From Bacteroidales bacterium (GTDB taxonomy: Bacteria; Bacteroidota; Bacteroidia; Bacteroidales; UBA932): 64,000 nt of DNA. How positions within the stretch are numbered: the first letter of the stretch is position 1; each line of letters starts with the position of its first letter. Under the pieces are notes generated by a model. The model did not search any database and had not been told where the DNA came from. It saw nothing but the letters and a program-made list of their open reading frames with translations. Both the position numbers and the translations under genes were made by a program. The stretch is taken from contig JAFTBU010000010.1 in the NCBI GenBank assembly GCA_017455065.1, forward strand, positions 31,028-95,027, in the 5' to 3' direction. Of this stretch, positions 1 through 64,000 are shown in pieces.

Positions 1-675
1 ATCAAGACCCAGAAGCATATGACCCTCGAAGAGATCGGCCGCCGTATCGCCATCGGCAACTTCAAGGAGCTCAACGTCATCGTCAAGGGTGATGTGGACG
101 GTTCCGTGGAGGCCCTCTCCGATTCCCTCATCAAGCTCAGCACCGAGGAAGTGCGCGTCAATGTCATCCACAAGGCCGTCGGTGCCATTTCCGAGTCCGA
201 CGTCCTGCTGGCCGAGGCATCAGACGCCGTGATCATAGGCTTCCAGGTGCGACCTTCGCTCGAAGCCAAGAAGGCCGCCGACCGCGAGGGTATCGAGATC
301 CGTCTCTACTCAGTCATCTACGACTGTATCAATGAAGTCAAGGACGGTATCGAGGGTATGCTCGAGCCTGAGAAGAAGGAAGAGGTCACCGCATCTGCCG
401 AGGTCAAGCAGACCTTCCATATCAGCAAGGTAGGCACCATCGCGGGCTGTCTGGTCCGTGACGGCAAGATGACCCAGAAGGCCAAGGTCCGTCTGATCCG
501 CGACGGCATCGTGGTCTATACCGGAGAACTTGCTTCCCTGCAGATCGGCAAGGACGCCGCCAAGGAAGTCATCTCCGGCAAGGAGTGCGGTTTGAGCATC
601 GCCGGCTACAATGACATCAAGGAAGGCGATGTCATCGAGGCATTCCAGATCGTAGAGATCAAGAGGACCCTGTAG
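1..675 (+). CDS. infB: Translation initiation factor IF-2, C-terminal part (gene begins before the window)
   Basis: Frame open from base 1. [31 protein letters not shown] and KECG are IF-2 domain III/IV motifs. Confidence 0.97.
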
Positions 676-684
676 AAGGGCCTG

Positions 685-1083
685 TCAGAGGAGTTCGTCG
701 CACATAGCGTCGCACATTTCATTGTATTTGTCGCCGCTATGTCCGCGAACCCATGTCAGGGTGATTTTGAGTTTTTTCCTGGCTACCAGTTTCTTCCATC
801 TGGCGAAGAGGTCGTCGTTGGTACGGTGCCTCCATTCTCCGGAAAGGGTGTTCACCACGTACTGGCTGTCTGAGCGGACTTCCAGCCTGGCCCCGTGGGG
901 GCAGCTGTCCACCGCATCAATCACCGCCATGAGTTCGCCCCTGTTGGAAGTCTCGTGGGTGAAAGCCACGGCTTTCTTGCCCACGATCTGCTCTCCGCGC
1001 AGGATTATGTAGGCGTAAGCGCCTTCGTTCCTGCCCAGATGATAGCCGCAGTCGGAATAGATTATATAATCAGGTTCTGTCAT
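685..1083 (-). CDS. rnhA: Ribonuclease HI (132 aa; start at ATG 1083, the longer ORF-track start overlaps the tRNA)
   Basis: Catalytic DEDD residues in YSD, TSNRGELMA, RSDSQYV and WVRGHSGDKYNEMCD. Confidence 0.9.
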   Translation of the reverse strand: MTEPDYIIYSDCGYHLGRNEGAYAYIILRGEQIVGKKAVAFTHETSNRGELMAVIDAVDSCPHGARLEVRSDSQYVVNTLSGEWRHRTNDDLFARWKKLVARKKLKITLTWVRGHSGDKYNEMCDAMCDELL

Positions 1084-1097
1084 TAAACAATTTTCAC

Positions 1098-1105
1098 TAC
1101 CTTTG
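1098..1105 (+). promoter_or_regulatory. Bacteroidota sigma-A -7 element (TACCTTTG) upstream of tRNA-Gln
   Basis: Matches TAnnTTTG, ending 12 nt before the tRNA. Confidence 0.7.
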
Positions 1106-1116
1106 CAATCCGGAAT

Positions 1117-1187
1117 TGAGGTATGGTGTAATGGTAGCACTACAGATTTTGGTTCTGTCTGCCCAGGTTCGAATCCTGGTACCTCAA
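1117..1187 (+). tRNA. tRNA-Gln (anticodon TTG)
   Basis: Acceptor stem TGAGGTA/TACCTCA, anticodon arm ACAGA-TTTTGGT-TCTGT, T-arm CCAGG-TTCGAAT-CCTGG; CCA not encoded. Confidence 0.96.
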
Positions 1188-1192
1188 CCTTC

Positions 1193-1224
1193 AAGAGGCG
1201 TGTCTGAACGGACACGCCTCTTTT
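1193..1224. terminator. Intrinsic terminator between tRNA-Gln and the convergent dehydrogenase
   Basis: AAGAGGCGTGTC-TGAACG-GACACGCCTCTT stem-loop followed by T-rich sequence. Confidence 0.85.
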
Positions 1225-1234
1225 CTTTCTGGAA

Positions 1235-2419
1235 CTACATGGCGGGGGTGTGGGCGGCGATGCGGTAGATGGCTGCGATGTCCTCCGAATTCAGCTGGAC
1301 CATGCCTCCGGTAAGTCCGTCTCCCAGGCCCAAGGTCTTGACCAGCAGGGGGATGTCCTCTTCCTTGGCGCCCAGCTGCTCGAAATTGAGCGGCATGCCG
1401 AGTCCGGCCAGGAATCTGCGGAAGCACTGTATGCCTTCGAAGGCTGTCTTCTCGGGATGTGCGAAATCCATCTCGCAACCCCAGACGCGAGTCGCCACCT
1501 GCGCGAAGCGGGGCACGTTGTGAGGCATCACGTATTCCATCCATGCAGGCATGACCACTGCCAGTCCGGCTCCGTGGGAGCAGTCGTACAGGGCTGAAAG
1601 TTCGTGCTCTATGTTGTGGCTGTTCCATTCCTGCTCACGGCCGACGCCAATGATGTTGTTGTGGCACACCATTCCGGCCCACATGATATTGGCCCTGGCA
1701 TCGTAATTATCGGGGTCGGCGATTACCCTCGGACCTTCCTTGCGTATGGTCAGCAGGATGGCTTCGCACAGCCTGTCGGTGACTTCCACCTCGGGGGTGT
1801 TGGTGAAGTAGCGCTCGAAGGTGTGGGCCATGATGTCGGTGAGTCCGCAGGCCGTCTGCCATGCCGGCAGGGTGCAGGTGAGAGCGGGGTTGAGTATGGA
1901 GAATATGGGGCGGATGAGATCCGAAGAGGTGGCTCTCTTGAGCTTGCCTTCCTGCTTGGTGATGACGGAATCTCCGGAGCCCTCGCTGCCTGCCGCCGCG
2001 ATGGTGAGGATGACGCCGATGGGGACCGCCGCCTCTATTGTCTTGTCAGTCGAATAGAAATCCCAGAAGTCGCCGTCGTAGGGGACTCCTATGGCAATGG
2101 CTTTGGCTGAGTCGATGACGCTTCCGCCGCCTACCGCCAGGATGAAGTCCACCTTTTCCTTGCGGCAGAGCTCTATCCCCTGGTACACCAGTGTGTCGTG
2201 GGGGTTGGGCTGCACTCCGCCGAGTTCGACGAAGCTTATGCCTGCCTTGGCCAATGAGGCCTCGACCCTGTCGAGGAGGCCTGATTTCCGGGCGGAGGAG
2301 GAGCCGAAGTGCAGCAGCACTTTGCTGCCGCCATGCCTGCGGACGCATTCTCCGCATTCATTTTCCCGACCACGGCCGAATACGAATTGGGTCGGAGAGT
2401 AAAAGTCAAAATCTAGCAT
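1235..2419 (-). CDS. Iron-containing alcohol dehydrogenase (BdhA/YqhD-like butanol dehydrogenase)
   Basis: GGVQPNP, AVGGGSVID, TIAAAGSE, DIMAHTFE and SHGAGLA motifs of the Fe-ADH family. Confidence 0.92.
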   Translation of the reverse strand: MLDFDFYSPTQFVFGRGRENECGECVRRHGGSKVLLHFGSSSARKSGLLDRVEASLAKAGISFVELGGVQPNPHDTLVYQGIELCRKEKVDFILAVGGGSVIDSAKAIAIGVPYDGDFWDFYSTDKTIEAAVPIGVILTIAAAGSEGSGDSVITKQEGKLKRATSSDLIRPIFSILNPALTCTLPAWQTACGLTDIMAHTFERYFTNTPEVEVTDRLCEAILLTIRKEGPRVIADPDNYDARANIMWAGMVCHNNIIGVGREQEWNSHNIEHELSALYDCSHGAGLAVVMPAWMEYVMPHNVPRFAQVATRVWGCEMDFAHPEKTAFEGIQCFRRFLAGLGMPLNFEQLGAKEEDIPLLVKTLGLGDGLTGGMVQLNSEDIAAIYRIAAHTPAM

Positions 2420-2420
2420 T

Positions 2421-3845
2421 TTATTGTAATTCTGATTGGTCCTGGTCGAATTGGTCGCTCTCGTTGAGGTATATCTTCTCTTCGGGGACGGCGAACTCCT
2501 TGCCCTTGCTCCTGCGTACGCCGAGTTTGATGACCTTGCGGGCCGAGGTGGTGATGCTCCTGCCGTCGCTTTCCAGTTTGTTTATGCCTGAGTTATACTC
2601 CTTGCAGACAGCCTTGAGCTTGGTCCCGAGGTCCTTGTACGAGTCATAGAACAGGGCCACCCTCTCTATCATGTCTTCGGCTGCCTTGGTGATTTCGAGT
2701 ATGTTGGAATCCTGGCTGTATTTGTTCCAGGTGAGCTGCATGATTTTCAGGAAAGGCATGATGGTCTGCTCGGTGGCGATGAGCACTCCCTTGGAGTAGG
2801 CATCCTGCCAGAGCATGGGATCGGCTGCAACCGCCACCCTGTACGCCGCATCCACGGGCATGAACATCAGCACGTAGTCGGCGAAACGGCGGGTCTTGTC
2901 CACCTTGCGGGCGTAATCCTTGGAGGCGAGCTCCTCGATGTGCTTGCGGACACTCTTTACATGCTCGTCGAGGTCGGCCTGCCGGGCGGTTTCGTCCTCG
3001 TCGTTCATATACCTCACGAATGCCGTCAGGGATACCTTGGAGTCCACCACCAGGTCCTTTTCCTGCATTCCGTCCTTGAAATGGAAGACGAAGTCGGGGC
3101 GGCTCAGGTCCTCGTTCGCCACCTCCCGGCTGTAATGGGTGCCGTTCACCAGGCCCTCGCGGGAGAGGATGTCGTCGAGGTAGTTCTCACCCCAGCAGCC
3201 CTGGACCTTGGGACGGCCGGTCAGGGCGACGGACAGGTTGTCGGCCTTGGCCCCGATGTCCGCAGTCTTGGTGCCCATGTCCTTCACTGCCTGGGAAAGC
3301 TGCTCCCGGAGCTCGGTGTTGCTCTTGACATGCTCCTTGGCATTGTCCTCCATGGCCTTGCGCATGTTGGCGATGCTCTCCTTGAGGGGGGAGAGTATCT
3401 CGTCCATGCTGGATTTGTTCTCTTTGCTCAGCTCATCCTCGCGGGCCTTCAGGAGTTTCTCGGTCTCGACCGTCATCTGGTCGCGTATGGCTTTCAGCTG
3501 CTGCTGGAGGCTCTGCTCATGGGCGGCCTTGAGTTCTGCGAGTGCCTTTTCGTGGGCCTCGTCCTTCTGCTTGAGGGTGCTCTCGAAAGACTGGCGGTTC
3601 TCGCTGATGATGCGCTCCAGGGCCAGCTTGGACGCATTCTGTGCGGCGAGATCGGCGTTCACCCCGGACAGTTCCTTCTCCTTGGCCGAAAGCTCGCCGG
3701 CCTTGAGAGCCAGTTCGCTGCTTCGCTGCTCCAGCTCGCCGTTGACCCTGGCGATGGCCTTGCGGCTGATGAGCCAGGTGACCAGCCACGCGATCAGCGC
3801 CGCCGCCACTCCGACTACTATGATGATAACGAGGTCAGATTCCAT
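2421..3845 (-). CDS. rmuC: DNA recombination protein RmuC family (474 aa; start MESDLVIII, N-terminal TM plus coiled coil)
   Basis: QGCWGE, RPDF, VDSKVSL, VLMFMP and ATEQT motifs typical of RmuC. The ORF-track extension to 4064 is low complexity. Confidence 0.88.
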   Translation of the reverse strand: MESDLVIIIVVGVAAALIAWLVTWLISRKAIARVNGELEQRSSELALKAGELSAKEKELSGVNADLAAQNASKLALERIISENRQSFESTLKQKDEAHEKALAELKAAHEQSLQQQLKAIRDQMTVETEKLLKAREDELSKENKSSMDEILSPLKESIANMRKAMEDNAKEHVKSNTELREQLSQAVKDMGTKTADIGAKADNLSVALTGRPKVQGCWGENYLDDILSREGLVNGTHYSREVANEDLSRPDFVFHFKDGMQEKDLVVDSKVSLTAFVRYMNDEDETARQADLDEHVKSVRKHIEELASKDYARKVDKTRRFADYVLMFMPVDAAYRVAVAADPMLWQDAYSKGVLIATEQTIMPFLKIMQLTWNKYSQDSNILEITKAAEDMIERVALFYDSYKDLGTKLKAVCKEYNSGINKLESDGRSITTSARKVIKLGVRRSKGKEFAVPEEKIYLNESDQFDQDQSELQ

Positions 3846-3990
3846 AACACTGCAAGTTAGTGAAAAAAAACTACAGTCCCACCATCTTCCCGCCCTATCT
3901 TCCTGACTGGTCCCGCCGCATTTCCTTCCTGCTGCCTCCTCTCCCTGCACGCTCCCTTCTTTCCCGCACCTTCGCCCGGCCCCTTCCCTG

Positions 3991-4161
3991 GCGGTCGCGG
4001 CGGCGAAAGACCAGGGCCCGGACATCCTGACCGGAGGAGGCTTCGGGGCTGAAGCATCCATCATTTCCGTCGTTCTCGGCGCTGCCCTCAGCGTCGCAAT
4101 GCTGGCTATCTGGTATAGGAAATCCCGCTCCAGCGCCGGAAAGATTCAGAAGCTGTTTTGA
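3991..4161 (+). pseudogene. C-terminal remnant of a CPBP (CAAX/Abi) intramembrane protease gene
   Basis: Frame reads GPDILTGGGFGAEASIISVVLGAALSVAMLAIWYRK to a stop at 4159-4161. The LTGGxFGxExS motif plus a final TM helix is the usual CPBP tail. There is an in-frame stop at 3904 and no start codon before the motif. Confidence 0.6.
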
Positions 4162-4315
4162 AATGGTTCCTTTTGCCTGATTTCTCGGGAAGGTCGGCGT
4201 TTGTCTTTTCAGAGTTCCCTAGGGTCGAAGTTTTTTCTCTTGCCATGTTGTTTCAGAAGTGTTGAAACAATTTGGAATTAATACTTTATTTTTATACAAT
4301 TGCAAAAAAGGAACA

Positions 4316-4843
4316 ATGGCAATGAAATTCAAACAAGTATTTATTTTCGGCGTCCTTTTCCTGTTCATCTTCTTGCCGCTATGCTCCTGCCACAGAGACC
4401 AGATCAAATTGTGGCGGGATTATGAGCATGTACTGACAGCGGATGGAGAAGTTTTCGATTATTCGCTGCTGCAGAGACAGAAGTTCGTTGTCACAGATTT
4501 CAGTATGCGCCTTCTGGGTTTTTACAAAGAAGGGCAGGTCCCAGGAAAGATAGACAGCATCATCCATAGAAATCCGGATTGGGCTTTTGTATTTTATTGT
4601 AAAGGGGAGGCAAAAGATTCCGCAAAACTGAAAAGTTGGCTGAAAGAGATCGGAGCGACCTTTCCGGTAATCCTCGATCCGGACAACACGTTCTCTAAAA
4701 TCAATAGGATCAATGAGGGCAGCTATGGCATTATCTGTGACGAAGATGGCAGAATCATCATCCCGGCTGCAGGTATGATCGGGGACCGGCGCACACCCTT
4801 CGACAGTCAGTTTGCAAAAGCTAAAACACGGAATGAAGAGTAA
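4316..4843 (+). CDS. Lipoprotein, hypothetical, possibly thioredoxin-like fold; low GC
   Basis: Signal peptide with LCSC lipobox; FPVILDPDNTFSKIN segment resembles redoxin-like accessory proteins. AT-rich. Confidence 0.6.
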   Translation: MAMKFKQVFIFGVLFLFIFLPLCSCHRDQIKLWRDYEHVLTADGEVFDYSLLQRQKFVVTDFSMRLLGFYKEGQVPGKIDSIIHRNPDWAFVFYCKGEAKDSAKLKSWLKEIGATFPVILDPDNTFSKINRINEGSYGIICDEDGRIIIPAAGMIGDRRTPFDSQFAKAKTRNEE

Positions 4844-5315
4844 TCGATTTATTTATTTCTTGTTTGCAGTCGTTTGCTTAATTGATGTTCTGCTTGGTGT
4901 TCTATTGTTGCAAAATACAAAGAACAATAACAAAACATCCTTGCTTGAAGATTTTCAGTATAGAGCAGCAGAAGAAAAGCGTGCACAAATATATGCTAGT
5001 GATATCCTGGATTTCTTTAAAAAAGTTGGCTACTCGTTATCGGCGCAAAGCACATTTTGGATTTGATCTGCGCTTATTTTGAAAAATTCCAAGCAATGAC
5101 TGCGGACTATATTGTCCTTCAGTCTCGACTTAGAGACTTCAGGGCCAGAATGGCTTCTGTTGATTCCAGAGTGGTTGTTTACGGATAGACTTCATTATTT
5201 CGATGGTATTGTTTTGTTAAGATTGGGACAAGATGGAGTCGTAGATTGTTTCGCCACAAACAAGTTTTTTCCGGAGCTGACTGATTGTTTCATGGAAAGG
5301 GCTAATGACAACTGA
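4833..5315 (+). pseudogene. Disrupted membrane-anchored hypothetical protein gene
   Basis: ATG 4833 gives an N-terminal TM segment. The same frame continues to 5315 but has TGA at 5064 and 5097, and plausible middle segments lie in the other two frames. Confidence 0.4.
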
Positions 5316-5321
5316 ACGATC

Positions 5322-6431
5322 ATGAGGATAAAGTATGCTTTCATCATGCCGCTCCTGCTGTGCGGATGCGGCAGCGGATCCCAGACCGAAGGGATTCCTT
5401 TCATCAATGCGGGAGATGATACCGCATGGGTCGGCAGCATCTCTCAGGTGGAGTTGATTTCCCTCGATGAAACGGGTGGTCACATGCTGGGGGAGGTTGT
5501 TGATCTCCAACTCCTGCCCGACGGATATATCCTTACGGACAGGCGGAATGCCAATATATTCAACTTCGCCGATGACGGGACTTTCCGCAACCGTATCGGA
5601 ACAAAGGGGCGTGGGCCCGGAGAGTATCAGGTGATTTCCAATGTGCAGGTCCGCGACAGGCAGGTGCTCGTATTCTCCTATCCGGACAAAGTCTTGTACT
5701 ATACACCCGAAGGGGAATTCCTCAAAGAGATGACTGACCTTCCCCTCGGGCAGCAGACCTTCGCCGTGGACCGGGGATTCCTGACATATTACGGCTATAC
5801 CGGGGAGCGTCCTTACAGGGCGGCGCTGATCGGTGCAGGTGGCGCCCCAGTGACGTACCTCGATGTGGAGAATCCCCTGATGCCGCTTTCTCTCGATGTG
5901 AACATCTTCTCGGAAGATGCCTCCGGCGATATTTTCTTTACGGATTCCTACAATCCTGTGGTCCATCGCCATGCGGACGGCCGCTTTGCTCCAGTCTGGA
6001 CGTTTGATTTCGGCCAATACTCAATCGGGAAGGAATTCTTCAAATTCAAGGATGTTTTCCAGGGTGCCGAGCATCTGATGTCATCCAACTATGCCCTTGT
6101 CCAGATGTTTCTTGCCGGCGATCCCCTGTCCCTGGTCGAGGTATTCTTGAAGAGAGCCTCGGAACAGGAGGGGATGGTAAGGTATGCCCTGCTGGACAAT
6201 GAAACCGGTGAGTGCCGCTGGTTCCGGATTCCCGGCTACGACAAAAATCCCATAGGCCCCTTCCATGCCTTCAAGGGGGATGTCCTTTATGCATTGATCT
6301 CTCCGGAGCGGATCAGCGATCTGTCCGGCGACTTCATTTCCAGGATTTCCAACCCTGAAGTCCTCTCTGCGGCCAAGGCGGCCGACTCTCACGTGATAGC
6401 CAGGATCAGGCTCGGCAACCAGCCTTCCTGA
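5322..6431 (+). CDS. 6-bladed beta-propeller lipoprotein (TolB-like / DUF5128-type)
   Basis: LCGC lipobox and IGTKGRGPGEY motif characteristic of Bacteroidota 6-bladed beta-propeller proteins. Confidence 0.8.
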   Translation: MRIKYAFIMPLLLCGCGSGSQTEGIPFINAGDDTAWVGSISQVELISLDETGGHMLGEVVDLQLLPDGYILTDRRNANIFNFADDGTFRNRIGTKGRGPGEYQVISNVQVRDRQVLVFSYPDKVLYYTPEGEFLKEMTDLPLGQQTFAVDRGFLTYYGYTGERPYRAALIGAGGAPVTYLDVENPLMPLSLDVNIFSEDASGDIFFTDSYNPVVHRHADGRFAPVWTFDFGQYSIGKEFFKFKDVFQGAEHLMSSNYALVQMFLAGDPLSLVEVFLKRASEQEGMVRYALLDNETGECRWFRIPGYDKNPIGPFHAFKGDVLYALISPERISDLSGDFISRISNPEVLSAAKAADSHVIARIRLGNQPS

Positions 6432-6457
6432 TTTATGCACCAGGTACAAAAAAATAT

Positions 6458-6503
6458 GAGGCTGACTAAAAAGTCGAGAGACTGATAGTCAGCCTCTCTT
6501 TTT
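6458..6503. terminator. Probable bidirectional intrinsic terminator
   Basis: GAGGCTGACTA (6458-6468) / TAGTCAGCCTC (6486-6496), with a T run after and an A run shortly before. Confidence 0.7.
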
Positions 6504-6554
6504 GTCTTGTAGCCAAGGCTCCGAGCCGTCAGGCAGCCAGCCACTGGCGGAACT

Positions 6555-7968
6555 CCGTTCGCTTCGCTCACTCCGGCCCCTCCCACAATCTACTTCGTCC
6601 CGCTGATGCGGAACTCGTATCTTGCGGGCCCCGTCCCCCTGCCCCTGTCCGTGGGTGGACAGGCCTCTCAGGGGCAATCTCCGCCGCTGCCCGTCCCGTC
6701 ACTGTCCGTCCTCCTCCTCCCACGTACCTCTCCATGCTCCTACCGTCCCCAAACCCCAGAGAGAAGGCGCGTTTCACGCTCCTATCGCTCCCACCGTCCC
6801 CAATCTATAGACGGTAGGAGCCCCAGCCCATCCCCGCGGGCAATAGCAACGGGCGGGCGAGGAGAGCCTTTTCCCAGAGCTCCCCACAGCCCGCCCGTAA
6901 CCGCCGCGCTGGCGCGCCTCAGCGCGCCCGGCGATGCGGGCACTTTGGCGAAGACAAAGTGCGGGAGCAAGGAGCCGCAGGGGTAGCGAGCTCTGCGAGC
7001 GGTCAAGGGGGCAGCGCCCCCTCAAAAGGGCGGCGGTGGTGCCCTGGCGTAGCTCGCCGCCGCATCGCGCATACTGCGGCGGCGAGAGCCCTCGATGGCG
7101 TGCCCCGACTGCAACCTGTCGGCCATTCAGGCCGGTACGGCCCCGGACGAATGTCGAAATGTCCAGCTGAGTACCGATAGCCGCCAACCCGAAATTCAGA
7201 AGGCCACTCCACCTGCCTCCCAGGGCTCTCCAGGGGGTATCGGGCGGTCCTCTGCCACCTTTTTGGCCGCGGAAGGCCAACCCACCCCGCTTGCAGCCAC
7301 TTCTATTGAGGGTTCTGGGGTCCTCTGAATTTCGGGTTGATCCTTGATGTTCGAGTTGAACCTTAATGAACATCACGGGAGCGCGGGGGTGCCACAGAGT
7401 GGCCTCCATGGGGTGGTAGCGCTCCAGGTCTCGGCTCCGACCCGACACCTGGAGCGCGGGTATGCCCTACAGTGCACTCTGGAAGGGGGTCGTGCTCCCG
7501 ACGCGTTCATTAACGGCCCGGGCCGGGGCAAAATGGCTGCTGCGAAGCCGCAACTTTGCTTAGGGGCTTTTCTGCTACGGCCGTACTGGCCTGAATAGCT
7601 AGAAAATCGATGGCGGAGCGTACCTCCAACAGACACGCCTACAAGCGCGGTCAACTCCGCCATCGACCCCTTTTTGGCCTCGCTGGCTGGATTGACCTAC
7701 CCTAGAGTGCCCTGGAAGGCCGATTCACTCAGCCATCGAATTTCACCTTCAGGCTATCGGCGGGAAAGACGTGGCTGATTAGGGCCGCCGTCGCAATATA
7801 CGCCCTGCGGCCGCGGGGAGAAACCCGATCCGAAGAGATGTCGGGCCGGGGACTGAAGCAGGAGCTGTGACGGAGGCGGGAGCGGGGCAGTCGGGGCGGG
7901 GCAGGCGGGGCGGGGACCCGTGCCACCCTCGGCAACGTAAGAGGGGGGACCGTGAGCGGAGCGAACGG
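6555..7968 (+). ncRNA. Candidate large structured non-coding element (about 1.4 kb), class unknown; RNA versus ssDNA function unresolved
   Basis: Nested complementary segments: 6555-6571/7952-7968, 6625-6645/7898-7920, 6696-6702/7867-7873, 7092-7099/7732-7739, 7125-7142/7579-7596, 7185-7200/7324-7339, 7376-7385/7491-7500, 7419-7429/7447-7457, 7607-7618/7655-7666. Many local hairpins; no credible ORF. Confidence 0.45.
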
Positions 7969-8000
7969 TGGGGTCGAGCGCAGCGAGACGGTCCTGGCCC

Positions 8001-8054
8001 CAAGCTGCCCTGGCACCGCCGGTGAAGCAAGCTGCCCTGGCACCGCAGGTGAAG
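8001..8054. repeat. 27-bp tandem duplication (CAAGCTGCCCTGGCACCGC[C/A]GGTGAAG x2)
   Basis: Two adjacent copies with one mismatch and no spacer. Confidence 0.95.
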
Positions 8055-8082
8055 CGAGGGATGCAGCTGCGTCGGTGAAAGG

Positions 8083-8517
8083 CTAGCGTTTTTCTTTGAA
8101 GAAGCTGACCATCAGCTCGGAGCATTCGTCCTGGAGGACGCCGCCCTGGATCTGGGTCTTGGGATGGAGGAGGGAAGGGGAGAAGAGACTGTAGCCGCGT
8201 TTGGGGTCGGGGGCGCCGTAGACTATGCGCCCTATCTGCGACCAGGCGAGGGCGGCGGCGCACATGGGACAGGGCTCCACCGTCACATAGAGGGTGCAGT
8301 CGCTCAGATATTTGCCCCCGACGGCCTCGGTCGCGGCGGTGATGGCGATCATTTCGGCGTGGGCGGTGGGGTCGTGGAGCCTTTCGGTCATATTGTGCCC
8401 CCTGGCGATCACCCGCCCGCGGCAAGTGATCACGGCGCCTATGGGCACCTCCTTGTCCTCGCCCGCGGCAGCTGCTTCCGCCAGGGCCTCGCGCATGAAT
8501 CTCTCGTCTGTTTCCAT
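8083..8517 (-). CDS. tadA: tRNA-specific adenosine deaminase
   Basis: EVPIGAV, HAE and EPCPMC zinc motifs. Confidence 0.93.
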   Translation of the reverse strand: METDERFMREALAEAAAAGEDKEVPIGAVITCRGRVIARGHNMTERLHDPTAHAEMIAITAATEAVGGKYLSDCTLYVTVEPCPMCAAALAWSQIGRIVYGAPDPKRGYSLFSPSLLHPKTQIQGGVLQDECSELMVSFFKEKR

Positions 8518-8524
8518 ACAGTTG

Positions 8525-8532
8525 CAAATATA
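8525..8532 (-). promoter_or_regulatory. -7 element TATATTTG for tadA
   Basis: TAnnTTTG ending 7 nt before the ATG. Confidence 0.6.
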
Positions 8533-8575
8533 CGAAGGTATTGGAAAGTTTCACAAAAAGTTTCAACTTTGTGAC

Positions 8576-11176
8576 ATGTCCGGCAAATTGTTTCTGATAG
8601 ACGGCCACGCGCTGATTTTCAAGATGTACTACGCTTTCCTGGGGCGTCCCATGGTCAATACCAAGGGCGTGGATACATCCATACTTTTCGGTTTCACCAA
8701 GTACTTGCTGGAACTCGTCCAGAGAGAAGCTCCCACGCATCTGGCAGTCTCCTTCGACCCGCCGGGAGGCACCTTCCGCAACCGCATGTATCCCGCCTAC
8801 AAGGCCAACAGGGGAGAGACCCCGCAGCTGGTGATAGACGCCCTGGAGCCTCTGACTGCCATCTGCCGGGCCATGGACATCCCGGTGCTGATGATTCCCG
8901 ACTTCGAGGCCGACGATGTGATCGGTTCCATGGCGAGGCGTGCCGCACGCGAGGGCATGGAAGTCTATATGGTCACCCCGGACAAGGATTACGGCCAGCT
9001 CGTGGAAGAGCATATCTTCCAGTACAAGCCCGGCAAGTCCGGAGCAGACAGCGAAGTGCTGGGAGTCCCGGAAGTCTGTGCCAAATGGGGCATCGACAGC
9101 CCTTCCCAGGTCATCGACATACTTGCAATCTGCGGGGACTCTTCGGACAATGTCCCCGGCGTGCAGGGAGTAGGACCCGTCGGTGCATCGAAACTCCTTC
9201 GCAAATACGGCAGCCTCGAGGCTGTCTATGCCCATCTGGATGAGCTTTCCCCGAGGCAAAAGGAAATGTTCGAAGCTGCGGCTGACCATATCGCCCTTTC
9301 CAAGCAGCTCGTCACCATCAAGACCGACATCCCCCTGGATGTCACCGCCGAAGACATGGTGACCGACATCAGCCTCACCCCGGAGCTGAAAGCCCTTTTC
9401 GACCAATACGAATTCAACTCGCTCCTGCGCCATATCCATCCCGCTTCCGGCCACGCCGCCCCTGCGGAAACTCCTGCCAGGGACCTTGCATACAGCATCG
9501 TGCCATCCTTGGGAAAGGTCGGCGCCCTGGCCTTCAACCTCGTGGACGGAACCCTGTACCTGGCCTCCGCAGACAAGGTCGCCAAAGGCAGTCCCGAGGA
9601 TTTCCGTGCCTTGCTTGAAGATGAGTCGGTGGTCAAATACGCCTTCGGCGCCAAAGCCCAGATGAATGTATTGTCCCGCTCCGGCATCAGCCTGAAAGGC
9701 AGGATCTATGATGCCGAGCTGATGCACTATATCGCCAACCCGGAGCGCAACCACAAGCTGGAGGCCCTGGTCAAATCCTACCTCGGGGTCGAATTGGAGC
9801 CGTCGGAGGCGCCTGCGCAAACGGCGTCCCTTTTCGACGACGATTCCTCTTCAGAATCCGCCGGAGGCAGGGACCTCGCCTTGGAGACAGTGGCCGTGTA
9901 CCATCTTTCGGAGCTGCTTCGCGCCGAGATGGAAAAAGGCGGCCTGGCGGAATTGTACGAAAAGATAGAAGAACCCCTGATATCCGTGCTTTCCCGGATG
10001 GAAGTCACCGGTGTCAAGGTGGACATAGCGTCCCTCAGGGATTTCGCATCTTCCCTGCGCAGCGAGATGCTGCGCCAGGAAGCACTGGTGAGGGAGATCT
10101 CCGGAGAGCCAGGGCTCAATGTCTCTTCCCCCAAGCAGCTCGGGGAGGTGCTCTTCGAGAAGATGAAACTCGATCCCAAGGCCAAGAAACCCTCCAAGGG
10201 CAGCTGGCCCACCGACGAGGCCACCCTCCAGGAACTCGCCGACCGCAGCCCCATCATCGATGCGATACTCGAGTACCGCGGCACCCGCAAGCTCCTTTCC
10301 ACCTACATAGAGCCTTTCCCTTCGTACATAAGTCCCGGGGACGGACGCGTCCATACTACTTTCAACCAGGCGCTGACCTCCACCGGAAGGCTCTCCAGCT
10401 CCAACCCCAACCTCCAGAACATCCCCATCCGCACCGAACAGGGAAGGGAGATACGCAAGGCCTTCGTCCCCGGCTCGCCCGACAGCGTGATGATGTCGGC
10501 GGACTATTCCCAGATCGAGCTCAGGGTCATGGCCCACATGTGCGGGGATGAGCATATGAAGGCCGCATTCCGCGACGGGGTGGACGTGCATGCCGCCACG
10601 GCTGCCAAGATTTTCCACGAGGACATCGCCGATGTCACCTCCAACCAGCGCAGAGTGGCCAAAACAGCCAATTTCGGCATCATGTACGGCATCTCCGCAT
10701 TCGGCCTCGCCCAGAGGCTCGGATGCCCTCGCAGCGAGGCGAAACAGATCATAGACGACTACTTCGCATCATTCCCTTCGATACGAGCCTTCATCGACTC
10801 CACCCTGGCGTCGGCCCGTGAGAACGGCTATGTCCAGACTATCTTCGGACGCCGACGGTACATACCCGACATCAACGCCCACAACGCCAACCTCAGGGCC
10901 CTGGCAGAGCGCAATGCCGTCAACGCTCCCATCCAGGGCAGCGCCGCCGACATCATCAAACTCGCCATGATCGCCGTGGACCGCAGGCTGCGCGAAGGAG
11001 GATTCTCCTCCAAAATGGTGCTCCAGATACACGACGAACTCCTGCTCGAAGTCCCTTCGGCCGAGATAGAGGCCGTGAAGGCGCTTCTGGTCGAGGAGAT
11101 GGAAGGCGTCATGAAACTTTCAGTTCCACTCACAGTAGAATGCAATTATGGCAAGACTTGGCTCGAGGCCCATTGA
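8576..11176 (+). CDS. polA: DNA polymerase I (866 aa; start MSGKLFLIDG)
   Basis: 5'-3' exonuclease motifs LIDGH, EADDVIG and GDSSDNVPGV; polymerase motifs TGRLSSSNPNLQNIP, DYSQIELR, KTANFGIMYG and LQIHDEL. Confidence 0.97.
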   Translation: MSGKLFLIDGHALIFKMYYAFLGRPMVNTKGVDTSILFGFTKYLLELVQREAPTHLAVSFDPPGGTFRNRMYPAYKANRGETPQLVIDALEPLTAICRAMDIPVLMIPDFEADDVIGSMARRAAREGMEVYMVTPDKDYGQLVEEHIFQYKPGKSGADSEVLGVPEVCAKWGIDSPSQVIDILAICGDSSDNVPGVQGVGPVGASKLLRKYGSLEAVYAHLDELSPRQKEMFEAAADHIALSKQLVTIKTDIPLDVTAEDMVTDISLTPELKALFDQYEFNSLLRHIHPASGHAAPAETPARDLAYSIVPSLGKVGALAFNLVDGTLYLASADKVAKGSPEDFRALLEDESVVKYAFGAKAQMNVLSRSGISLKGRIYDAELMHYIANPERNHKLEALVKSYLGVELEPSEAPAQTASLFDDDSSSESAGGRDLALETVAVYHLSELLRAEMEKGGLAELYEKIEEPLISVLSRMEVTGVKVDIASLRDFASSLRSEMLRQEALVREISGEPGLNVSSPKQLGEVLFEKMKLDPKAKKPSKGSWPTDEATLQELADRSPIIDAILEYRGTRKLLSTYIEPFPSYISPGDGRVHTTFNQALTSTGRLSSSNPNLQNIPIRTEQGREIRKAFVPGSPDSVMMSADYSQIELRVMAHMCGDEHMKAAFRDGVDVHAATAAKIFHEDIADVTSNQRRVAKTANFGIMYGISAFGLAQRLGCPRSEAKQIIDDYFASFPSIRAFIDSTLASARENGYVQTIFGRRRYIPDINAHNANLRALAERNAVNAPIQGSAADIIKLAMIAVDRRLREGGFSSKMVLQIHDELLLEVPSAEIEAVKALLVEEMEGVMKLSVPLTVECNYGKTWLEAH

Positions 11177-11738
11177 CGAACTCATAAGGCTCGCCATCAT
11201 AGGGGACGGCACGGCCTTCACCGAACTCTGGGACACCAACATAGACAAACTCAGGGTCTACATACGTTCCCTGATAAAGTCCTTCGACGAATACGACGTG
11301 GACGACGTCTGCTCCAACAGTTTCGAGAAGGCCTTCCGCCAGATAGGCAGCTACGACCCCGCCAAGAGCCAGTTCCCGACCTGGCTCAAGACCATCGCGC
11401 ACAACACGGCCCTGGACCTGGTGGAGCGCAAGAACCGCGAAAACAAGAAATATGTCTCCCTGGATGCCGACGCCCATCTGCAGCCGGTCATCGACACCAT
11501 AGGTGACGGGGTGGACACACCTCTGGAGTCCATCATCAAGAACGAAGACGAAGAGCAGACCCGCAAATACATCGAAGGCCTTCCCGAACTCTACCGCGAG
11601 GTGGCTTCGAAACGCCTGGTGGACGGCCTGCAGTACAAGGAAATAGCCGAGGAACTCGGGATGGAGCTCAACACCGTCCGCACCCGCATCCGCAGGGCCA
11701 AGGCTCTCATAGAAAAAATGAAGGAAGATGGAGATTGA
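11148..11738 (+). CDS. ECF-type RNA polymerase sigma-70 factor
   Basis: Region 2 (AFRQIGSYDP, FPTWLKTIAHNTALD) and region 4 (LPELYREV, YKEIAEELGMELNTVRTRIRRA). Confidence 0.92.
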   Translation: MARLGSRPIDELIRLAIIGDGTAFTELWDTNIDKLRVYIRSLIKSFDEYDVDDVCSNSFEKAFRQIGSYDPAKSQFPTWLKTIAHNTALDLVERKNRENKKYVSLDADAHLQPVIDTIGDGVDTPLESIIKNEDEEQTRKYIEGLPELYREVASKRLVDGLQYKEIAEELGMELNTVRTRIRRAKALIEKMKEDGD

Positions 11739-12342
11739 CAGGACAGCATTCGAGAGGATGTGCTCGCTGTACCGTGAGTGGAACGACAAGATAAACGTGA
11801 TCTCTCGCAAGGACATCGACAATGTCTTCGAGCACCATGTGCTCCATTCCCTCGCCATCGCGGAATACGTGGAGAGGATGGGGCTGGACCTGGGCGGCAG
11901 CGTCCTGGACGTGGGCACCGGCGGCGGTTTCCCGGGGATGCCCCTCGCCGTGACCTTCCCCGGGGTGCAGTTCACCCTCTGCGACAGCATTGGCAAGAAA
12001 ATCACCGTCGCATCGTCCGTGGCGGAGTCCCTCGGGCTGAAGAATGTCCGCTGTGTCAATGCCAGGGCGGAATCCCTGCCGGGGCAGTTCGACTGGGTGG
12101 TGTCGAGGGCGGTGGCGTCCCTGGAGGACTTCTATCCTTGGATCAAGGACAAGTACCGCTGCGGCGTGCTCTGCCTGAAAGGAGGGGATGTGGCCCAGGA
12201 AATTTCGCGGCTTCAGCGCCGTCACAAGGTGAAAGTTTCCGTTTGGAGCATAGATTCCTGGCTGAAAGACGATTATTTCAAAGAAAAATTTGTAATTCAA
12301 ATCGGAAAAAATTACCTTTGCACTCCCAAATCAGACAAATAA
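11728..12342 (+). CDS. rsmG: 16S rRNA (guanine-527-N7) methyltransferase
   Basis: INVISRKD, HVLHSL, LDVGTGGGFPG, VSRAV and LKGG motifs. Confidence 0.95.
   Translation: MEIDRTAFERMCSLYREWNDKINVISRKDIDNVFEHHVLHSLAIAEYVERMGLDLGGSVLDVGTGGGFPGMPLAVTFPGVQFTLCDSIGKKITVASSVAESLGLKNVRCVNARAESLPGQFDWVVSRAVASLEDFYPWIKDKYRCGVLCLKGGDVAQEISRLQRRHKVKVSVWSIDSWLKDDYFKEKFVIQIGKNYLCTPKSDK
12313..12320 (+). promoter_or_regulatory. -7 element TACCTTTG for rpmH, inside the 3' end of rsmG
   Basis: TAnnTTTG 35 nt before the rpmH ATG. Confidence 0.65.
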
Positions 12343-12354
12343 AAAACTAACATA

Positions 12355-12507
12355 ATGAAAAGAACATATCAACCTTCAAACCGCAAGAGAGTCAACAAGC
12401 ACGGATTCCGTGAGCGTATGAGCACTGCCAATGGCCGCAGGGTACTCTCTTCCCGCCGCCGTCATGGCCGCAAGAAGCTGACTGTCTCTTCCGAGGACAG
12501 ATTCTAA
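12355..12507 (+). CDS. rpmH: 50S ribosomal protein L34 (50 aa; below the ORF-track cutoff)
   Basis: Translation [50 protein letters not shown]. Confidence 0.98.
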
Positions 12508-12523
12508 TTCTTATAGGGAAAGT

Positions 12524-12557
12524 AAAAGAGCTGACCGCAAGGCCAGCTCTTTTTTTT
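12524..12557. terminator. Bidirectional intrinsic terminator (rpmH / pepC)
   Basis: AAAAGAGCTG-ACCGCAAGGC-CAGCTCTTTT followed by a T run. Confidence 0.88.
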
Positions 12558-13953
12558 ATTCTTCCGGAAGGAACATCGGGTCCCAGGCGGGCAGCAGCTC
12601 CGGTTTCTGCTTGAGCATGTCCTGGATGTCCTGCGGAACGAAACGCTTCTCGAGGACAAGCCGGAACATATATTCGTCGAACCACTCGTCCGTCATGATG
12701 AGGTTGCCCTTGTAACCGGACGAGGGACCCCAGCTGTTTTCGACCATCCATTTCACGGGTTTACCGTCCTTGAGATCGACAGCTATGAGGGTCATGGCAT
12801 GTGAAGAGCCGCTGGCGTGGGTCTGCACCCTCTGCTTCTTGTCCATGGACAGATCGACTCCCAGCAGGGACTCATAATCGAAATTCTTGAGGTCCATGGT
12901 GCCCTTGGTGCGGTCCAGATATTTGTTGACATCGCAGGAGAAATACATAGCGGTGCCGGCCTTGATGGAAGCTATAGCCATCTCCTTGATGCGCTCGACG
13001 GGGAGGTTGACATAGAGCCAGTTCTGTCCGTCGTAGGTGTGGCGGTCGTACTGGATCTCATAGACCTTGCCGTACTCGCGGCAGGGGTCGTTCATGACCA
13101 TGATGTAATTGTGCTCCAGGTCGGCGTCGGTGAAGGCGTCCCTGAAACTCTGCGGAGTATAGGTCTTGGTGCTCACGGCCTCTCCCTTGCTGTTGTAAAG
13201 GGTCCATTCGAACTCCTGGGGAGGCACTCCGAGGGACAATGCGAGGACGTGGTACACATCCTTGAGCATTTCGGTCTTGAGCCCCTGGAGATATTCCTGG
13301 AGTTTCTTGCCCTTCAGCCCGGCAGGGGTCTCGCGGAGCTTGAGTCCGTCCTTGCGGAGCAGGGTCTTCATCTGGGTGGCATAGGCCGAAGTGCTGTTGG
13401 CGATGAGGGTCTCGGGCATGATGTCAGCGGGGACGAGTCCGTATTTGCTGACCAGGTTGGCCACGCCCGTGAAGGTGCCGCCGTCGCTTATGGGATTGGA
13501 GAAGAGCCAGTCCACGGTGCGGTCCTCGAACGGCAGGTCCCTGGTGTCGATGACAGCCTGGAGGAAGAGGTTGGCCTTCTCGAGCTGGTCATAGAAGAAC
13601 AGGTAGTTCTGCGAGAACTGGAACTCGCCCATGTCGAATCTCTGGATGGTCTCAGCCCTGAGGACGTTCAGCCCGGTGAAGAGCCAGCAGCGGCCGGAAG
13701 ATTTCTGATCGGTGATACCCTTGGTCTTCACCCTGTATGTGAAGTGGGCGTCCGGGGCCGCAAGATTGTCCGCATTTGCGGCCAGCGCAGTGATACTGCT
13801 GACGTTCAAAGCATTGTGGATGGCCTTGTCGGCCGGATTCCCCTCGTAACCCTTGCGGATTTCGCGGAGCATTTCTTCGGTGATGGAGCCGCTGTTCTGG
13901 GCGGATGCTACCACTGCGAGCAGTGACAGTGCGATAGTAAGTAGTCTTTTCAT
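12556..13953 (-). CDS. pepC: Aminopeptidase C / bleomycin hydrolase family (C1B), secreted
   Basis: QKSSGRCWLF catalytic Cys, SHAMTL His and VENSWG Asn; N-terminal signal peptide. Confidence 0.92.
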   Translation of the reverse strand: MKRLLTIALSLLAVVASAQNSGSITEEMLREIRKGYEGNPADKAIHNALNVSSITALAANADNLAAPDAHFTYRVKTKGITDQKSSGRCWLFTGLNVLRAETIQRFDMGEFQFSQNYLFFYDQLEKANLFLQAVIDTRDLPFEDRTVDWLFSNPISDGGTFTGVANLVSKYGLVPADIMPETLIANSTSAYATQMKTLLRKDGLKLRETPAGLKGKKLQEYLQGLKTEMLKDVYHVLALSLGVPPQEFEWTLYNSKGEAVSTKTYTPQSFRDAFTDADLEHNYIMVMNDPCREYGKVYEIQYDRHTYDGQNWLYVNLPVERIKEMAIASIKAGTAMYFSCDVNKYLDRTKGTMDLKNFDYESLLGVDLSMDKKQRVQTHASGSSHAMTLIAVDLKDGKPVKWMVENSWGPSSGYKGNLIMTDEWFDEYMFRLVLEKRFVPQDIQDMLKQKPELLPAWDPMFLPEE

Positions 13954-14178
13954 CTGTTATTTGTCTTATCTATACAGTTACCGTCAATATAGAATGATAG
14001 ATGTTGAATGCTGCCGTCCTTATTGATACCAATCGTAACTTTTCTACTGAATTCGCCGGAAGCATCAGGTTTGATGGATAGCAATACCTGGTTTTACGGG
14101 ATTTGTAAATGAACCTACGACAATCCACAGAAGGAGTGCACTCAAAACTATAGTTAAATACTTATCAAATTTCTTCAT
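13950..14178 (-). pseudogene. Internally deleted and frameshifted DUF1573-like gene remnant (37-aa N-terminal ORF plus out-of-frame C-terminus)
   Basis: ATG 14178 overlaps the upstream TGA and gives MKKFDKYLTIVLSALLLWIVVGSFTNPVKPGIAIHQT* (stop 14065). Another frame gives KPDASGEFSRKVTIGINKDGSIQHLSFYIDGNC, with its stop overlapping the pepC ATG. Confidence 0.55.
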
Positions 14179-15299
14179 ATCTTGAAACGGTACAGGTACA
14201 GTTCTTCGGCATCTGCATCTGCATAAACGGCAGAATAATAATACCCGCCGATCTTTCCGGTGACCGTGAAGCCCTTGGGGACATCGATATCCCCTATAAG
14301 TATTTCCTTTTCATAAATCTGCAAACCGTCTTCCGCAGCTTCAGCACCGCGCGTATAGGAGCGGAAAACCATGTCCCCGATTGAGACGATAGTCCCGTAC
14401 CTGGCTTTTGATATCCGGTTGACGGCATAATTGCTGAATGACGTCTCGTTCATGCCTGGAGTCTCCAGATAGTCCAGATCCATCTGCCGTCCGGCGGCGC
14501 CGAAGGATTTTTCAGGCTTTCCATCCAGGGTGCATTTATAGATAGTCGAATCCGCTTCGAAGTTTACGAGGAGGTATGATTTGCAGACATCATAATTGAC
14601 CAGGTCGCAGGAAACATACTTTGCCCTGTCGTCCTGATAAATCCTGGGGAAACCCATTACAATCATGCGGGAAGATTTCGTTGCCGGATTGATTACTCCG
14701 ATCCTGTATGAAGTGTTGACGTAATCCGACTGATTGTCGAAATGATTGTAATCAGGCCGCTGGGACTGGAGGTTTACATATATCTCCCCCTCATGGTATC
14801 GAACCTGCAGGTTTCCGGTTGAAAACGAGTAATTGAAAAAGTTTCCGGGATCCACTTTTTCGTCAGGAACATAATCCAGGCGGACATAATCTGTCCTCCC
14901 GGTCTTCGCATTGAAAGTCTGGAAATCCATTGTGGTGCCGATAAGGCACATGTTTCCAAAACTGTCCACGGCACCGCCTATAGCATTTGGAACTATCACC
15001 TCTCCTGGGCCCCGGCCAAGACCAAGAAGCCTGTCATTTAATGATCCGTCCGGATTAAATAAATATAGAAACCCAAAATATCTGTCATAGAAATATAGCG
15101 TATGGTCGTCGTAGATTCCGGAAAAACCAGAGAATGAAGTGTGGATGTCGCTTAATACTATCTTCTCCATCTCAATGGATTCAACTTTGATGACTCTGTC
15201 ACTGTTTTCACATTGCATCCATGAATATGTTTTCTCCTTGCAGCCAGCAGAGATAACTAATGCCAAAATAGTGGCAAGAAATAATATTTTTGATTTCAT
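14175..15299 (-). CDS. Beta-propeller lipoprotein (BF3164 / 6-bladed beta-propeller type); low GC
   Basis: SAGC lipobox and LGLGRGPGEV motif; lower GC than the flanks. Confidence 0.72.
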   Translation of the reverse strand: MKSKILFLATILALVISAGCKEKTYSWMQCENSDRVIKVESIEMEKIVLSDIHTSFSGFSGIYDDHTLYFYDRYFGFLYLFNPDGSLNDRLLGLGRGPGEVIVPNAIGGAVDSFGNMCLIGTTMDFQTFNAKTGRTDYVRLDYVPDEKVDPGNFFNYSFSTGNLQVRYHEGEIYVNLQSQRPDYNHFDNQSDYVNTSYRIGVINPATKSSRMIVMGFPRIYQDDRAKYVSCDLVNYDVCKSYLLVNFEADSTIYKCTLDGKPEKSFGAAGRQMDLDYLETPGMNETSFSNYAVNRISKARYGTIVSIGDMVFRSYTRGAEAAEDGLQIYEKEILIGDIDVPKGFTVTGKIGGYYYSAVYADADAEELYLYRFKI

Positions 15300-15379
15300 A
15301 AAAGTAATATAATTGGTTTACATTGCAATATATATAAAATAAAGATAATACCAAATGTATGTTCAGTAAGGTTTAACAT

Positions 15380-15590
15380 TTAAAACAAACTCGGTTCATT
15401 TGAACTTCTTTGCTCTTTGACAATATTGTTGTTAGGTACTCCAAACAGTTCTTGGAGAGGTGTAGTGTCTGTTAATGGCGGAGTAGATTTGGATTCTCAC
15501 GGCGTTCTCAGTAGTACCCCAGAACTTTTTTATCTTCAGATGCTGCTTCAACCACTTGAAGAACAGTTCGATATTCCACCTCAACGATTT
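15380..15590 (-). mobile_element. IS4-family transposase C-terminal remnant with internal deletion
   Basis: Minus strand reads RWNIELFFKWLKQHLKIKKFWGTTENAVRIQIYSAI (YREK/C1 signature region). After a junction near 15470 another frame gives TDTTPLQELFGVPNNNIVKEQ...LF*, the typical tail of Bacteroidales IS4 transposases. Confidence 0.85.
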
Positions 15591-15641
15591 GAGCTTGTTC
15601 GGCTCAAGTTCTTTTCACATGGCTCCAGGATGTTTCCTTGG

Positions 15642-16751
15642 TTATCGAACTACGATCCTTTCTATTCTGCGCGGGACGGAAGTGAACACTTCGTATGGTA
15701 TGGTGCCGAGTATGCCTGCGATCTCCGATACCGTCGGGTCTTCTCCGAAAATGGTGACGGTGTCGCCGGCCTTGACATCCACCCCGGTGACATCGAGCAT
15801 GCACATGTCCATGCAGATATTGCCAATGGTGGGGACCCTGTGCCCGTTGACCGAAAATGACGCCCTTCCGCACCCGAGGTGCCTGTTGATGCCGTCGGCG
15901 TATCCTACGGGAATGGTGGCGATGACGGTGCCTTCAGGGGCGATGTGGCCGTGGCGGCCGTAGCCTATGGTGCCGTCCCCGGGGCCGAGAGTCTTGGTCT
16001 GGAGGACCTTCACCTTGAGCGAAGCGACATTGTGCAGCTTCACCCCCGGGAGGGCGCTGATGCCGTAGATGCCTATGCCCAGGCGCACCATGTCGAACTG
16101 GTACTGGGGGAAGCGCTCGATGCCGGCGCTGTTGAGGATGTGCCGCATGGGGCTGTAGCCTATGGCCGAGCTGATCTTGTCGGCGCCTGCGGTGAACATG
16201 GATATCTGCGAGAGGGTGAACGCATCCTCGGCGGGGTCTTCGGAGGCCGCGAGATGCGAATAGATGGACCGGACCTTCACCTCGGGGTGCTTTCCGAGCA
16301 TCTCGATCAGGGCGTCGATCTCGCTGCTCATGAAACCGAGGCGGTGCATGCCGGTGTCCAGCTTGATATGTATGGGGTAGCCTGTGATGCCGCGGGAGCG
16401 GAGAACTTCGCAAAATGCCGAGAGGGTGTATATGTTGGGGATGCCGGGCTCGAGCCCGTATTCTATGATCTCAGGGAAGAAATCCGTGCCCGCGGTGAGC
16501 ACGAGTACAGGCAGGGAGACACCGGCGCGGCGGAGCTCCACCCCTTCCACGGGGAGGGCGACGGCCAGGTAGTCGGCTCCGGCCCTCTGCATCATGGATG
16601 CGAACTCGACACTTCCGTGCCCGTAGGCATTGGCCTTCACGAGCACGAGCAGTTTTGTGCGCGGCTCGAGAAGGGAGCGGAAATACCGGTAGTTGTCCAT
16701 GCATGCCGGCAGGCTCAGCTCAAGTCTTGAGAAATCGTCGTTCCTTGTCAT
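15642..16751 (-). CDS. alr: Alanine racemase
   Basis: VKANAYGHG PLP-lysine motif, KLDTGMHRLG, SHLA, GYADG and CMD. Confidence 0.95.
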   Translation of the reverse strand: MTRNDDFSRLELSLPACMDNYRYFRSLLEPRTKLLVLVKANAYGHGSVEFASMMQRAGADYLAVALPVEGVELRRAGVSLPVLVLTAGTDFFPEIIEYGLEPGIPNIYTLSAFCEVLRSRGITGYPIHIKLDTGMHRLGFMSSEIDALIEMLGKHPEVKVRSIYSHLAASEDPAEDAFTLSQISMFTAGADKISSAIGYSPMRHILNSAGIERFPQYQFDMVRLGIGIYGISALPGVKLHNVASLKVKVLQTKTLGPGDGTIGYGRHGHIAPEGTVIATIPVGYADGINRHLGCGRASFSVNGHRVPTIGNICMDMCMLDVTGVDVKAGDTVTIFGEDPTVSEIAGILGTIPYEVFTSVPRRIERIVVR

Positions 16752-16757
16752 ATCCTG

Positions 16758-16765
16758 CAAATATA
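16758..16765 (-). promoter_or_regulatory. -7 element TATATTTG for alr
   Basis: TAnnTTTG ending 6 nt before ATG 16751. Confidence 0.55.
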
Positions 16766-16786
16766 CCGATTATTTCCTTAAGGCGG

Positions 16787-19564
16787 TCAATCTACAGGCA
16801 CGACTTCGTCGTCCATTACGTACCATACTGCTCCGTGCACCGGTCCGTACCCCATCTGGCGGTAAAGTTTCATGTAGCGGCGCACCTGCCGGATGTAGGA
16901 CTCCTTCCTCTCTTCTCCGAATTTGTAGTCGATGACGGTGACCGCTCCGTCCTCGCCGGTCACTACCCGGTCGGGGCGGTTGAGGAAGCCGTCCCCGCCG
17001 ATGACGGAAAGTTCGTTGCGGCCGCTGCCGGTGAACCATCCGGGATGGGAGGCGATACGGGCGGAAAGCAGGGCGGAACTCTCCCGGGCTTCCTCCTGGT
17101 CCAACAGACCCTGGAGCACGGCAGCGTCGATGGCGTCCCCCAGGTCGGAGGGTTTCTGCACGGATGAGAGAATGTCGTGCAGGAGGATTCCCTTGCGCCT
17201 GTGCGAAGCCGCAATGCCGGTGCTGCCGTCCTCGCCGAAGAAATCGCTGGCATCGGTGGATGGCTTCAGGCGTTCTCCCAGGGCTATGGAACTGTATTCC
17301 ACGGGCCATTCCACGGGTGCCCCCTCCTGGGAGTCGCGTTTCATCAGGCGGAAGTCATAGTCCTTCCCGAGCTTCCAGTCATAGGACTTGTTGCAGTGCT
17401 CGAAGAGGAGGTCGGCGAGTTTCATGTACTTGGGATTGCCCTTGTCGAGGCTTTCCTTGAAAGACTTGGTGGGTTCGGCGGAAATGACATGCAGGACCTT
17501 CTCCGCCCTGGTCAGAGCGACGTAGAATAGGTTTATGTTGTCCACCTTCTGCTTCTGCTTTTCCTCGGCGACCGCCGGGGCGAACAGCGAGGCTTCAGCA
17601 TCCTTGCCGAGGGTGACGGGGTAGATACCCGAGACGGTGCTGCTGAAGGGGGAGACTGCGGCATCCAGATAGCACCAATGGGTGTCTCCCTTGTACAGGT
17701 CCACGTCGTCGGCGAAGGGGAAGATCACATAGGGGAACTGCAGTCCCTTGGATTTGTGGATGGTCAATATGCGCACGGCGTCGGTGCGGGCGGGGGAGGA
17801 AATCTTCAGGTCGCTGTCTTCCCAATGCTTCAGGAAATAGCGGAGATTGTTGCCGTAAACCTCCACCCATTTCTGGATTTCATCCATGAAGGCCTGGATG
17901 TAAAGGGTCTCTCCCCGGAAGGCTTCCGGGTCTTTCTGCTGCATCTGCCTGAGGAAATGCTCGCAGAGGTCGGTCAGCGAATGGAAGGAGTCGGGGTATT
18001 CCACAGCTATGGTTTCGGCCAAGTATCCGGATACCTTGTCGGAGGGGCTGTCCATGAAATGCAGCAGTGAAACCAGTTTCGAGATCAGCGGTGAACTCTT
18101 GACGCTGAGCGAATCGTCCGAGACCACCTTGATCCCGTTCTCGATGAGGAATTCAGCCACCCTGGAACCTTTGTCGTTGGTCCTGACCAGGATGGCGATG
18201 TCGGAGGGCCGGGCCCCTGCCTCCAGGGCTCCGTTGATGGATGAGAGCACCATGTCCAGTTGGGTGCCTTTCTCGCAGAAACTGATCCTTACCGAGCCGC
18301 TCTGCTTTTCGGATGCGAGCTTGACTTCCTGGTGGACGTCGGAATAGAGCTCGGAGAGTCCCAGCCTGTCGGCGGCGAAACGGAAGAAAGCGTTGTTGAA
18401 ATCCACGATGGTGCGGGTGCTGCGCCAGTTGCCGTCCAGGACCTGCTCCACGGCATCCGGGAATTCTTCCTTGACCGTGCGGGCGAGCAGCCTCCAGTCG
18501 GAATCCCTCCAGCGGTAGATGCTCTGCTTGACATCGCCCACCACCAGGTTGAAACGGCCGTAGGCGTCGCTCTCCTTGAGCAGCGGCAGGAAATTGGCCC
18601 ATTGGATGTTGGAGGTGTCCTGGAATTCGTCCAGCAGGAAGTTTTCGAACTGCACGCCCATCTTCTCATAGACGAAGGGGGCGTCGCTGCCGGCGATGAT
18701 GTCCCTGAGCAGGGTGTTCGAATCATCCAGGCACATCACGTTCTTTTCCTTGAGCAGTTCGTCGAAGGCCTTGAAGAATTCCCCGGCGAGCCCCAGGCTG
18801 TAGAGTTGGGAGTTGATGATCCAGGCGGTCAGGTAGGCGGGATACTCCGTTTCGAAGAACGCGGCCAGCGCGGGATCCTTTTTCATGACGGTCTTGACGG
18901 GTTCCTTGAGCTTGACCCCTTTCCGGACTTCCAGGCCGAAGCTTTCAGCTTTCTTGTGGAAAGCGTCTATGCACTCCCGGCATTCCTTGCGGACTGCGGA
19001 AAGTCTTTCAGGAGAGAACTCCTTCCTTTCGTCTATGCCGTAGCGTTCCTTGAGTTCCCTGTACTCTTCGTTCTTCAGCTCCTTGCCTATCACGTACAGG
19101 TCTTTTTCCATATTGAGCTTGGCCCCCTCATCTATCTTGATGCGGGCCGAGTTCCTGAGCCATCTGACCACCTCTGAATCGGGGTCGGACATGGAATCCA
19201 GTATCCTGTCCATGGCCTCTTCGATGAGCGAGGCCTTGTCCAGCTCTATCTGGTAAGAACCGAACTGCCCTATCTCGCGGGAGAAGGACTTGAGGGCCTG
19301 CTGGAAGAATTTGTCTATGGTGCTGACATTGAAAGCGCCGTAGTCGTGGAGTATGTCCTTGAGCATCTGGAAGGCCTGGGGGTCGGATTCCGCCCGGGCC
19401 GCCAGATTGGAGAGGATCCTCTCCTTCATCTCGGCAGTGGCCTTGTTGGTGAAGGTCACCGCGAGTATGTGGCGGTAGTCGAAACGCTTTTTCAGAAGCG
19501 AGAGATATGTCTGGGCGAGAGTGTAGGTCTTACCTGATCCCGCGGATGCTTTCATTATCTTCAT
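16787..19564 (-). CDS. UvrD/AddA-like ATP-dependent helicase-nuclease
   Basis: ASAGSGKT, VTFTNKAT, LDEFQDT, VGDVKQSIYRWR, TIHKSKGL and YVALTRA; C-terminal RPDRV...VIDYK nuclease. Confidence 0.92.
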   Translation of the reverse strand: MKIMKASAGSGKTYTLAQTYLSLLKKRFDYRHILAVTFTNKATAEMKERILSNLAARAESDPQAFQMLKDILHDYGAFNVSTIDKFFQQALKSFSREIGQFGSYQIELDKASLIEEAMDRILDSMSDPDSEVVRWLRNSARIKIDEGAKLNMEKDLYVIGKELKNEEYRELKERYGIDERKEFSPERLSAVRKECRECIDAFHKKAESFGLEVRKGVKLKEPVKTVMKKDPALAAFFETEYPAYLTAWIINSQLYSLGLAGEFFKAFDELLKEKNVMCLDDSNTLLRDIIAGSDAPFVYEKMGVQFENFLLDEFQDTSNIQWANFLPLLKESDAYGRFNLVVGDVKQSIYRWRDSDWRLLARTVKEEFPDAVEQVLDGNWRSTRTIVDFNNAFFRFAADRLGLSELYSDVHQEVKLASEKQSGSVRISFCEKGTQLDMVLSSINGALEAGARPSDIAILVRTNDKGSRVAEFLIENGIKVVSDDSLSVKSSPLISKLVSLLHFMDSPSDKVSGYLAETIAVEYPDSFHSLTDLCEHFLRQMQQKDPEAFRGETLYIQAFMDEIQKWVEVYGNNLRYFLKHWEDSDLKISSPARTDAVRILTIHKSKGLQFPYVIFPFADDVDLYKGDTHWCYLDAAVSPFSSTVSGIYPVTLGKDAEASLFAPAVAEEKQKQKVDNINLFYVALTRAEKVLHVISAEPTKSFKESLDKGNPKYMKLADLLFEHCNKSYDWKLGKDYDFRLMKRDSQEGAPVEWPVEYSSIALGERLKPSTDASDFFGEDGSTGIAASHRRKGILLHDILSSVQKPSDLGDAIDAAVLQGLLDQEEARESSALLSARIASHPGWFTGSGRNELSVIGGDGFLNRPDRVVTGEDGAVTVIDYKFGEERKESYIRQVRRYMKLYRQMGYGPVHGAVWYVMDDEVVPVD

Positions 19565-22395
19565 CTTCCGCAAATCGTTCTGAAATCACAATTCTTGCAG
19601 GCAGACTCCGGGTCCCCGTTGCGCCTGAACGGCTGCGAGGTATCGGCTATCTCTTCCAGGAGTTTGTCCAGGCCTTCCTTCATCAGGGAGCAGAACTTTT
19701 CGTTGAGGGCTACGTTGCAGACCGGCTCCAGGAACAGCCGGCCGGTCTGGTAGACGGAATTCACGATACGCTTCCCCTTGAGGGCCTCGTCGTCCTGGAT
19801 GAACCTGTCGTAGAGATACATCTGCAGGGCGATGCCCGGCCTGTCAGCTGACTTGGGCCCGAATACGGCTTTCACCACATTTCCGGCATTGTCCTCGGTG
19901 ATGTTGAAATCGTATTCAGTGACCTTGCCGGTCTTGTAGTCCACCACCCTCACCTCCGAGGGATCGAAACTGTCCAGACGGTCCAGCCTGCCTTTGAACA
20001 GGAAGCCTCCTATCTCGGCCCGTCTGTCGGCTTCCATCTCCAGCATGGTGAAATGGTCCACCCCGTAGCTGTCCATCAGCTCCATGTCCCTTTCTATGAC
20101 CTTGCGAACATAGCGGCAGACCACGTCTTCCCAAATGATGTTCCTTCCCGTCACTTCGAAACTGTGCAGCTCTTCCATGATCCCTTTCCTGACCAGGCCG
20201 GGAATCAGGTCCGCATCGTCCAGTACCGACTGGAGATATGCCTTGTCCAGGGTGCCGTGACCTTTGTAGAGCTGCTCCATGGTCCCGTGGAGCACGTTGC
20301 CGGTCATGCGGGAGTCGAGGGATTCGTTGACCTCGTCTTCCGTGCTCAGGCCCTTCACTTTGTCGTAATAGAACCGTGCCTGGCAGTTGAGATAATCCTT
20401 GAGCGCGGACGGCGACAGCCCCCTCCGTTTGATGGTTTCCACATCCGCCTCTGTCTTGGCGATGTCCCCGGGCTCCTCCGCTCCGAGCACTGAAGCGGCG
20501 GCGGTGAAACGGTGGAGTTTGAGCTTGAAATGCAGCTCCAGCTGCTTGATGTAGCGGCTCTCCTCTCCGGAACGGGAGACTTCCGTGCGCGAATCGAAGA
20601 CCAGCCACATGCGGCGGCAGCGCTGCAGCAGACGGTAGAAATAGTATGCCCACACCGCATCCTGGAATTCGTAGGTGGGCAGCCCGAAGCCTTTGCGGAG
20701 CTTGGGCGGTATGAATGATGAGCTCACGCTGCGGTGGGGGAATATGCCCTCATTGCAGCTGAGTATGACGATGTTTTCGAAATCAAGCACCCTGGTCTCC
20801 AGGGGTCCCATGATCTGCAGGCCCCGCAGCGGCTCGCCCTTGAAGGGGGTGGAACTGCCGTTCACGAGCTTTCCGAGGAGCTTGAAATAGGTGGCGGGGA
20901 GGAAGTCCCTTCCTGTGTTCTGCAGGCGTTTGACAGCCTTCCAGTATTCCATGGCGAAGTCCATTTCCAGGGCCATGCCTTCAGCGACCGCAAGCTTCGG
21001 AGCGATGCAGGAGATGACTTCCAGCTGCCATTCCTGTATGGCCGGGGTGTCCGCCGCCCTCCGGAAAAGGGTCTCCAGCAGGGGGTCTCCTTTGAAATCC
21101 TCCTCGGGTATATAGTATTTGACGCTTTCCTTGATCTTCCTGGCTATCTCAGCCCCTTCAGGACTCACCACGGATTTGAACAGGCTGTTGGAGAAGATGC
21201 CCCAGACCTGCTGGTGGTAGAAAAGGCTCTTGCCGTCCTTTTCCCTGGCATGGATCTGCAGGGCGGCCATGTCGTTCATCAGGGAGAAGAATTCGCTGCC
21301 CTTCATGGGATAGCCCATGGTGACATTGATATCCTCCAGTTCCGCCGGGATCGAATTCAGCACCGGGATGAGCAGTCCCTCATCCGGCAGCACCACCGCG
21401 GTTTCCATTCCAGCTCCGGGGATGGATCCCAGGATCTTCGGCAGCAGTTTGGCCTGGCCGGTGGAGGAGGGGACGCTGATGACATCGATCTCGGGCGCGA
21501 CATCGCTGACCTCCGGCTTGAAAGCCTGGGGGAAGTCCTGCACATTGGTCTCCATGAAAAATGAGGCCTTGTTGTCCGGGTCGCTGATGATGCCGTCCGA
21601 GTAGTCCCAGCAAAATTCCGCCAGCTGCGCATTGCGCATGCTTTTCATCACGGTTTTCTCGCACTCGTTGAGGGCGTTGAGTCCGGTGAACACAAATGTG
21701 GAGCTGTCGGGGAATTTCTCTGCCAATATGTCGGCGGCGTGCTCCCCGGCGAGGAGCCTCCCGGCGAAGCTCCGGTACACCTGCCCTTCGTAGGAATGGG
21801 ACCTGCTGCGGCAGAGTTCGCCGAAATCCCGGTACAACTGCCCCAGTATCTCCCATATATGGAGGAATTTTTCCTTGTAGCCGCCCTCGCTGTCGTCGTC
21901 GCCGTCCAGGCGGACTGTGAGTTCCTTGCCGTCGTTGAAATGGGACAGGAACCTGTCTATGGCTTCTTTCTGCTCAGGGGTCAGGTAGCTGTAGCTGTCC
22001 TGGATGCGCTTGAATTCGGCGACATTGGTGAACAGCTGGCCGGGATCCACGAGGTATTTGTCCACGTCGTCGAAGTCTCCCAGCAGTATGTCTCCCCAGA
22101 ACACGAAATCATCCAGGCTTTCGGGATGCTTCCTCAAGGCGCTGTAGCAGTCGTACAGGTCCAGCAGCAGATGCACGCGGTCGGTCTTTACAGCCCCTTC
22201 CACCAGGTAGAAGAAATCATTCATGGTGAGCATCCGGGGAGCCACGAAGGGCTGGGCGTCACCTTCCACGGCGGTCTCTCCCAGGTACTTGGTGAAAAAG
22301 GCCATGGCCCTCCTGTTGGGGAATATGAAGCACAGACTGCTGATATCCCCCTGGGCACGGTAGTGCAGGGCTACTTGTTTGAGAAATGGATCCAT
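19561..22395 (-). CDS. PD-(D/E)XK nuclease family protein, AddB-like partner
   Basis: FPNRRA, GRLDRLD and VVDYKTG; Cys staple YLNC...CKNCDFRTIC; ATGA-coupled to the helicase. Confidence 0.88.
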   Translation of the reverse strand: MDPFLKQVALHYRAQGDISSLCFIFPNRRAMAFFTKYLGETAVEGDAQPFVAPRMLTMNDFFYLVEGAVKTDRVHLLLDLYDCYSALRKHPESLDDFVFWGDILLGDFDDVDKYLVDPGQLFTNVAEFKRIQDSYSYLTPEQKEAIDRFLSHFNDGKELTVRLDGDDDSEGGYKEKFLHIWEILGQLYRDFGELCRSRSHSYEGQVYRSFAGRLLAGEHAADILAEKFPDSSTFVFTGLNALNECEKTVMKSMRNAQLAEFCWDYSDGIISDPDNKASFFMETNVQDFPQAFKPEVSDVAPEIDVISVPSSTGQAKLLPKILGSIPGAGMETAVVLPDEGLLIPVLNSIPAELEDINVTMGYPMKGSEFFSLMNDMAALQIHAREKDGKSLFYHQQVWGIFSNSLFKSVVSPEGAEIARKIKESVKYYIPEEDFKGDPLLETLFRRAADTPAIQEWQLEVISCIAPKLAVAEGMALEMDFAMEYWKAVKRLQNTGRDFLPATYFKLLGKLVNGSSTPFKGEPLRGLQIMGPLETRVLDFENIVILSCNEGIFPHRSVSSSFIPPKLRKGFGLPTYEFQDAVWAYYFYRLLQRCRRMWLVFDSRTEVSRSGEESRYIKQLELHFKLKLHRFTAAASVLGAEEPGDIAKTEADVETIKRRGLSPSALKDYLNCQARFYYDKVKGLSTEDEVNESLDSRMTGNVLHGTMEQLYKGHGTLDKAYLQSVLDDADLIPGLVRKGIMEELHSFEVTGRNIIWEDVVCRYVRKVIERDMELMDSYGVDHFTMLEMEADRRAEIGGFLFKGRLDRLDSFDPSEVRVVDYKTGKVTEYDFNITEDNAGNVVKAVFGPKSADRPGIALQMYLYDRFIQDDEALKGKRIVNSVYQTGRLFLEPVCNVALNEKFCSLMKEGLDKLLEEIADTSQPFRRNGDPESACKNCDFRTICGR

Positions 22396-22399
22396 AAAC

Positions 22400-22852
22400 T
22401 TATCTGAGGTCGGTAACGACCCAGCTGTCGTCGAGTTTGGAGCAGTCGAAGCGGAAATCTCCGAGCTCCTCCGTGGCGGGGGCGCTCTTGGGGGTGGAAT
22501 ATTTGAGGTCGCTCAATGCGCCGAGATAATCCTGGGGCGCGGCGAGGAATTCACCGAGGCCCTCCGCGGCTTCGATGTACACTTCCTTGGCGGCAGTGTC
22601 CACCAGCCAGCGGGTGCTTCCGTCGCAGTAGATGTCCACGCCCTGGGCGCTCACTTTGTAACAATTGCCCTGCGCGGTCACGGTGCCGCTGCTATTTACC
22701 GGCAGGCCGCCGGCATCGATGGTGCAGGAGTAGGTGAAAGTGAGCCTCTCATGCTGCAGCCTCTCCATGAGCGAAGCGACCATATCCTCCTGTGCCCCCA
22801 GCTGGAAGCACATCCCTGCAAGCAGTGCCAATATGGTCAGTATCCTTTTCAT
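22400..22852 (-). CDS. LolA-like outer-membrane lipoprotein carrier protein (short, 150 aa)
   Basis: Signal peptide and DIYCDGSTRW motif; position downstream of ftsK matches the conserved ftsK-lolA order. Confidence 0.7.
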   Translation of the reverse strand: MKRILTILALLAGMCFQLGAQEDMVASLMERLQHERLTFTYSCTIDAGGLPVNSSGTVTAQGNCYKVSAQGVDIYCDGSTRWLVDTAAKEVYIEAAEGLGEFLAAPQDYLGALSDLKYSTPKSAPATEELGDFRFDCSKLDDSWVVTDLR

Positions 22853-25206
22853 TTCCTGAATGAATCCAGGATGGGCTGGAGGGCGTTGAAATCCGGTACG
22901 AGCACCTGTCTGGGCTTAGAGCCTTCCTGAGGTCCCACGATGCCGGCGGCTTCCAGCTGGTCCATCACCCTACCTGCTTTGGCATAACCCATGCCAAGTT
23001 TTCTCTGAAGGTCGGAAGTCGAGCCTTTCTGGGTGGTGACGACCAGTCTTGCAGCCTCTTCGAACCTCTCGTCCAGGTCGTTCATGTCTATCATGCTGCC
23101 TTCCGCACCTTCCTCCGCGATGGGCGGCAGGTAATAGGGCGTGTTGTAGCACTTCTGGTAACCGTTCTGCTCGCCTATGCTGGAGGTCACGCTTATGATC
23201 TCGTCATTGCTGATGAATGCGCACTGGATGCGCTCGGTGTCTATGCCGGCGCTGTAGAGCATGTCTCCCTTGCCTATGAGCTTCTCTGCTCCGGGGGCGT
23301 CGATGATGGTCATGGAGTCCACCCTGGAAGCCACCCTGAATGCGATACGGGCGGGGAAGTTGCTCTTGATCAGACCTGAGATGACATCCACCGAAGGCCT
23401 CTGGGTGGCCAGGATCACATGTATGCCGGCGGCGCGTCCCTTCTGGGCGAGGCGGATGATCGAATTGGTGATGCTGCGGCTGGCAGCTTTGGCGTCGGGA
23501 GCGGCGCCCACGGTCATGGTGAGGTCTGCGTATTCATCCACCACGGTCACCAGGTAAGGCAGGTACTTGTGCCCCTGTGTGGGGAGCAGGTGCCTTTCTT
23601 TGTATTTCTTGTTATAGAGCTTGATGTTGTTCACATTGGCCTTGCTGAGCAGCTCGTACCTCTGGTCCATCTCGATGCACAGGGAGCGGAGCACCTTCTC
23701 GGCGTTCTTCGGGCTCTTGACTATGGCGTTGTTTATCTCTTCCTCCTCGGAATTCTCCGGAAGGACGGCCAGATAGTGCTTGATGAGCTTGTTGTAGGCG
23801 GTGAACTCCACCATCTTCGGGTCGATGAAGACGAACTTCAGCTCTGAAGGATGCTTGGAGTACAGCAGCGAGGTCACGATCACGTTGAGGCCCACGGACT
23901 TGCCCTGCTTGGTGGCGCCTGCGACCAGCAGGTGCGGCGCGTCGGCGAGGTCGAAGACCTTGACCTTCTGGGTGATGGTATAGCCTATGGCCACGGGGAG
24001 GTCGTAGGTGCTGTTGCGGTAGGTCTCGTCGTTGAGCAGATTCTTCAGCGGCACTATGGACGAATAGTCATTGGCCACTTCGATGCCCACCGAGTCGCTC
24101 AGGGTCACGACCCTGACGCCCTTAGCGTTGAGGGAAAGGGCGATGTCCTCCTGCAACTTCTTGATGTCGGAAATCTTGACGCCAGGGGCGGGATACACCT
24201 TGTAGAGGGTAACGGTCGGGCCCACCTGGGCCTTGACATCCACCACCTGGATCTTGTAATTGGCCAGGGCCGCGCGGATCTTGTTGTTGTTCCTCGTGAG
24301 CTCTTCGGTGGAGACATCCCTGCGGGCGCTGCTGTGGTTCTCGAGTATGTCGATCGAAGGGAATTTGTACCTGGGGAGGCCGTCGGGGGGATCCAGGCGG
24401 TTGTCGAAAGGCTTGAGCTCTTCGACTTTGCGGTCGAGCTTGTCATCGGTGACGATCTCGAAAGTCCCTTCCTGCTTCTGCTCCGTTTCCTGCACTTTCT
24501 CGGGCTCGGGCTCCGGCTCAGTCTCCTGCTGCACCGGCGCGGGAGGGACCACCACAGTTTCCTCCTCTGGCAGCTGCTCTTCCTCCTCGAGCTCCGCCAT
24601 CTCTTCGTCCACCTCTTTCTTGGGGGATTTTTTCTCCTTCTTCTCCCGGCCTTCTCCCAGATGAGAGAACCAGACGGAGAAACGCCGGCTGCTGAAAACC
24701 AGCCAGCAAAGTATGAGCAAGGCTATGGCAATGCCCGTGAATATGCCGCCTATCAGGGACTGGGCCCAGCTGACTATCGCGGTGCCGCAACCTCCGCCGA
24801 GTCCGGCACCGAAGACCTGGCCCATGCCGGCGAGGGAGCCTGCGAAAGCCAATGCGAGCGAAGCGAGGAAAGCTCCGGAAAGGCACACCACCAGGGTCTT
24901 GAGCAGGGAATAAGGCCATTTGGCCGAGAGCAGCCTGACGGCCACTGCGATGAGTATGACGGGGAAGGCGAAACTTCCCAGACCGAAGCACTCCGTGATC
25001 AGGAACCTTCCGGTGCGGTACCCCAGGGACCCGGCCTTGTTGCCCACCTCCTCCGGCAGGCTCATGTCCTGACGCCAATGGAAGAGGTAAGACAGCATGG
25101 CGATGAAGATGAACACGGCAATGGCGCCGGCGCACAGCCCTATGATGCGGACCGCGCTTTCACGTTTCTCTTCATCCCATTTGTTCCAGAATCTCAGGTC
25201 TGTCAT
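22849..25206 (-). CDS. ftsK: DNA translocase FtsK
   Basis: N-terminal 4TM region, PHLLVAGATKQGKS, IDPKMVE, LATQRPS and RIAFRV; gamma domain LQRKLGMGYAKAGR. Confidence 0.96.
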   Translation of the reverse strand: MTDLRFWNKWDEEKRESAVRIIGLCAGAIAVFIFIAMLSYLFHWRQDMSLPEEVGNKAGSLGYRTGRFLITECFGLGSFAFPVILIAVAVRLLSAKWPYSLLKTLVVCLSGAFLASLALAFAGSLAGMGQVFGAGLGGGCGTAIVSWAQSLIGGIFTGIAIALLILCWLVFSSRRFSVWFSHLGEGREKKEKKSPKKEVDEEMAELEEEEQLPEEETVVVPPAPVQQETEPEPEPEKVQETEQKQEGTFEIVTDDKLDRKVEELKPFDNRLDPPDGLPRYKFPSIDILENHSSARRDVSTEELTRNNNKIRAALANYKIQVVDVKAQVGPTVTLYKVYPAPGVKISDIKKLQEDIALSLNAKGVRVVTLSDSVGIEVANDYSSIVPLKNLLNDETYRNSTYDLPVAIGYTITQKVKVFDLADAPHLLVAGATKQGKSVGLNVIVTSLLYSKHPSELKFVFIDPKMVEFTAYNKLIKHYLAVLPENSEEEEINNAIVKSPKNAEKVLRSLCIEMDQRYELLSKANVNNIKLYNKKYKERHLLPTQGHKYLPYLVTVVDEYADLTMTVGAAPDAKAASRSITNSIIRLAQKGRAAGIHVILATQRPSVDVISGLIKSNFPARIAFRVASRVDSMTIIDAPGAEKLIGKGDMLYSAGIDTERIQCAFISNDEIISVTSSIGEQNGYQKCYNTPYYLPPIAEEGAEGSMIDMNDLDERFEEAARLVVTTQKGSTSDLQRKLGMGYAKAGRVMDQLEAAGIVGPQEGSKPRQVLVPDFNALQPILDSFRK

Positions 25207-25871
25207 TTCTTTTTCTTGTAGTTTCGGCGGCTTCCCTTGTTGAAGCGGGTGCCGGCCTGGCCGACATTTATGCCCATGCTGGGACGTGAGAAATTAGAGT
25301 CGGAAGAAATCTTGCTAAGGCTGATGCCTTCGGGTATCCTGAGGCGGTAGCCGGAAAGCTTCTCGATGTCGCTGAAGATGGTCTCGTCGGCGACGCTGTC
25401 TTTGTTCCAGATCAGGTACTGCTGCCTCATGTAGGTGGCGAGGGCTCGTATCAGGGAGGTCTTCATCTCTCCGTCAGGCTCTTCGCAGAGCAGGTCTATG
25501 ATCTTCTCTATGTTGCGTCCGTAATGGGTGGCCTTGATCTTGTCGCCCTTCATGGGTATGGTGACGGGGCGGGTCTGGAAATCCGTCTCCACGGGGCAGG
25601 GGTAGGGGGAATCCACGTCCAGGTCGAACCCTGCCATGATGTACAGATGGTCCCAGAGCTTGTGCTCGTAGTTGTCCTGGCTGTGGACCTGGGGATTCAG
25701 CAGCTCCATGACCTTCACTATGGCCCTGGCCTGCTCGTTGCGTTTCTCCCTGTCCTCTATGGTCTTCAGATGGTGCACCATGGCCAGTACGTTCCTGCCG
25801 TACTCGGGCATGCTGAGTTTCTCTTTCTGAGTATTGTATTCGAGTCTGATGTCGGCTTCGTTTTCTACCAT
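25203..25871 (-). CDS. DUF4290 family protein
   Basis: LEYNTQKEKLSMPEYGRNV, HKLWDHL and HYGRNIE resemble the Bacteroidota DUF4290 family. Confidence 0.8.
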   Translation of the reverse strand: MVENEADIRLEYNTQKEKLSMPEYGRNVLAMVHHLKTIEDREKRNEQARAIVKVMELLNPQVHSQDNYEHKLWDHLYIMAGFDLDVDSPYPCPVETDFQTRPVTIPMKGDKIKATHYGRNIEKIIDLLCEEPDGEMKTSLIRALATYMRQQYLIWNKDSVADETIFSDIEKLSGYRLRIPEGISLSKISSDSNFSRPSMGINVGQAGTRFNKGSRRNYKKKK

Positions 25872-25924
25872 GTCGATAAGATTTGTTCAGAATACAAATA
25901 TAATGAAAAAGCCAAAATAATCCT

Positions 25925-25932
25925 TAACTTTG
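25925..25932 (+). promoter_or_regulatory. -7 element TAACTTTG for the kinase-peptidase-RRE-ABC operon
   Basis: TAnnTTTG ending 4 nt before the GTG start. Confidence 0.55.
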
Positions 25933-25936
25933 TTAC

Positions 25937-26818
25937 GTGACAAGAGCCTTCAAAGTAGCTGACCATATTTTCCATCTGGAAGTCCCCGGAGCCGGATATG
26001 ATATCGGGCTTGAGGGGCAGTATGAGCCTTTCGAGACGGAGCCTTCTTCCGATCCCGTGTTCACTCTTGCCATCACGGACCAAGTTCCCGCGCCCACCCT
26101 CCCTCCGGTCCTGGACCAGGATATGGGAAAGGGTGAGACCCGCCTGGTGCTCTACAAGGAGCCCGACGGCTGCTGCACCGTGGACATGGCTCCCGACACC
26201 GGCATCCCCTTCACCGCCAGGCTCCGCGCCACCCCCGGTTTCCGCCAGGGCTGGCTGCAGATTTACGCAAGGGGACGCGGCTCCAGGCACTTTGCCGTGA
26301 GCAACAGCCTCATGCTCATGTACGCCTTCAGCACCGCCGCCCTCGGCACCCTCGAGATGCACGCCTCAGTCATTGCCAATGGCGGGAAGGCCTACCTTTT
26401 CCTGGCTCCGAGCGGCACCGGCAAGAGCACCCACAGCAGCCTCTGGCTGAAACATATCCCCGGCAGCGAACTGCTCAACGATGACAACCCCGTCGTCCGC
26501 GTCCTGCCCGATGGGACCGTCATGGTGTACGGCTCCCCCTGGAGCGGGAAGACCCCGTGCTACAAGGCCGCCTGCATGCCCGCCGGGGCGTTCGTGCGCA
26601 TACGCCGCAGCCCCGTCAACGGCATCACCCGGCTCGGCGTGATAGAAAGCTACGCGACCCTCACCTCTTCCACTTCCGGTCTTCGGGACGACATCCGCCA
26701 GGCCGACGGCCTGCATTCCACCCTGGAGAAAGTGATACGGGAGGTGCCCTGTTATGTACTGGACTGCCGCCCCGATGAAGAAGCTGCGAGGGTGTGCGCC
26801 GCAGAAGTGATGAAATGA
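25937..26818 (+). CDS. HPr kinase/PEPCK-like P-loop protein (type found in lasso-peptide-like clusters)
   Basis: EMHAS, FLAPSGTGKSTH Walker A, LLNDD di-Asp motif and YGSPWSGK. Confidence 0.75.
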   Translation: MTRAFKVADHIFHLEVPGAGYDIGLEGQYEPFETEPSSDPVFTLAITDQVPAPTLPPVLDQDMGKGETRLVLYKEPDGCCTVDMAPDTGIPFTARLRATPGFRQGWLQIYARGRGSRHFAVSNSLMLMYAFSTAALGTLEMHASVIANGGKAYLFLAPSGTGKSTHSSLWLKHIPGSELLNDDNPVVRVLPDGTVMVYGSPWSGKTPCYKAACMPAGAFVRIRRSPVNGITRLGVIESYATLTSSTSGLRDDIRQADGLHSTLEKVIREVPCYVLDCRPDEEAARVCAAEVMK

Positions 26819-27264
26819 CCATGGAAGTCCGCACCATCCCCAACGCCACCATACTCCGGGAAGTCTCCGACCTTCTGCTCGAGGGCCGGGAGGTCAAGAT
26901 GGGAGTCAAGGGCTCCAGCATGCTGCCCTTCATCGTAGGGGAGAGGGACAATGTGGTGCTGACCCGCCCGGAGGCGGTCTCTCCCGGAGACATAGTCCTC
27001 GCGGAAATCGCTCCGGGGCATTATGTGCTGCACCGGGTGAAGTCGGTGGAAGGGGGACAGGTCACCCTGAAGGGGGACGGCAACCTCGACGGGGAGGAGC
27101 ACTGCCTCGAGGGGGACATCCGCGGCACCGTGATACGCATAGAGACACCCCGCCGCAGCGTGGATGCCCGGACTCCCGCTTTCATGAGGCGCTCGCGCGC
27201 CTGGGCTGCCGCTCCGAGGTGTGTACGGCGGTATTCATTGGCAATAATAAGACGATTGATATGA
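26815..27264 (+). CDS. S24/S26 family peptidase without membrane anchor
   Basis: GSSMLP (Ser), GDIV, LHRV and KGDGN boxes; ATGA overlap with the upstream gene. Confidence 0.8.
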   Translation: MTMEVRTIPNATILREVSDLLLEGREVKMGVKGSSMLPFIVGERDNVVLTRPEAVSPGDIVLAEIAPGHYVLHRVKSVEGGQVTLKGDGNLDGEEHCLEGDIRGTVIRIETPRRSVDARTPAFMRRSRAWAAAPRCVRRYSLAIIRRLI

Positions 27265-27527
27265 AAATTAAAGAAGGATTCAGGCTCCGCACCATCTGCG
27301 GGGAGAACATAGTGGTGGGCGAAGGCCTGTCGCAGGTCAATTTCAACAAGATGATAGTCCTCAACGACTCCGCCGCCTTCCTCTTCGGAGAGGTGCAGGG
27401 CAGGGAATTCACAGCCGAGACCCTGGCGGAACTGCTGGAAGGCAGGTACGAAGTGGACCACGAGACCGCCCTGAGGGACTCCCGCATCATCGTGGACAAA
27501 TGGAAGGACGCCGGTATAGCCCAGTAA
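27261..27527 (+). CDS. PqqD-family / RiPP recognition element (RRE) protein, 88 aa
   Basis: Size, beta-strand N-terminus (MKIKEGFRLRTICGENIVV), LNDSAAFLF and YEVDHETALRD helices are typical of stand-alone PqqD proteins. Confidence 0.82.
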   Translation: MKIKEGFRLRTICGENIVVGEGLSQVNFNKMIVLNDSAAFLFGEVQGREFTAETLAELLEGRYEVDHETALRDSRIIVDKWKDAGIAQ

Positions 27528-27528
27528 G

Positions 27529-29169
27529 ATGAAGAATTTTTCCAGCTGTTTCAGAGGGCTTCTCGACATGATACGCCCGGTCCGGAGGAAGGTGTGGGTC
27601 ATCGTCCTCACCGGCATCGTGCTCGTGGCGGTGTCCCTGCTGTTCGTCTGGATCTCCAAACATGTCGTCGACATAGCTACATCCAAGGCTGAAGGTTCCC
27701 TGGACCGGGCCGTGATCCTCATGGCCGGGGTGATGCTGCTGCAGCTGGCCCTGCGGGTCTTTTCCAACTACTGGAAAGGCCTGGTGGAGGTGGACACCCG
27801 CAACCGCCTCACCGCCGGATATTTCGGCAAGGTGATGCGCAGCGCCTGGAACGGCCAGGACCGTTTCCACAGCGGCGACACCGTCAACCGCCTCGAGGAG
27901 GACATACGCGTGTGCGTGGATTTCATAGTCTCCAGCCTGCCGGATTTCCTGGTCACGGTGGTCCAGCTGGTGGCTGCCTCGGTGTTCCTTTTCATCCTGG
28001 CGCCTTCGCTGACCTGGGTGCTCCTCATCATCATGCCCGTCGCCGTGCTGGGAAGCCGTCTGTTCTTCAGGAAGATGCGCTCCATCACAGGAGAGATAAG
28101 GGCCCTGGACAGCCGTATCCAGGGATATATGCAGGAAAACATCCAGCACAGGATACTGGTCCGCACCCTGAAATGCACCCGCTGGGTCCTGGGACATCTT
28201 ACCGGTCTCCAGAAGGATGTGCGCGGCAAGACCGTCTCCCGCCTGAGCTACAGCGCGGTGTCCCGGGCCTTCATGGGGCTGGGTTTCGCCGCAGGCTATG
28301 CCACGGTCTTCTTCTGGAGCGTCTATGGCCTCAGGAACGGCACGGTGACCTACGGTCTGATGACAGCCTTCCTGCAGCTGGCGGGACAGGTCCAGAGGCC
28401 GGTGGCTGATATGGCCCGCCAGATCCCGGCATTCATCAGGGCGCTTTCCTCCACCGAAAGGCTGATGGAACTCTCCGAATTGCCGGAGGCAGGAAACGGG
28501 GAGGACATCCTGCTGCCCGGCGCCCCCGGCATCCTGGTGACAGGTCTGGGCTTCTCCTATCCCGATGTGCCAGAACCTGTCCTGAAAGACCTGGACTTCG
28601 ATTTCAAGCCCGGCACCATGACCGTGATCGAGGGACCTACCGGCGTGGGCAAAAGCACCCTGCTCAAACTTATGCTGTCCCTGCTGAAGCCGGTTTCCGG
28701 CAAGGTGGAACTCTACGATCCGCCGACCCCCGTCAGCGAGGAGACTCTGTGCAATTTCATGTATGTCCCCCAGGGCAACAGCCTCATGAGCGGCACCATA
28801 CGCGACAACCTCCGCCTGGCCATGCCGGACGCGGATGAGGAAAGGATGCTGGAAGTGCTGCACCTGGCAGCGGCCGATTTCGTGAAGGAACTCCCGGACG
28901 GACTGGACACGGTCTGCTCCGAAGTCGGAGGGGGATTGAGCGAGGGCCAGGCCCAGAGGATAGCCATCGCGAGGGCGCTCCTGCGTCCCGGCGGCATCCT
29001 GCTGCTGGACGAAGCCACTTCAGCCCTCGATCCCGAGACTGAGAAAGTGATGCTGGAAAGGATAAGCGGGGCGTTCCGCCGTACGAAGACCATCATCTGC
29101 ATCACCCACAGGCCTGCAGCTTCGGTCTATGCGGACTCAGTACTGACCCTTGGGCTCCCTGTCGAATAA
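27529..29169 (+). CDS. ABC exporter, fused TMD and NBD (no C39 domain)
   Basis: TM helices, GPTGVGKST, LSEGQAQR and LLLDEATSALD. Confidence 0.92.
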   Translation: MKNFSSCFRGLLDMIRPVRRKVWVIVLTGIVLVAVSLLFVWISKHVVDIATSKAEGSLDRAVILMAGVMLLQLALRVFSNYWKGLVEVDTRNRLTAGYFGKVMRSAWNGQDRFHSGDTVNRLEEDIRVCVDFIVSSLPDFLVTVVQLVAASVFLFILAPSLTWVLLIIMPVAVLGSRLFFRKMRSITGEIRALDSRIQGYMQENIQHRILVRTLKCTRWVLGHLTGLQKDVRGKTVSRLSYSAVSRAFMGLGFAAGYATVFFWSVYGLRNGTVTYGLMTAFLQLAGQVQRPVADMARQIPAFIRALSSTERLMELSELPEAGNGEDILLPGAPGILVTGLGFSYPDVPEPVLKDLDFDFKPGTMTVIEGPTGVGKSTLLKLMLSLLKPVSGKVELYDPPTPVSEETLCNFMYVPQGNSLMSGTIRDNLRLAMPDADEERMLEVLHLAAADFVKELPDGLDTVCSEVGGGLSEGQAQRIAIARALLRPGGILLLDEATSALDPETEKVMLERISGAFRRTKTIICITHRPAASVYADSVLTLGLPVE

Positions 29170-29670
29170 GCGTATCAGGAGGTTGGCGGGGAATGACTCG
29201 GCCGTTTCCTCGTACCTGTCCGCCGCCATGTCATAGACTTCGCAGGCGTTCACTATCTTTTCGTGGCAGTCCGAGAGCATGCCGTCCAGATTCTTGAACC
29301 CTTCGTTTTCCATGAGCTCTTCGCAAGAGGAAAGCTGTGAGCGGAAACTGTCGATTTCCTCATCGAGATCTTGCTGGATCTCCCTGAAAGCGTCCAGATT
29401 GTCCTGGCTGAGGTCTTCGGGGACGAAATTTGCGGCGGTTTCCCTGGCCTTCAGCAGTTTTTCGGAGGAGATGCTGTCCAGCTGGGGATAGTCCCTGACG
29501 CAGGCGATGAGGCTGGGGATCAGGTCCACCCGGCGTATGCAGTTGCTCTCCACCAGGTTCCATGCATCCAGGACATCGTCCTCGGCTTCCCTCAGATGAG
29601 CCCATGCTCCGGCGCCCCATGCCGCCAGGACACCGAGTGCCACCACCAGGATGAAAAGGATTTTCTTCAC
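29137..29670 (-). CDS. LemA family protein
   Basis: N-terminal TM, RRVDLIPSL, and YEETAESFPANLLIRLF C-terminus. Confidence 0.8.
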   Translation of the reverse strand: MKKILFILVVALGVLAAWGAGAWAHLREAEDDVLDAWNLVESNCIRRVDLIPSLIACVRDYPQLDSISSEKLLKARETAANFVPEDLSQDNLDAFREIQQDLDEEIDSFRSQLSSCEELMENEGFKNLDGMLSDCHEKIVNACEVYDMAADRYEETAESFPANLLIRLFDREPKGQY

Positions 29671-29674
29671 GGCT

Positions 29675-30685
29675 TTATTGGGCGTTGCGGACGCAGCGTA
29701 CCGGGATGGAGAAATACTCTTCGTCGGCGGTTCCTACCAGCACGTCGCCGCAGTCATGATAAATGCTCCTGTAGACTCCGGAGCCGTCTTTTTCATCTGA
29801 AGTCCAGAAGAAGGAACGGACGTTGAAATCCTTGAATTTGTGGGAAGAGCCTTCGACCACATAGCCTGTGGGGATGGCGCAGAAACTGGATTTGTCCGTG
29901 ATGTCCACATTCCTCCAATAGGTCCACATGCGCTTTCCGAGGAAAGTGGCGTTGGCCATCAGGTCTCCCGCCAAGCCCTTGAAATCCTGGAAAGGAGCTG
30001 CGTCGCTGCAGCCCAGGGCCTTGGCCAGGGAAACGAAGTCCTCCTCGCTCGGAAGCCTCCATCCGTCGGGGCAGACCACCTGTGCCTGCTTCCAGTTGTA
30101 GTATCTTCCCATGACTTTGTCGAGAGCCTTGCTGTCGGAGTAGGAATAGCCCATGGAGAAGTCCCTGACGTTCTGGCGGAACCAGTCCAGGTCTCCGATG
30201 CGGGTGTAGTAATACTCCTCCCCGTCCGCGGTGATGATGGATTTGTCAGTGGGCTTGATATTGTGGGCCTGCAGACAGCCGGTCTGGAGGTCGTTGTCGA
30301 TGATGGTGAATTCGGCGTACACCGAGCGGTCGTAGTAGCCGCTGGCGAAGGCGGTGACCACTGCAGTGTAGGAGCCGAGCTTGCTGCCCATCACCACCGT
30401 GACAGGCTCGGGGACCTTGGATTCGGTGTCGTACTTGACGGTGTCCAGCTTCTCGGTGAAAGGATCCCTGAAGATGTATCCCACTTCACCTCCGTCATTC
30501 CTGCTCATGCCCTCGAAAGTGACGACATATTTGTCGCCGGGCAGCACATAGGTCGGGATGCTGGTGGTCAGGTTGCCGGTCAGGGACAGCTTGGTGACAG
30601 TATCGTCCTCATCTTCCTTCTTGCATCCGGCCAGTACGGCGAGACCCAGCAGGAAGATCGTCAAGTATTTGAAACTATTCTTCAT
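29675..30685 (-). CDS. Lipoprotein with Fibrobacter succinogenes major paralogous (FISUMP) domain
   Basis: LAGC lipobox; IGDLDWFRQN, GRYYNW, CPDGWRLPS, FFWTS and VRCVR. Confidence 0.85.
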   Translation of the reverse strand: MKNSFKYLTIFLLGLAVLAGCKKEDEDDTVTKLSLTGNLTTSIPTYVLPGDKYVVTFEGMSRNDGGEVGYIFRDPFTEKLDTVKYDTESKVPEPVTVVMGSKLGSYTAVVTAFASGYYDRSVYAEFTIIDNDLQTGCLQAHNIKPTDKSIITADGEEYYYTRIGDLDWFRQNVRDFSMGYSYSDSKALDKVMGRYYNWKQAQVVCPDGWRLPSEEDFVSLAKALGCSDAAPFQDFKGLAGDLMANATFLGKRMWTYWRNVDITDKSSFCAIPTGYVVEGSSHKFKDFNVRSFFWTSDEKDGSGVYRSIYHDCGDVLVGTADEEYFSIPVRCVRNAQ

Positions 30686-30735
30686 TCCGTATCTTTACAA
30701 CTCGCAAATATCGTCATTTTTGTGCAAAAAACCGC

Positions 30736-30743
30736 TATCTTTG
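30736..30743 (+). promoter_or_regulatory. -7 element TATCTTTG for apbE
   Basis: TAnnTTTG match upstream of GTG 30763. Confidence 0.5.
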
Positions 30744-30762
30744 AGGCAAATACTTTGCCAAA

Positions 30763-31713
30763 GTGAAGATTGTACCGAGAATACTCTGCCTGGCGGTTCT
30801 GCTGCTGCTTGTGCTCTCCTGCAGCCGCGGGCGCTACGTCTCCGTGGGAGGCTATGCCCAGGGCGGGGTATATACGGTCAAATATTGCACCGCAGGTGTC
30901 TCCATGGGGCCTTCAGCCGTCAGGGACAGCATCGACGCCCTGCTCAGGGAGATCGACTTCTCCGTGTCCGGGTACAACAAGGCCTCCATCCTCTCCCGCT
31001 ACAATGCCGGGGAGACGGTGACCCCCGACCGGCACTTCGCCGCCCTGCAGTCCGTCTCCCGGGATTATCACGAGCTCACCGGAGGCGCCTTCGATGCGGC
31101 CAGCGCCCCTCTTTTCGACATATGGGGCTTCGGCTTCACCACCGACAGCCTGCCTTCCCCGGAAGCGGTAGCCGCCGCCCTGGAGGAGTGCCGCAGCGGC
31201 CGGAAACTGAATTTCAACGCCATCGCCCAGGGGTACAGCTGCGATGTCGTGGCCGGGTTCCTCCATTCGATAGGGGTGAAGGATATGTTGGTGGACATAG
31301 GCGAAATCTATTGCGAGGGCCTCAATCCCTCGGGCCGGGGCTGGTCCATAGGCATCGACGCCCCCATCGACGGCAATATGAGCCCGGGGGAGAATCTCAG
31401 CGGCATCTGGACTTCGGACGGCCGCCCCTGCGGGGTGGTGACTTCCGGCAATTACCGCAAATTCTATATAAAAGACGGCAGGAAATATTCCCACACCATC
31501 GACCCCCGCACCGGCTATCCTGTCACCCACGACCTGCTGAGCGCCACCGTCGTGGCACCGACCGCCACCGAGGCTGACGCCCTGGCCACCGCCTGCATGG
31601 TGATGGGGCCTGAAGAGGCGAAGGCTTTCATACTTGCCCGGGACGGCGTCGAGGCCTGCCTCATCTCCTCCGGCGGGGTCTGGTCTTCCCCCGGATTCAC
31701 ATTGAAGAAATAA
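30763..31713 (+). CDS. apbE: FAD:protein FMN transferase
   Basis: LSC lipobox, NFNAIAQGY, VDIGEI, TSGNYRK, IDPRTGYP and ADALATA. Confidence 0.93.
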   Translation: MKIVPRILCLAVLLLLVLSCSRGRYVSVGGYAQGGVYTVKYCTAGVSMGPSAVRDSIDALLREIDFSVSGYNKASILSRYNAGETVTPDRHFAALQSVSRDYHELTGGAFDAASAPLFDIWGFGFTTDSLPSPEAVAAALEECRSGRKLNFNAIAQGYSCDVVAGFLHSIGVKDMLVDIGEIYCEGLNPSGRGWSIGIDAPIDGNMSPGENLSGIWTSDGRPCGVVTSGNYRKFYIKDGRKYSHTIDPRTGYPVTHDLLSATVVAPTATEADALATACMVMGPEEAKAFILARDGVEACLISSGGVWSSPGFTLKK

Positions 31714-32770
31714 TCTCCAGACTCTTCACCAGCCATACGCAGATGGTGTCGGTAAGGTTCACCAGGGCTCCTGGGCATATCCCCATGGCGCTCAGGACCA
31801 CTGTCAGCAGGGCGCAGACCATCAGGGCCTCCGTCAGCGGGAGCGCCAGCAGATTGGTCAGCAGGAAATAGCGCGGGAAGGTGTGGAAACGCAGCCACAC
31901 CAGAGGAGCCGTGAAAACCTGGCAGGAGATGCTCAGGGCGGCCGAGCTCCATATCGTCTTCATCAAACCCCGCTTCCCGGGATACCATCCGTCCAGGACG
32001 GGGAACAGCACTGATATGCCGCACATCGCCAGATATGAGAGCTGGAAGCCCAGGGACCCTATCACCTCGGGGGAGAAGAGCAGTTGCAGGGTCAGGGCGG
32101 CGCAGAGCAGGGCCGCGGGAGAGCGCCTCCGCTCCGGGTGCAGTCGCAGCAACTCATTGAAACAGATATAGATGAATGCCCTTACAATGGAGGGGGACGC
32201 CCCTGTCATCAGGGTGTAGAATCCGCAGAGTCCCACCGTCACCGCGCCCCTGAAGACGAAGGCGCCCCGGGAGCGCCCGGCCAGGGCGAGGATGCGGGAG
32301 ACCGCAAGGTATATCACCCCCAGGTGGAGTCCCGAGAGGGCGAGGATGTGTGAGGCGCCGCTGCTGCGGAAAGTCTGGGTGACGGCGGGGTCCAGGGTCT
32401 CGCGCCGCCCGGTCAGCAGGGCCTTGAGCAGATCCCCGGTCCCGCTGTGCTGGAAGGGGATGCCGTCTATGACGGCGGTGAATGCGGCCATGCACCTACC
32501 TGCGGGCTCTTCCAGGGGGTTCATCCCGACGGTCAGCCCCCGGGACAGGGTCGCGCAGGCGAGACTGAAGGCTCCCAGGCAGAAATACAGCAGGATGATT
32601 CCGGGGGTGCAGCGGCCTGGCCGGATGGCGCACAAGGCCAGAATCGCGGCCGAAAGCGGTAGCGCCACGGCTGCGACCAGGAAACTGTGCCCGAGCAATC
32701 CTGCAACCACGACCCCGGCTGCAAGTGGAATGGTGACTGCCCCGATGTCTCTCACCTCGTCCATTGTCAT
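31697..32770 (-). CDS. ComEC/Rec2 family competence membrane protein
   Basis: SGASHILALSGLHLG, PSIVRA and GFQLSYLA; many TM segments. Confidence 0.9.
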   Translation of the reverse strand: MTMDEVRDIGAVTIPLAAGVVVAGLLGHSFLVAAVALPLSAAILALCAIRPGRCTPGIILLYFCLGAFSLACATLSRGLTVGMNPLEEPAGRCMAAFTAVIDGIPFQHSGTGDLLKALLTGRRETLDPAVTQTFRSSGASHILALSGLHLGVIYLAVSRILALAGRSRGAFVFRGAVTVGLCGFYTLMTGASPSIVRAFIYICFNELLRLHPERRRSPAALLCAALTLQLLFSPEVIGSLGFQLSYLAMCGISVLFPVLDGWYPGKRGLMKTIWSSAALSISCQVFTAPLVWLRFHTFPRYFLLTNLLALPLTEALMVCALLTVVLSAMGICPGALVNLTDTICVWLVKSLEIISSM

Positions 32771-32798
32771 TCCTTTTTGGCAATATACGCTTTTTTGC

Positions 32799-32806
32799 TA
32801 AATTTG
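32799..32806 (+). promoter_or_regulatory. -7 element TAAATTTG for ackA
   Basis: TAnnTTTG match 19 nt before the ATG. Confidence 0.6.
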
Positions 32807-32825
32807 CGTACTTAAAAATACTGAT

Positions 32826-34040
32826 ATGATTATTCTTGTTATCAATTGCGGTAGTTCTTCCATCAAGTACCAGCTGCTTGACATGAAGAATGATGACGTG
32901 TACGATCTCCTGGCCAAGGGTCTCGTCGAAAAGATCGGTCTTCCTCTCGGATGCATCACGCACAAGCCTACAGGCAAGACTCCTGTGGTGAAGGAGCTCC
33001 CCATCGAAGACCACAAGGTAGGTATGAAACTCGTCCTCGACGCCCTGGTGGACCCCGTCCACGGCGTGCTGAAGAGTTTCGATGACATCGAGGCCGTAGG
33101 GCACAGGATCGTGCAGGGTGCCGACTATTTCTCCGGCAGCGCCCTGGTCAACGACGACGTCATTTCCAAGATCGAGATATGCTGCGACTATGCTCCGCTT
33201 CACAATCCCGCCCACCTGCTGGGTATCCATGCCATCTCGCATGTGCTGCCCTCGGTGCCGCAGGTCGTGACCTTCGATACGGCATTCCACCAGACCATGC
33301 CGGAGCATGCCTACATGTACGCCCTTCCGTATGAGTATTACGAGAAGTATCATGTCCGCCGTTACGGTGCCCACGGCACCTCCCACCAGTATGTCTCCCA
33401 GAGGGGAGCCAAGCTGGCCGGCCTTAATCTCGGCAAGTCCAGGATCATCACCTGCCACCTGGGCAACGGCAGTTCCATCACCGCAGTGGAGAACGGCAAA
33501 TGCCTCGACACTTCCATGGGTTTCACCCCTCTCGAGGGTATGATCATGGGTACCAGGTGCGGCAACATCGACGCCAACATCGTCCCCTATATCATGAAGA
33601 AGGAGAATCTCACTCCCGACCAGATGACCGAAGTCATGAACAAGAAGAGCGGCTTCCTGGGACTCTCAGGAAAGAGCTCCGACCTTCGTGACATGAACGA
33701 ACTCGCCATCGCAGGGGACCACAGGGCCAAGATAGTGCTCAAGAAGCTCACCTACGACATCATCAAGAACATCGGCGCCTTCGTGGCCGAGCTGAACGGT
33801 GTCGACATGATCATCTTCACCGCCGGCATAGGCGAAAACAACGCCAGGCTGCGCCGCAGGGTCTGCGAGAACCTCTCCTACCTGGGTGTCAAGATCGATG
33901 ACAATGCCAACGAGAACGCCCGCGGCGAGACCATCATCTCCACTCCGGACTCCAAGGTCATCGTGGCCATGATCCCTACGGACGAAGAGCTCGTGATCGC
34001 ACGCGACACGATGCACATCGTTTCCGATCTGGACGACTAA
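32826..34040 (+). CDS. ackA: Acetate kinase
   Basis: INCGSSSIK, GHRIV, APLHNP, FDTAFH, YGAHGTSH, HLGNGSS, GTRCG and PTDEE. Confidence 0.97.
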   Translation: MIILVINCGSSSIKYQLLDMKNDDVYDLLAKGLVEKIGLPLGCITHKPTGKTPVVKELPIEDHKVGMKLVLDALVDPVHGVLKSFDDIEAVGHRIVQGADYFSGSALVNDDVISKIEICCDYAPLHNPAHLLGIHAISHVLPSVPQVVTFDTAFHQTMPEHAYMYALPYEYYEKYHVRRYGAHGTSHQYVSQRGAKLAGLNLGKSRIITCHLGNGSSITAVENGKCLDTSMGFTPLEGMIMGTRCGNIDANIVPYIMKKENLTPDQMTEVMNKKSGFLGLSGKSSDLRDMNELAIAGDHRAKIVLKKLTYDIIKNIGAFVAELNGVDMIIFTAGIGENNARLRRRVCENLSYLGVKIDDNANENARGETIISTPDSKVIVAMIPTDEELVIARDTMHIVSDLDD

Positions 34041-35308
34041 TAGTGGAATAAATCACGCTTAGGAAGCAGGGGAGAGAATTCTTCCCTGCTTTTTTCGAAC
34101 AATGCGGCGATCTCCCTGGTGAATCGGCTGCCCTTGTTGCTGCTGGTGTTGGTGACCATGATCCAGCATTCGCCGTCGGGGAAGTGCTGGATGAGGGCGC
34201 TGGTGCCCGAGAGGGTGCCGGTGCGCCACCATACTCCGTGTTCGTCCGAATTGATCCATCCCATGGGGAAGGTCAGGCTGTCCACCTCGGCGGTCATCTC
34301 ATCCACGCTCATCCGGCTGAGGATGTCCTGGACGGGGCCCCCGCCGTCTATGCTGGCGACCAGCCGGGCCAATTCGGGGGTGGAAGCCACCCATGCGCCG
34401 GCGCCGGAAAGGGCCTCGATATCATTGCCCCCGTAGGGCCGTGAGACCTTCTCTCCGTCGCCCGCGATGCTGTCCGCGGGCTTGTCCCCTTTGTAAGGAT
34501 AATAATGCGGCTCCGAAGGAAGCCTGTCGGCATACCAGTTGTGCCCGAGGTGCATGTCGAAACAGCCTGCGGGGCGGAGGACATTGCGCTGCATCCAGGC
34601 TTCGTAATCCTCTCCGGTGACTTTTTCGATGATGCGCACCAGCAGCAGGTAGCCGAGGTTGGAGTATTCGGATTCCGTGCCGGGGGTGAATTCCAGCGGC
34701 CGGCCGAGCTCTATCCTGATGATCTGGTCTCCCGTGGGGGTGCGGTCGAAGCCGTAGCGCTTCATTAATTTGACGGTGTAGAACAGGGGGTCGTAAACCT
34801 TGCAGGTGAATCCGCCCTCGTGCCTTAGCAGGTGCCTGACTGTAATCTGCTCATAGCGCCTGTCGGTGTAGCAGCCGTTGAACTGGGTGAGTATCCCGCC
34901 TTTTCCGAACACCTTGTCATCCAGGCTGAGCATGCCTTTCTCCCGGAGGGTCATGATGCCCACGGCGGTGATGAGTTTCGAGACCGATGCGACCCTGAGA
35001 GTCATGTCCGGCCTCATCTCGGTCTTCTTTTCGACATCGGCCCAGCCGTAGCCCTTGGCATAGACCAGCGAGTCTCCGCGGGTGATGGCCAGGGAGACGC
35101 CGTTGATGCGCCATTTGTCCAGGAAGGCGAGGATGCTGTCGTCGAGGGGCTTCAGCTCCCTGATATCCGACATTTCGTTGGTGAGGGAAGAGTTGAGGAA
35201 TACGGGTATCCTGGGCAGGTCTGCACCCGCCTTCTCCCGCCTGGCGCAGCCCGGCAGGAGGAAGATCCCCAGGAGAACTCCCAGGATTATTCCCCGAGAT
35301 ATCCGCAT
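34037..35308 (-). CDS. Serine hydrolase, beta-lactamase/class C-like family, lipoprotein
   Basis: LPGC lipobox, ASVSK (SxxK), YSNLGY and RTG. Confidence 0.88.
   Translation of the reverse strand: MRISRGIILGVLLGIFLLPGCARREKAGADLPRIPVFLNSSLTNEMSDIRELKPLDDSILAFLDKWRINGVSLAITRGDSLVYAKGYGWADVEKKTEMRPDMTLRVASVSKLITAVGIMTLREKGMLSLDDKVFGKGGILTQFNGCYTDRRYEQITVRHLLRHEGGFTCKVYDPLFYTVKLMKRYGFDRTPTGDQIIRIELGRPLEFTPGTESEYSNLGYLLLVRIIEKVTGEDYEAWMQRNVLRPAGCFDMHLGHNWYADRLPSEPHYYPYKGDKPADSIAGDGEKVSRPYGGNDIEALSGAGAWVASTPELARLVASIDGGGPVQDILSRMSVDEMTAEVDSLTFPMGWINSDEHGVWWRTGTLSGTSALIQHFPDGECWIMVTNTSSNKGSRFTREIAALFEKSREEFSPLLPKRDLFHY
34064..34095 (+). terminator. Intrinsic terminator for ackA, lying inside the 3' end of the convergent gene
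   Basis: AAGCAGGGGAG-AGAATT-CTTCCCTGCTT followed by TTTT. Confidence 0.75.
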
Positions 35309-35904
35309 TTGCGTCCGAAGTCGATGATGAATTCCGCGGTGCCCCGGAATCCCAATATGGAGGAATCGATGCAGAGGTCATAGTTGGAAGCGACCCCCCA
35401 ATTGTCCCCGAAAGTGTAGAAATTGTAATAGTCGGACCTGGATTTGTCTTTGCGCCGTATCAGCTTTTCGGCCTCGTCCCCGCTTATGGAGAGACGCCCG
35501 GCGACATTGCGTATGCGCTCCTCCATGGGAGCACTGATGAATACGTCCAGGGTGTGCATGTCCCGGAGCACGTAGTCCGAAGCCCGGCCGATGAAGATGG
35601 CGTCGCCTTCCGAGGCTATCTTGCGGATCACGTCGCTCTGCACTTTGAAAAGCTCCTCGTCTGAGAGCAGGTTGTCCGTGGTCTTACCGAATCTGTTGGA
35701 GCCGAAGATGCCCAGGGACAGGAAACTCTTCTTCTCGTCTTTGTCGGAGAAGAATTCCGGCCCGTAGCCTATCTCCTGACCGGCTTTGGAGAGCAGCTCC
35801 CTGTCAAAGACTTTGATGCCGAGCAGTTCGGAGAGATGGTTGGCTATGCTTTTGCCTCCGCTGCCGAACTGTCTGCCTATGGTGATTATCTTGTGACTGT
35901 CCAT
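35287..35904 (-). CDS. Cytidylate kinase-like family protein
   Basis: ITIGRQFGSGG, IFIGRASDY, and NYDLCIDSS. Confidence 0.88.
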   Translation of the reverse strand: MDSHKIITIGRQFGSGGKSIANHLSELLGIKVFDRELLSKAGQEIGYGPEFFSDKDEKKSFLSLGIFGSNRFGKTTDNLLSDEELFKVQSDVIRKIASEGDAIFIGRASDYVLRDMHTLDVFISAPMEERIRNVAGRLSISGDEAEKLIRRKDKSRSDYYNFYTFGDNWGVASNYDLCIDSSILGFRGTAEFIIDFGRKCGYLGE

Positions 35905-35908
35905 GGTC

Positions 35909-37306
35909 TCATTCTACATTGCTGCCCAGGATGTGGGCGTCCTGCCCGTCCTGGAGCCGGTTGAACTTCTTGAACAAATTGACTATCAGTATCGCCGAGA
36001 CGACCACGTTCAGGAGGTCGGAGATAGGGAAACTGATCCAGACCCCGTCTTCCCCCCAGACTCCCGGCAAGGTGTAGATTAAGGGGAGCAGGAAGATCAG
36101 CTGGCGGGATAGCGATAGGAAGATGGATTTCTTGACCATGCCGAGGCATTGGAAGAAATTGGACGAGACCATGCCGAAGCCCACCAGGGCGAAGCCTGCG
36201 TTCATTATCCTCATGCCCCTGGCCGCCTTCTCCGTGAGTGCGGGGTCATTGGTGAAGATGCCGACGGCGGTGTAGGGTATGAGTTCCGACAGCAGGAAGC
36301 AGATGGTCGTGACCAGCAGCTCCCATTTGCAGGTGAGGATGAATATCTCTTTGACGCGCCCGTACTGCCTGGCGCCGTAGTTGTAGCCGGCGATGGGCTG
36401 GAGTCCCTGGTTGAAGCCCATGCAGATCATCGCGAAGAGCATGGTGAAGCGGTTGACTATGCCGTAGGAACCGATGGCCAGGTCACCTCCGTATTTGCGG
36501 AGCTGCTGGTTGATGAAGAGGGCCACCATGCAGGCGGCGCTGTTCATCAGGAAGGGCCCCAGGCCGATGGCGAGGGACTGCCTGGCGATCCTCCAGTCCA
36601 GCTGGAACAGCGGGCGGGGGAAGTGCAGGAAATTGTTCTTGTCCGCCAGGAAGCGGAGCGAATATGTCAGGGCCATCATCTGGCAGAGTACGGTGGCGAT
36701 GGCCGCGCCCCTGATGCCGAGGTCCAGGACGAAGATGAACACAGGGTCCAGGATGGCGTTGGATATCACCGTGAAGAGGGTGAGCCCCATGGCCACCTTG
36801 GGATGGCCGGCCGACCGTATGATGCCGTTGAATCCGAAATACAGGTGGGTGAACACATTGCCCAGCAGTATGATGAACATATAGTCCCTGGCGAAGGGCA
36901 GGGTGTTCTCGCTCGCTCCGAAGAAATACAGGATGGGGTCCAGGAAGGCTATGGTGAGCGCCGTGAAGATCAGGCCTATGATGACGTTCAGGGTGAGCAC
37001 GTTCGAAAGGACCTTGCCTGCGGTGTCGTAGTTTTTCTGGCCCAGCAGGATGGAGATCAGGGTCATGGCTCCGACACCCACCAGGGTGCCCAGGGCGGCC
37101 GAGAGGTTCATCAGGGGGAAGGAGACTGCAAGTCCGCTGATGGCGTAATGGCCGACGTCCTTGATGTGGCCGATATAGACGCTGTCTACGATATTGTACA
37201 AAGAAGCCGCGGTCTGGGCTATGATTCCCGGGACCGCGTACATCTTCAGGAGTGTGCTTATCTTGAGTTTCCCCAGCTCGGTGGGGGCTGCTTTCTGCTC
37301 TGCCAT
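35909..37306 (-). CDS. MATE family efflux transporter
   Basis: 12 TM pattern, YNIVDSVYIG, ILDPVFIF and QPIAGYNYGA. Confidence 0.92.
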   Translation of the reverse strand: MAEQKAAPTELGKLKISTLLKMYAVPGIIAQTAASLYNIVDSVYIGHIKDVGHYAISGLAVSFPLMNLSAALGTLVGVGAMTLISILLGQKNYDTAGKVLSNVLTLNVIIGLIFTALTIAFLDPILYFFGASENTLPFARDYMFIILLGNVFTHLYFGFNGIIRSAGHPKVAMGLTLFTVISNAILDPVFIFVLDLGIRGAAIATVLCQMMALTYSLRFLADKNNFLHFPRPLFQLDWRIARQSLAIGLGPFLMNSAACMVALFINQQLRKYGGDLAIGSYGIVNRFTMLFAMICMGFNQGLQPIAGYNYGARQYGRVKEIFILTCKWELLVTTICFLLSELIPYTAVGIFTNDPALTEKAARGMRIMNAGFALVGFGMVSSNFFQCLGMVKKSIFLSLSRQLIFLLPLIYTLPGVWGEDGVWISFPISDLLNVVVSAILIVNLFKKFNRLQDGQDAHILGSNVE

Positions 37307-37309
37307 CCG

Positions 37310-38320
37310 CTAAGGTTTGTCAACTATTTCGATATCGAACCTCAAGGGTGAGAATGCAGGGATGGCATCGCCGCTTCCATTGCCGGCATAGCCGAGCTTG
37401 GAGATGAAAATGCAGGTGCCGGCCTCATGGGGATACATCTTGGAGAGACAGTAGGACATGCCTTCTATCATGCTGCTCTTGCTGGATGTCATCGTGTAGT
37501 CGGTATAGGTCTCACCGCAGTTGATGACCACGGGAGCGTAAGTCCCGCCGTGGTTGACACCGTAGTATTCGGCGGTGTCCCTGATGGAGGTGTCGAACAC
37601 CTGTCCGTCGAGGCGGCGTCCGATATAGTTTATATAGAAAGTGGAATCGGCTGCGTAGGCGACATTGCTGTCAGGCGCCTTGGTGCGGATGTAGTAGAAA
37701 CCGTACATGGTGGTGTCGGACTTCGCTTTGGAGGGGAAGTTCGCGGCGAGGTACCTTGCGATGGAATCCACTTCCCAGGAGTTGATGTCGGAGATCGACT
37801 CCAGGACGGTGAAATCGTAGATGGTGTCGGTGCCGGTCACATTGGCCTTGTACTCACTCTCTCCGCCGTACCTGACATAGGACATGAGCCATCCCGGGAT
37901 CACCACTGTCCTGTGCCCTCCGACACGCATCTCGCTGACGGATTCATCGAGGCCGGCGTACATATGGTTCTCTCCGCGGTACACCACTTCGGGACCGAAG
38001 TAATCGGACTCCTCGTAGTCGTCCAGCTGCTTGGCCATCTCATCGGAAGTGTAGCCGATGACGGTGCCGTCCAGCCCTCTGGAAAGGTACTCGAGCCTGA
38101 TGTAGGGTGAGGCGGTCGCGTCCCCTATGAGGGCTCCGGTGCCGGGAGTGTCCTCGATGATGTAGGCTCCGAGAGGGGTGCGTACCGCATCGGGATAATT
38201 GGTCTTGATCCAAGCTTCGAACACCTTCTCGTTCTGGGAGTTGAGGCTTCCGGATGAAGACTTCGCGCATCCCCACAGACAGAGGATGGCGGCTGCGATC
38301 ATTATGGTATATCTTTTCAT
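37310..38320 (-). CDS. FKBP-type peptidyl-prolyl isomerase lipoprotein (two FKBP-like domains)
   Basis: LWGC lipobox, YIGRRLDGQVFDTS and IPAFSPLRFDIEI. Confidence 0.8.
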   Translation of the reverse strand: MKRYTIMIAAAILCLWGCAKSSSGSLNSQNEKVFEAWIKTNYPDAVRTPLGAYIIEDTPGTGALIGDATASPYIRLEYLSRGLDGTVIGYTSDEMAKQLDDYEESDYFGPEVVYRGENHMYAGLDESVSEMRVGGHRTVVIPGWLMSYVRYGGESEYKANVTGTDTIYDFTVLESISDINSWEVDSIARYLAANFPSKAKSDTTMYGFYYIRTKAPDSNVAYAADSTFYINYIGRRLDGQVFDTSIRDTAEYYGVNHGGTYAPVVINCGETYTDYTMTSSKSSMIEGMSYCLSKMYPHEAGTCIFISKLGYAGNGSGDAIPAFSPLRFDIEIVDKP

Positions 38321-38359
38321 TTTCAAACGGTCTCTTTGCTGCACTAATCGTGCCGTTCC

Positions 38360-39391
38360 TTACAGGTCGGCGGTAACTTTGCCCACGTATCCGGCGGCGT
38401 GGTCCCTGTCGGGGATGTCGGCCGGGATGTACAGGCGGCCGCCCGCCGCGAGCTCGTGTCCGCCGCCGTTGAAATGGCTCATGGCCAGGCGGTTGGCACT
38501 GACTCCCTTCTTGGAGCGGAGGGATACCCTGAACATCCCTTCAGTCTCCTTCAGGAATACGCTCAGTTTCACTTTGCCTATGCTCAGGGGGATGTTGACG
38601 AGTCCGTCCAGCTCCCCTTCGCGTATGTCGTATTTCTCCATCAACTCGCGGGTGACGATGATGCAGGCCACACCGTTGTCGCTGATGGTCATATGGGAGC
38701 CGAGCAGCTCCGCGAAGGCGCGGATCCGGTTCTCCCTGTATTCATTGTACAATCTGGCCACGATCCAGTCCCTGTCGACTCCGGCCTCCAGCAGTGCCGA
38801 TGCCATCCGGAGGGTGCCGGGGAACACGGAATTGGCGAAATTGTTGGTGTCGGTCGTCATCCCTGCCATCAGGGCGGTGGCGCTGGTGCGGGGCAATGCC
38901 GACGCGTCCCCGGAAATCTGCGGCAGGGCCAGCAGCACCTGGTACAGCATCTCGCAGGCGGAGGAAACCTCGGTGCTGCTGAACACTGTCCCGAACTGCT
39001 CCGTGTCGGGGCCGGGATGGTGGTCAATGAGCACCTTGGGGCAGGGATTGGCCTTGATGGCGGCTTCCATCGCCTCGCCTGCGCGGCGCGCCGCGTTGAA
39101 GTCCAGGCAGATGATGAGGTCGGCCTCCGAAAGCAGGCAGACATCCTCGGGATGGGAGCTGACGTCGTGCATCTTTTCGCCCCGGGTCAAGAACGCCAGA
39201 TAGTCGGGGGAAGCGTCCGGAATCAGCAACTCCGGAGCCTTGCCCATGCAATCTTCAAGGAAGTGCTTCAAGGCCAGGGAGCTGCCTATCGCATCTCCGT
39301 CGGGATGCATGTGGGTCACGATGCATATCCGCGAGGAGGCTTGCAGCAGGAGCCTGAGAGATTCTATCCTTTTTTCAGAAATTGCATTCAT
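38360..39391 (-). CDS. DHH/DHHA1 phosphoesterase (NrnA-like oligoribonuclease / PAP phosphatase)
   Basis: HPDGDAIGS, DHH, TDT, SLRS and GGGH motifs. Confidence 0.92.
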   Translation of the reverse strand: MNAISEKRIESLRLLLQASSRICIVTHMHPDGDAIGSSLALKHFLEDCMGKAPELLIPDASPDYLAFLTRGEKMHDVSSHPEDVCLLSEADLIICLDFNAARRAGEAMEAAIKANPCPKVLIDHHPGPDTEQFGTVFSSTEVSSACEMLYQVLLALPQISGDASALPRTSATALMAGMTTDTNNFANSVFPGTLRMASALLEAGVDRDWIVARLYNEYRENRIRAFAELLGSHMTISDNGVACIIVTRELMEKYDIREGELDGLVNIPLSIGKVKLSVFLKETEGMFRVSLRSKKGVSANRLAMSHFNGGGHELAAGGRLYIPADIPDRDHAAGYVGKVTADL

Positions 39392-39401
39392 TTTTCGAGC
39401 G

Positions 39402-39449
39402 CAAATTTAATAAGAATATTGCATTTCATAAATCATTTTTATAACTTTG
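39402..39449. promoter_or_regulatory. Divergent pair of -7 elements (TAAATTTG on -, 39402-39409; TAACTTTG on +, 39442-39449)
   Basis: Two TAnnTTTG matches pointing at the divergent genes. Confidence 0.6.
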
Positions 39450-39481
39450 TCCGACTTTGGAAATAATAAAATCACTTTATA

Positions 39482-40174
39482 ATGAACGGGATATTTAAAA
39501 AAATCTTGAGCTGGCTCCTCTTCTTCGTGTGCGTCGGCCTCGTGTATCTTATTTACAGCAGCATCATGCAGCCTGTCAACTTCAACAAGCAGAAGAAAGT
39601 CCGCGAGGATGTCGCCATCCAGCGTCTGAAGGATATCCGTACCCTCCAGGTGGCCTACAAGGGCGTCAAAGGCACCTACACTGCTTCCATTGACACTCTC
39701 AAGGATTTCTATGAGAACGGCAAGATCGCTGTCGTCATGCAGATCGGTTCCCAGGATGACTCCCTGGCAGTCGACCACACTGACAAAGTGAAGAAGGCAA
39801 ACCGCAAGATCACCCCTCAGGACCTCTACCAGATGTATCTGGCCGGCGACAAGAACCTCGTCTTCTCCGTGGAGAACGACATCGCCGTGAAGGATACCCT
39901 CTTCAACAACCGTCCTGATTTCAACATCGACTCCCTCAAGACCATTCCTTTCTCCGACGGCGAGCCTGTCATCATGGACGCCATCGTCAGGACCGTGTCC
40001 GGTGTCCAGGTCCCTCTGTTCGAGGCCAAGATGCCCTACAAGCTCCTTCTCAAGGGTATGGACAACCAGTTGAGGATCAACCTCGATGCTGACCAGCGTG
40101 ACATGAACCGTTACGAGGGACTCCAGGTCGGCAGCATCGACGTGCCTAACAACAACGCAGGTAACTGGGAGTAA
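39482..40174 (+). CDS. Conserved Bacteroidota hypothetical protein with N-terminal TM
   Basis: 230-aa ORF with native codon usage; C-terminal VGS...NNNAGNWE resembles the conserved protein found before DUF3822. Confidence 0.8.
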   Translation: MNGIFKKILSWLLFFVCVGLVYLIYSSIMQPVNFNKQKKVREDVAIQRLKDIRTLQVAYKGVKGTYTASIDTLKDFYENGKIAVVMQIGSQDDSLAVDHTDKVKKANRKITPQDLYQMYLAGDKNLVFSVENDIAVKDTLFNNRPDFNIDSLKTIPFSDGEPVIMDAIVRTVSGVQVPLFEAKMPYKLLLKGMDNQLRINLDADQRDMNRYEGLQVGSIDVPNNNAGNWE

Positions 40175-40179
40175 TAGCT

Positions 40180-40704
40180 GTGGAAGTTTCCCTTCTGACT
40201 CCCAAGTGCACCCTCGTTCCGGCAAAGTTCTTCGACCCCTCTTCCGCCACGGAAGTTCTCGAAAAGGTTGCCAGGCTCTCGACCATGGACGAGGTCAAAT
40301 ATGTGGACGTGCCTCAGTATGACGCAGTCCTTGTGTATTCGGAATCAGTAGAGGACCAGTACTCCAAGATCATTTCGGAAGACGGCATCTCAGGCGGAAC
40401 CGGTGAGGCGAAGCCTGAGATGTTCTATATTCTGCGGGACCTGTCCCGCTGCGAGGACTACAACAGGATACTCGCGACCTATGCGGACGGCCACCTCTAT
40501 CTGGCCATCGCCCAGGGTGACACCCTGCTTCTCTCCAATGTGTATAAAGCCGTGGATTTCACCACCGCCGAGTATTTCATATTCCTGGCCATGAAATCCC
40601 TCCAGCTCAATCCCGAGGTGTCCACCATCTGCTGGAGGATGCCCATCTCCGAAGAGGAGGAGATGTCCCTCTACCGCTATTTCAAGTCCGTCGAGCAGTT
40701 CTGA
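40180..40704 (+). CDS. DUF3822 family protein (short form)
   Basis: TLVPAKFF, LLLSNVYK and EYFIFLAMKSL; position between the conserved hypothetical gene and rsmD. Confidence 0.7.
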   Translation: MEVSLLTPKCTLVPAKFFDPSSATEVLEKVARLSTMDEVKYVDVPQYDAVLVYSESVEDQYSKIISEDGISGGTGEAKPEMFYILRDLSRCEDYNRILATYADGHLYLAIAQGDTLLLSNVYKAVDFTTAEYFIFLAMKSLQLNPEVSTICWRMPISEEEEMSLYRYFKSVEQF

Positions 40705-40705
40705 G

Positions 40706-41248
40706 ATGCGTATAATAGGCGGACGGCTCAAGGGCCGCATCATAGAAATGCCTTCCAGCTACAAAGCCCGTCCCACGACGGATTTCGCCCGGGAGGCTCT
40801 TTTCAATATAATAGGTAACGAATACGAGTTCGAGGATCTGAAGGTGCTGGATCTCTTCGGAGGCACCGGCGCGGTGTCCTACGAATTCGCTTCCCGCGGC
40901 GCCGCCAAGGTGTACTGCGTGGAGATGCTCAGGGAAAACGCCGCCTTCATCCGCAAGGAGGCAGCCCGCCTGGGCCTGGACAATGTCGTGGCGGTCAGGG
41001 ACAATGTCTTCGATTTCCTGCCCATATGCCGTGAGAAATTCGACCTGGTCTTCGCGGATCCTCCCTATGCCCTGGAAGGGCTGGAGACCATTCCCGACAA
41101 GGTGCTTTCGAGGAACATACTCCATCCGGACTGCTGGTTCGTGCTGGAGCACGGCTCGGAGCATTCTTTCACCTCGCACCCCTGCTTCCTCAAGGAGAAG
41201 GTGTACGGCAGGGTGCATTTCTCTTTCTTCGTCCCCCGTCATGCCTAG
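40706..41248 (+). CDS. rsmD: RsmD family rRNA methyltransferase
   Basis: MRIIGG, RPTTD, LDLFGGTG and FADPPY. Confidence 0.92.
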   Translation: MRIIGGRLKGRIIEMPSSYKARPTTDFAREALFNIIGNEYEFEDLKVLDLFGGTGAVSYEFASRGAAKVYCVEMLRENAAFIRKEAARLGLDNVVAVRDNVFDFLPICREKFDLVFADPPYALEGLETIPDKVLSRNILHPDCWFVLEHGSEHSFTSHPCFLKEKVYGRVHFSFFVPRHA

Positions 41249-42036
41249 AGTCCCTTGGCCTTGGCCTCGTCCCAGATGGCATCCATCTCGGCGAGGGTCA
41301 TGTCCGAGAGTTTCCTCCCTTTTTTCAAGGTGTTTTCTTCCAGATAAGTGAAGCGCCTGCGGAATTTGTCGCAGCTGGAGTTCAGCGCGGCCTCGGGGTC
41401 TATCCCGTAGAGGCGGGCGGCGTTGATGGCCGCGAAGAGCATATCCCCGAATTCTTCCTGCATGTGGGCGCGGTCCTGCTCGGAGCAGGCCTCCCTCGCC
41501 TCGGCGGTCTCTTCGCAGACCTTGTCCCAGACATCTTCCTTCTGCTCCCAGTCGAAGCCGCAGCCGCGGGCCTTCTCCTGCATGGACAGGGCCTTGAGCA
41601 GGGCGGGCATCGAATCGGGGATGCCGGACATTACAGTCTTGTTGCCGTCCTTCTCGCGGGCTTTCACCAGCTCCCAGGTGTCGGCTATCTCCTTGGCGGT
41701 CAGCTCCTTCCCTGCCATCTCGCCGAAGACATGGGGGTGGCGGAACACCATCTTGTCGCAAATCTTGCCGATGCAGTCGGCTATGTCGAAACTGCCTTCT
41801 TCCTGGCCTATCCTGGCATAGAACACCATATGGTAGAGCAGGTCGCCTATCTCCTTGGCCGTGCCCTTCCTGTCGCCTTTGAGTATCGTGTCGCTGAGTT
41901 CATAGACTTCCTCTTCGGTCATGGGCCTTATGGTCTCCATGGTCTGGGCGGCGTTCCAGGGACATTTCTCCCTGAGCTCGTCCATGATGTCCAGAAGACG
42001 GCTGAAAGCCTGGATTTTTTCTTCTTTTGTGTGCAT
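41245..42036 (-). CDS. mazG: Nucleoside triphosphate pyrophosphohydrolase MazG (263 aa)
   Basis: LREKCPW, EEVYEL, EIGDLL, RHPHVF and EEFGDMLFA. The 708-aa ORF-track entry is a shadow extension. Confidence 0.93.
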   Translation of the reverse strand: MHTKEEKIQAFSRLLDIMDELREKCPWNAAQTMETIRPMTEEEVYELSDTILKGDRKGTAKEIGDLLYHMVFYARIGQEEGSFDIADCIGKICDKMVFRHPHVFGEMAGKELTAKEIADTWELVKAREKDGNKTVMSGIPDSMPALLKALSMQEKARGCGFDWEQKEDVWDKVCEETAEAREACSEQDRAHMQEEFGDMLFAAINAARLYGIDPEAALNSSCDKFRRRFTYLEENTLKKGRKLSDMTLAEMDAIWDEAKAKGL

Positions 42037-42048
42037 CGAATTAATTGC

Positions 42049-42070
42049 TAACTTTGTAAATGCAAATGTA
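42049..42070. promoter_or_regulatory. Divergent, closely spaced -7 elements (TAACTTTG on +, 42049-42056; TACATTTG on -, 42063-42070)
   Basis: Both match TAnnTTTG within the 48-bp intergenic gap. Confidence 0.6.
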
Positions 42071-42084
42071 GCAATTATTCCAAG

Positions 42085-43386
42085 ATGAAAGATATCAGAT
42101 TCGTATCGGCGGATGAGGCAGTGAGCCACATCAAGTCCCACAGCCACATCCATCTGAGCAGTGTGGCCAGCGTCCCCCACATCCTCATCCAGGCACTCTG
42201 CCGCAGGGCCGATGCCGGCGATGTGTGCGACCTGCATTTCCATCACTTCCACACCGAGGGTCCGGCTCCCTACAGCGAGCCCCGCTACGAAGGTATCTTC
42301 TTCGAGCAGGGATTCTTCGTGGGGCCCAATGTCAGGGCCAATGTGAACGCCGGATACGCCGACTATCTGCCGGTGCATCTCGGGGAGAGCCAGAAGCTCT
42401 ACCGCGAGGGCTTCATCAAGCTCGGCGCCGCCCTGGTCAACATCAGCCGTCCCAATGCTGACGGCATGGTGAGTCTCGGCACTTCCGTGGACTGCTCCGT
42501 CGCAGCCATCGAATCCGCTGAACTCGTGATCGGCGTGGTCAATCCCAACGTCCCCTTCGCCCACGGCGACCTGCTCAGCCTCGACCAGTTTGATTATCTC
42601 GTGCAGGACGACACCCCGCTGGTCACCGCCAAATTTGCAGAGCCCACCCCCACCGAGGTGCTCATCGGCAAGAACTGCGCGGCCCTGGTGGATGACGGCG
42701 ACTGCGTGCAGATGGGCATCGGCGCCCTGCCGAACGCCCTCGCCGCCCAGCTCGGCTCCCACAAGAACCTCGGCCTCCACACCGAGATGTTCGCCGACGG
42801 ATTGCTCCGCCTCATCAAGGCGGGGGTGATCAACGGCGCCTGCAAGAAGATCGACACCGGCAAGGTCGTCGCCTCCTTCCTGCTCGGTTCCCAGGAGGTA
42901 TATTCTTTCATTGACGACAATCCCGACGTCCTCATGAGGGACATCAAATACACCAACGATCCCTGGGTCATCTCCAGGAATCCCCATATGAAGGCCATCA
43001 ACAGCGCCACCGAGGTGGACCTGACCGGACAGATCAGCGCCGACTCCATCGGCACCCGCATCTTCAGCGGCACCGGCGGGCAGCTCGAGTTCGTCCGCGG
43101 AGCCACCATGTCCGAGGGCGGCAAGAGCATCACCGCTTTCGCCAGCCGTACCCTCAAGGGCAAGAACAAGATTGTCGCGGAGCTCAACCCCGGCGCCGGC
43201 GTCGTGACCCCCAGGGCTGACGCCCATTGGATCGTGACCGAGTACGGCGCGGTCGACCTCTATGGAAAGAGCCTCCAGGAAAGGGCCAAGCTGATGATTT
43301 CCATCGCCCATCCCGACGACAGGGAAATGCTCGACCGCCAGGCCTTCGAGCGCTTCGGCCCCCATTGGCACAATTTCTCGATATGA
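42085..43386 (+). CDS. Acetyl-CoA hydrolase/transferase family (4-hydroxybutyrate CoA-transferase-like)
   Basis: QMGIGALP, LGLHTEM, INSATEVDLTGQ, SGTGGQLEF and VTEYG. Confidence 0.92.
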   Translation: MKDIRFVSADEAVSHIKSHSHIHLSSVASVPHILIQALCRRADAGDVCDLHFHHFHTEGPAPYSEPRYEGIFFEQGFFVGPNVRANVNAGYADYLPVHLGESQKLYREGFIKLGAALVNISRPNADGMVSLGTSVDCSVAAIESAELVIGVVNPNVPFAHGDLLSLDQFDYLVQDDTPLVTAKFAEPTPTEVLIGKNCAALVDDGDCVQMGIGALPNALAAQLGSHKNLGLHTEMFADGLLRLIKAGVINGACKKIDTGKVVASFLLGSQEVYSFIDDNPDVLMRDIKYTNDPWVISRNPHMKAINSATEVDLTGQISADSIGTRIFSGTGGQLEFVRGATMSEGGKSITAFASRTLKGKNKIVAELNPGAGVVTPRADAHWIVTEYGAVDLYGKSLQERAKLMISIAHPDDREMLDRQAFERFGPHWHNFSI

Positions 43387-44111
43387 TACCCGAATGGCAG
43401 ACCCGTACGGGGATGCTCCTTGGTGAAGCCGCCCTGGAAAGGCTCGCGGCTGCGCGGGTCGTCGTAGTGGGCGTGGGCGGCGTGGGTGCCATGGCCGCCG
43501 AGATGCTGGTGCGGGCAGGGGTGGGACATCTCACCGTCATCGACAGCGACAGCGTCAATACCACCAATATCAACCGCCAGCTGCTGGCGCTCAACTCCAC
43601 CGTCGGCCGCTCCAAGGTGGAGGTGCTCTCGCAGCGTCTGCTGGACATCAATCCCGGCCTGGACCTGCACATCGAAGAGACTTACCTCACCGAACTGAAC
43701 GTGGAGTCCCTGATACGGAAAGGGGAGTGCGACCATGTGGTGGACGCCATCGATACCATAAGTCCCAAGGTGGCCCTCATCTGCCATTGCCTCGCTGCGG
43801 GGATACCGCTCGTGAGTTCCATGGGTTCCGGGGCCAAGCTGGATGCCACCGCGGTCAAGGTGGCCGACATTTCCAAGACCAACATGTGCCCCCTGGCGCA
43901 TATGCTGCGCAAACGCCTGCACAAAATGGGGATACGCAGCGGCTTCCTGGCTGTCTTCTCCGAGGAGAAACCGCTCGAGGGCTCGATAGTGCTGGAAGAG
44001 AGCCGCAACAAGAAATCCCAGGCCGGGACCGTCTCCTACATGCCGGCGGTGTTCGGCTGTGTATGCGCCCAGGCCGTGATATGCAGAATTGCTGAAATAC
44101 GGGAATTTTAG
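43383..44111 (+). CDS. tcdA: ThiF-family tRNA threonylcarbamoyladenosine dehydratase
   Basis: VGVGGVG, TNINRQ, VDAID, SSMGSG, CPLA and FSEE; ATGA overlap with the upstream gene. Confidence 0.88.
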   Translation: MIPEWQTRTGMLLGEAALERLAAARVVVVGVGGVGAMAAEMLVRAGVGHLTVIDSDSVNTTNINRQLLALNSTVGRSKVEVLSQRLLDINPGLDLHIEETYLTELNVESLIRKGECDHVVDAIDTISPKVALICHCLAAGIPLVSSMGSGAKLDATAVKVADISKTNMCPLAHMLRKRLHKMGIRSGFLAVFSEEKPLEGSIVLEESRNKKSQAGTVSYMPAVFGCVCAQAVICRIAEIREF

Positions 44112-44140
44112 TAATTTTGCACTCTTATTCATTTCCGGCA

Positions 44141-45265
44141 ATGTACAGGGTAGTAGAAGTCAAAGGCCGCAGAGACCTTATGAAGTTCATCAAGTTTCCC
44201 GATGAGCTTTACAAGGGCTGTCCCCAGTATGTCCCGGCATTGCACAGCGACCAGCTGCAGTCCCTGACCAAGGTCTCCACTCTCTCTTATTGTCCTGCCA
44301 AGATGTGGATGGTGATGGACGGACGCCGCGTGGCGGGCCGTATCAGCGCCTTCATAAATCCCAGATACAACGAGAGATACCATACCCGCAGGGTACGTTT
44401 CGGCTGGTTCGACACCATCAACGACCTGGAAGTCGCGAGGCTCCTGGTCGGCGAGGCCGAGCGCTGGGCCGCCGCCCAGGGCATGACCGAGATCCACGGC
44501 CCCCTTTACTACAACACCCTCGGCAAGCAGGGCATGCTGGTCGAAGGCTATGACAACATCCCTCCTTTCAACTGCCTCTACAACTATCCCTACTACAACG
44601 ACCTCATGGCCTCCCTGGGATTCGAGAAGGAATGCGACTGGGTGCAGTTCAAGCTCGTCGCCAACCACGGAGTCCCCGACAAGGCCCGCAGGGTGGCCCG
44701 CCTGGTGGAGGAAAGGTACGGTCTGAGAAAGGCCGACATAGACAAGTTGAAGAAGGATCCGGAGATGATACGCAAGTTTTTCAAGGCCTACAACGAATCC
44801 TTCGCTTCGTCGGTGTACAATTTCGTGCCCCTGACCCCCGAAGAGGAACAGGAGGAGGCAAGGCTTATCCTGCCCCGTATCAATGACAGGGACTCCTGCT
44901 TCCTGCTCGACCGCAACGGGGAGATCGCCGGTTTCGGCGTCGCCGTCCCGTCCATCTCCAAGGCTCTCCAGAAAGCCAAGGGCAAGCTTTTCCCCTTCGG
45001 ATGGATACACCTGCTGGCCGCCCTCCACAACTACGAGACTACGGACCTGATGGTCAACGGAGCGGTCCCGCGCTGGCAAGGCAAGGGCATATCCGCCCTC
45101 TATTACCGTGAGATGGCGGATGCGGCGATCAAGGTGGGTTCGAGATGGGCCATCTCCAATCCTCAGATAGAAACGAACAGTGCAGTGAACATCTGGAACA
45201 GCTACGAACGCGAGCCGTTCATGCGCAGACGCTGCTACATCAAAAAAATAGAAAACAATGGCTGA
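44141..45265 (+). CDS. Putative GNAT-fold N-acetyltransferase (YghO-like)
   Basis: [31 protein letters not shown] and NYPYY; -7 element TAATTTTG at 44112-44119. Confidence 0.7.
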
Positions 45266-46346
45266 AAACACACTCCTGGAAAAAGTAATGTCCCTCCAGG
45301 GCAAATTCCAGTCGCTGCAGGAGCAGCTTTCGAGTCCGGAAGTCATGTCCGACATGAAGAAATTCGTCCAGCTCAACAAGGACTACAAGGAGCTGGAGCC
45401 CATCATCAAGGCCGGACAGGAGTACAAGAAACTTCTGGATAGCCTCGCCGAGGCCAAGGATATCCTGCTCAATGAGAAGGACGACGAACTGCGCGAGATG
45501 GCCAGGGCGGAGGTTTCCGAGATAGAGCCCAAGATACCCGAGATGGAGCAGAACATCAAGCTGCTGCTCATCCCGGCAGACCCCGACGATTCCAAGAACG
45601 CCATGGTGGAAATCCGCGGCGGCACCGGAGGCGACGAAGCGGCCATCTTTGCCGGAGACCTTTTCAGAATGTATTCGAAATTCGCCGAGACCAGGGGCTG
45701 GAAGCTGGAAGTGACCGACCAGGCTCCCGGTACTTCGGGCGGATTCAAGCAGATAGTATTCAAGCTTTCCGGCTCTGACGGAGTCTATGGAGTCATGAAA
45801 TACGAGTCCGGAGTCCACCGCGTCCAGAGGGTCCCCCAGACCGAGACCCAGGGCCGTATCCAGACTTCGGCCGCATCCGTGGCAGTCTTCCCCGAGGCCG
45901 GTGAATTCGACGTCGATCTCAGCTGGGATGACATCAGGCTGGACCTCTTCTGCTCGTCGGGTCCCGGCGGTCAGGGCGTGAACACCACTTATTCCGCCGT
46001 CCGCCTCACCCACATCCCTTCCGGACTGGTGGTCCAGTGCCAGGAGGAGCGCTCCCAGCTCAAAAACAAGGACAGGGCCTTCGAGGAACTCAGGACCCGT
46101 CTCTACAACCTCGAGCACCAGAAGTATCTGGACGGCATCGCCGCCAAGAGGAAGACCATGGTCTCCACGGGCGATCGTTCAGCCAAGATCCGCACCTACA
46201 ACTATCCCCAGGGCAGGGTCACCGACCACCGTATCAACTGGTCGATGTACAACCTCCCCGCATTCATGGACGGAGACATCCAGGAATGCATAGACCAGCT
46301 GCAGGTGGCCGAGAATGCTGAAAGGCTCAAGGAAGCCGGGGAATGA
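45258..46346 (+). CDS. prfA: Peptide chain release factor 1
   Basis: [21 protein letters not shown] (PxT), GGQ and [15 protein letters not shown]. Confidence 0.97.
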
Positions 46347-47591
46347 TCAGTATTTCCTGAAGGCTGTGCAGGCGTTGTGCCCGCCGAAGCCGAAGGAATT
46401 GTTTATGGCGAGGGTCAGGTCGGCCTTCGCCATTTTGTTTGGCGTATAGTCCAGGTCGCACTCGGGGTCGGGAGTGTCCAGGTTGATGGTGGGAGGGACG
46501 ATCCCGTTGCCCAGCGCCAGTACTGACGCTATGGCCTCTGCGGCTCCGGTGGCTCCGAGCATATGTCCGTGCATGGACTTGGTGGAGCTGATATGGCACT
46601 TGTAGGCATAGTCGCCGAGGGCGAGTTTGCACGCCATGGTCTCGGAAGAATCGTTCAGCTTGGTGCCTGTGCCGTGGGCGTTGATATAGAGGCAGTCGGA
46701 GGCGGGGTCGAAACCGGCCTGGTCGAGGGCGTCCTTTATGCACACAGACTGGGTGGTGCCGTCCTTGCGGGGCGCCGTGGCATGGAAGGCGTCGCAGGTG
46801 CTGCCGTAGCCCACCATTTCAGCGTAGATATGGGCTCCGCGGGCCTTGGCGTGCTCCAATTCTTCGAGGATCAGCACGGCGGCGCCGTCGGCCATCACGA
46901 AACCGCTGCGGTTGAGGTTGAACGGCAGCGAGGAGTACTTGGGGTCCGGCAGGGTGGAAAGGGCTTTGCAATTGGCAAAGCTGGCGAGTCCTATGGGAAT
47001 GGTGGCGGCTTCCGTGCCTCCGGTGATGGCAGCGTCGGCGTAGCCGTGGAGTATGTTCCTGTATGCTTCACCCATGGCGTGGTTGGAGCTGGAGCATGCC
47101 GAGACTATGTCCAGGCAAGAGCCCTTGGCACCGAACCTGATGGCTACCTGGCCTCCGGCCATGTTGCCTATCATCGTGGGGATGAAGTTGGGGGAGATCC
47201 ACCTGCCGCTGGGGTCCTCGAACATCGAGATCTCCTCGCGTGTGATGGTTTCGAACCCTCCGATCCCGCTGGCTATGTAAGTGCTGAGCCTGAAGGGGTC
47301 GATGTTGGATTCGGTGTCCAGACCGCTGTCGGACATGGCCTGGATGGCGGCTGCCATCGCGTAGATGGTGAAGGGATCCTGTTTGCGTATGAACTGTCTG
47401 GGAATGCCGTAGCTTTCAGGATCGAAGTCCTTGACCTTTCCTCCTATCTTGACTTCGAGCAGGTCGGTGGGGAATTCGCTTATATAATCGATGCCGCAGA
47501 CTCCGTCCCGGAGATTGCGCCAGAATGAATCTACATCGTTGCCTATGCAGGAAATGATTCCAAGGCCGGTGACAACCACTCTTCTTTTCAT
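46347..47591 (-). CDS. fabF: Beta-ketoacyl-ACP synthase II
   Basis: ACSSS catalytic Cys, HGTGT, GHMLGA and NSFGFGG. Confidence 0.93.
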   Translation of the reverse strand: MKRRVVVTGLGIISCIGNDVDSFWRNLRDGVCGIDYISEFPTDLLEVKIGGKVKDFDPESYGIPRQFIRKQDPFTIYAMAAAIQAMSDSGLDTESNIDPFRLSTYIASGIGGFETITREEISMFEDPSGRWISPNFIPTMIGNMAGGQVAIRFGAKGSCLDIVSACSSSNHAMGEAYRNILHGYADAAITGGTEAATIPIGLASFANCKALSTLPDPKYSSLPFNLNRSGFVMADGAAVLILEELEHAKARGAHIYAEMVGYGSTCDAFHATAPRKDGTTQSVCIKDALDQAGFDPASDCLYINAHGTGTKLNDSSETMACKLALGDYAYKCHISSTKSMHGHMLGATGAAEAIASVLALGNGIVPPTINLDTPDPECDLDYTPNKMAKADLTLAINNSFGFGGHNACTAFRKY

Positions 47592-47614
47592 AATAAACTC
47601 TCAGTGTTGGTTTA

Positions 47615-47650
47615 CAAAGGTAGTATTTTTTTAATATTTTAATATCTTTG
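47615..47650. promoter_or_regulatory. Divergent -7 elements (TACCTTTG on -, 47615-47622; TATCTTTG on +, 47643-47650)
   Basis: Two TAnnTTTG matches in the fabF / LytTR gap. Confidence 0.6.
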
Positions 47651-47667
47651 TATTTCAAGACAGAACC

Positions 47668-48555
47668 ATGCACTTATTCGAACCAGTACCCAAATTCCTG
47701 GTTTCAAAGGAAACCCTGGTGTCCACCGTGATGTTCACGGCGATATTCTCCATCGTGTTCCTGCTGGCCTGCCTCCCCACTTCCGACAACGTATGGCTGA
47801 CGATAGAGCCGGGCCTGGCCCTGCTCTTCACGGCGTCTTTCTTCCTGATCTGCCTGCTGGTCATCATCTTCAGCAGTTTCCTGATGATAAGGTTCGGGAA
47901 ATATATGGTCAAGACCCTCTTCCACTATGTACTGTGGTGCGTCGTGGAGATCCTGGTCATATGCTCCCTCTACTCCTTCTTCACGCTGGAGGCCGATGCG
48001 GCCGGCCTGATCAATCTGGAGGACGGCAAGGGTTTCGGCGCCCTGATGATGGAATCCCTGGTGTATGTGACCATCTCGATAGGCGTGCCTTACTGTATCT
48101 GCGGCCTTTATTTCGCCATAGACGAGAAGAATGACACCATCATCCGTCTGATGAATTACGGCGAGGTCGTCAGTGATGTCAACGTGGCTCCCCTGGAGCA
48201 GAAGAGGATCACCCTTTTCGACAACAACGGAGTGATGAAACTGTCTGTGAACCTGTCCAATCTCTACTACATAGAGTCGGACGACAACTATATCAAAGTC
48301 TGGTACGAGGATTCCGGCGGAGACCTCAAGCAGTATATGCTCCGCTGCCGCCTGAAGACGGTGGAGGAGAGTTTCTCCGAGGAGAACGAACTGGTCAGGT
48401 GCCATCGCAAATACATGGTGAACATGACCAAGGTGAAGATCCTCAGGAAGGAGAAGGAGGGATACTGCCTCCAGCTCGAACTGGATTCCGTGGACCAGAT
48501 ACCAGTCTCGAAAACCTACGAGGAGCGCGTCCTCGCTCTCTTCAATTCCAGGTAA
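47668..48555 (+). CDS. Membrane-anchored LytTR-domain transcriptional regulator
   Basis: 4 TM helices followed by LYYIESDDNYIKV and LVRCHRKYMVN (LytTR). Confidence 0.88.
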   Translation: MHLFEPVPKFLVSKETLVSTVMFTAIFSIVFLLACLPTSDNVWLTIEPGLALLFTASFFLICLLVIIFSSFLMIRFGKYMVKTLFHYVLWCVVEILVICSLYSFFTLEADAAGLINLEDGKGFGALMMESLVYVTISIGVPYCICGLYFAIDEKNDTIIRLMNYGEVVSDVNVAPLEQKRITLFDNNGVMKLSVNLSNLYYIESDDNYIKVWYEDSGGDLKQYMLRCRLKTVEESFSEENELVRCHRKYMVNMTKVKILRKEKEGYCLQLELDSVDQIPVSKTYEERVLALFNSR

Positions 48556-48559
48556 TATC

Positions 48560-48973
48560 ATGTGGCAAAGAGTACAAACCTTGTATCTGGCTATATCCAC
48601 CGTGCTGATCGCCCTGCTTTTCTTCCTTGAAAAGGCCGACGGCATCAAGTACACGGTATATCTGCCTTATCTCATCCTTATCATCATCATTTCCATCCTG
48701 AATCTGCTGGCCCTCACCACCTGGACCCACAGGGTGTTCCAGATGCGCACCGCGGTGCTCGCCGCCCTGCTGACCCTGGCCTTGCAGATATGGCTTGCCG
48801 TGGATTACTTCACGGCCGACAGCTCCGTGGTCTTCCATGTGTCGGCGATATTCCCCCTGGTGGCGGTCATCTTCGACGCTCTGGCGGTACGCGGCATCAT
48901 GGCTGATGAACTCGTGGTGAGAAGCTCGGCACGTCTGCGCTCCTCCCGCGCCAAGAAGAAAAACACTAAATGA
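48560..48973 (+). CDS. DUF4293 family membrane protein
   Basis: MWQRVQTLYL start and GIMADELVVRSSARLR end. Confidence 0.8.
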   Translation: MWQRVQTLYLAISTVLIALLFFLEKADGIKYTVYLPYLILIIIISILNLLALTTWTHRVFQMRTAVLAALLTLALQIWLAVDYFTADSSVVFHVSAIFPLVAVIFDALAVRGIMADELVVRSSARLRSSRAKKKNTK

Positions 48974-49851
48974 CAACCGATATGAGAATTCCTGAATCAG
49001 AACTTATCATCAACTCGGACGGCTCGGCATTCCATCTCCACATCAAACCCGAGCATCTCGCCGACAACATCATATTGGTGGGAGATCCCGGCAGGGTGGA
49101 AATGTTCTCTCCGTATCTGACGGATATCGAGAGCAGGACGGCATCCAGGGAGTTTGTGTCCGTGACCGGCAAATACCGAGGCAAGAGGATAACCGCCCTC
49201 TCCACGGGCATAGGCACTGACAACATCGACATAGTGATGACGGAGCTCGACGCCCTGGCCAACGTGGATTTCAAGACCCGTGAGGTGCGTCCCGAGCACA
49301 GGACTCTCACCGTCCTCAGGATAGGCACCACCGGCGCCATACAGCCCGACATCCCTCTCGGATCATTCATCTTCTCACATATTTCCGTGGGTTGCGACGG
49401 CCTGCTGAACTGGTATGCCGACAGGGACAAGATCGTCCTGCCCGGCTTCGAGGAGGCTTTCAAGAAGCATTGCAATTGGAATGTCCATCTGCCCGACCCT
49501 TATTTCGTGAAGGCCGACGAGGAGCTGGCCAAGCGCTTCGAGGATTGCACCGTCAAGGGTATGACCATAGCCGCATCCGGCTTCTACGGTCCTCAGGGCA
49601 GGGTGGTGAGACTCCATCTCGCCATGCCTGACATGCTCAAGGACTTCGAGACCTTCTCCTACGAAGGCTACAGGATCACCAATTTCGAGATGGAAGGTTC
49701 GGCTCTCGCGGGACTTGCCGCACAGCTCGGGCACAAAGCCGGCACCGTGTGCTGCGTCATTGCCAACCGCTATCTGAAAGACGCCAATACCGACTACAAG
49801 GCCAAGGTGGCCGAACTCGTGAAACTGGCGCTGGACAAGCTTACCGACTGA
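48970..49851 (+). CDS. Nucleoside (uridine) phosphorylase family
   Basis: FHLHIKP, VGDPGRV, STGIGTDN, RIGTTG, GFYGPQGR and NFEME. Confidence 0.9.
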   Translation: MTTDMRIPESELIINSDGSAFHLHIKPEHLADNIILVGDPGRVEMFSPYLTDIESRTASREFVSVTGKYRGKRITALSTGIGTDNIDIVMTELDALANVDFKTREVRPEHRTLTVLRIGTTGAIQPDIPLGSFIFSHISVGCDGLLNWYADRDKIVLPGFEEAFKKHCNWNVHLPDPYFVKADEELAKRFEDCTVKGMTIAASGFYGPQGRVVRLHLAMPDMLKDFETFSYEGYRITNFEMEGSALAGLAAQLGHKAGTVCCVIANRYLKDANTDYKAKVAELVKLALDKLTD

Positions 49852-49853
49852 CC

Positions 49854-50807
49854 CTACTTGTAAAGGTCGTCGACCCCGGCCGTGCTCCATTCGGGCTTAG
49901 GAATGTCGGGATCATCTATGAGGGCATCGACTATACGTCTGGTGCCCTCTGTTACGTTTGTTTCGAGGAAACGGAAGACCTCTTCGTCCGCCCAGCGGAA
50001 GTACAATATCGAGATCTCATGCCCGCGGTCCTGGTAGCGGTAAACGTTGTAATTGTACCCGCCCTTCTCCAGCACGGGGACGATGACGCTGGTGCCGGCG
50101 AAACGGGTCTTGAGGGCCGATATCTGCTTGTAGGTGACCAATTTGTCGGCGGTGCCGTGGAAGAGGAGCATGGGGGCGGGAGTCTTTGCGAACTTGATAG
50201 CACCGTCCCTGGAAAGGATGGCGCCGGAGAATGAGATCACGCCGGCATAGTTGAAGCCTTCGGGCAATACTGCGGCGCTTTGCCTCGAATTGCAGATGTC
50301 ATATTCCGCCTGCAGGCAGGTTATCGCACCCGCCGAAGACCCGCTGATCACGAGGTTGGAGGGATCGATGCCGAGTTCGGCCTGGTTGTCGATGATGTAC
50401 AGGGTGGCGCTGAAAAGATCGTCCACAGCCATGTGGATGGCGTCATCCAGCAGATCCACCTGGCCTATCCCCATCTTGGTGGCGTCCTTGAGTCCGAGCC
50501 TGTAGTCTATGGCGATGATCCTGTATCCCGCCTTGGTCATGCGGTCGAACCACAGGACCGTGCTCTTTTCGTTCCTGGACCCATCCTTGAAACCGCCGCC
50601 GAAGATGAATATCACCGAGGGCTTGGCTTTGCCCTTGATCTCGGTGACGCTGCCTTCAGCGGGCTCGTAAATGTCCATGTACAGGTCCTGCCCGTCCTTG
50701 GTGGCGAAGAGATAGGTGCCTGAAGGCTCGGGGAATGCGGACTCCTGTGCGCTGGAGGCCAGACAGAAGGAAACGATGGCGATCGAGATGAGGAATATCT
50801 TTTTCAT
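49854..50807 (-). CDS. Secreted alpha/beta hydrolase (carboxylesterase-like)
   Basis: Signal peptide, IFGGGF oxyanion motif, GSSAG nucleophile, HGTAD and GHE. Confidence 0.88.
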   Translation of the reverse strand: MKKIFLISIAIVSFCLASSAQESAFPEPSGTYLFATKDGQDLYMDIYEPAEGSVTEIKGKAKPSVIFIFGGGFKDGSRNEKSTVLWFDRMTKAGYRIIAIDYRLGLKDATKMGIGQVDLLDDAIHMAVDDLFSATLYIIDNQAELGIDPSNLVISGSSAGAITCLQAEYDICNSRQSAAVLPEGFNYAGVISFSGAILSRDGAIKFAKTPAPMLLFHGTADKLVTYKQISALKTRFAGTSVIVPVLEKGGYNYNVYRYQDRGHEISILYFRWADEEVFRFLETNVTEGTRRIVDALIDDPDIPKPEWSTAGVDDLYK

Positions 50808-50808
50808 G

Positions 50809-51339
50809 TCAACTGTAGATTTTGTCGTTTTGCTTGTATAGTTCGAAGAATTTGTCGGAGACGGCCTTGCGGAAACGGTCCTGGCGCTCCGACTCCTTGC
50901 GCTCCCAGACCGTCTTCAGGGCGTCCGCGATGCGGTCCCGGTCCACTCCGGCCTGCCTGAGGAATCCGCTGGCGAGGCTATCGCCGTGCCTTGCGATGGC
51001 CATCAGCAGATGGGAGGAGTCGGCCTTGTCCCTTCCTGCCGCGGAAGCCTCCAGGATGGAGATGTTCAGCACATCCCTGGAAGCCCGGGAAAAGATCACG
51101 AGCTCCGCTTCGGAGTAGGAGATGGCGTCCTTGCGGTACAATTGGGACTCTATGAAGTGTTTCAGCTCCTCCCGGCTCACTCCGGAGATGTCCAGGGCTT
51201 CGCAGGCGTCGTTTTCGCAATGCCGCAGCAGCCCGAGGGCCAGGTGGTCGGGGAGTATGGCCATGCTGCCCGTGCGCATGGCCTCGTCCCGGGCATACGC
51301 AAGGATCTTGTCAAGTTCTTCTGAAAAAACGATTTGCAT
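50809..51339 (-). CDS. Stand-alone Clp protease N-terminal domain protein (two Clp repeats, no AAA+)
   Basis: FSEELDKILAYARDEAMR...PDHLALGLL and a second repeat LEASAAG...SSHLLMAI; stops after 176 aa. Confidence 0.82.
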   Translation of the reverse strand: MQIVFSEELDKILAYARDEAMRTGSMAILPDHLALGLLRHCENDACEALDISGVSREELKHFIESQLYRKDAISYSEAELVIFSRASRDVLNISILEASAAGRDKADSSHLLMAIARHGDSLASGFLRQAGVDRDRIADALKTVWERKESERQDRFRKAVSDKFFELYKQNDKIYS

Positions 51340-51355
51340 GGCACTTTGGTATACG

Positions 51356-51417
51356 CAAAAGTAGCAATAAAAACGGGTAAAAGAAATTTGAACTCGCGAT
51401 AATTTTTATTAATTTTG
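51356..51417. promoter_or_regulatory. Divergent -7 elements (TACTTTTG on -, 51356-51363; TAATTTTG on +, 51410-51417)
   Basis: TAnnTTTG matches facing the Clp-N gene and gyrA. Confidence 0.55.
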
Positions 51418-51451
51418 CATGTTTATAAACATATGATTTTACTAGAAGAAA

Positions 51452-53980
51452 ATGATAGAAGAAGAGGTTAAGGAATCCGAGGGAATTCACGGTATCATAG
51501 AGCCGGTCGAGATCGACCATGAAATGCGTACGGCTTACATCGATTACTCGATGTCAGTCATCGTTTCCAGGGCGCTTCCCGACGCCAGGGACGGACTCAA
51601 ACCTGTACAGAGGCGAGTCCTTTTCGGCATGGACGGCCTCGGACTCAATTACGGAGGGCAGACCAAGAAATCAGCGAGGATCGTAGGTGAGGTGCTGGGT
51701 AAATTCCACCCTCACGGAGATTCCAGCGTATATGACGCCATGGCTCGTCTCGCGCAGCCCTGGAACCAGAGATATCCCCTGGTCTACGGTCAGGGTAACT
51801 TCGGTTCCATGGACGGCGACCCCGTCGCAGCCATGCGATACACCGAAGCCAAGCTTCAGAGGATGACAGAGGACGTGCTCGGTGACCTGGACAAGGACAC
51901 CGTGGACTTCCAGCTGAACTTCGACGACACCATCCCCGAGCCGACGGTGCTCCCCACCAAGGCTCCTCTGCTGCTGCTTAACGGATCGTCCGGTATCGCC
52001 GTGGGTATGGCCACCAACATGGCTCCCCACAATCTCGGCGAGTGCTGTGACGCCATCTGCGCCTACATCGACAATCCCGACATCAGCGTCGAGGATCTCA
52101 TGCAGTATATCAAGGGCCCCGATTTCCCCACCGGAGGCATCATCCAGGGCCGCCAGGGCATCATCGACGCCTACACCACCGGCCGCGGCAGGGTGGTGGT
52201 CCGCGCCAAGACCGAGATCGAAGAGGCCGAGAACGGCCGCGAGGTCATCGTCGTCACCGAGATTCCCTACATGGTGAACAAGAGCGACATGATCAAGCGT
52301 ATAGGCGAGATGGTGGAGGACAAGAGGATAGAGGGCATCGCCGATATCCGCGACCTCTCCGCCAAGGGCGAGGTCCGCATAGAGTTCATCCCCAAGCGGG
52401 ACGCCAACTCCAACGTGCTCCTGAACACCCTGTTCAAGTACACTCCTCTCCAGTCCAGTTTCGCCATAAACAACGTGGCGCTCGTGGGCGGCCGTCCCCG
52501 CACCCTCAACCTGAAGGACATGCTCAAGTGCTTCGTGGAGTTCCGCCACGAAGTGGTGCTCCGCAGGACCCGTTTCGAGCTGGACCAGGCCCAGAAGAAG
52601 GCCCACATCCTCGAAGGTCTGCTCAAGGCCATCGACGTTATAGACGAGATCATTGCCATCATCAAGGCCAGCAAGAGCGTTGATGACGCCAAGGCCGAGC
52701 TCATCGCCACCTTCGGCTTTTCGGAGATCCAGGCGGGAGCCATCGTCGAGATGCGCCTCCGGCAGCTCACCGGCATGGAGAAGGAGAAACTCCAGGCCCA
52801 GTACGACGAACTCGAGAAATTCATCGCCCGTTGCCAGGAGATCCTGGGCAGCGAGGCCGAGCAGTACAATATCATCAAGCAGGAATCCATCTCCCTCAAG
52901 GAGAAGTACGGCGACGAGCGCCGCACCGAGATCGCCATGTCCGCCGAGGACTTCAATCCCGAAGATTTCTACGCCGATGACGACGTGGTCATCACCATCT
53001 CCCACCTGGGCTACATCAAGAGGACCCTGCTCACCGAGTTCCGCACTCAGAACCGCGGCGGCGTGGGCATGAAGGGCGGAGCCACCAGGGACGAGGACTT
53101 CATCGAGCACATATACGTGGCCAATATGCACTCCACCATGCTCTTCTTCACCCAGAAGGGCATGTGCTACAGGCTCAAGGTCTACGAGCTGCCCGAAGGC
53201 ACCCGCGCCTCCAAGGGCAGGGCTGTCCAGAACCTCCTCTCCATCGAGGCGGACGACAGTATCAAGACTTATCTCACCGCCCGTTCCATCGAGGATCCCG
53301 AGTACACCGACAGCCACTTCGTGACCCTCGTTTCCAAGAACGGTATCATCAAGAAGACCACCCTTACAGAATACGCCAACAAACGCAGCCGCAACAAGGG
53401 TATCATAGCCCTGACCATCAAGGACGGCGACGAGCTGCTGGACGCAGTGCTGACCAACGGGCAGGAGCAGATCATGATCGCCACCCGCGGCGGACGTTGC
53501 GTAAGGTTCTGGGAATCAGACGTAAGAGCCCTCGGCAGGAGCGCCTCCGGCGTTCGTGGCATCAATCTTGCTTCTGATGATGAGGCAATAGGAGTAATCA
53601 CTTACGATCCCACTGCGGAAGACGCTCCTGAGCACTCGGTGCTCGTCGTCAGCGAAAACGGCTTCGGCAAACGTTCGGATCCCGAGGATTACAGACTTAC
53701 AGGCAGAGGCGGAAAGGGCGTGAAGACATTGAATATTACTGACAAGACGGGACAGGTGGTGGCCATAAAGAATGTCACTGAGGCGAACGACCTGATGATC
53801 ATCAACCGTTCGGGTCTGACCATCAGGATGTCGGTGACCGACATCAGGGTGGCCGGCCGTGCGACCCAGGGCGTGAAACTCATCAACCTGCGCGAAGGAG
53901 ATTCCATCGCAGCCGTCTCGGCAGTAGCTAAGAATGAAACTGAAGAAACACAGGATACTCAGGAAGAAACAACTAATTAA
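51452..53980 (+). CDS. gyrA: DNA gyrase subunit A
   Basis: [24 protein letters not shown] catalytic Tyr and GyrA-box QNRGGVG. Confidence 0.97.
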
Positions 53981-53991
53981 TTTTTAACGAT

Positions 53992-55311
53992 ATGAAAAGA
54001 ATTATTTTGGCATTGGCCCTCATCGCTTCCCTGCAGATAGCAGGAGCGCAGGATATGGTTAGGAAGGCGGCTTCCGCAGTCAAAGCCCTTGAGTCTGCCA
54101 AGACAGATGCAGCCAATCCTAAGAAGAACACCAAACTTGCTACCTGGACCAAACTCGGCCAGGCGTACATGAACGCTTACAACGCTCCTCTCGGAAGCGG
54201 CTGGATCGGCGCTCCCAAGTCCGACCTCGACGTCCTCATGTCCAATGAGAGAGCTTCCGCTACCGAAAGTGTCGTGGTGAACGGTACCAACTATACCAAG
54301 GTCAGCTATTCCAACAGCAACTACTATTTCAATGATGGTGGCAACCTCTCCATCATCGAGATCACCAAGCCCGTATGCGAGGACCCTCTGGAGAACGCTC
54401 TCGAGGCTTACAAGAAGGCTGCCGAGCTGGATGTGAAGGGACAGAAGACCAAGGACATCTCCGCCGCCATCGGTGAGATCGCCAAGGCTATGGAGACCGA
54501 GGCTTATGCCGCCTACTCTCTCGGAAAGCTCGACAAGGCTGCCGAAATGTTCGAGGAAGCGGCTGAGGCTTCCGCCACCGCTCCTTTCTCCACCCCCAAC
54601 AACCAGGCTCTGTACTATGCAGGTGTCGTTTCCTCCAATCTCGGCAATTTCGAGAAGACCAAGGAGATCATGACCAAGTGCCTCGCCAATGGTTACAAGG
54701 GTGACGACGGTGACGTCTACGCCAAACTCGCAGAGGCTTATGACAAGCTCGGCGACAAGGATTCAAGCAAGAAATTCCTTGAGGAAGGTTTCCAGGCATA
54801 CCCTCAGAGCCAGGGCATCCTGATCGGCCTCATCAACTACTACATGAACAACAACGAGGATCCCGCCCAGCTCTTCTCCCTGCTTGACAAAGCAAAGGCC
54901 AACGAGCCCAACAACGCTTCCCTGTACTATGTGGAGGGCAACATCCGCAAGCAGCTCGGTGACGTCGAGGCAGCTGCTGCCGCCTATGACAAGAGCGTCG
55001 AGATCAACCCCGACTATGAGTTCGGTTATATCGGAAAGGGCCTTCTCTTCTACGAGAACGCAGTGAAGCTCTCCGAGCAGGCTCAGAATGAGCTTGACGA
55101 TGCCAAGTATCTCAAACTCGCCGAGGCTTTCGAGAAATCCCTCAAGGATTGCATCGCACCTTTCGAGAAGGCATTCGAGATCACCAAGGACAACGAAATC
55201 AAGGCCAGCGTCGCTGAGTACCTGAAGAACGCATGCTTCCGCTTCCGCAGCGATCCTGAGTATCAGGCAAAGCACGACAAGTACGCTGAGTTCGCAGCTT
55301 CTGTTCAGTAG
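53992..55311 (+). CDS. Exported tetratricopeptide-repeat protein
   Basis: Signal peptide and repeated helical TPR-like motifs; usual position downstream of gyrA in Bacteroidales. Confidence 0.82.
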   Translation: MKRIILALALIASLQIAGAQDMVRKAASAVKALESAKTDAANPKKNTKLATWTKLGQAYMNAYNAPLGSGWIGAPKSDLDVLMSNERASATESVVVNGTNYTKVSYSNSNYYFNDGGNLSIIEITKPVCEDPLENALEAYKKAAELDVKGQKTKDISAAIGEIAKAMETEAYAAYSLGKLDKAAEMFEEAAEASATAPFSTPNNQALYYAGVVSSNLGNFEKTKEIMTKCLANGYKGDDGDVYAKLAEAYDKLGDKDSSKKFLEEGFQAYPQSQGILIGLINYYMNNNEDPAQLFSLLDKAKANEPNNASLYYVEGNIRKQLGDVEAAAAAYDKSVEINPDYEFGYIGKGLLFYENAVKLSEQAQNELDDAKYLKLAEAFEKSLKDCIAPFEKAFEITKDNEIKASVAEYLKNACFRFRSDPEYQAKHDKYAEFAASVQ

Positions 55312-56414
55312 CCTATGCCGGTGACGCGCTTGACACGCGCAAGCGTCTCGAGCATGTTGTCGAAATCACTTACGGTGGACCACTCGTCACGACGGGTGGT
55401 CCATTCTTTTATGGAGATGGTGGAATAATTGTCCGTCAGCATGCCGGGCAGGGTGCACCAGAGGAAGTCCAGATCGGGCTTGAGCAGGGTCACTTCCCCG
55501 GTGGTGCGGTCCTTGACCACGGTCAGGGTCACCGCAAGTTCCAGCCTGGTGTTTATGGCGCTCATGTTGGAGATGGCATTGCCCAGGGAATAGATTACGG
55601 GCACCCCGTAGATCGAAGTCGTGTCCTGGACCACATGGGGGTGCGATCCGACCACCGCGCCGGCGCCTTCCCTGACCATCCAGCGGGCCCAGTCCTCCTG
55701 TGAGGCATTGTGCAGGAGCCGGTACTCTTCGCCCCAATGGGGAAGCGCGAGTATGAAATCGGCCCCGCTTTCCCGGGCCTTCCTGAACGCATCACCTACT
55801 TCCTTCCTGTCCATCCTGAAAAGGGCGGGCCACCTTCCGCTGGAGCCGTAGTTGGAGCCGTAGCTGAAATTGATGATGGCGATCTTTATGCCCTTGCGCC
55901 TGAGTATCAGAGGGTTGAGTCGGGAATAAGCGGCCGTGTCAGCAGCGGCGCCGGTGTACTCCACCCCGCGGCGCTCCCTTATCCCGTCATATACTTCCAG
56001 GGTGCGCACCAATCCGGCGTCGCCCCTGTCCAGGACATGGTTGTTGCCCAGCAGGAAGACGTCGGTGCCGCAGTCGGCGAGGTACTCCGCATAGCCGTCG
56101 GGGGTGCTGAAGGCGGGATAGCCGGTGTAGGGCTTCCCGGCGAGGGGGAACTCCATATTGGCAATGCAGAGGTCGGCGGACTGCATGGCAGGGGCCATGT
56201 GCTGCAGGAATGCGTGGTAGTCGTATTCGAGCTGGCGCGAATGCATCATCACATCGCCCAGCAGATATATCCTCACGGTGTCGGTGGTGGGGATGAAAGA
56301 GGCCCTCGGGAGGGAAGTGCTGATCTTGGGGGAAACACGTCTCGGCTGCGCTCCTGCATGGATGAAGCAGGAGAAAAGCAGAAGTAAAGGTATCAAGGGA
56401 CGCAGTCGCATCAT
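55305..56414 (-). CDS. CapA family metallophosphatase (PGA_cap)
   Basis: GDVMMH, NMEFP, GNNHVLD, PHWGEEY, GSHPHV and YSLGN. Start placed at ATG 56414 because the TTG at 56435 lies within a -7 element. Confidence 0.88.
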   Translation of the reverse strand: MMRLRPLIPLLLLFSCFIHAGAQPRRVSPKISTSLPRASFIPTTDTVRIYLLGDVMMHSRQLEYDYHAFLQHMAPAMQSADLCIANMEFPLAGKPYTGYPAFSTPDGYAEYLADCGTDVFLLGNNHVLDRGDAGLVRTLEVYDGIRERRGVEYTGAAADTAAYSRLNPLILRRKGIKIAIINFSYGSNYGSSGRWPALFRMDRKEVGDAFRKARESGADFILALPHWGEEYRLLHNASQEDWARWMVREGAGAVVGSHPHVVQDTTSIYGVPVIYSLGNAISNMSAINTRLELAVTLTVVKDRTTGEVTLLKPDLDFLWCTLPGMLTDNYSTISIKEWTTRRDEWSTVSDFDNMLETLARVKRVTGIGY

Positions 56415-56432
56415 GTATTGTCGCAGGTATTG

Positions 56433-56482
56433 CAAATATACATCTAATATTTTTGTCCCGGCGGATTAAATCGTTAAATTTG
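56433..56482. promoter_or_regulatory. Divergent -7 elements (TATATTTG on -, 56433-56440; TAAATTTG on +, 56475-56482)
   Basis: Two TAnnTTTG matches. Confidence 0.6.
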
Positions 56483-56488
56483 CAGGTT

Positions 56489-57067
56489 ATGAGAAAGATA
56501 ATAGCAATAATGGCGATAGCTCTGCCGGCACTCTTGCTGACAGGCTGCGACTTCATGCGTAACCTGGCGGGACGTCCCACTTCCACAGACATCACCGCCA
56601 AGAAGATACTTATCGAGCAGAAACAGAGAGCCGAGGCTGAGCAGGCCCTGCTAGCCGAGATCCCTGCCGAGGCCGCGGAACCCGTGGCCACCGTACCTGC
56701 CCAGGACGTCCCTGAAGAGGCGCCCAAGAGCGGCAGGGTGGTGGACGACCCCGAGATCCTGTCCTCCCTCATGGCGGAGGGAGTGCTGGTCAAGAAGGCC
56801 TCCACGCTCAAATCCTTCCCCTCCTCGCAGGTGGAGACCAAGTACTGCATAATCGTGGGTGCTTTCGGAGTCAAGGACAACGCCGACAAGGTCGCTGCCG
56901 CCGCCACCAAGGCGGGATTCAAGGCCGTGGAGCTCAATTATCGCAGCGGTATGGTAGGAGTCGGCATAATCCCCTCCAACAACATCGTCGAGGTATACAA
57001 TTTGTTTCAGAAAGCGAAGGGTGAGTCCTTCTGTCCCAAGGACGCCTGGCTTTTCGTGAAAGACTGA
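56489..57067 (+). CDS. Lipoprotein with probable SPOR-like C-terminal domain
   Basis: LTGC lipobox; KYCIIVGAFGVKDNA resembles a SPOR beta1-alpha1 motif. Confidence 0.65.
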   Translation: MRKIIAIMAIALPALLLTGCDFMRNLAGRPTSTDITAKKILIEQKQRAEAEQALLAEIPAEAAEPVATVPAQDVPEEAPKSGRVVDDPEILSSLMAEGVLVKKASTLKSFPSSQVETKYCIIVGAFGVKDNADKVAAAATKAGFKAVELNYRSGMVGVGIIPSNNIVEVYNLFQKAKGESFCPKDAWLFVKD

Positions 57068-58386
57068 TGAAAAAGACTGCAACTATCCTCCTTTTCCTGG
57101 CCTGTACGCTGGCGGCTCATGCCCAGTACAGCGGCTCGTACCAGGAACTGTATGACAGCGAAGCTGTGGCCGGCATGAAAGAGCATGCCGGTTTCTTCGC
57201 TTCAGCCGCCCTCGAGGGCCGCAAAGCCGGCTCGGAAGGCGAGAAGGAAGCTGCGGTATATTTCGCTGAAGTCCTGGAAAGCTACGGCGTCGACTTGCTG
57301 TACGGTCAGGAAGGGGATGTCTTCGGACTCAAGCAGGAAAACGGCGACACCCTCACCTCCCGCAATGTCATCGGTTTCATCCCGGGCTACGACCGGGAGC
57401 TGCGGAACCATTACATTGTCATAGCTGCCAGGCTTGACAATATGGGCACCTACAGCGTATCGGTCAACGGCGAGCCCCAGGAGCACATTTACTACGGCGG
57501 CAACGGCAACGCCTCCGGCCTTGCCATGCTGCTCGAGCTCGCCCGCATGCTGCAGACCAACAAAGTGCTGCTCCGCCGCTCCGTCATCATCGCCGCCTTC
57601 GGCTCTTCCCTCGAGGGCTGCGCCGGTTCGTGGTATTTCCTGAACCGCTCCTTCGGGGACGTCGCGAACATCGATGCCATGATAAACCTGGACATGGTGG
57701 GTACCGGGTCGAACGGTTTCTACGGCTTCTCCGCTTCCAATGCGGATATGAACCAGATCGCGGTGGCGCTTTCGTCCACCCTCCAGCCCATACAGCCCCG
57801 GATAGTCGCAGGCGAGCCGGTGAGCTCCGACCACAGGATGTTCTACGACAAGCAGATCCCCTCAATGTTCTTCACCACCGGGATGTATCCTGAATACAAC
57901 ACCGACAAGGACAGGGCTTCGATATTGGAGTACGATATCATGGAGAAAGAACTCGAGTACATCTACAACTACTCCGTCTCTCTGATAAACGGCCTGAAGC
58001 CCGTCTTCAATCCGGGCGAGGCCATGGAAGACGAGAAGGCTGTGGACAAGGTGTTCCCTTACTACGAGTGCGACGTCAAACCTTCTTTCCTGGGTAGCAG
58101 CGACCCCTCCGTGTTCCTGGAGAAATGGGTCTATGTGTATATGAAATATCCTGACGAAGCTGTCAGGAACGGTATCCAGGGCAGGGTGCTCGTGGATTTC
58201 ATCATAGACGAGAAAGGCGACGTGCAGAACGCCAGGGTGCTCCGCGGAGTGGACCCTCTGCTGGATGAAGCCGCGCTGAAGGTGGTGAACGCGTCCCCGA
58301 GGTGGAGACCCGCATACATGCGCGGCCGCAAGGTGAAGTCGGAGATATCGATGTATATAGAATTCAGATTGGAAAAAAAGAAATAG
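57067..58386 (+). CDS. M28 peptidase-fold protein fused to a TonB C-terminal domain; metal ligands degenerate
   Basis: M28 scaffold ([31 protein letters not shown]) plus TonB_C ([25 protein letters not shown]). Confidence 0.85.
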
Positions 58387-58387
58387 A

Positions 58388-61123
58388 ATGGACTACAATT
58401 TCAGAGAGATCGAGAGCAAATGGCAGAAGTACTGGGAGGACAATAAGACCTACAAGACCGTAGAGGACCCTTCCAGGCCCAAGTATTACGTCCTGGACAT
58501 GTTCCCTTACCCTTCAGGGGCGGGACTCCATGTCGGCCATCCTCTCGGCTACATCGCCAGTGACATTTTCTCGAGGTACAAGAGGCTGAAGGGTTTCAAC
58601 GTCCTTCATCCCATGGGATATGACTCTTTCGGCCTTCCCGCCGAGCAGTACGCCATCCAGACCGGGCAGCATCCCGAAGTGACCACTGTCCGCAATATTG
58701 CCAGATACCGCGAGCAGCTGGACCGCATCGGTTTCTGCTACGACTGGGACCGCGAAGTCCGCACCTGCGACCCCGCCTATTACAAGTGGACGCAGTGGGC
58801 CTTCCTCAAGATGTTCGACAGCTGGTACGACCCTGACCTGGACAAGGCCAGGCCCATCTCCGAGCTCGTCGCCCGCCTGGAGAAGGAGGGTTACGAAGAC
58901 GTGAGCGCCGAGCGCTGGAACGCCGCTTCCCCCAAGGAGAAATCCGACATCCTGATGCGCTGGCGCATCGCCTACCAGGGTGAGACCACCGTCAACTGGT
59001 GCGAGGGCCTCGGCACCGTGCTTGCCAATGACGAAGTCAAGGACGGTCTCTCCGTCCGCGGCGGTTTCCCCGTGGAGCAGAAGAAGATGACCCAGTGGCA
59101 GCTGAGGGTCTCGGCCTATGCCGAGAGGCTCCTCTCTTCACTGGATGTCCTCGACTGGACTGACTCCCTCAAGGAGATGCAGCGCAACTGGATAGGCAAG
59201 TCCGAGGGCACCGAGGTGGTGTTCGACACCGTCAACGGCGACAAGCACCTGCCCATCACGATATTCACCACCAGGGTGGATACCATCTATGGCGTGACTT
59301 TCATGGTACTCGCTCCCGAGAGCGAACTCGTGGGACCGCTGACCGCCGCAGGCCGTGAGGCCGAGGTGGAGGCCTACCTCCAGGAAGCCCGCAAGAAGAC
59401 GGAGCGCGAGAGGATTTCCGAGACCAAGGCTGTCACGGGAGTGTTCACGGGTTCCTACGGTATCAACCCCGTCACGGGTGAGAAGATTCCCATCTGGATT
59501 TCCGAATATGTCCTCGCGGGCTACGGCACCGGCGCCATCATGGCAGTGCCGGCGCACGACAGCCGCGACTACGCTTTCGCCAGGAAATTCGACCTCCCCA
59601 TTGTCCCCATCATCGAGGGCTGCGACGTCTCTCAGGAGAGCTTCGATGCCAAGGAAGGCATCATGTGCAACTCCGGTTTCCTCAACGGGCTCGATGTCAA
59701 GACCGCCATCGAAAGGGCCAAGGATTATGTGGAGGAGAAGGGCCTCGGACGCAGGAAGACCAATTACCGCCTGCGCGATGCCATATTCTCCCGCCAGAGG
59801 TATTGGGGCGAACCTTTCCCCATCTATTTCAAGGACGGCATCCCCATGCCCGTGGATGAGAAGGACCTGCCCGTAACCCTCCCCGAGATAGATTCCTACA
59901 AACCCTCGCCGGACGGACAGCCGCCTCTCGCCAGGGCCAAGGACTGGACTTACAAGGGATATCCCCTGGAGAAGAGCACCATGCCGGGCTTCGCCGGATC
60001 CAGCGCTTATTATCTGCGCTACATGGATCCCCACAACGATTCCGCGCTGGTCAGCCCCGAGGCTGACGGCTACTGGAAGTCCGTCGACCTGTACGTGGGC
60101 GGCACCGAGCATGCCACGGGACATCTCATCTATTCGCGTTTCTGGAACAAATTCCTGTATGACCTCGGCTATGTCTGCGAGGACGAGCCTTTCCGCAAGC
60201 TGGTCAACCAGGGCATGATCCAGGGCCGCTCCAATTTCGTGTACCGTGTCGTGGGCACCAACACCTTCGTGTCCAACGGCCTGAAGTCCGGATATGAGAC
60301 CACTGAAATCCATGTGGACATCAATATAGTGCACAATGACAAACTCGACCTGGAGGCTTTCAAGGCCTGGAGGCCGGAGTTCGCCGATGCTGAGTTCATC
60401 CTCGAGAATGGGGAGTACATCTGCGGCTGGGCTGTGGAGAAGATGAGCAAATCCATGTTCAACGTGGTCAATCCCGATGTCGTGTGCGACACCTACGGCG
60501 CCGATACCCTGAGGCTCTACGAAATGTTCCTCGGTCCCATCGAGCAGTCCAAGCCCTGGGATACCAAGGGCATAGACGGAGTGAACAGGTTCCTCAAGAA
60601 ATTCTGGAGGCTCTTCTACGACCGCGACGCATGGCTCGTGACTGATGAAAAGGCCACTCCGGCGGAGCTCAAGGCCCTGCACAAGCTCATAGGCAAGGAG
60701 CAGGAGGACATCGAGGCGTTCTCCTACAACACCACCATCAGTGCGTTCATGATAGCAGTCAATGACCTGACCGCCCTGAAGTGCACCAAACGCGAAATCC
60801 TCGAGCCCCTGGTGGTGCTCCTGAGTCCTTTCGCACCCCATATGGCGGAGGAGCTCTGGCATGGGCTCGGACATGAGGGCAGCGTGGCCGACGCCTCCTT
60901 CCCCGAGTATGTGGCGGCTTATACCGTCGAGGACAATGTCACCTATCCCGTCTCATTCAACGGCAAGACCCGTTTCACCGTGGACATGCCCAAGAGCGCC
61001 GCTCCCGCCGAGGTGGAGGCTGCCGTCAGGGGCATGGAGCAGACGGCCAGGTATGTGGGCGAAGGCCAGATCGTAAAGGTGATAGTGGTGCCCGGACGTA
61101 TCATTAATATCGTAGTTAAATGA
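58388..61123 (+). CDS. leuS: Leucine--tRNA ligase
   Basis: [14 protein letters not shown] (HIGH), KMSKS and editing domain TTRVDT. Confidence 0.97.
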
Positions 61124-62046
61124 ATCACGCCATAAACAGAGCTTTCAGGGATTACCTGGTCCTGACCGTGGCATGCTTCATCTTCGCCATGGCATGGGAA
61201 GCGTTCATGATTCCGAACGGCATGTCCGCAGGAGGCATGATGGGTCTTTGTACCATCATCCAGTATGCTACAGGCGGCCTGATCCAGGCTCAGTACAGCT
61301 ACTTCGTGCTGAATGCGGTGCTCATCATCGTGGCGGTCATCGCCATGGGCATAGGCTTCGGCTTCAAGACCATCTATTGCATTGTCATGTCATCGCTGGC
61401 CATGCAGCTGGTCGGAAGCATAGAGGGCATCCATTGCATCGAAGGAGGCTTCTTCTATGTCAGGGAGACGCTGCTCATCCCCATCATCGCCGGTGCGCTG
61501 GAGGCAGTGGGCATCGGACTCGTACTCCGTTTCGGCGGCAGCACGGGAGGCACCGACATTGTCGCCCTGATGATCAACAAATATTGGCCCGTGTCCCTGA
61601 GCTCGGCTTTCCTGGTGTCGGACCTCATCATATGCTCGCTGCTGCTCTTCCTCCCCGAGAAAACTTTTGCCGACATGTGCTACGGTCTTGTCGAGCTGGT
61701 GACCTTCTCGCTGATGATAGACATGGTGGTGGGAGGTCAGAAGACTTCCTATCAGCTCATGGTGTTCTCTGACAAATACGAGCAGATCGCCGACCATATA
61801 ATCAAGAACATGGACAGGGGAGTCACCCTGCTCAAGGCCCAGGGATGGTACACCAAGAAGGACCGCAACGTCCTCCTCATCCTCATCAGCCAGAAGCAGT
61901 TCCCCCAGCTTTCCAGGACCATCAAAGAAGTGGACAGCCGGGCTTTCATGTCAGTGACCCAGACCAGCAATGTATACGGCGAAGGTTTCGACGAGATCAA
62001 GGCCGGTATTAGAAAACGCAAGCGCAAAGATGACAACCACAACTAA
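61120..62046 (+). CDS. YitT family membrane protein (paralog 1)
   Basis: [20 protein letters not shown] and GEGF (DUF2179 tail). Confidence 0.9.
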
Positions 62047-62986
62047 ATCCGTACTCACTTTCATCAAGGAGTACCTGCTCATCACCGTAGGCATAGGTAT
62101 CTATGTCCTGGGTTGGAGTATCTTCCTGGTCCCCAACAACCTGGTCGGCGGAGGCGTGACCGGTATCGCGTCCATCATCCAGTATGCTACGCACGGGGCC
62201 ATCAAGATGGGTACTTCGTATTTCGTGATCAATCTCGCCCTGCTCATCCTGGCTCTGTTCACCCTCGGCCGCAATTTCGGAGGCAAGACGGTCTATGCCA
62301 TCATCCTGGCATCCGTCGGACTGAATATCCTGCAGTCCGTGATCCCTGCCGAGATACCGCAGATACTCGCTGTGGATAACGGAAAGCTCATGAGCACCCT
62401 GATGGCAGGCATCATGGTCGGAGTGGGAATAGGCATCACTTTCTCCCAGGGAGGCAGTACGGGAGGTACGGACATCATCGCCCTGGTCGTCAACAAGTAC
62501 CGCAATGTGTCTCCGGGCCGCATGATCCTGGCCACAGACTCCGTCATCATCCTGTCATCCCTGCTGGTGCCTTCCTTCACTCCTGCAGGAGAGCTGATGC
62601 CCTGGCCTGAAAAGATAACCACCGTGGTGTACGGTTTCATCCTGGTGGCGGTGGCCAGCACCGTGCTGGATTTCTACCTCGCCGGTTCGAAACAGTCCGT
62701 ACAGGTCTTCATCCTTTCCAAGAAATACGCAGAGATAGCCGATGCGGTGACCCATGACCTTCACAGAGGCGTGACCGTGCTGGACGGCAAAGGTTGGTAC
62801 ACCAAGGAATCCACGGAGGTCGTCATGGTCATGATGCGAAAGACCGATTTGAACCTTCTGCTGCGCTACGTGAAGAGTATCGACCCCAATGCTTTCCTTT
62901 CTGTATCATCTGTGACAGGAGTTTATGGAAAAGGTTTCGATATTATCAAAACCAACAATAATAGAAAAAGAGACAAAGAAAAATAA
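62030..62986 (+). CDS. YitT family membrane protein (paralog 2; start MTTTTKSV)
   Basis: [21 protein letters not shown] and VYGKGF. Confidence 0.9.
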   Translation: MTTTTKSVLTFIKEYLLITVGIGIYVLGWSIFLVPNNLVGGGVTGIASIIQYATHGAIKMGTSYFVINLALLILALFTLGRNFGGKTVYAIILASVGLNILQSVIPAEIPQILAVDNGKLMSTLMAGIMVGVGIGITFSQGGSTGGTDIIALVVNKYRNVSPGRMILATDSVIILSSLLVPSFTPAGELMPWPEKITTVVYGFILVAVASTVLDFYLAGSKQSVQVFILSKKYAEIADAVTHDLHRGVTVLDGKGWYTKESTEVVMVMMRKTDLNLLLRYVKSIDPNAFLSVSSVTGVYGKGFDIIKTNNNRKRDKEK

Positions 62987-63009
62987 ATAATTGATTATTT
63001 GGACGTAAG

Positions 63010-63045
63010 GCACCTGTTTCCCTGTGTGGAAACGGGTGTTTTTTT
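63010..63045 (+). terminator. Intrinsic terminator after the leuS-yitT-yitT unit
   Basis: GCACCTGTTTCC-CTGTGT-GGAAACGGGTGT followed by a T run. Confidence 0.85.
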
Positions 63046-63080
63046 ATAAATTTGGGAGAAAACCAATCAACATCAGCATA

Positions 63081-64000
63081 ATGAAAAGAATGATGTCCTT
63101 CAATCTGTTGACAAGGTTTCTGTCACTGCCTTGTTACTTATCGGTTGCCGCCCTCGAAGGCAGCGCAGCTTCATTCTTCCACGGTGCCTCAGCAGCGTCC
63201 GCAGTCGTACTCCTTTGCCCGCTTTCCTACGAAAAACCCGGCAGGTCTTTCACCTTCGCCTGCATACTTGTCGCTTTACTGGCCATGGTCCAATGGTTCA
63301 CCGGTGACTCCGCCCTGATTGTCATCACCGGGGCGGCGGTGCTGCTTGTCTATTGCATAGTATCCGGGGCAGACCGCTTCAGGGTGGCGCGTGCCCTATT
63401 TGTCAGCGATTCCCCCTGGCACTTTGTCGAGTCCTACGCCCGTTCGCTCTGGACCTTGCTGTGGCTGGTGCTCTCCTTCGCGGGAGTCTGGTTCAAGCGC
63501 ATGGACAAGACGGTCATCCCCGTCGGGGCCGTCCTCACCTTGTTTTATCTGGCAGTCCTGGTCAGGGCGGGTACAGGCAAGACCTGGATGCTCTCGTCCG
63601 AGGGGGAAGATGAACTCAAGAAGATGATGGCCCGGACTTTCAATAATATGCCTGCTGACAATACGGAGGAAGGCAAGAGGCTCTCCCAGATTTACGAAAG
63701 GGCGGCGGCTTTCATGGAGGAAAGGAAACCTTACCTGGATGAAAAATTCTCCATGCCCATACTCGCAGGGATGATCTACACCAACAAAGTGTCCCTGTCC
63801 AGGGCCATCTCTTACTGCACTGGAGGAAATTTCTGTCAGTTTGCAAACCGTTACAAGGTCGGGTATGCAGTCGAGTTGATGAAACGCGACACGAGGATGA
63901 AGGTCTTCGAAGTGTCAGAGCTTTCGGGCTTCCACAACACCGTGACCTTCGGTCTTGCGTTCAAGATGGTCATGGGGAAGACGCCGGGGGAGTACAAGGA
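63081..64000 (+). CDS. Membrane-anchored AraC-family regulator (runs off the window end; absent from the ORF track)
   Basis: Open frame from ATG 63081 with several TM helices, then KPYLDEKFS, NFCQFANRY and SGFHNTVTFGLAFKMVMGKTPGEY (AraC HTH). Confidence 0.88.
   Translation, partial: MKRMMSFNLLTRFLSLPCYLSVAALEGSAASFFHGASAASAVVLLCPLSYEKPGRSFTFACILVALLAMVQWFTGDSALIVITGAAVLLVYCIVSGADRFRVARALFVSDSPWHFVESYARSLWTLLWLVLSFAGVWFKRMDKTVIPVGAVLTLFYLAVLVRAGTGKTWMLSSEGEDELKKMMARTFNNMPADNTEEGKRLSQIYERAAAFMEERKPYLDEKFSMPILAGMIYTNKVSLSRAISYCTGGNFCQFANRYKVGYAVELMKRDTRMKVFEVSELSGFHNTVTFGLAFKMVMGKTPGEYK

Follow-up and report, generated by a model that had tools for sequence, protein, structure and literature searches.

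The forward strand at positions 25937–29169 carries four intact, translationally coupled genes for a kinase, a peptidase, a PqqD protein and an ABC exporter. We put at about 75% the probability that the products of this operon mature and export the peptides of a Bacteroidales form of the linear polyphosphorylated peptide (LPP) RiPP pathway, with substrates encoded in trans. LPP clusters, arranged lppA-K-B-S-D-N, are known from Paenibacillus alginolyticus DSM5050 (Popov et al., Nat Commun 2026;17:6633, PMC13381572). LPPs were defined in 2026 and called restricted to Bacillota, and the paper never mentions Bacteroid* (PMC13381572). The initial annotation of the window, the whole 64,000-nucleotide stretch analyzed here, had proposed an uncharacterized pathway dependent on a RiPP recognition element (RRE) that phosphorylates, cleaves and exports its substrate. 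The gene set, the RRE and precursors found in trans support such a pathway, with a chemistry that is predicted. The word uncharacterized no longer fits, because the same enzyme set has been characterized in Paenibacillus as LPP (PMC13381572). Phosphorylation, cleavage site, export and biological role are accordingly worded below as predictions, based on sequence patterns and on analogy with the work in Paenibacillus.

The four genes are as tightly coupled as first described. ATGA overlaps join kinase to peptidase (26815–26818) and peptidase to PqqD (27261–27264), and a single base (27528) separates the PqqD stop from the ABC start. Upstream lies a divergent DUF4290 gene, at a gap of 65 bp (25872–25936). 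Downstream, a convergent LemA gene (29137–29670, reverse strand) overlaps the 3′ end of the ABC gene by 33 nt; both flanks agree with the earlier description. So does the operon's own −7 element: TAACTTTG at 25925–25932 on the forward strand fits the Bacteroidetes TAnnTTTG consensus and is a candidate promoter element read from the sequence. It ends 4 nt before the kinase GTG start, so the mRNA is predicted to be leaderless or to have a very short leader. The GTG start is supported by the homologues, which start at the same residue.

The kinase (25937–26818, forward strand, 293 aa) is LppK-like and has a predicted HprK/PEPCK-type P-loop fold. Its AlphaFold2 (AF2) model (pLDDT 91, pTM 0.89) matched PEPCK and HprK/P in Foldseek at E values of 3e-6 to 1e-5. 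The kinase domain contains the Walker A motif SGTGKST at residues 159–165 (nt 26411–26431), which is invariant across 19 homologues, as are NDDNP and PWSGKTPCY. Sequence comparison gave weak NCBIfam matches to HprK_rel_A and ScmC, while a Pfam scan of the window protein returned no match above cut-off, Hpr_kinase_C (PF07475) included. Kinship with HPr kinase/phosphorylase is thus visible at the fold level only, with weak matches in relatives. The N-terminal domain, approximately residues 1–110, is β-rich and family-specific, without a known relative. The family itself is large, with more than 7900 homologues, precomputed under the Pfam label PF27840, and 6867 cluster representatives at E ≤ 1e-3. 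By modeled fold and invariant Walker A, the window protein is an HprK-like kinase, its activity being predicted.

The peptidase (26815–27264, forward strand, 149 aa) is a soluble, LppS-like serine peptidase of the signal-peptidase type (clan SF), as judged by AF2, Foldseek and profiles. Its model (pLDDT 94.6) matched lambda cI, LexA, UmuD′ and SpsB/SipA. Profile scores were low: Pfam Peptidase_S24 reached an E value of 9e-5, slightly below the cut-off, and NCBIfam gave lexA at ~2e-4 and archaeal-type signal peptidase I (TIGR02228) at 2.6e-4, the latter scoring 20.9 bits where the cut-off is 51.85. The family profile likewise weakly matched LexA and SEC11A/C. The predicted catalytic residues are Ser35 (nt 26917–26919), His73 (27031–27033) and Asp88 (27076–27078), and Gly33, Ser35, Met36, Pro38, His73, Arg74, Gly87 and Asp88 are invariant across 25 homologues. 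These lie in GxSMxP, HR and GD(G/N)N motifs shared, together with the Ser/His(/Asp) set, with the ER/archaeal-type signal peptidases (SipW, Sec11; MEROPS S26B). By these motifs the enzyme is likened to S26B enzymes in its working mode, and it falls outside the TIGR02228 equivalog. Unlike them, it lacks a membrane anchor, has extra helices at the N-terminus (residues 10–22) and at the C-terminus (two), and is proposed to act on RRE-bound leaders rather than signal peptides. The N-terminal helix is amphipathic in the model, without a hydrophobic anchor, which argues for a cytoplasmic enzyme. LppS is similarly an SpI-like peptidase (S29/H68/D93) that cleaves in an RRE-dependent manner, and its N-terminal α1 helix contacts the RRE (PMC13381572).

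The 88-aa protein at 27261–27527 (forward strand), put forward as a PqqD/RRE protein, is indeed a PqqD-family recognition element of the LppB/lasso B1 type (PF05402, E 3e-11), scoring 43.8 bits against a Pfam gathering cut-off of 23.4. Among solved structures, its closest relatives are the lasso B1 proteins. Against the PDB, the family profile matched TfuB1 best (6jx3_B, 8.5e-8), followed by PbaB1 (9x90_B, 0.0035), TbiB1 (0.0047) and LppB (9x8z_B, 0.024). The greater nearness to actinobacterial TfuB1 than to LppB suggests that the Bacteroidales system may have branched off independently from lasso machinery rather than being an LPP orthologue. The whole genome has this one PqqD protein, the sole RRE able to read leaders of the kind described below. 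The last gene (27529–29169, forward strand, 546 aa) encodes an LppD-like half-size exporter of the MsbA/ABCB type, with transmembrane and nucleotide-binding domains (ABC_membrane, E 5e-25; ABC_tran, E 9e-24). NCBIfam matches to CydD and MsbA (~1e-59 to 1e-64) were all under the cut-offs, and PDB matches were ABCB1 and BmrA. Pfam and NCBIfam scans found no C39 peptidase domain in it.

No precursor was found in the window, the 65-bp upstream gap included, and the initial annotation had therefore called the system orphan, while supposing its substrate to be encoded elsewhere. The second point holds. On four other contigs (C15, with two copies, C17, C27 and C43) the same genome carries at least five candidate precursors of 46–53 aa, members of an unnamed family of 40–55 aa peptides in which a YxxPxhxhhxh leader is followed by a conserved hh[C/M]xS block and then by a tail that is variable and acidic. 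A motif fitted to these five peptides matched five times in the real genome and not at all once genomes were reversed or triplet-shuffled. Public data already include gene calls for at least 230 members of the family, all of them without a Pfam domain or a name that states a function; nearly all that are named read "hypothetical protein". The peptides had no NCBIfam match, and the two own-genome peptides scanned against Pfam had none there. The system is not an orphan, since a precursor family is assignable to it, with five copies in trans and copies in cis at related loci. The neighborhood comparison proposed earlier, for small ORFs or nucleotidyltransferases, yielded both: YxxP ORFs in cis, and NTP_transf_5 in 15 of 80 loci. 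YxxP small ORFs lie directly 3′ of the nucleotidyltransferase (NTase) gene in L054, L065, L067, L069, L070, L076 and L084, and a peptide gene follows the NTase gene in L102–L104 and the ABC gene in L046. It sits between the PqqD and kinase genes in L107 and just before PqqD in L108.

The operon could instead act on something else, be it a full-length protein, the neighboring lipoproteins or an unrecognized peptide, with the YxxP micro-ORFs being unrelated or regulatory upstream ORFs. Consistent with this, the own-genome peptides never adjoin the operon. All five lie directly upstream of a lipoprotein gene on the same strand, and ~18 of 24 family members are directly ahead of such a gene, as a regulatory upstream ORF would be. 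LPP precursors of up to 200 aa (PMC13381572) also make larger substrates possible. However, at least 12 other genomes have members of this peptide family inside the operon or directly beside it, and the family's leader has the [Y/W]xxPx[L/V/I/F/A] motif bound by discrete lasso and LPP RREs (PMC13381572). Across 301 genomes of the order, 18 were kinase-positive and 17 peptide-positive, and 11 were both (Fisher p = 9e-12, roughly 1e-11), a value inflated by relatedness, as kinase-positive genomes supplied the seeds of the peptide HMM. Divergent homologues of the kinase, or gene sets of kinase, S24 and PqqD, occur in five of the six peptide-positive genomes outside these 11; seven kinase-positive genomes had no peptide at E ≤ 0.01. 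Finally, the two C15 paralogues have near-identical tails and different leaders, which suggests that the tail is the functional product. Together, these findings make another substrate improbable.

On the LPP-type reading, the PqqD protein would bind the Y-x-x-P-x-h-x-h-h-x-h leader of the small precursors, and the HprK-like kinase would then phosphorylate the core, most likely at the conserved Ser. The Ser35/His73/Asp88 enzyme would cut the leader off the RRE-presented substrate, and the ABC half-transporter would carry the product, an acidic linear phosphopeptide, across the inner membrane. Cleavage is most likely to separate the two hydrophobic residues from the [C/M]-x-S block, which would give the Ser position 3 of the core, the same as in LppA. 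The conserved Ser lies 19–20 residues past the leader Tyr. In LppA, the Tyr is at −16, cleavage follows T-1 and the phospho-Ser is core position 3 (PMC13381572), which is why a cut two residues before the Ser is favored. Reading [C/M]-x-S as a −3/−1 signal-peptidase site, with the cut after Ser, is less favored given the LppA data. The LPP leader consensus is YxxPxVLxHQxIxFETxxS (PMC13381572); since the Bacteroidales −3 to −1 residues are not F-E-T, the cleavage site is a predicted one.

LppK, itself HprK-like, adds polyphosphate to core Ser3 (PMC13381572). The same machinery and peptides could nevertheless serve another chemistry, in which the HprK/PEPCK-fold protein performs a different group transfer, is a phosphorylase or acts as an ATP-driven scaffold, and no phosphopeptide is made. 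The kinase is tied to characterized HprK-like kinases by weak sequence matches only, its ~110-residue N-domain is without a known relative, and only some two-thirds of 22 aligned peptides have the conserved Ser, so that about one-third lack it. Against this, Walker A and fold are those of HprK/PEPCK, and both characterized HprK-like enzymes of RiPP clusters that the LPP paper names, LppK and the paeninodin-type kinases, phosphorylate Ser (PMC13381572). A distant kinase homologue also occurs in L112, a canonical lasso cluster of the same phylum (GT2, kinase, B2, PqqD, Asn synthase). We consider a different chemistry unlikely.

Bacteroidales species genomes that keep the kinase–peptidase–PqqD trio number at least 594, most of them MAGs from rumen and gut, and the trio is also found in other classes of the phylum Bacteroidota. 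Among 80 related loci, adjacent genes encode S24 peptidase (76/80), PqqD (75/80), ABC exporter (60/80) and NTP_transf_5 (15/80), while the flanks vary. The linkage is far above chance, and the question raised at the outset, whether the genes co-occur in other genomes, is thereby answered. Natural fusions join kinase to peptidase (P0124, P0219, P0246 and L068) and peptidase to ABC exporter, at its N-terminus (L108), and variant loci with an added radical SAM gene exist. ORF and domain scans confirmed the reported lack of a cyclase in the window and found no B2 there. Nor does a lasso set elsewhere account for the genes: in the whole genome, which is 96.7% complete, Transglut_core3 (lasso B2) was not found, and Asn_synthase gave only weak PP-loop-type matches, the best scoring 23.6 bits over 121 of 354 positions. 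With B2 absent genome-wide, a clan-SF fold and invariant Ser/His/Asp residues, the peptidase does stand in place of lasso B2, as an S24/S26-type enzyme. NTP_transf_5 (PF14907; LppN-type) was likewise not found in the genome. Searches of the literature turned up nothing specific on PqqD with S24 and HPr kinase in Bacteroidetes, nor on antiSMASH "RRE-containing" regions. That the operon is a decaying, functionless paeninodin-type remnant is very improbable: the gene set is that of a lasso cluster minus the C and B2 genes, with no adjacent precursor, but none of the four ORFs is broken, catalytic residues do not vary from family to family, the arrangement persists in those 594 or more genomes with differing flanks, the S26-like peptidase represents gain rather than loss, and fusion proteins exist.

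Comparison to LPP clusters shows a shared discrete PqqD-type RRE, a kinase resembling HprK, an MsbA-like exporter and no macrolactam cyclase. In both, a soluble archaeal-type Ser/His/Asp leader peptidase replaces lasso B2, LppS being compared by its published description. The candidate precursors are in part LPP-like, with a YxxP leader, a Ser just past the predicted cleavage site and hypervariable C-termini, and a minority of Bacteroidales loci share the NTP_transf_5 gene. The systems differ in that the NTP transferase LppN, the fifth conserved LPP core gene, is absent here and from most related loci; deletion of lppN in Paenibacillus left the detected products unchanged (PMC13381572). Bacteroidales precursors are multi-copy, scattered in trans and each paired with a gene for a pilin-like surface lipoprotein, whereas those of Bacillota lie in-cluster, inside capsule loci. 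The Bacteroidales leader also lacks HQxIxFET after YxxP, the cores are short (~19–30 aa) and acidic, and the fusions and radical SAM variants set these loci further apart. The paeninodin and pseudomycoidin phosphorylated lasso clusters share the B1-type RRE, HprK-like kinase, optional NTP_transf_5, ABC exporter and [Y/W]xxP leader. In contrast to paeninodin-type clusters, this genome has no cyclase or B2, the peptidase is of another fold and catalytic type, and the product is expected to be linear. With the PCATs of double-glycine bacteriocins the system would share leader removal coupled to ABC export, a coupling reflected in the peptidase–exporter fusion. It differs from them in having a Ser/His clan-SF peptidase instead of C39, no GG leader and proposed RRE-dependent recognition, and the window peptidase is a separate protein. 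If correct, the LPP-type assignment extends such a pathway to a phylum that is Gram-negative and dominant in gut microbiomes, and it gives a substrate family to Bacteroidales PqqD operons without a visible precursor.

The function of Bacillota LPPs has been linked to capsule or biofilm only by guess (PMC13381572), and the pairing of precursor and pilin-like lipoprotein offers a concrete lead to what LPP-type peptides do. The partner lipoproteins had no significant Pfam or NCBIfam match. We tentatively suggest, as a rather doubtful extension, that the Bacteroidales phosphopeptides, instead of being free bacteriocins or signals, are dedicated partners of these surface lipoproteins, which are type-V-pilin-like. 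Every precursor gene would then be coupled to its own lipoprotein gene, and one central enzyme set would mature all the peptides for delivery to the periplasm, where the acidic phosphopeptide might be bound by, attached to or in control of the assembly or surface display of its cognate adhesin-like lipoprotein. The RiPP pathway would thus serve to mature the cell surface, with its genes arranged as a hub and spokes. The genes 3′ of the lipoprotein gene in L069-type loci (FadL-like, TPR, LptC and CNNM) were considered as pathway parts and set aside, as they look like unrelated housekeeping genes.

The initial annotation described a four-gene operon with neither a cyclase nor an adjacent precursor gene, and ORF listing, sequence reading and whole-genome profile searches confirm this. 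ORF listing and reading place all four genes on the forward strand: a kinase (gene 1, 25937–26818, 293 aa, GTG start), a peptidase (gene 2, 26815–27264, 149 aa), a PqqD/RRE protein (gene 3, 27261–27527, 88 aa) and an ABC exporter (gene 4, 27529–29169, 546 aa). ATGA start/stop overlaps at 26815–26818 and 27261–27264 join genes 1 and 2 and genes 2 and 3, and a single base separates gene 3 from gene 4. Homologues starting at the same residue back the kinase GTG. A divergent DUF4290 gene, itself following FtsK, lies 65 bp upstream, and a convergent LemA gene covers the last 33 nt of the operon, whose G+C (0.60–0.64) is slightly above that of the flanks (0.51–0.59). The sole match there to the Bacteroidetes −7 consensus (TAnnTTTG) is TAACTTTG at 25925–25932. 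Positioned only 4 nt upstream of the GTG, this candidate element would make the message leaderless or nearly so; alternatively, the operon may be driven by a promoter within the DUF4290 5′ region.

The kinase has no match in the Pfam copy searched and, in NCBIfam, resembles HprK-related kinase A and ScmC only weakly. Its AlphaFold2 model, built with 19 homologues as input, is confident (pLDDT 91, pTM 0.89), and in Foldseek this model matches ATP-dependent PEPCK as well as HPr kinase/phosphorylase (E 3e-6 to 1e-5). The homologue alignment contains the invariant motifs SGTGKST (Walker A), NDDNP and PWSGKTPCY, while residues 1 to ~110 form a beta-rich domain specific to this kinase family. The peptidase falls slightly under the Pfam cut-off for Peptidase_S24, and its NCBIfam matches, to LexA and to archaeal-type signal peptidase I, are just as weak. 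Invariant in 25 homologues are G33, S35, M36, P38, H73, R74, G87 and D88; we take the motifs that they form, GxSMxP...HR...GD, to be those of the Ser/His(/Asp) ER/archaeal-type signal peptidases rather than the Ser/Lys pair of LexA. Weak matches of the family profile to SEC11A/C are consistent with this assignment. The AlphaFold2 model of the peptidase (pLDDT 94.6) has a beta core of the clan-SF type, with matches to lambda cI, LexA, UmuD′, SpsB and SipA, and carries in addition an N-terminal helix (residues 10–22) and two C-terminal helices but no membrane anchor. The 88-aa protein is indeed a PqqD/RRE (PqqD domain, E 3e-11), and the only meaningful solved relatives of its family profile are the lasso B1 proteins TfuB1 (8.5e-8), PbaB1 and TbiB1 and the RRE LppB. 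Gene 4 encodes a half-size ABC exporter of type IV that lacks a C39 domain.

LppB belongs to the linear polyphosphorylated peptide (LPP) pathway, found in cyclase-free clusters of Bacillota (Popov et al., Nat Commun 2026;17:6633; PMC13381572). These clusters encode a precursor (LppA), an HprK-like kinase (LppK), a discrete RRE (LppB), a leader peptidase resembling archaeal-type signal peptidases (LppS, residues S29/H68/D93), an MsbA-like LppD and an NTP transferase, LppN. Leaders follow the consensus YxxPxVLxHQxIxFETxxS, in which Tyr occupies position −16. LppK adds several phosphates to core Ser3. LppS cuts the leader off after T−1 but needs LppB to present the substrate, which LppB does by contacting the N-terminal helix of LppS; precursor without phosphate is cleaved poorly, and deletion of lppN changed nothing detectable. 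The same paper terms LPPs 'restricted to the Bacillota', with their role unknown, and its text mentions neither Bacteroid*, Prevotella nor lipoproteins (PMC13381572).

The window genes correspond one for one to K, S, B and D, and the window peptidase shares both the Ser/His/Asp triad and the N-terminal helix with LppS. There are also differences: the NTase is missing in this genome and in most relatives, the Bacteroidales precursors are multi-copy and encoded in trans, and the window RRE is nearer in sequence to the actinobacterial TfuB1 than to LppB. We consider it probable, at roughly three in four, that the operon represents a variant of the LPP pathway in Bacteroidales, its precursors being encoded in trans and paired with lipoproteins, an estimate that covers machinery plus substrates; any analogy in the exact chemistry would be less secure. 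The Bacteroidales system may be orthologous to LPP or may have been recruited independently from lasso machinery. The earlier proposal of an RRE-dependent pathway acting on a substrate encoded elsewhere is supported, but 'uncharacterised' gives way to the LPP precedent and 'orphan' to the peptide family described below. No lasso system elsewhere in the genome can account for the operon: the assembly (2.1 Mb, 64 contigs, 96.7% complete) contains no Transglut_core3/B2, no convincing Asn-synthase-type cyclase and a single PqqD gene. A search for NTP_transf_5 across the same assembly also found none. In B. thetaiotaomicron, both PqqD and NTP_transf_5 have matches.

Clustering of small ORFs around more than 80 loci yielded one non-trivial family. 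Its founding members are 42–50-aa ORFs directly 3′ of the NTase gene in relatives' operon regions (L054, L069, L070, L076 and L084); they read MKKMNK-x-YEAPKAEVIE[LM]... and end in a Gly/acidic tail that varies. Widened by regular expression and then by HMMs, the family has five members in the genome carrying the window, none of them within the window itself: C15:16259–16402 (+, MNMKQNQFYESPEIRIVEIAVDGIVCQSGGTEKFTTGSNSYGEDDFE), C15:5868–6008 (−, MESTSKLHYEAPETLGLELTHSSVICTSGGTERFTTGNSYNEDDFE), C43:90985–91131 (−, MKEKDMYVSPNCETLELCTQGVIAQSPGDFANPAFFMPFDPEEEELEW), C17:37238–37399 (+, MPMKEKHYSAPDMDTVTLMQSAALMENLSGLPFGVWNYGNEDPENQYYYYDED) and C27:58791–58973 (+, ...MKTSRLPYENPDLRSFEFRYQGALCQSMRMMKFGPEDTPGNIDDEDIVDGGSF), named by contig. 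The alignment has fixed spacing, with Y at 0, P at +3, hydrophobic residues at +5, +7, +8, +10, +15 and +16, C/M at +17 and, in most members, S at +19; conservation is absent beyond. A motif fitted post hoc to the five copies matched five times in this genome and not at all in the reversed or five triplet-shuffled genomes, counts that speak to specificity only. A public protein collection already includes at least 230 members as called genes, none with a functional name or Pfam domain; those named are 'hypothetical protein', except for one evident mislabel ('signal recognition particle GTPase'). The two C15 paralogues have near-identical tails and differing leaders, a pattern that would fit a tail acting as the functional product.

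Physical linkage and co-occurrence connect the peptides to the operon. In at least 12 genomes the peptide gene sits within the operon or immediately next to it, and the arrangement varies: between PqqD and kinase (L107), 130 nt upstream of PqqD (L108), just 3′ of the ABC gene (L046) or 3′ of the NTase (L065, L067 and L102–L104, like the founding members). Further members lie inside the 8-kb flanks of L036, L059, L072, L074, L078, L080 and L082. Among 301 evenly sampled genomes of the order, the peptide (E≤0.01) occurs in 17, the kinase (E≤1e-20) in 18 and both in 11, with about one expected (Fisher p = 9e-12), a statistic that relatedness inflates, since the peptide model was seeded from kinase-positive genomes. 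Seven of the 18 kinase-positive genomes have no peptide at this threshold. Among the six other peptide-positive genomes, G231, G631 and G435 contain weaker kinase matches, and G498 and G450 have divergent kinase/peptidase/PqqD clusters (L119, L118 and L123), one of which includes the peptide; of this gene set, G597 (86% complete) has PqqD genes only. In the genome carrying the window, the lone PqqD protein is the single RRE that could read YxxP leaders.

By analogy with LppA, the conserved Ser of the Bacteroidales peptides (Y+19/+20) is likely the phospho-acceptor at core position 3, which would place the predicted cut after the two hydrophobic residues and before [C/M]-x-S. This reading is favoured over an earlier one of the [C/M]-x-S block as a −3/−1 signal-peptidase site.

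All five family members in this genome, and about 18 of 24 overall, lie on the same strand as a lipoprotein gene, 0–70 nt upstream of it or overlapping its start. Many partner lipoproteins have in common an N-terminal domain of about 300 aa, present here in three of the five partners and in a fourth, peptide-less paralogue. The domain profile has one solved match, 4k4k_A (E 4.6e-5), deposited as 'putative cell adhesion protein', a label used for Bacteroides type-V-pilin-like structures. A third paralogue of the putatively pilin-like lipoprotein, on C15 (13836–16235, +), about 61% identical to the gene at C15:16412, has no YxxP micro-ORF ahead of it, and the pairing is therefore not obligatory. 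Immediately 3′ of the pilin-like lipoprotein gene partnered with the C17 peptide lies a gene (L116:5602–7413, equal to C17:38602–40413) for a streptopain-like Peptidase_C10 protein that carries a Rib domain in addition to a Spi/I69 inhibitor prodomain; this protease could act in processing the lipoprotein. Beside the second C15 pilin-like lipoprotein (C15b) is a 558-aa protein (L114:1697–3373, −) with a lipoprotein-like signal, a C-terminal AraC-type HTH and a faint, below-threshold Kelch-type match, an odd architecture for a regulator. By eye, its N-terminal region looks similar to that of a 534-aa ORF beside C15a (C15:18795–20399, −).

In a collection of 5.8 billion proteins, homologues of the kinase number more than 7900, nearly all without a name, and a search at E≤1e-3 gave 6867 cluster representatives. 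Among species-representative genomes, at least 594 records contain relatives; nearly all of the 80 records listed are uncultured Bacteroidales from rumen and gut (Prevotella, Bacteroidaceae, Rikenellaceae, Muribaculaceae, Cryptobacteroides and Limimorpha). Co-occurrence, a check that the initial annotation called for, is borne out: of 80 fetched loci, 76 have the peptidase next to the kinase, 75 have PqqD there, 60 the ABC exporter and 15 an NTP_transf_5 gene. Only the nearest relatives retain the FtsK–DUF4290 flank. The system is patchy within the order (18/301 genomes, 13/208 genera), and kinase, peptidase and PqqD again occur together in other classes of the phylum.

Gene fusions further tie the operon parts together. 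Kinase and peptidase are fused in P0124, P0219, P0246 and L068, and at L108:10360–12633 (G231:C1, same order) a gene following precursor, PqqD and kinase encodes a 757-aa protein in which an N-terminal S24/S26-like peptidase domain is fused to the ABC exporter. This is an analogue of the C39 peptidase-containing ABC transporters, with a serine peptidase instead. In a lineage from another class of the phylum (L102–L104), the cluster comprises PqqD, radical SAM, kinase, S24 peptidase, ABC and NTase (L102:7356–13474, flanked by GltX; radical SAM 350 aa, ABC 613 aa), and after it comes an ORF with a YxxP leader and a basic, Pro/Gly/Arg-rich core that contains Cys (..LLGCGKDGSMCSG..). The same phylum also has a canonical lasso cluster (L112:6557–11299, G332), which encodes GT2, a distant HprK-like kinase, Transglut_core3 (B2), PqqD and Asn synthase; its precursor was not found. 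At L050:9744–12053, and likewise at L039, L061 and L073 (Bacteroidaceae), the place of the ABC exporter after PqqD is taken by a polytopic membrane protein of 766 aa, whose N-terminus (GVSNDAVNF...) looks like that of a PiT/PHO4 phosphate transporter. Two genes away from the window operon is a Fib_succ_major (FISUMP) lipoprotein gene (29675–30685, −), and no peptide ORF fits the 77-bp gap upstream of it. Homologues of this lipoprotein occur at L016 and L020 on the same strand, about 40–80 nt 3′ of the ABC gene.
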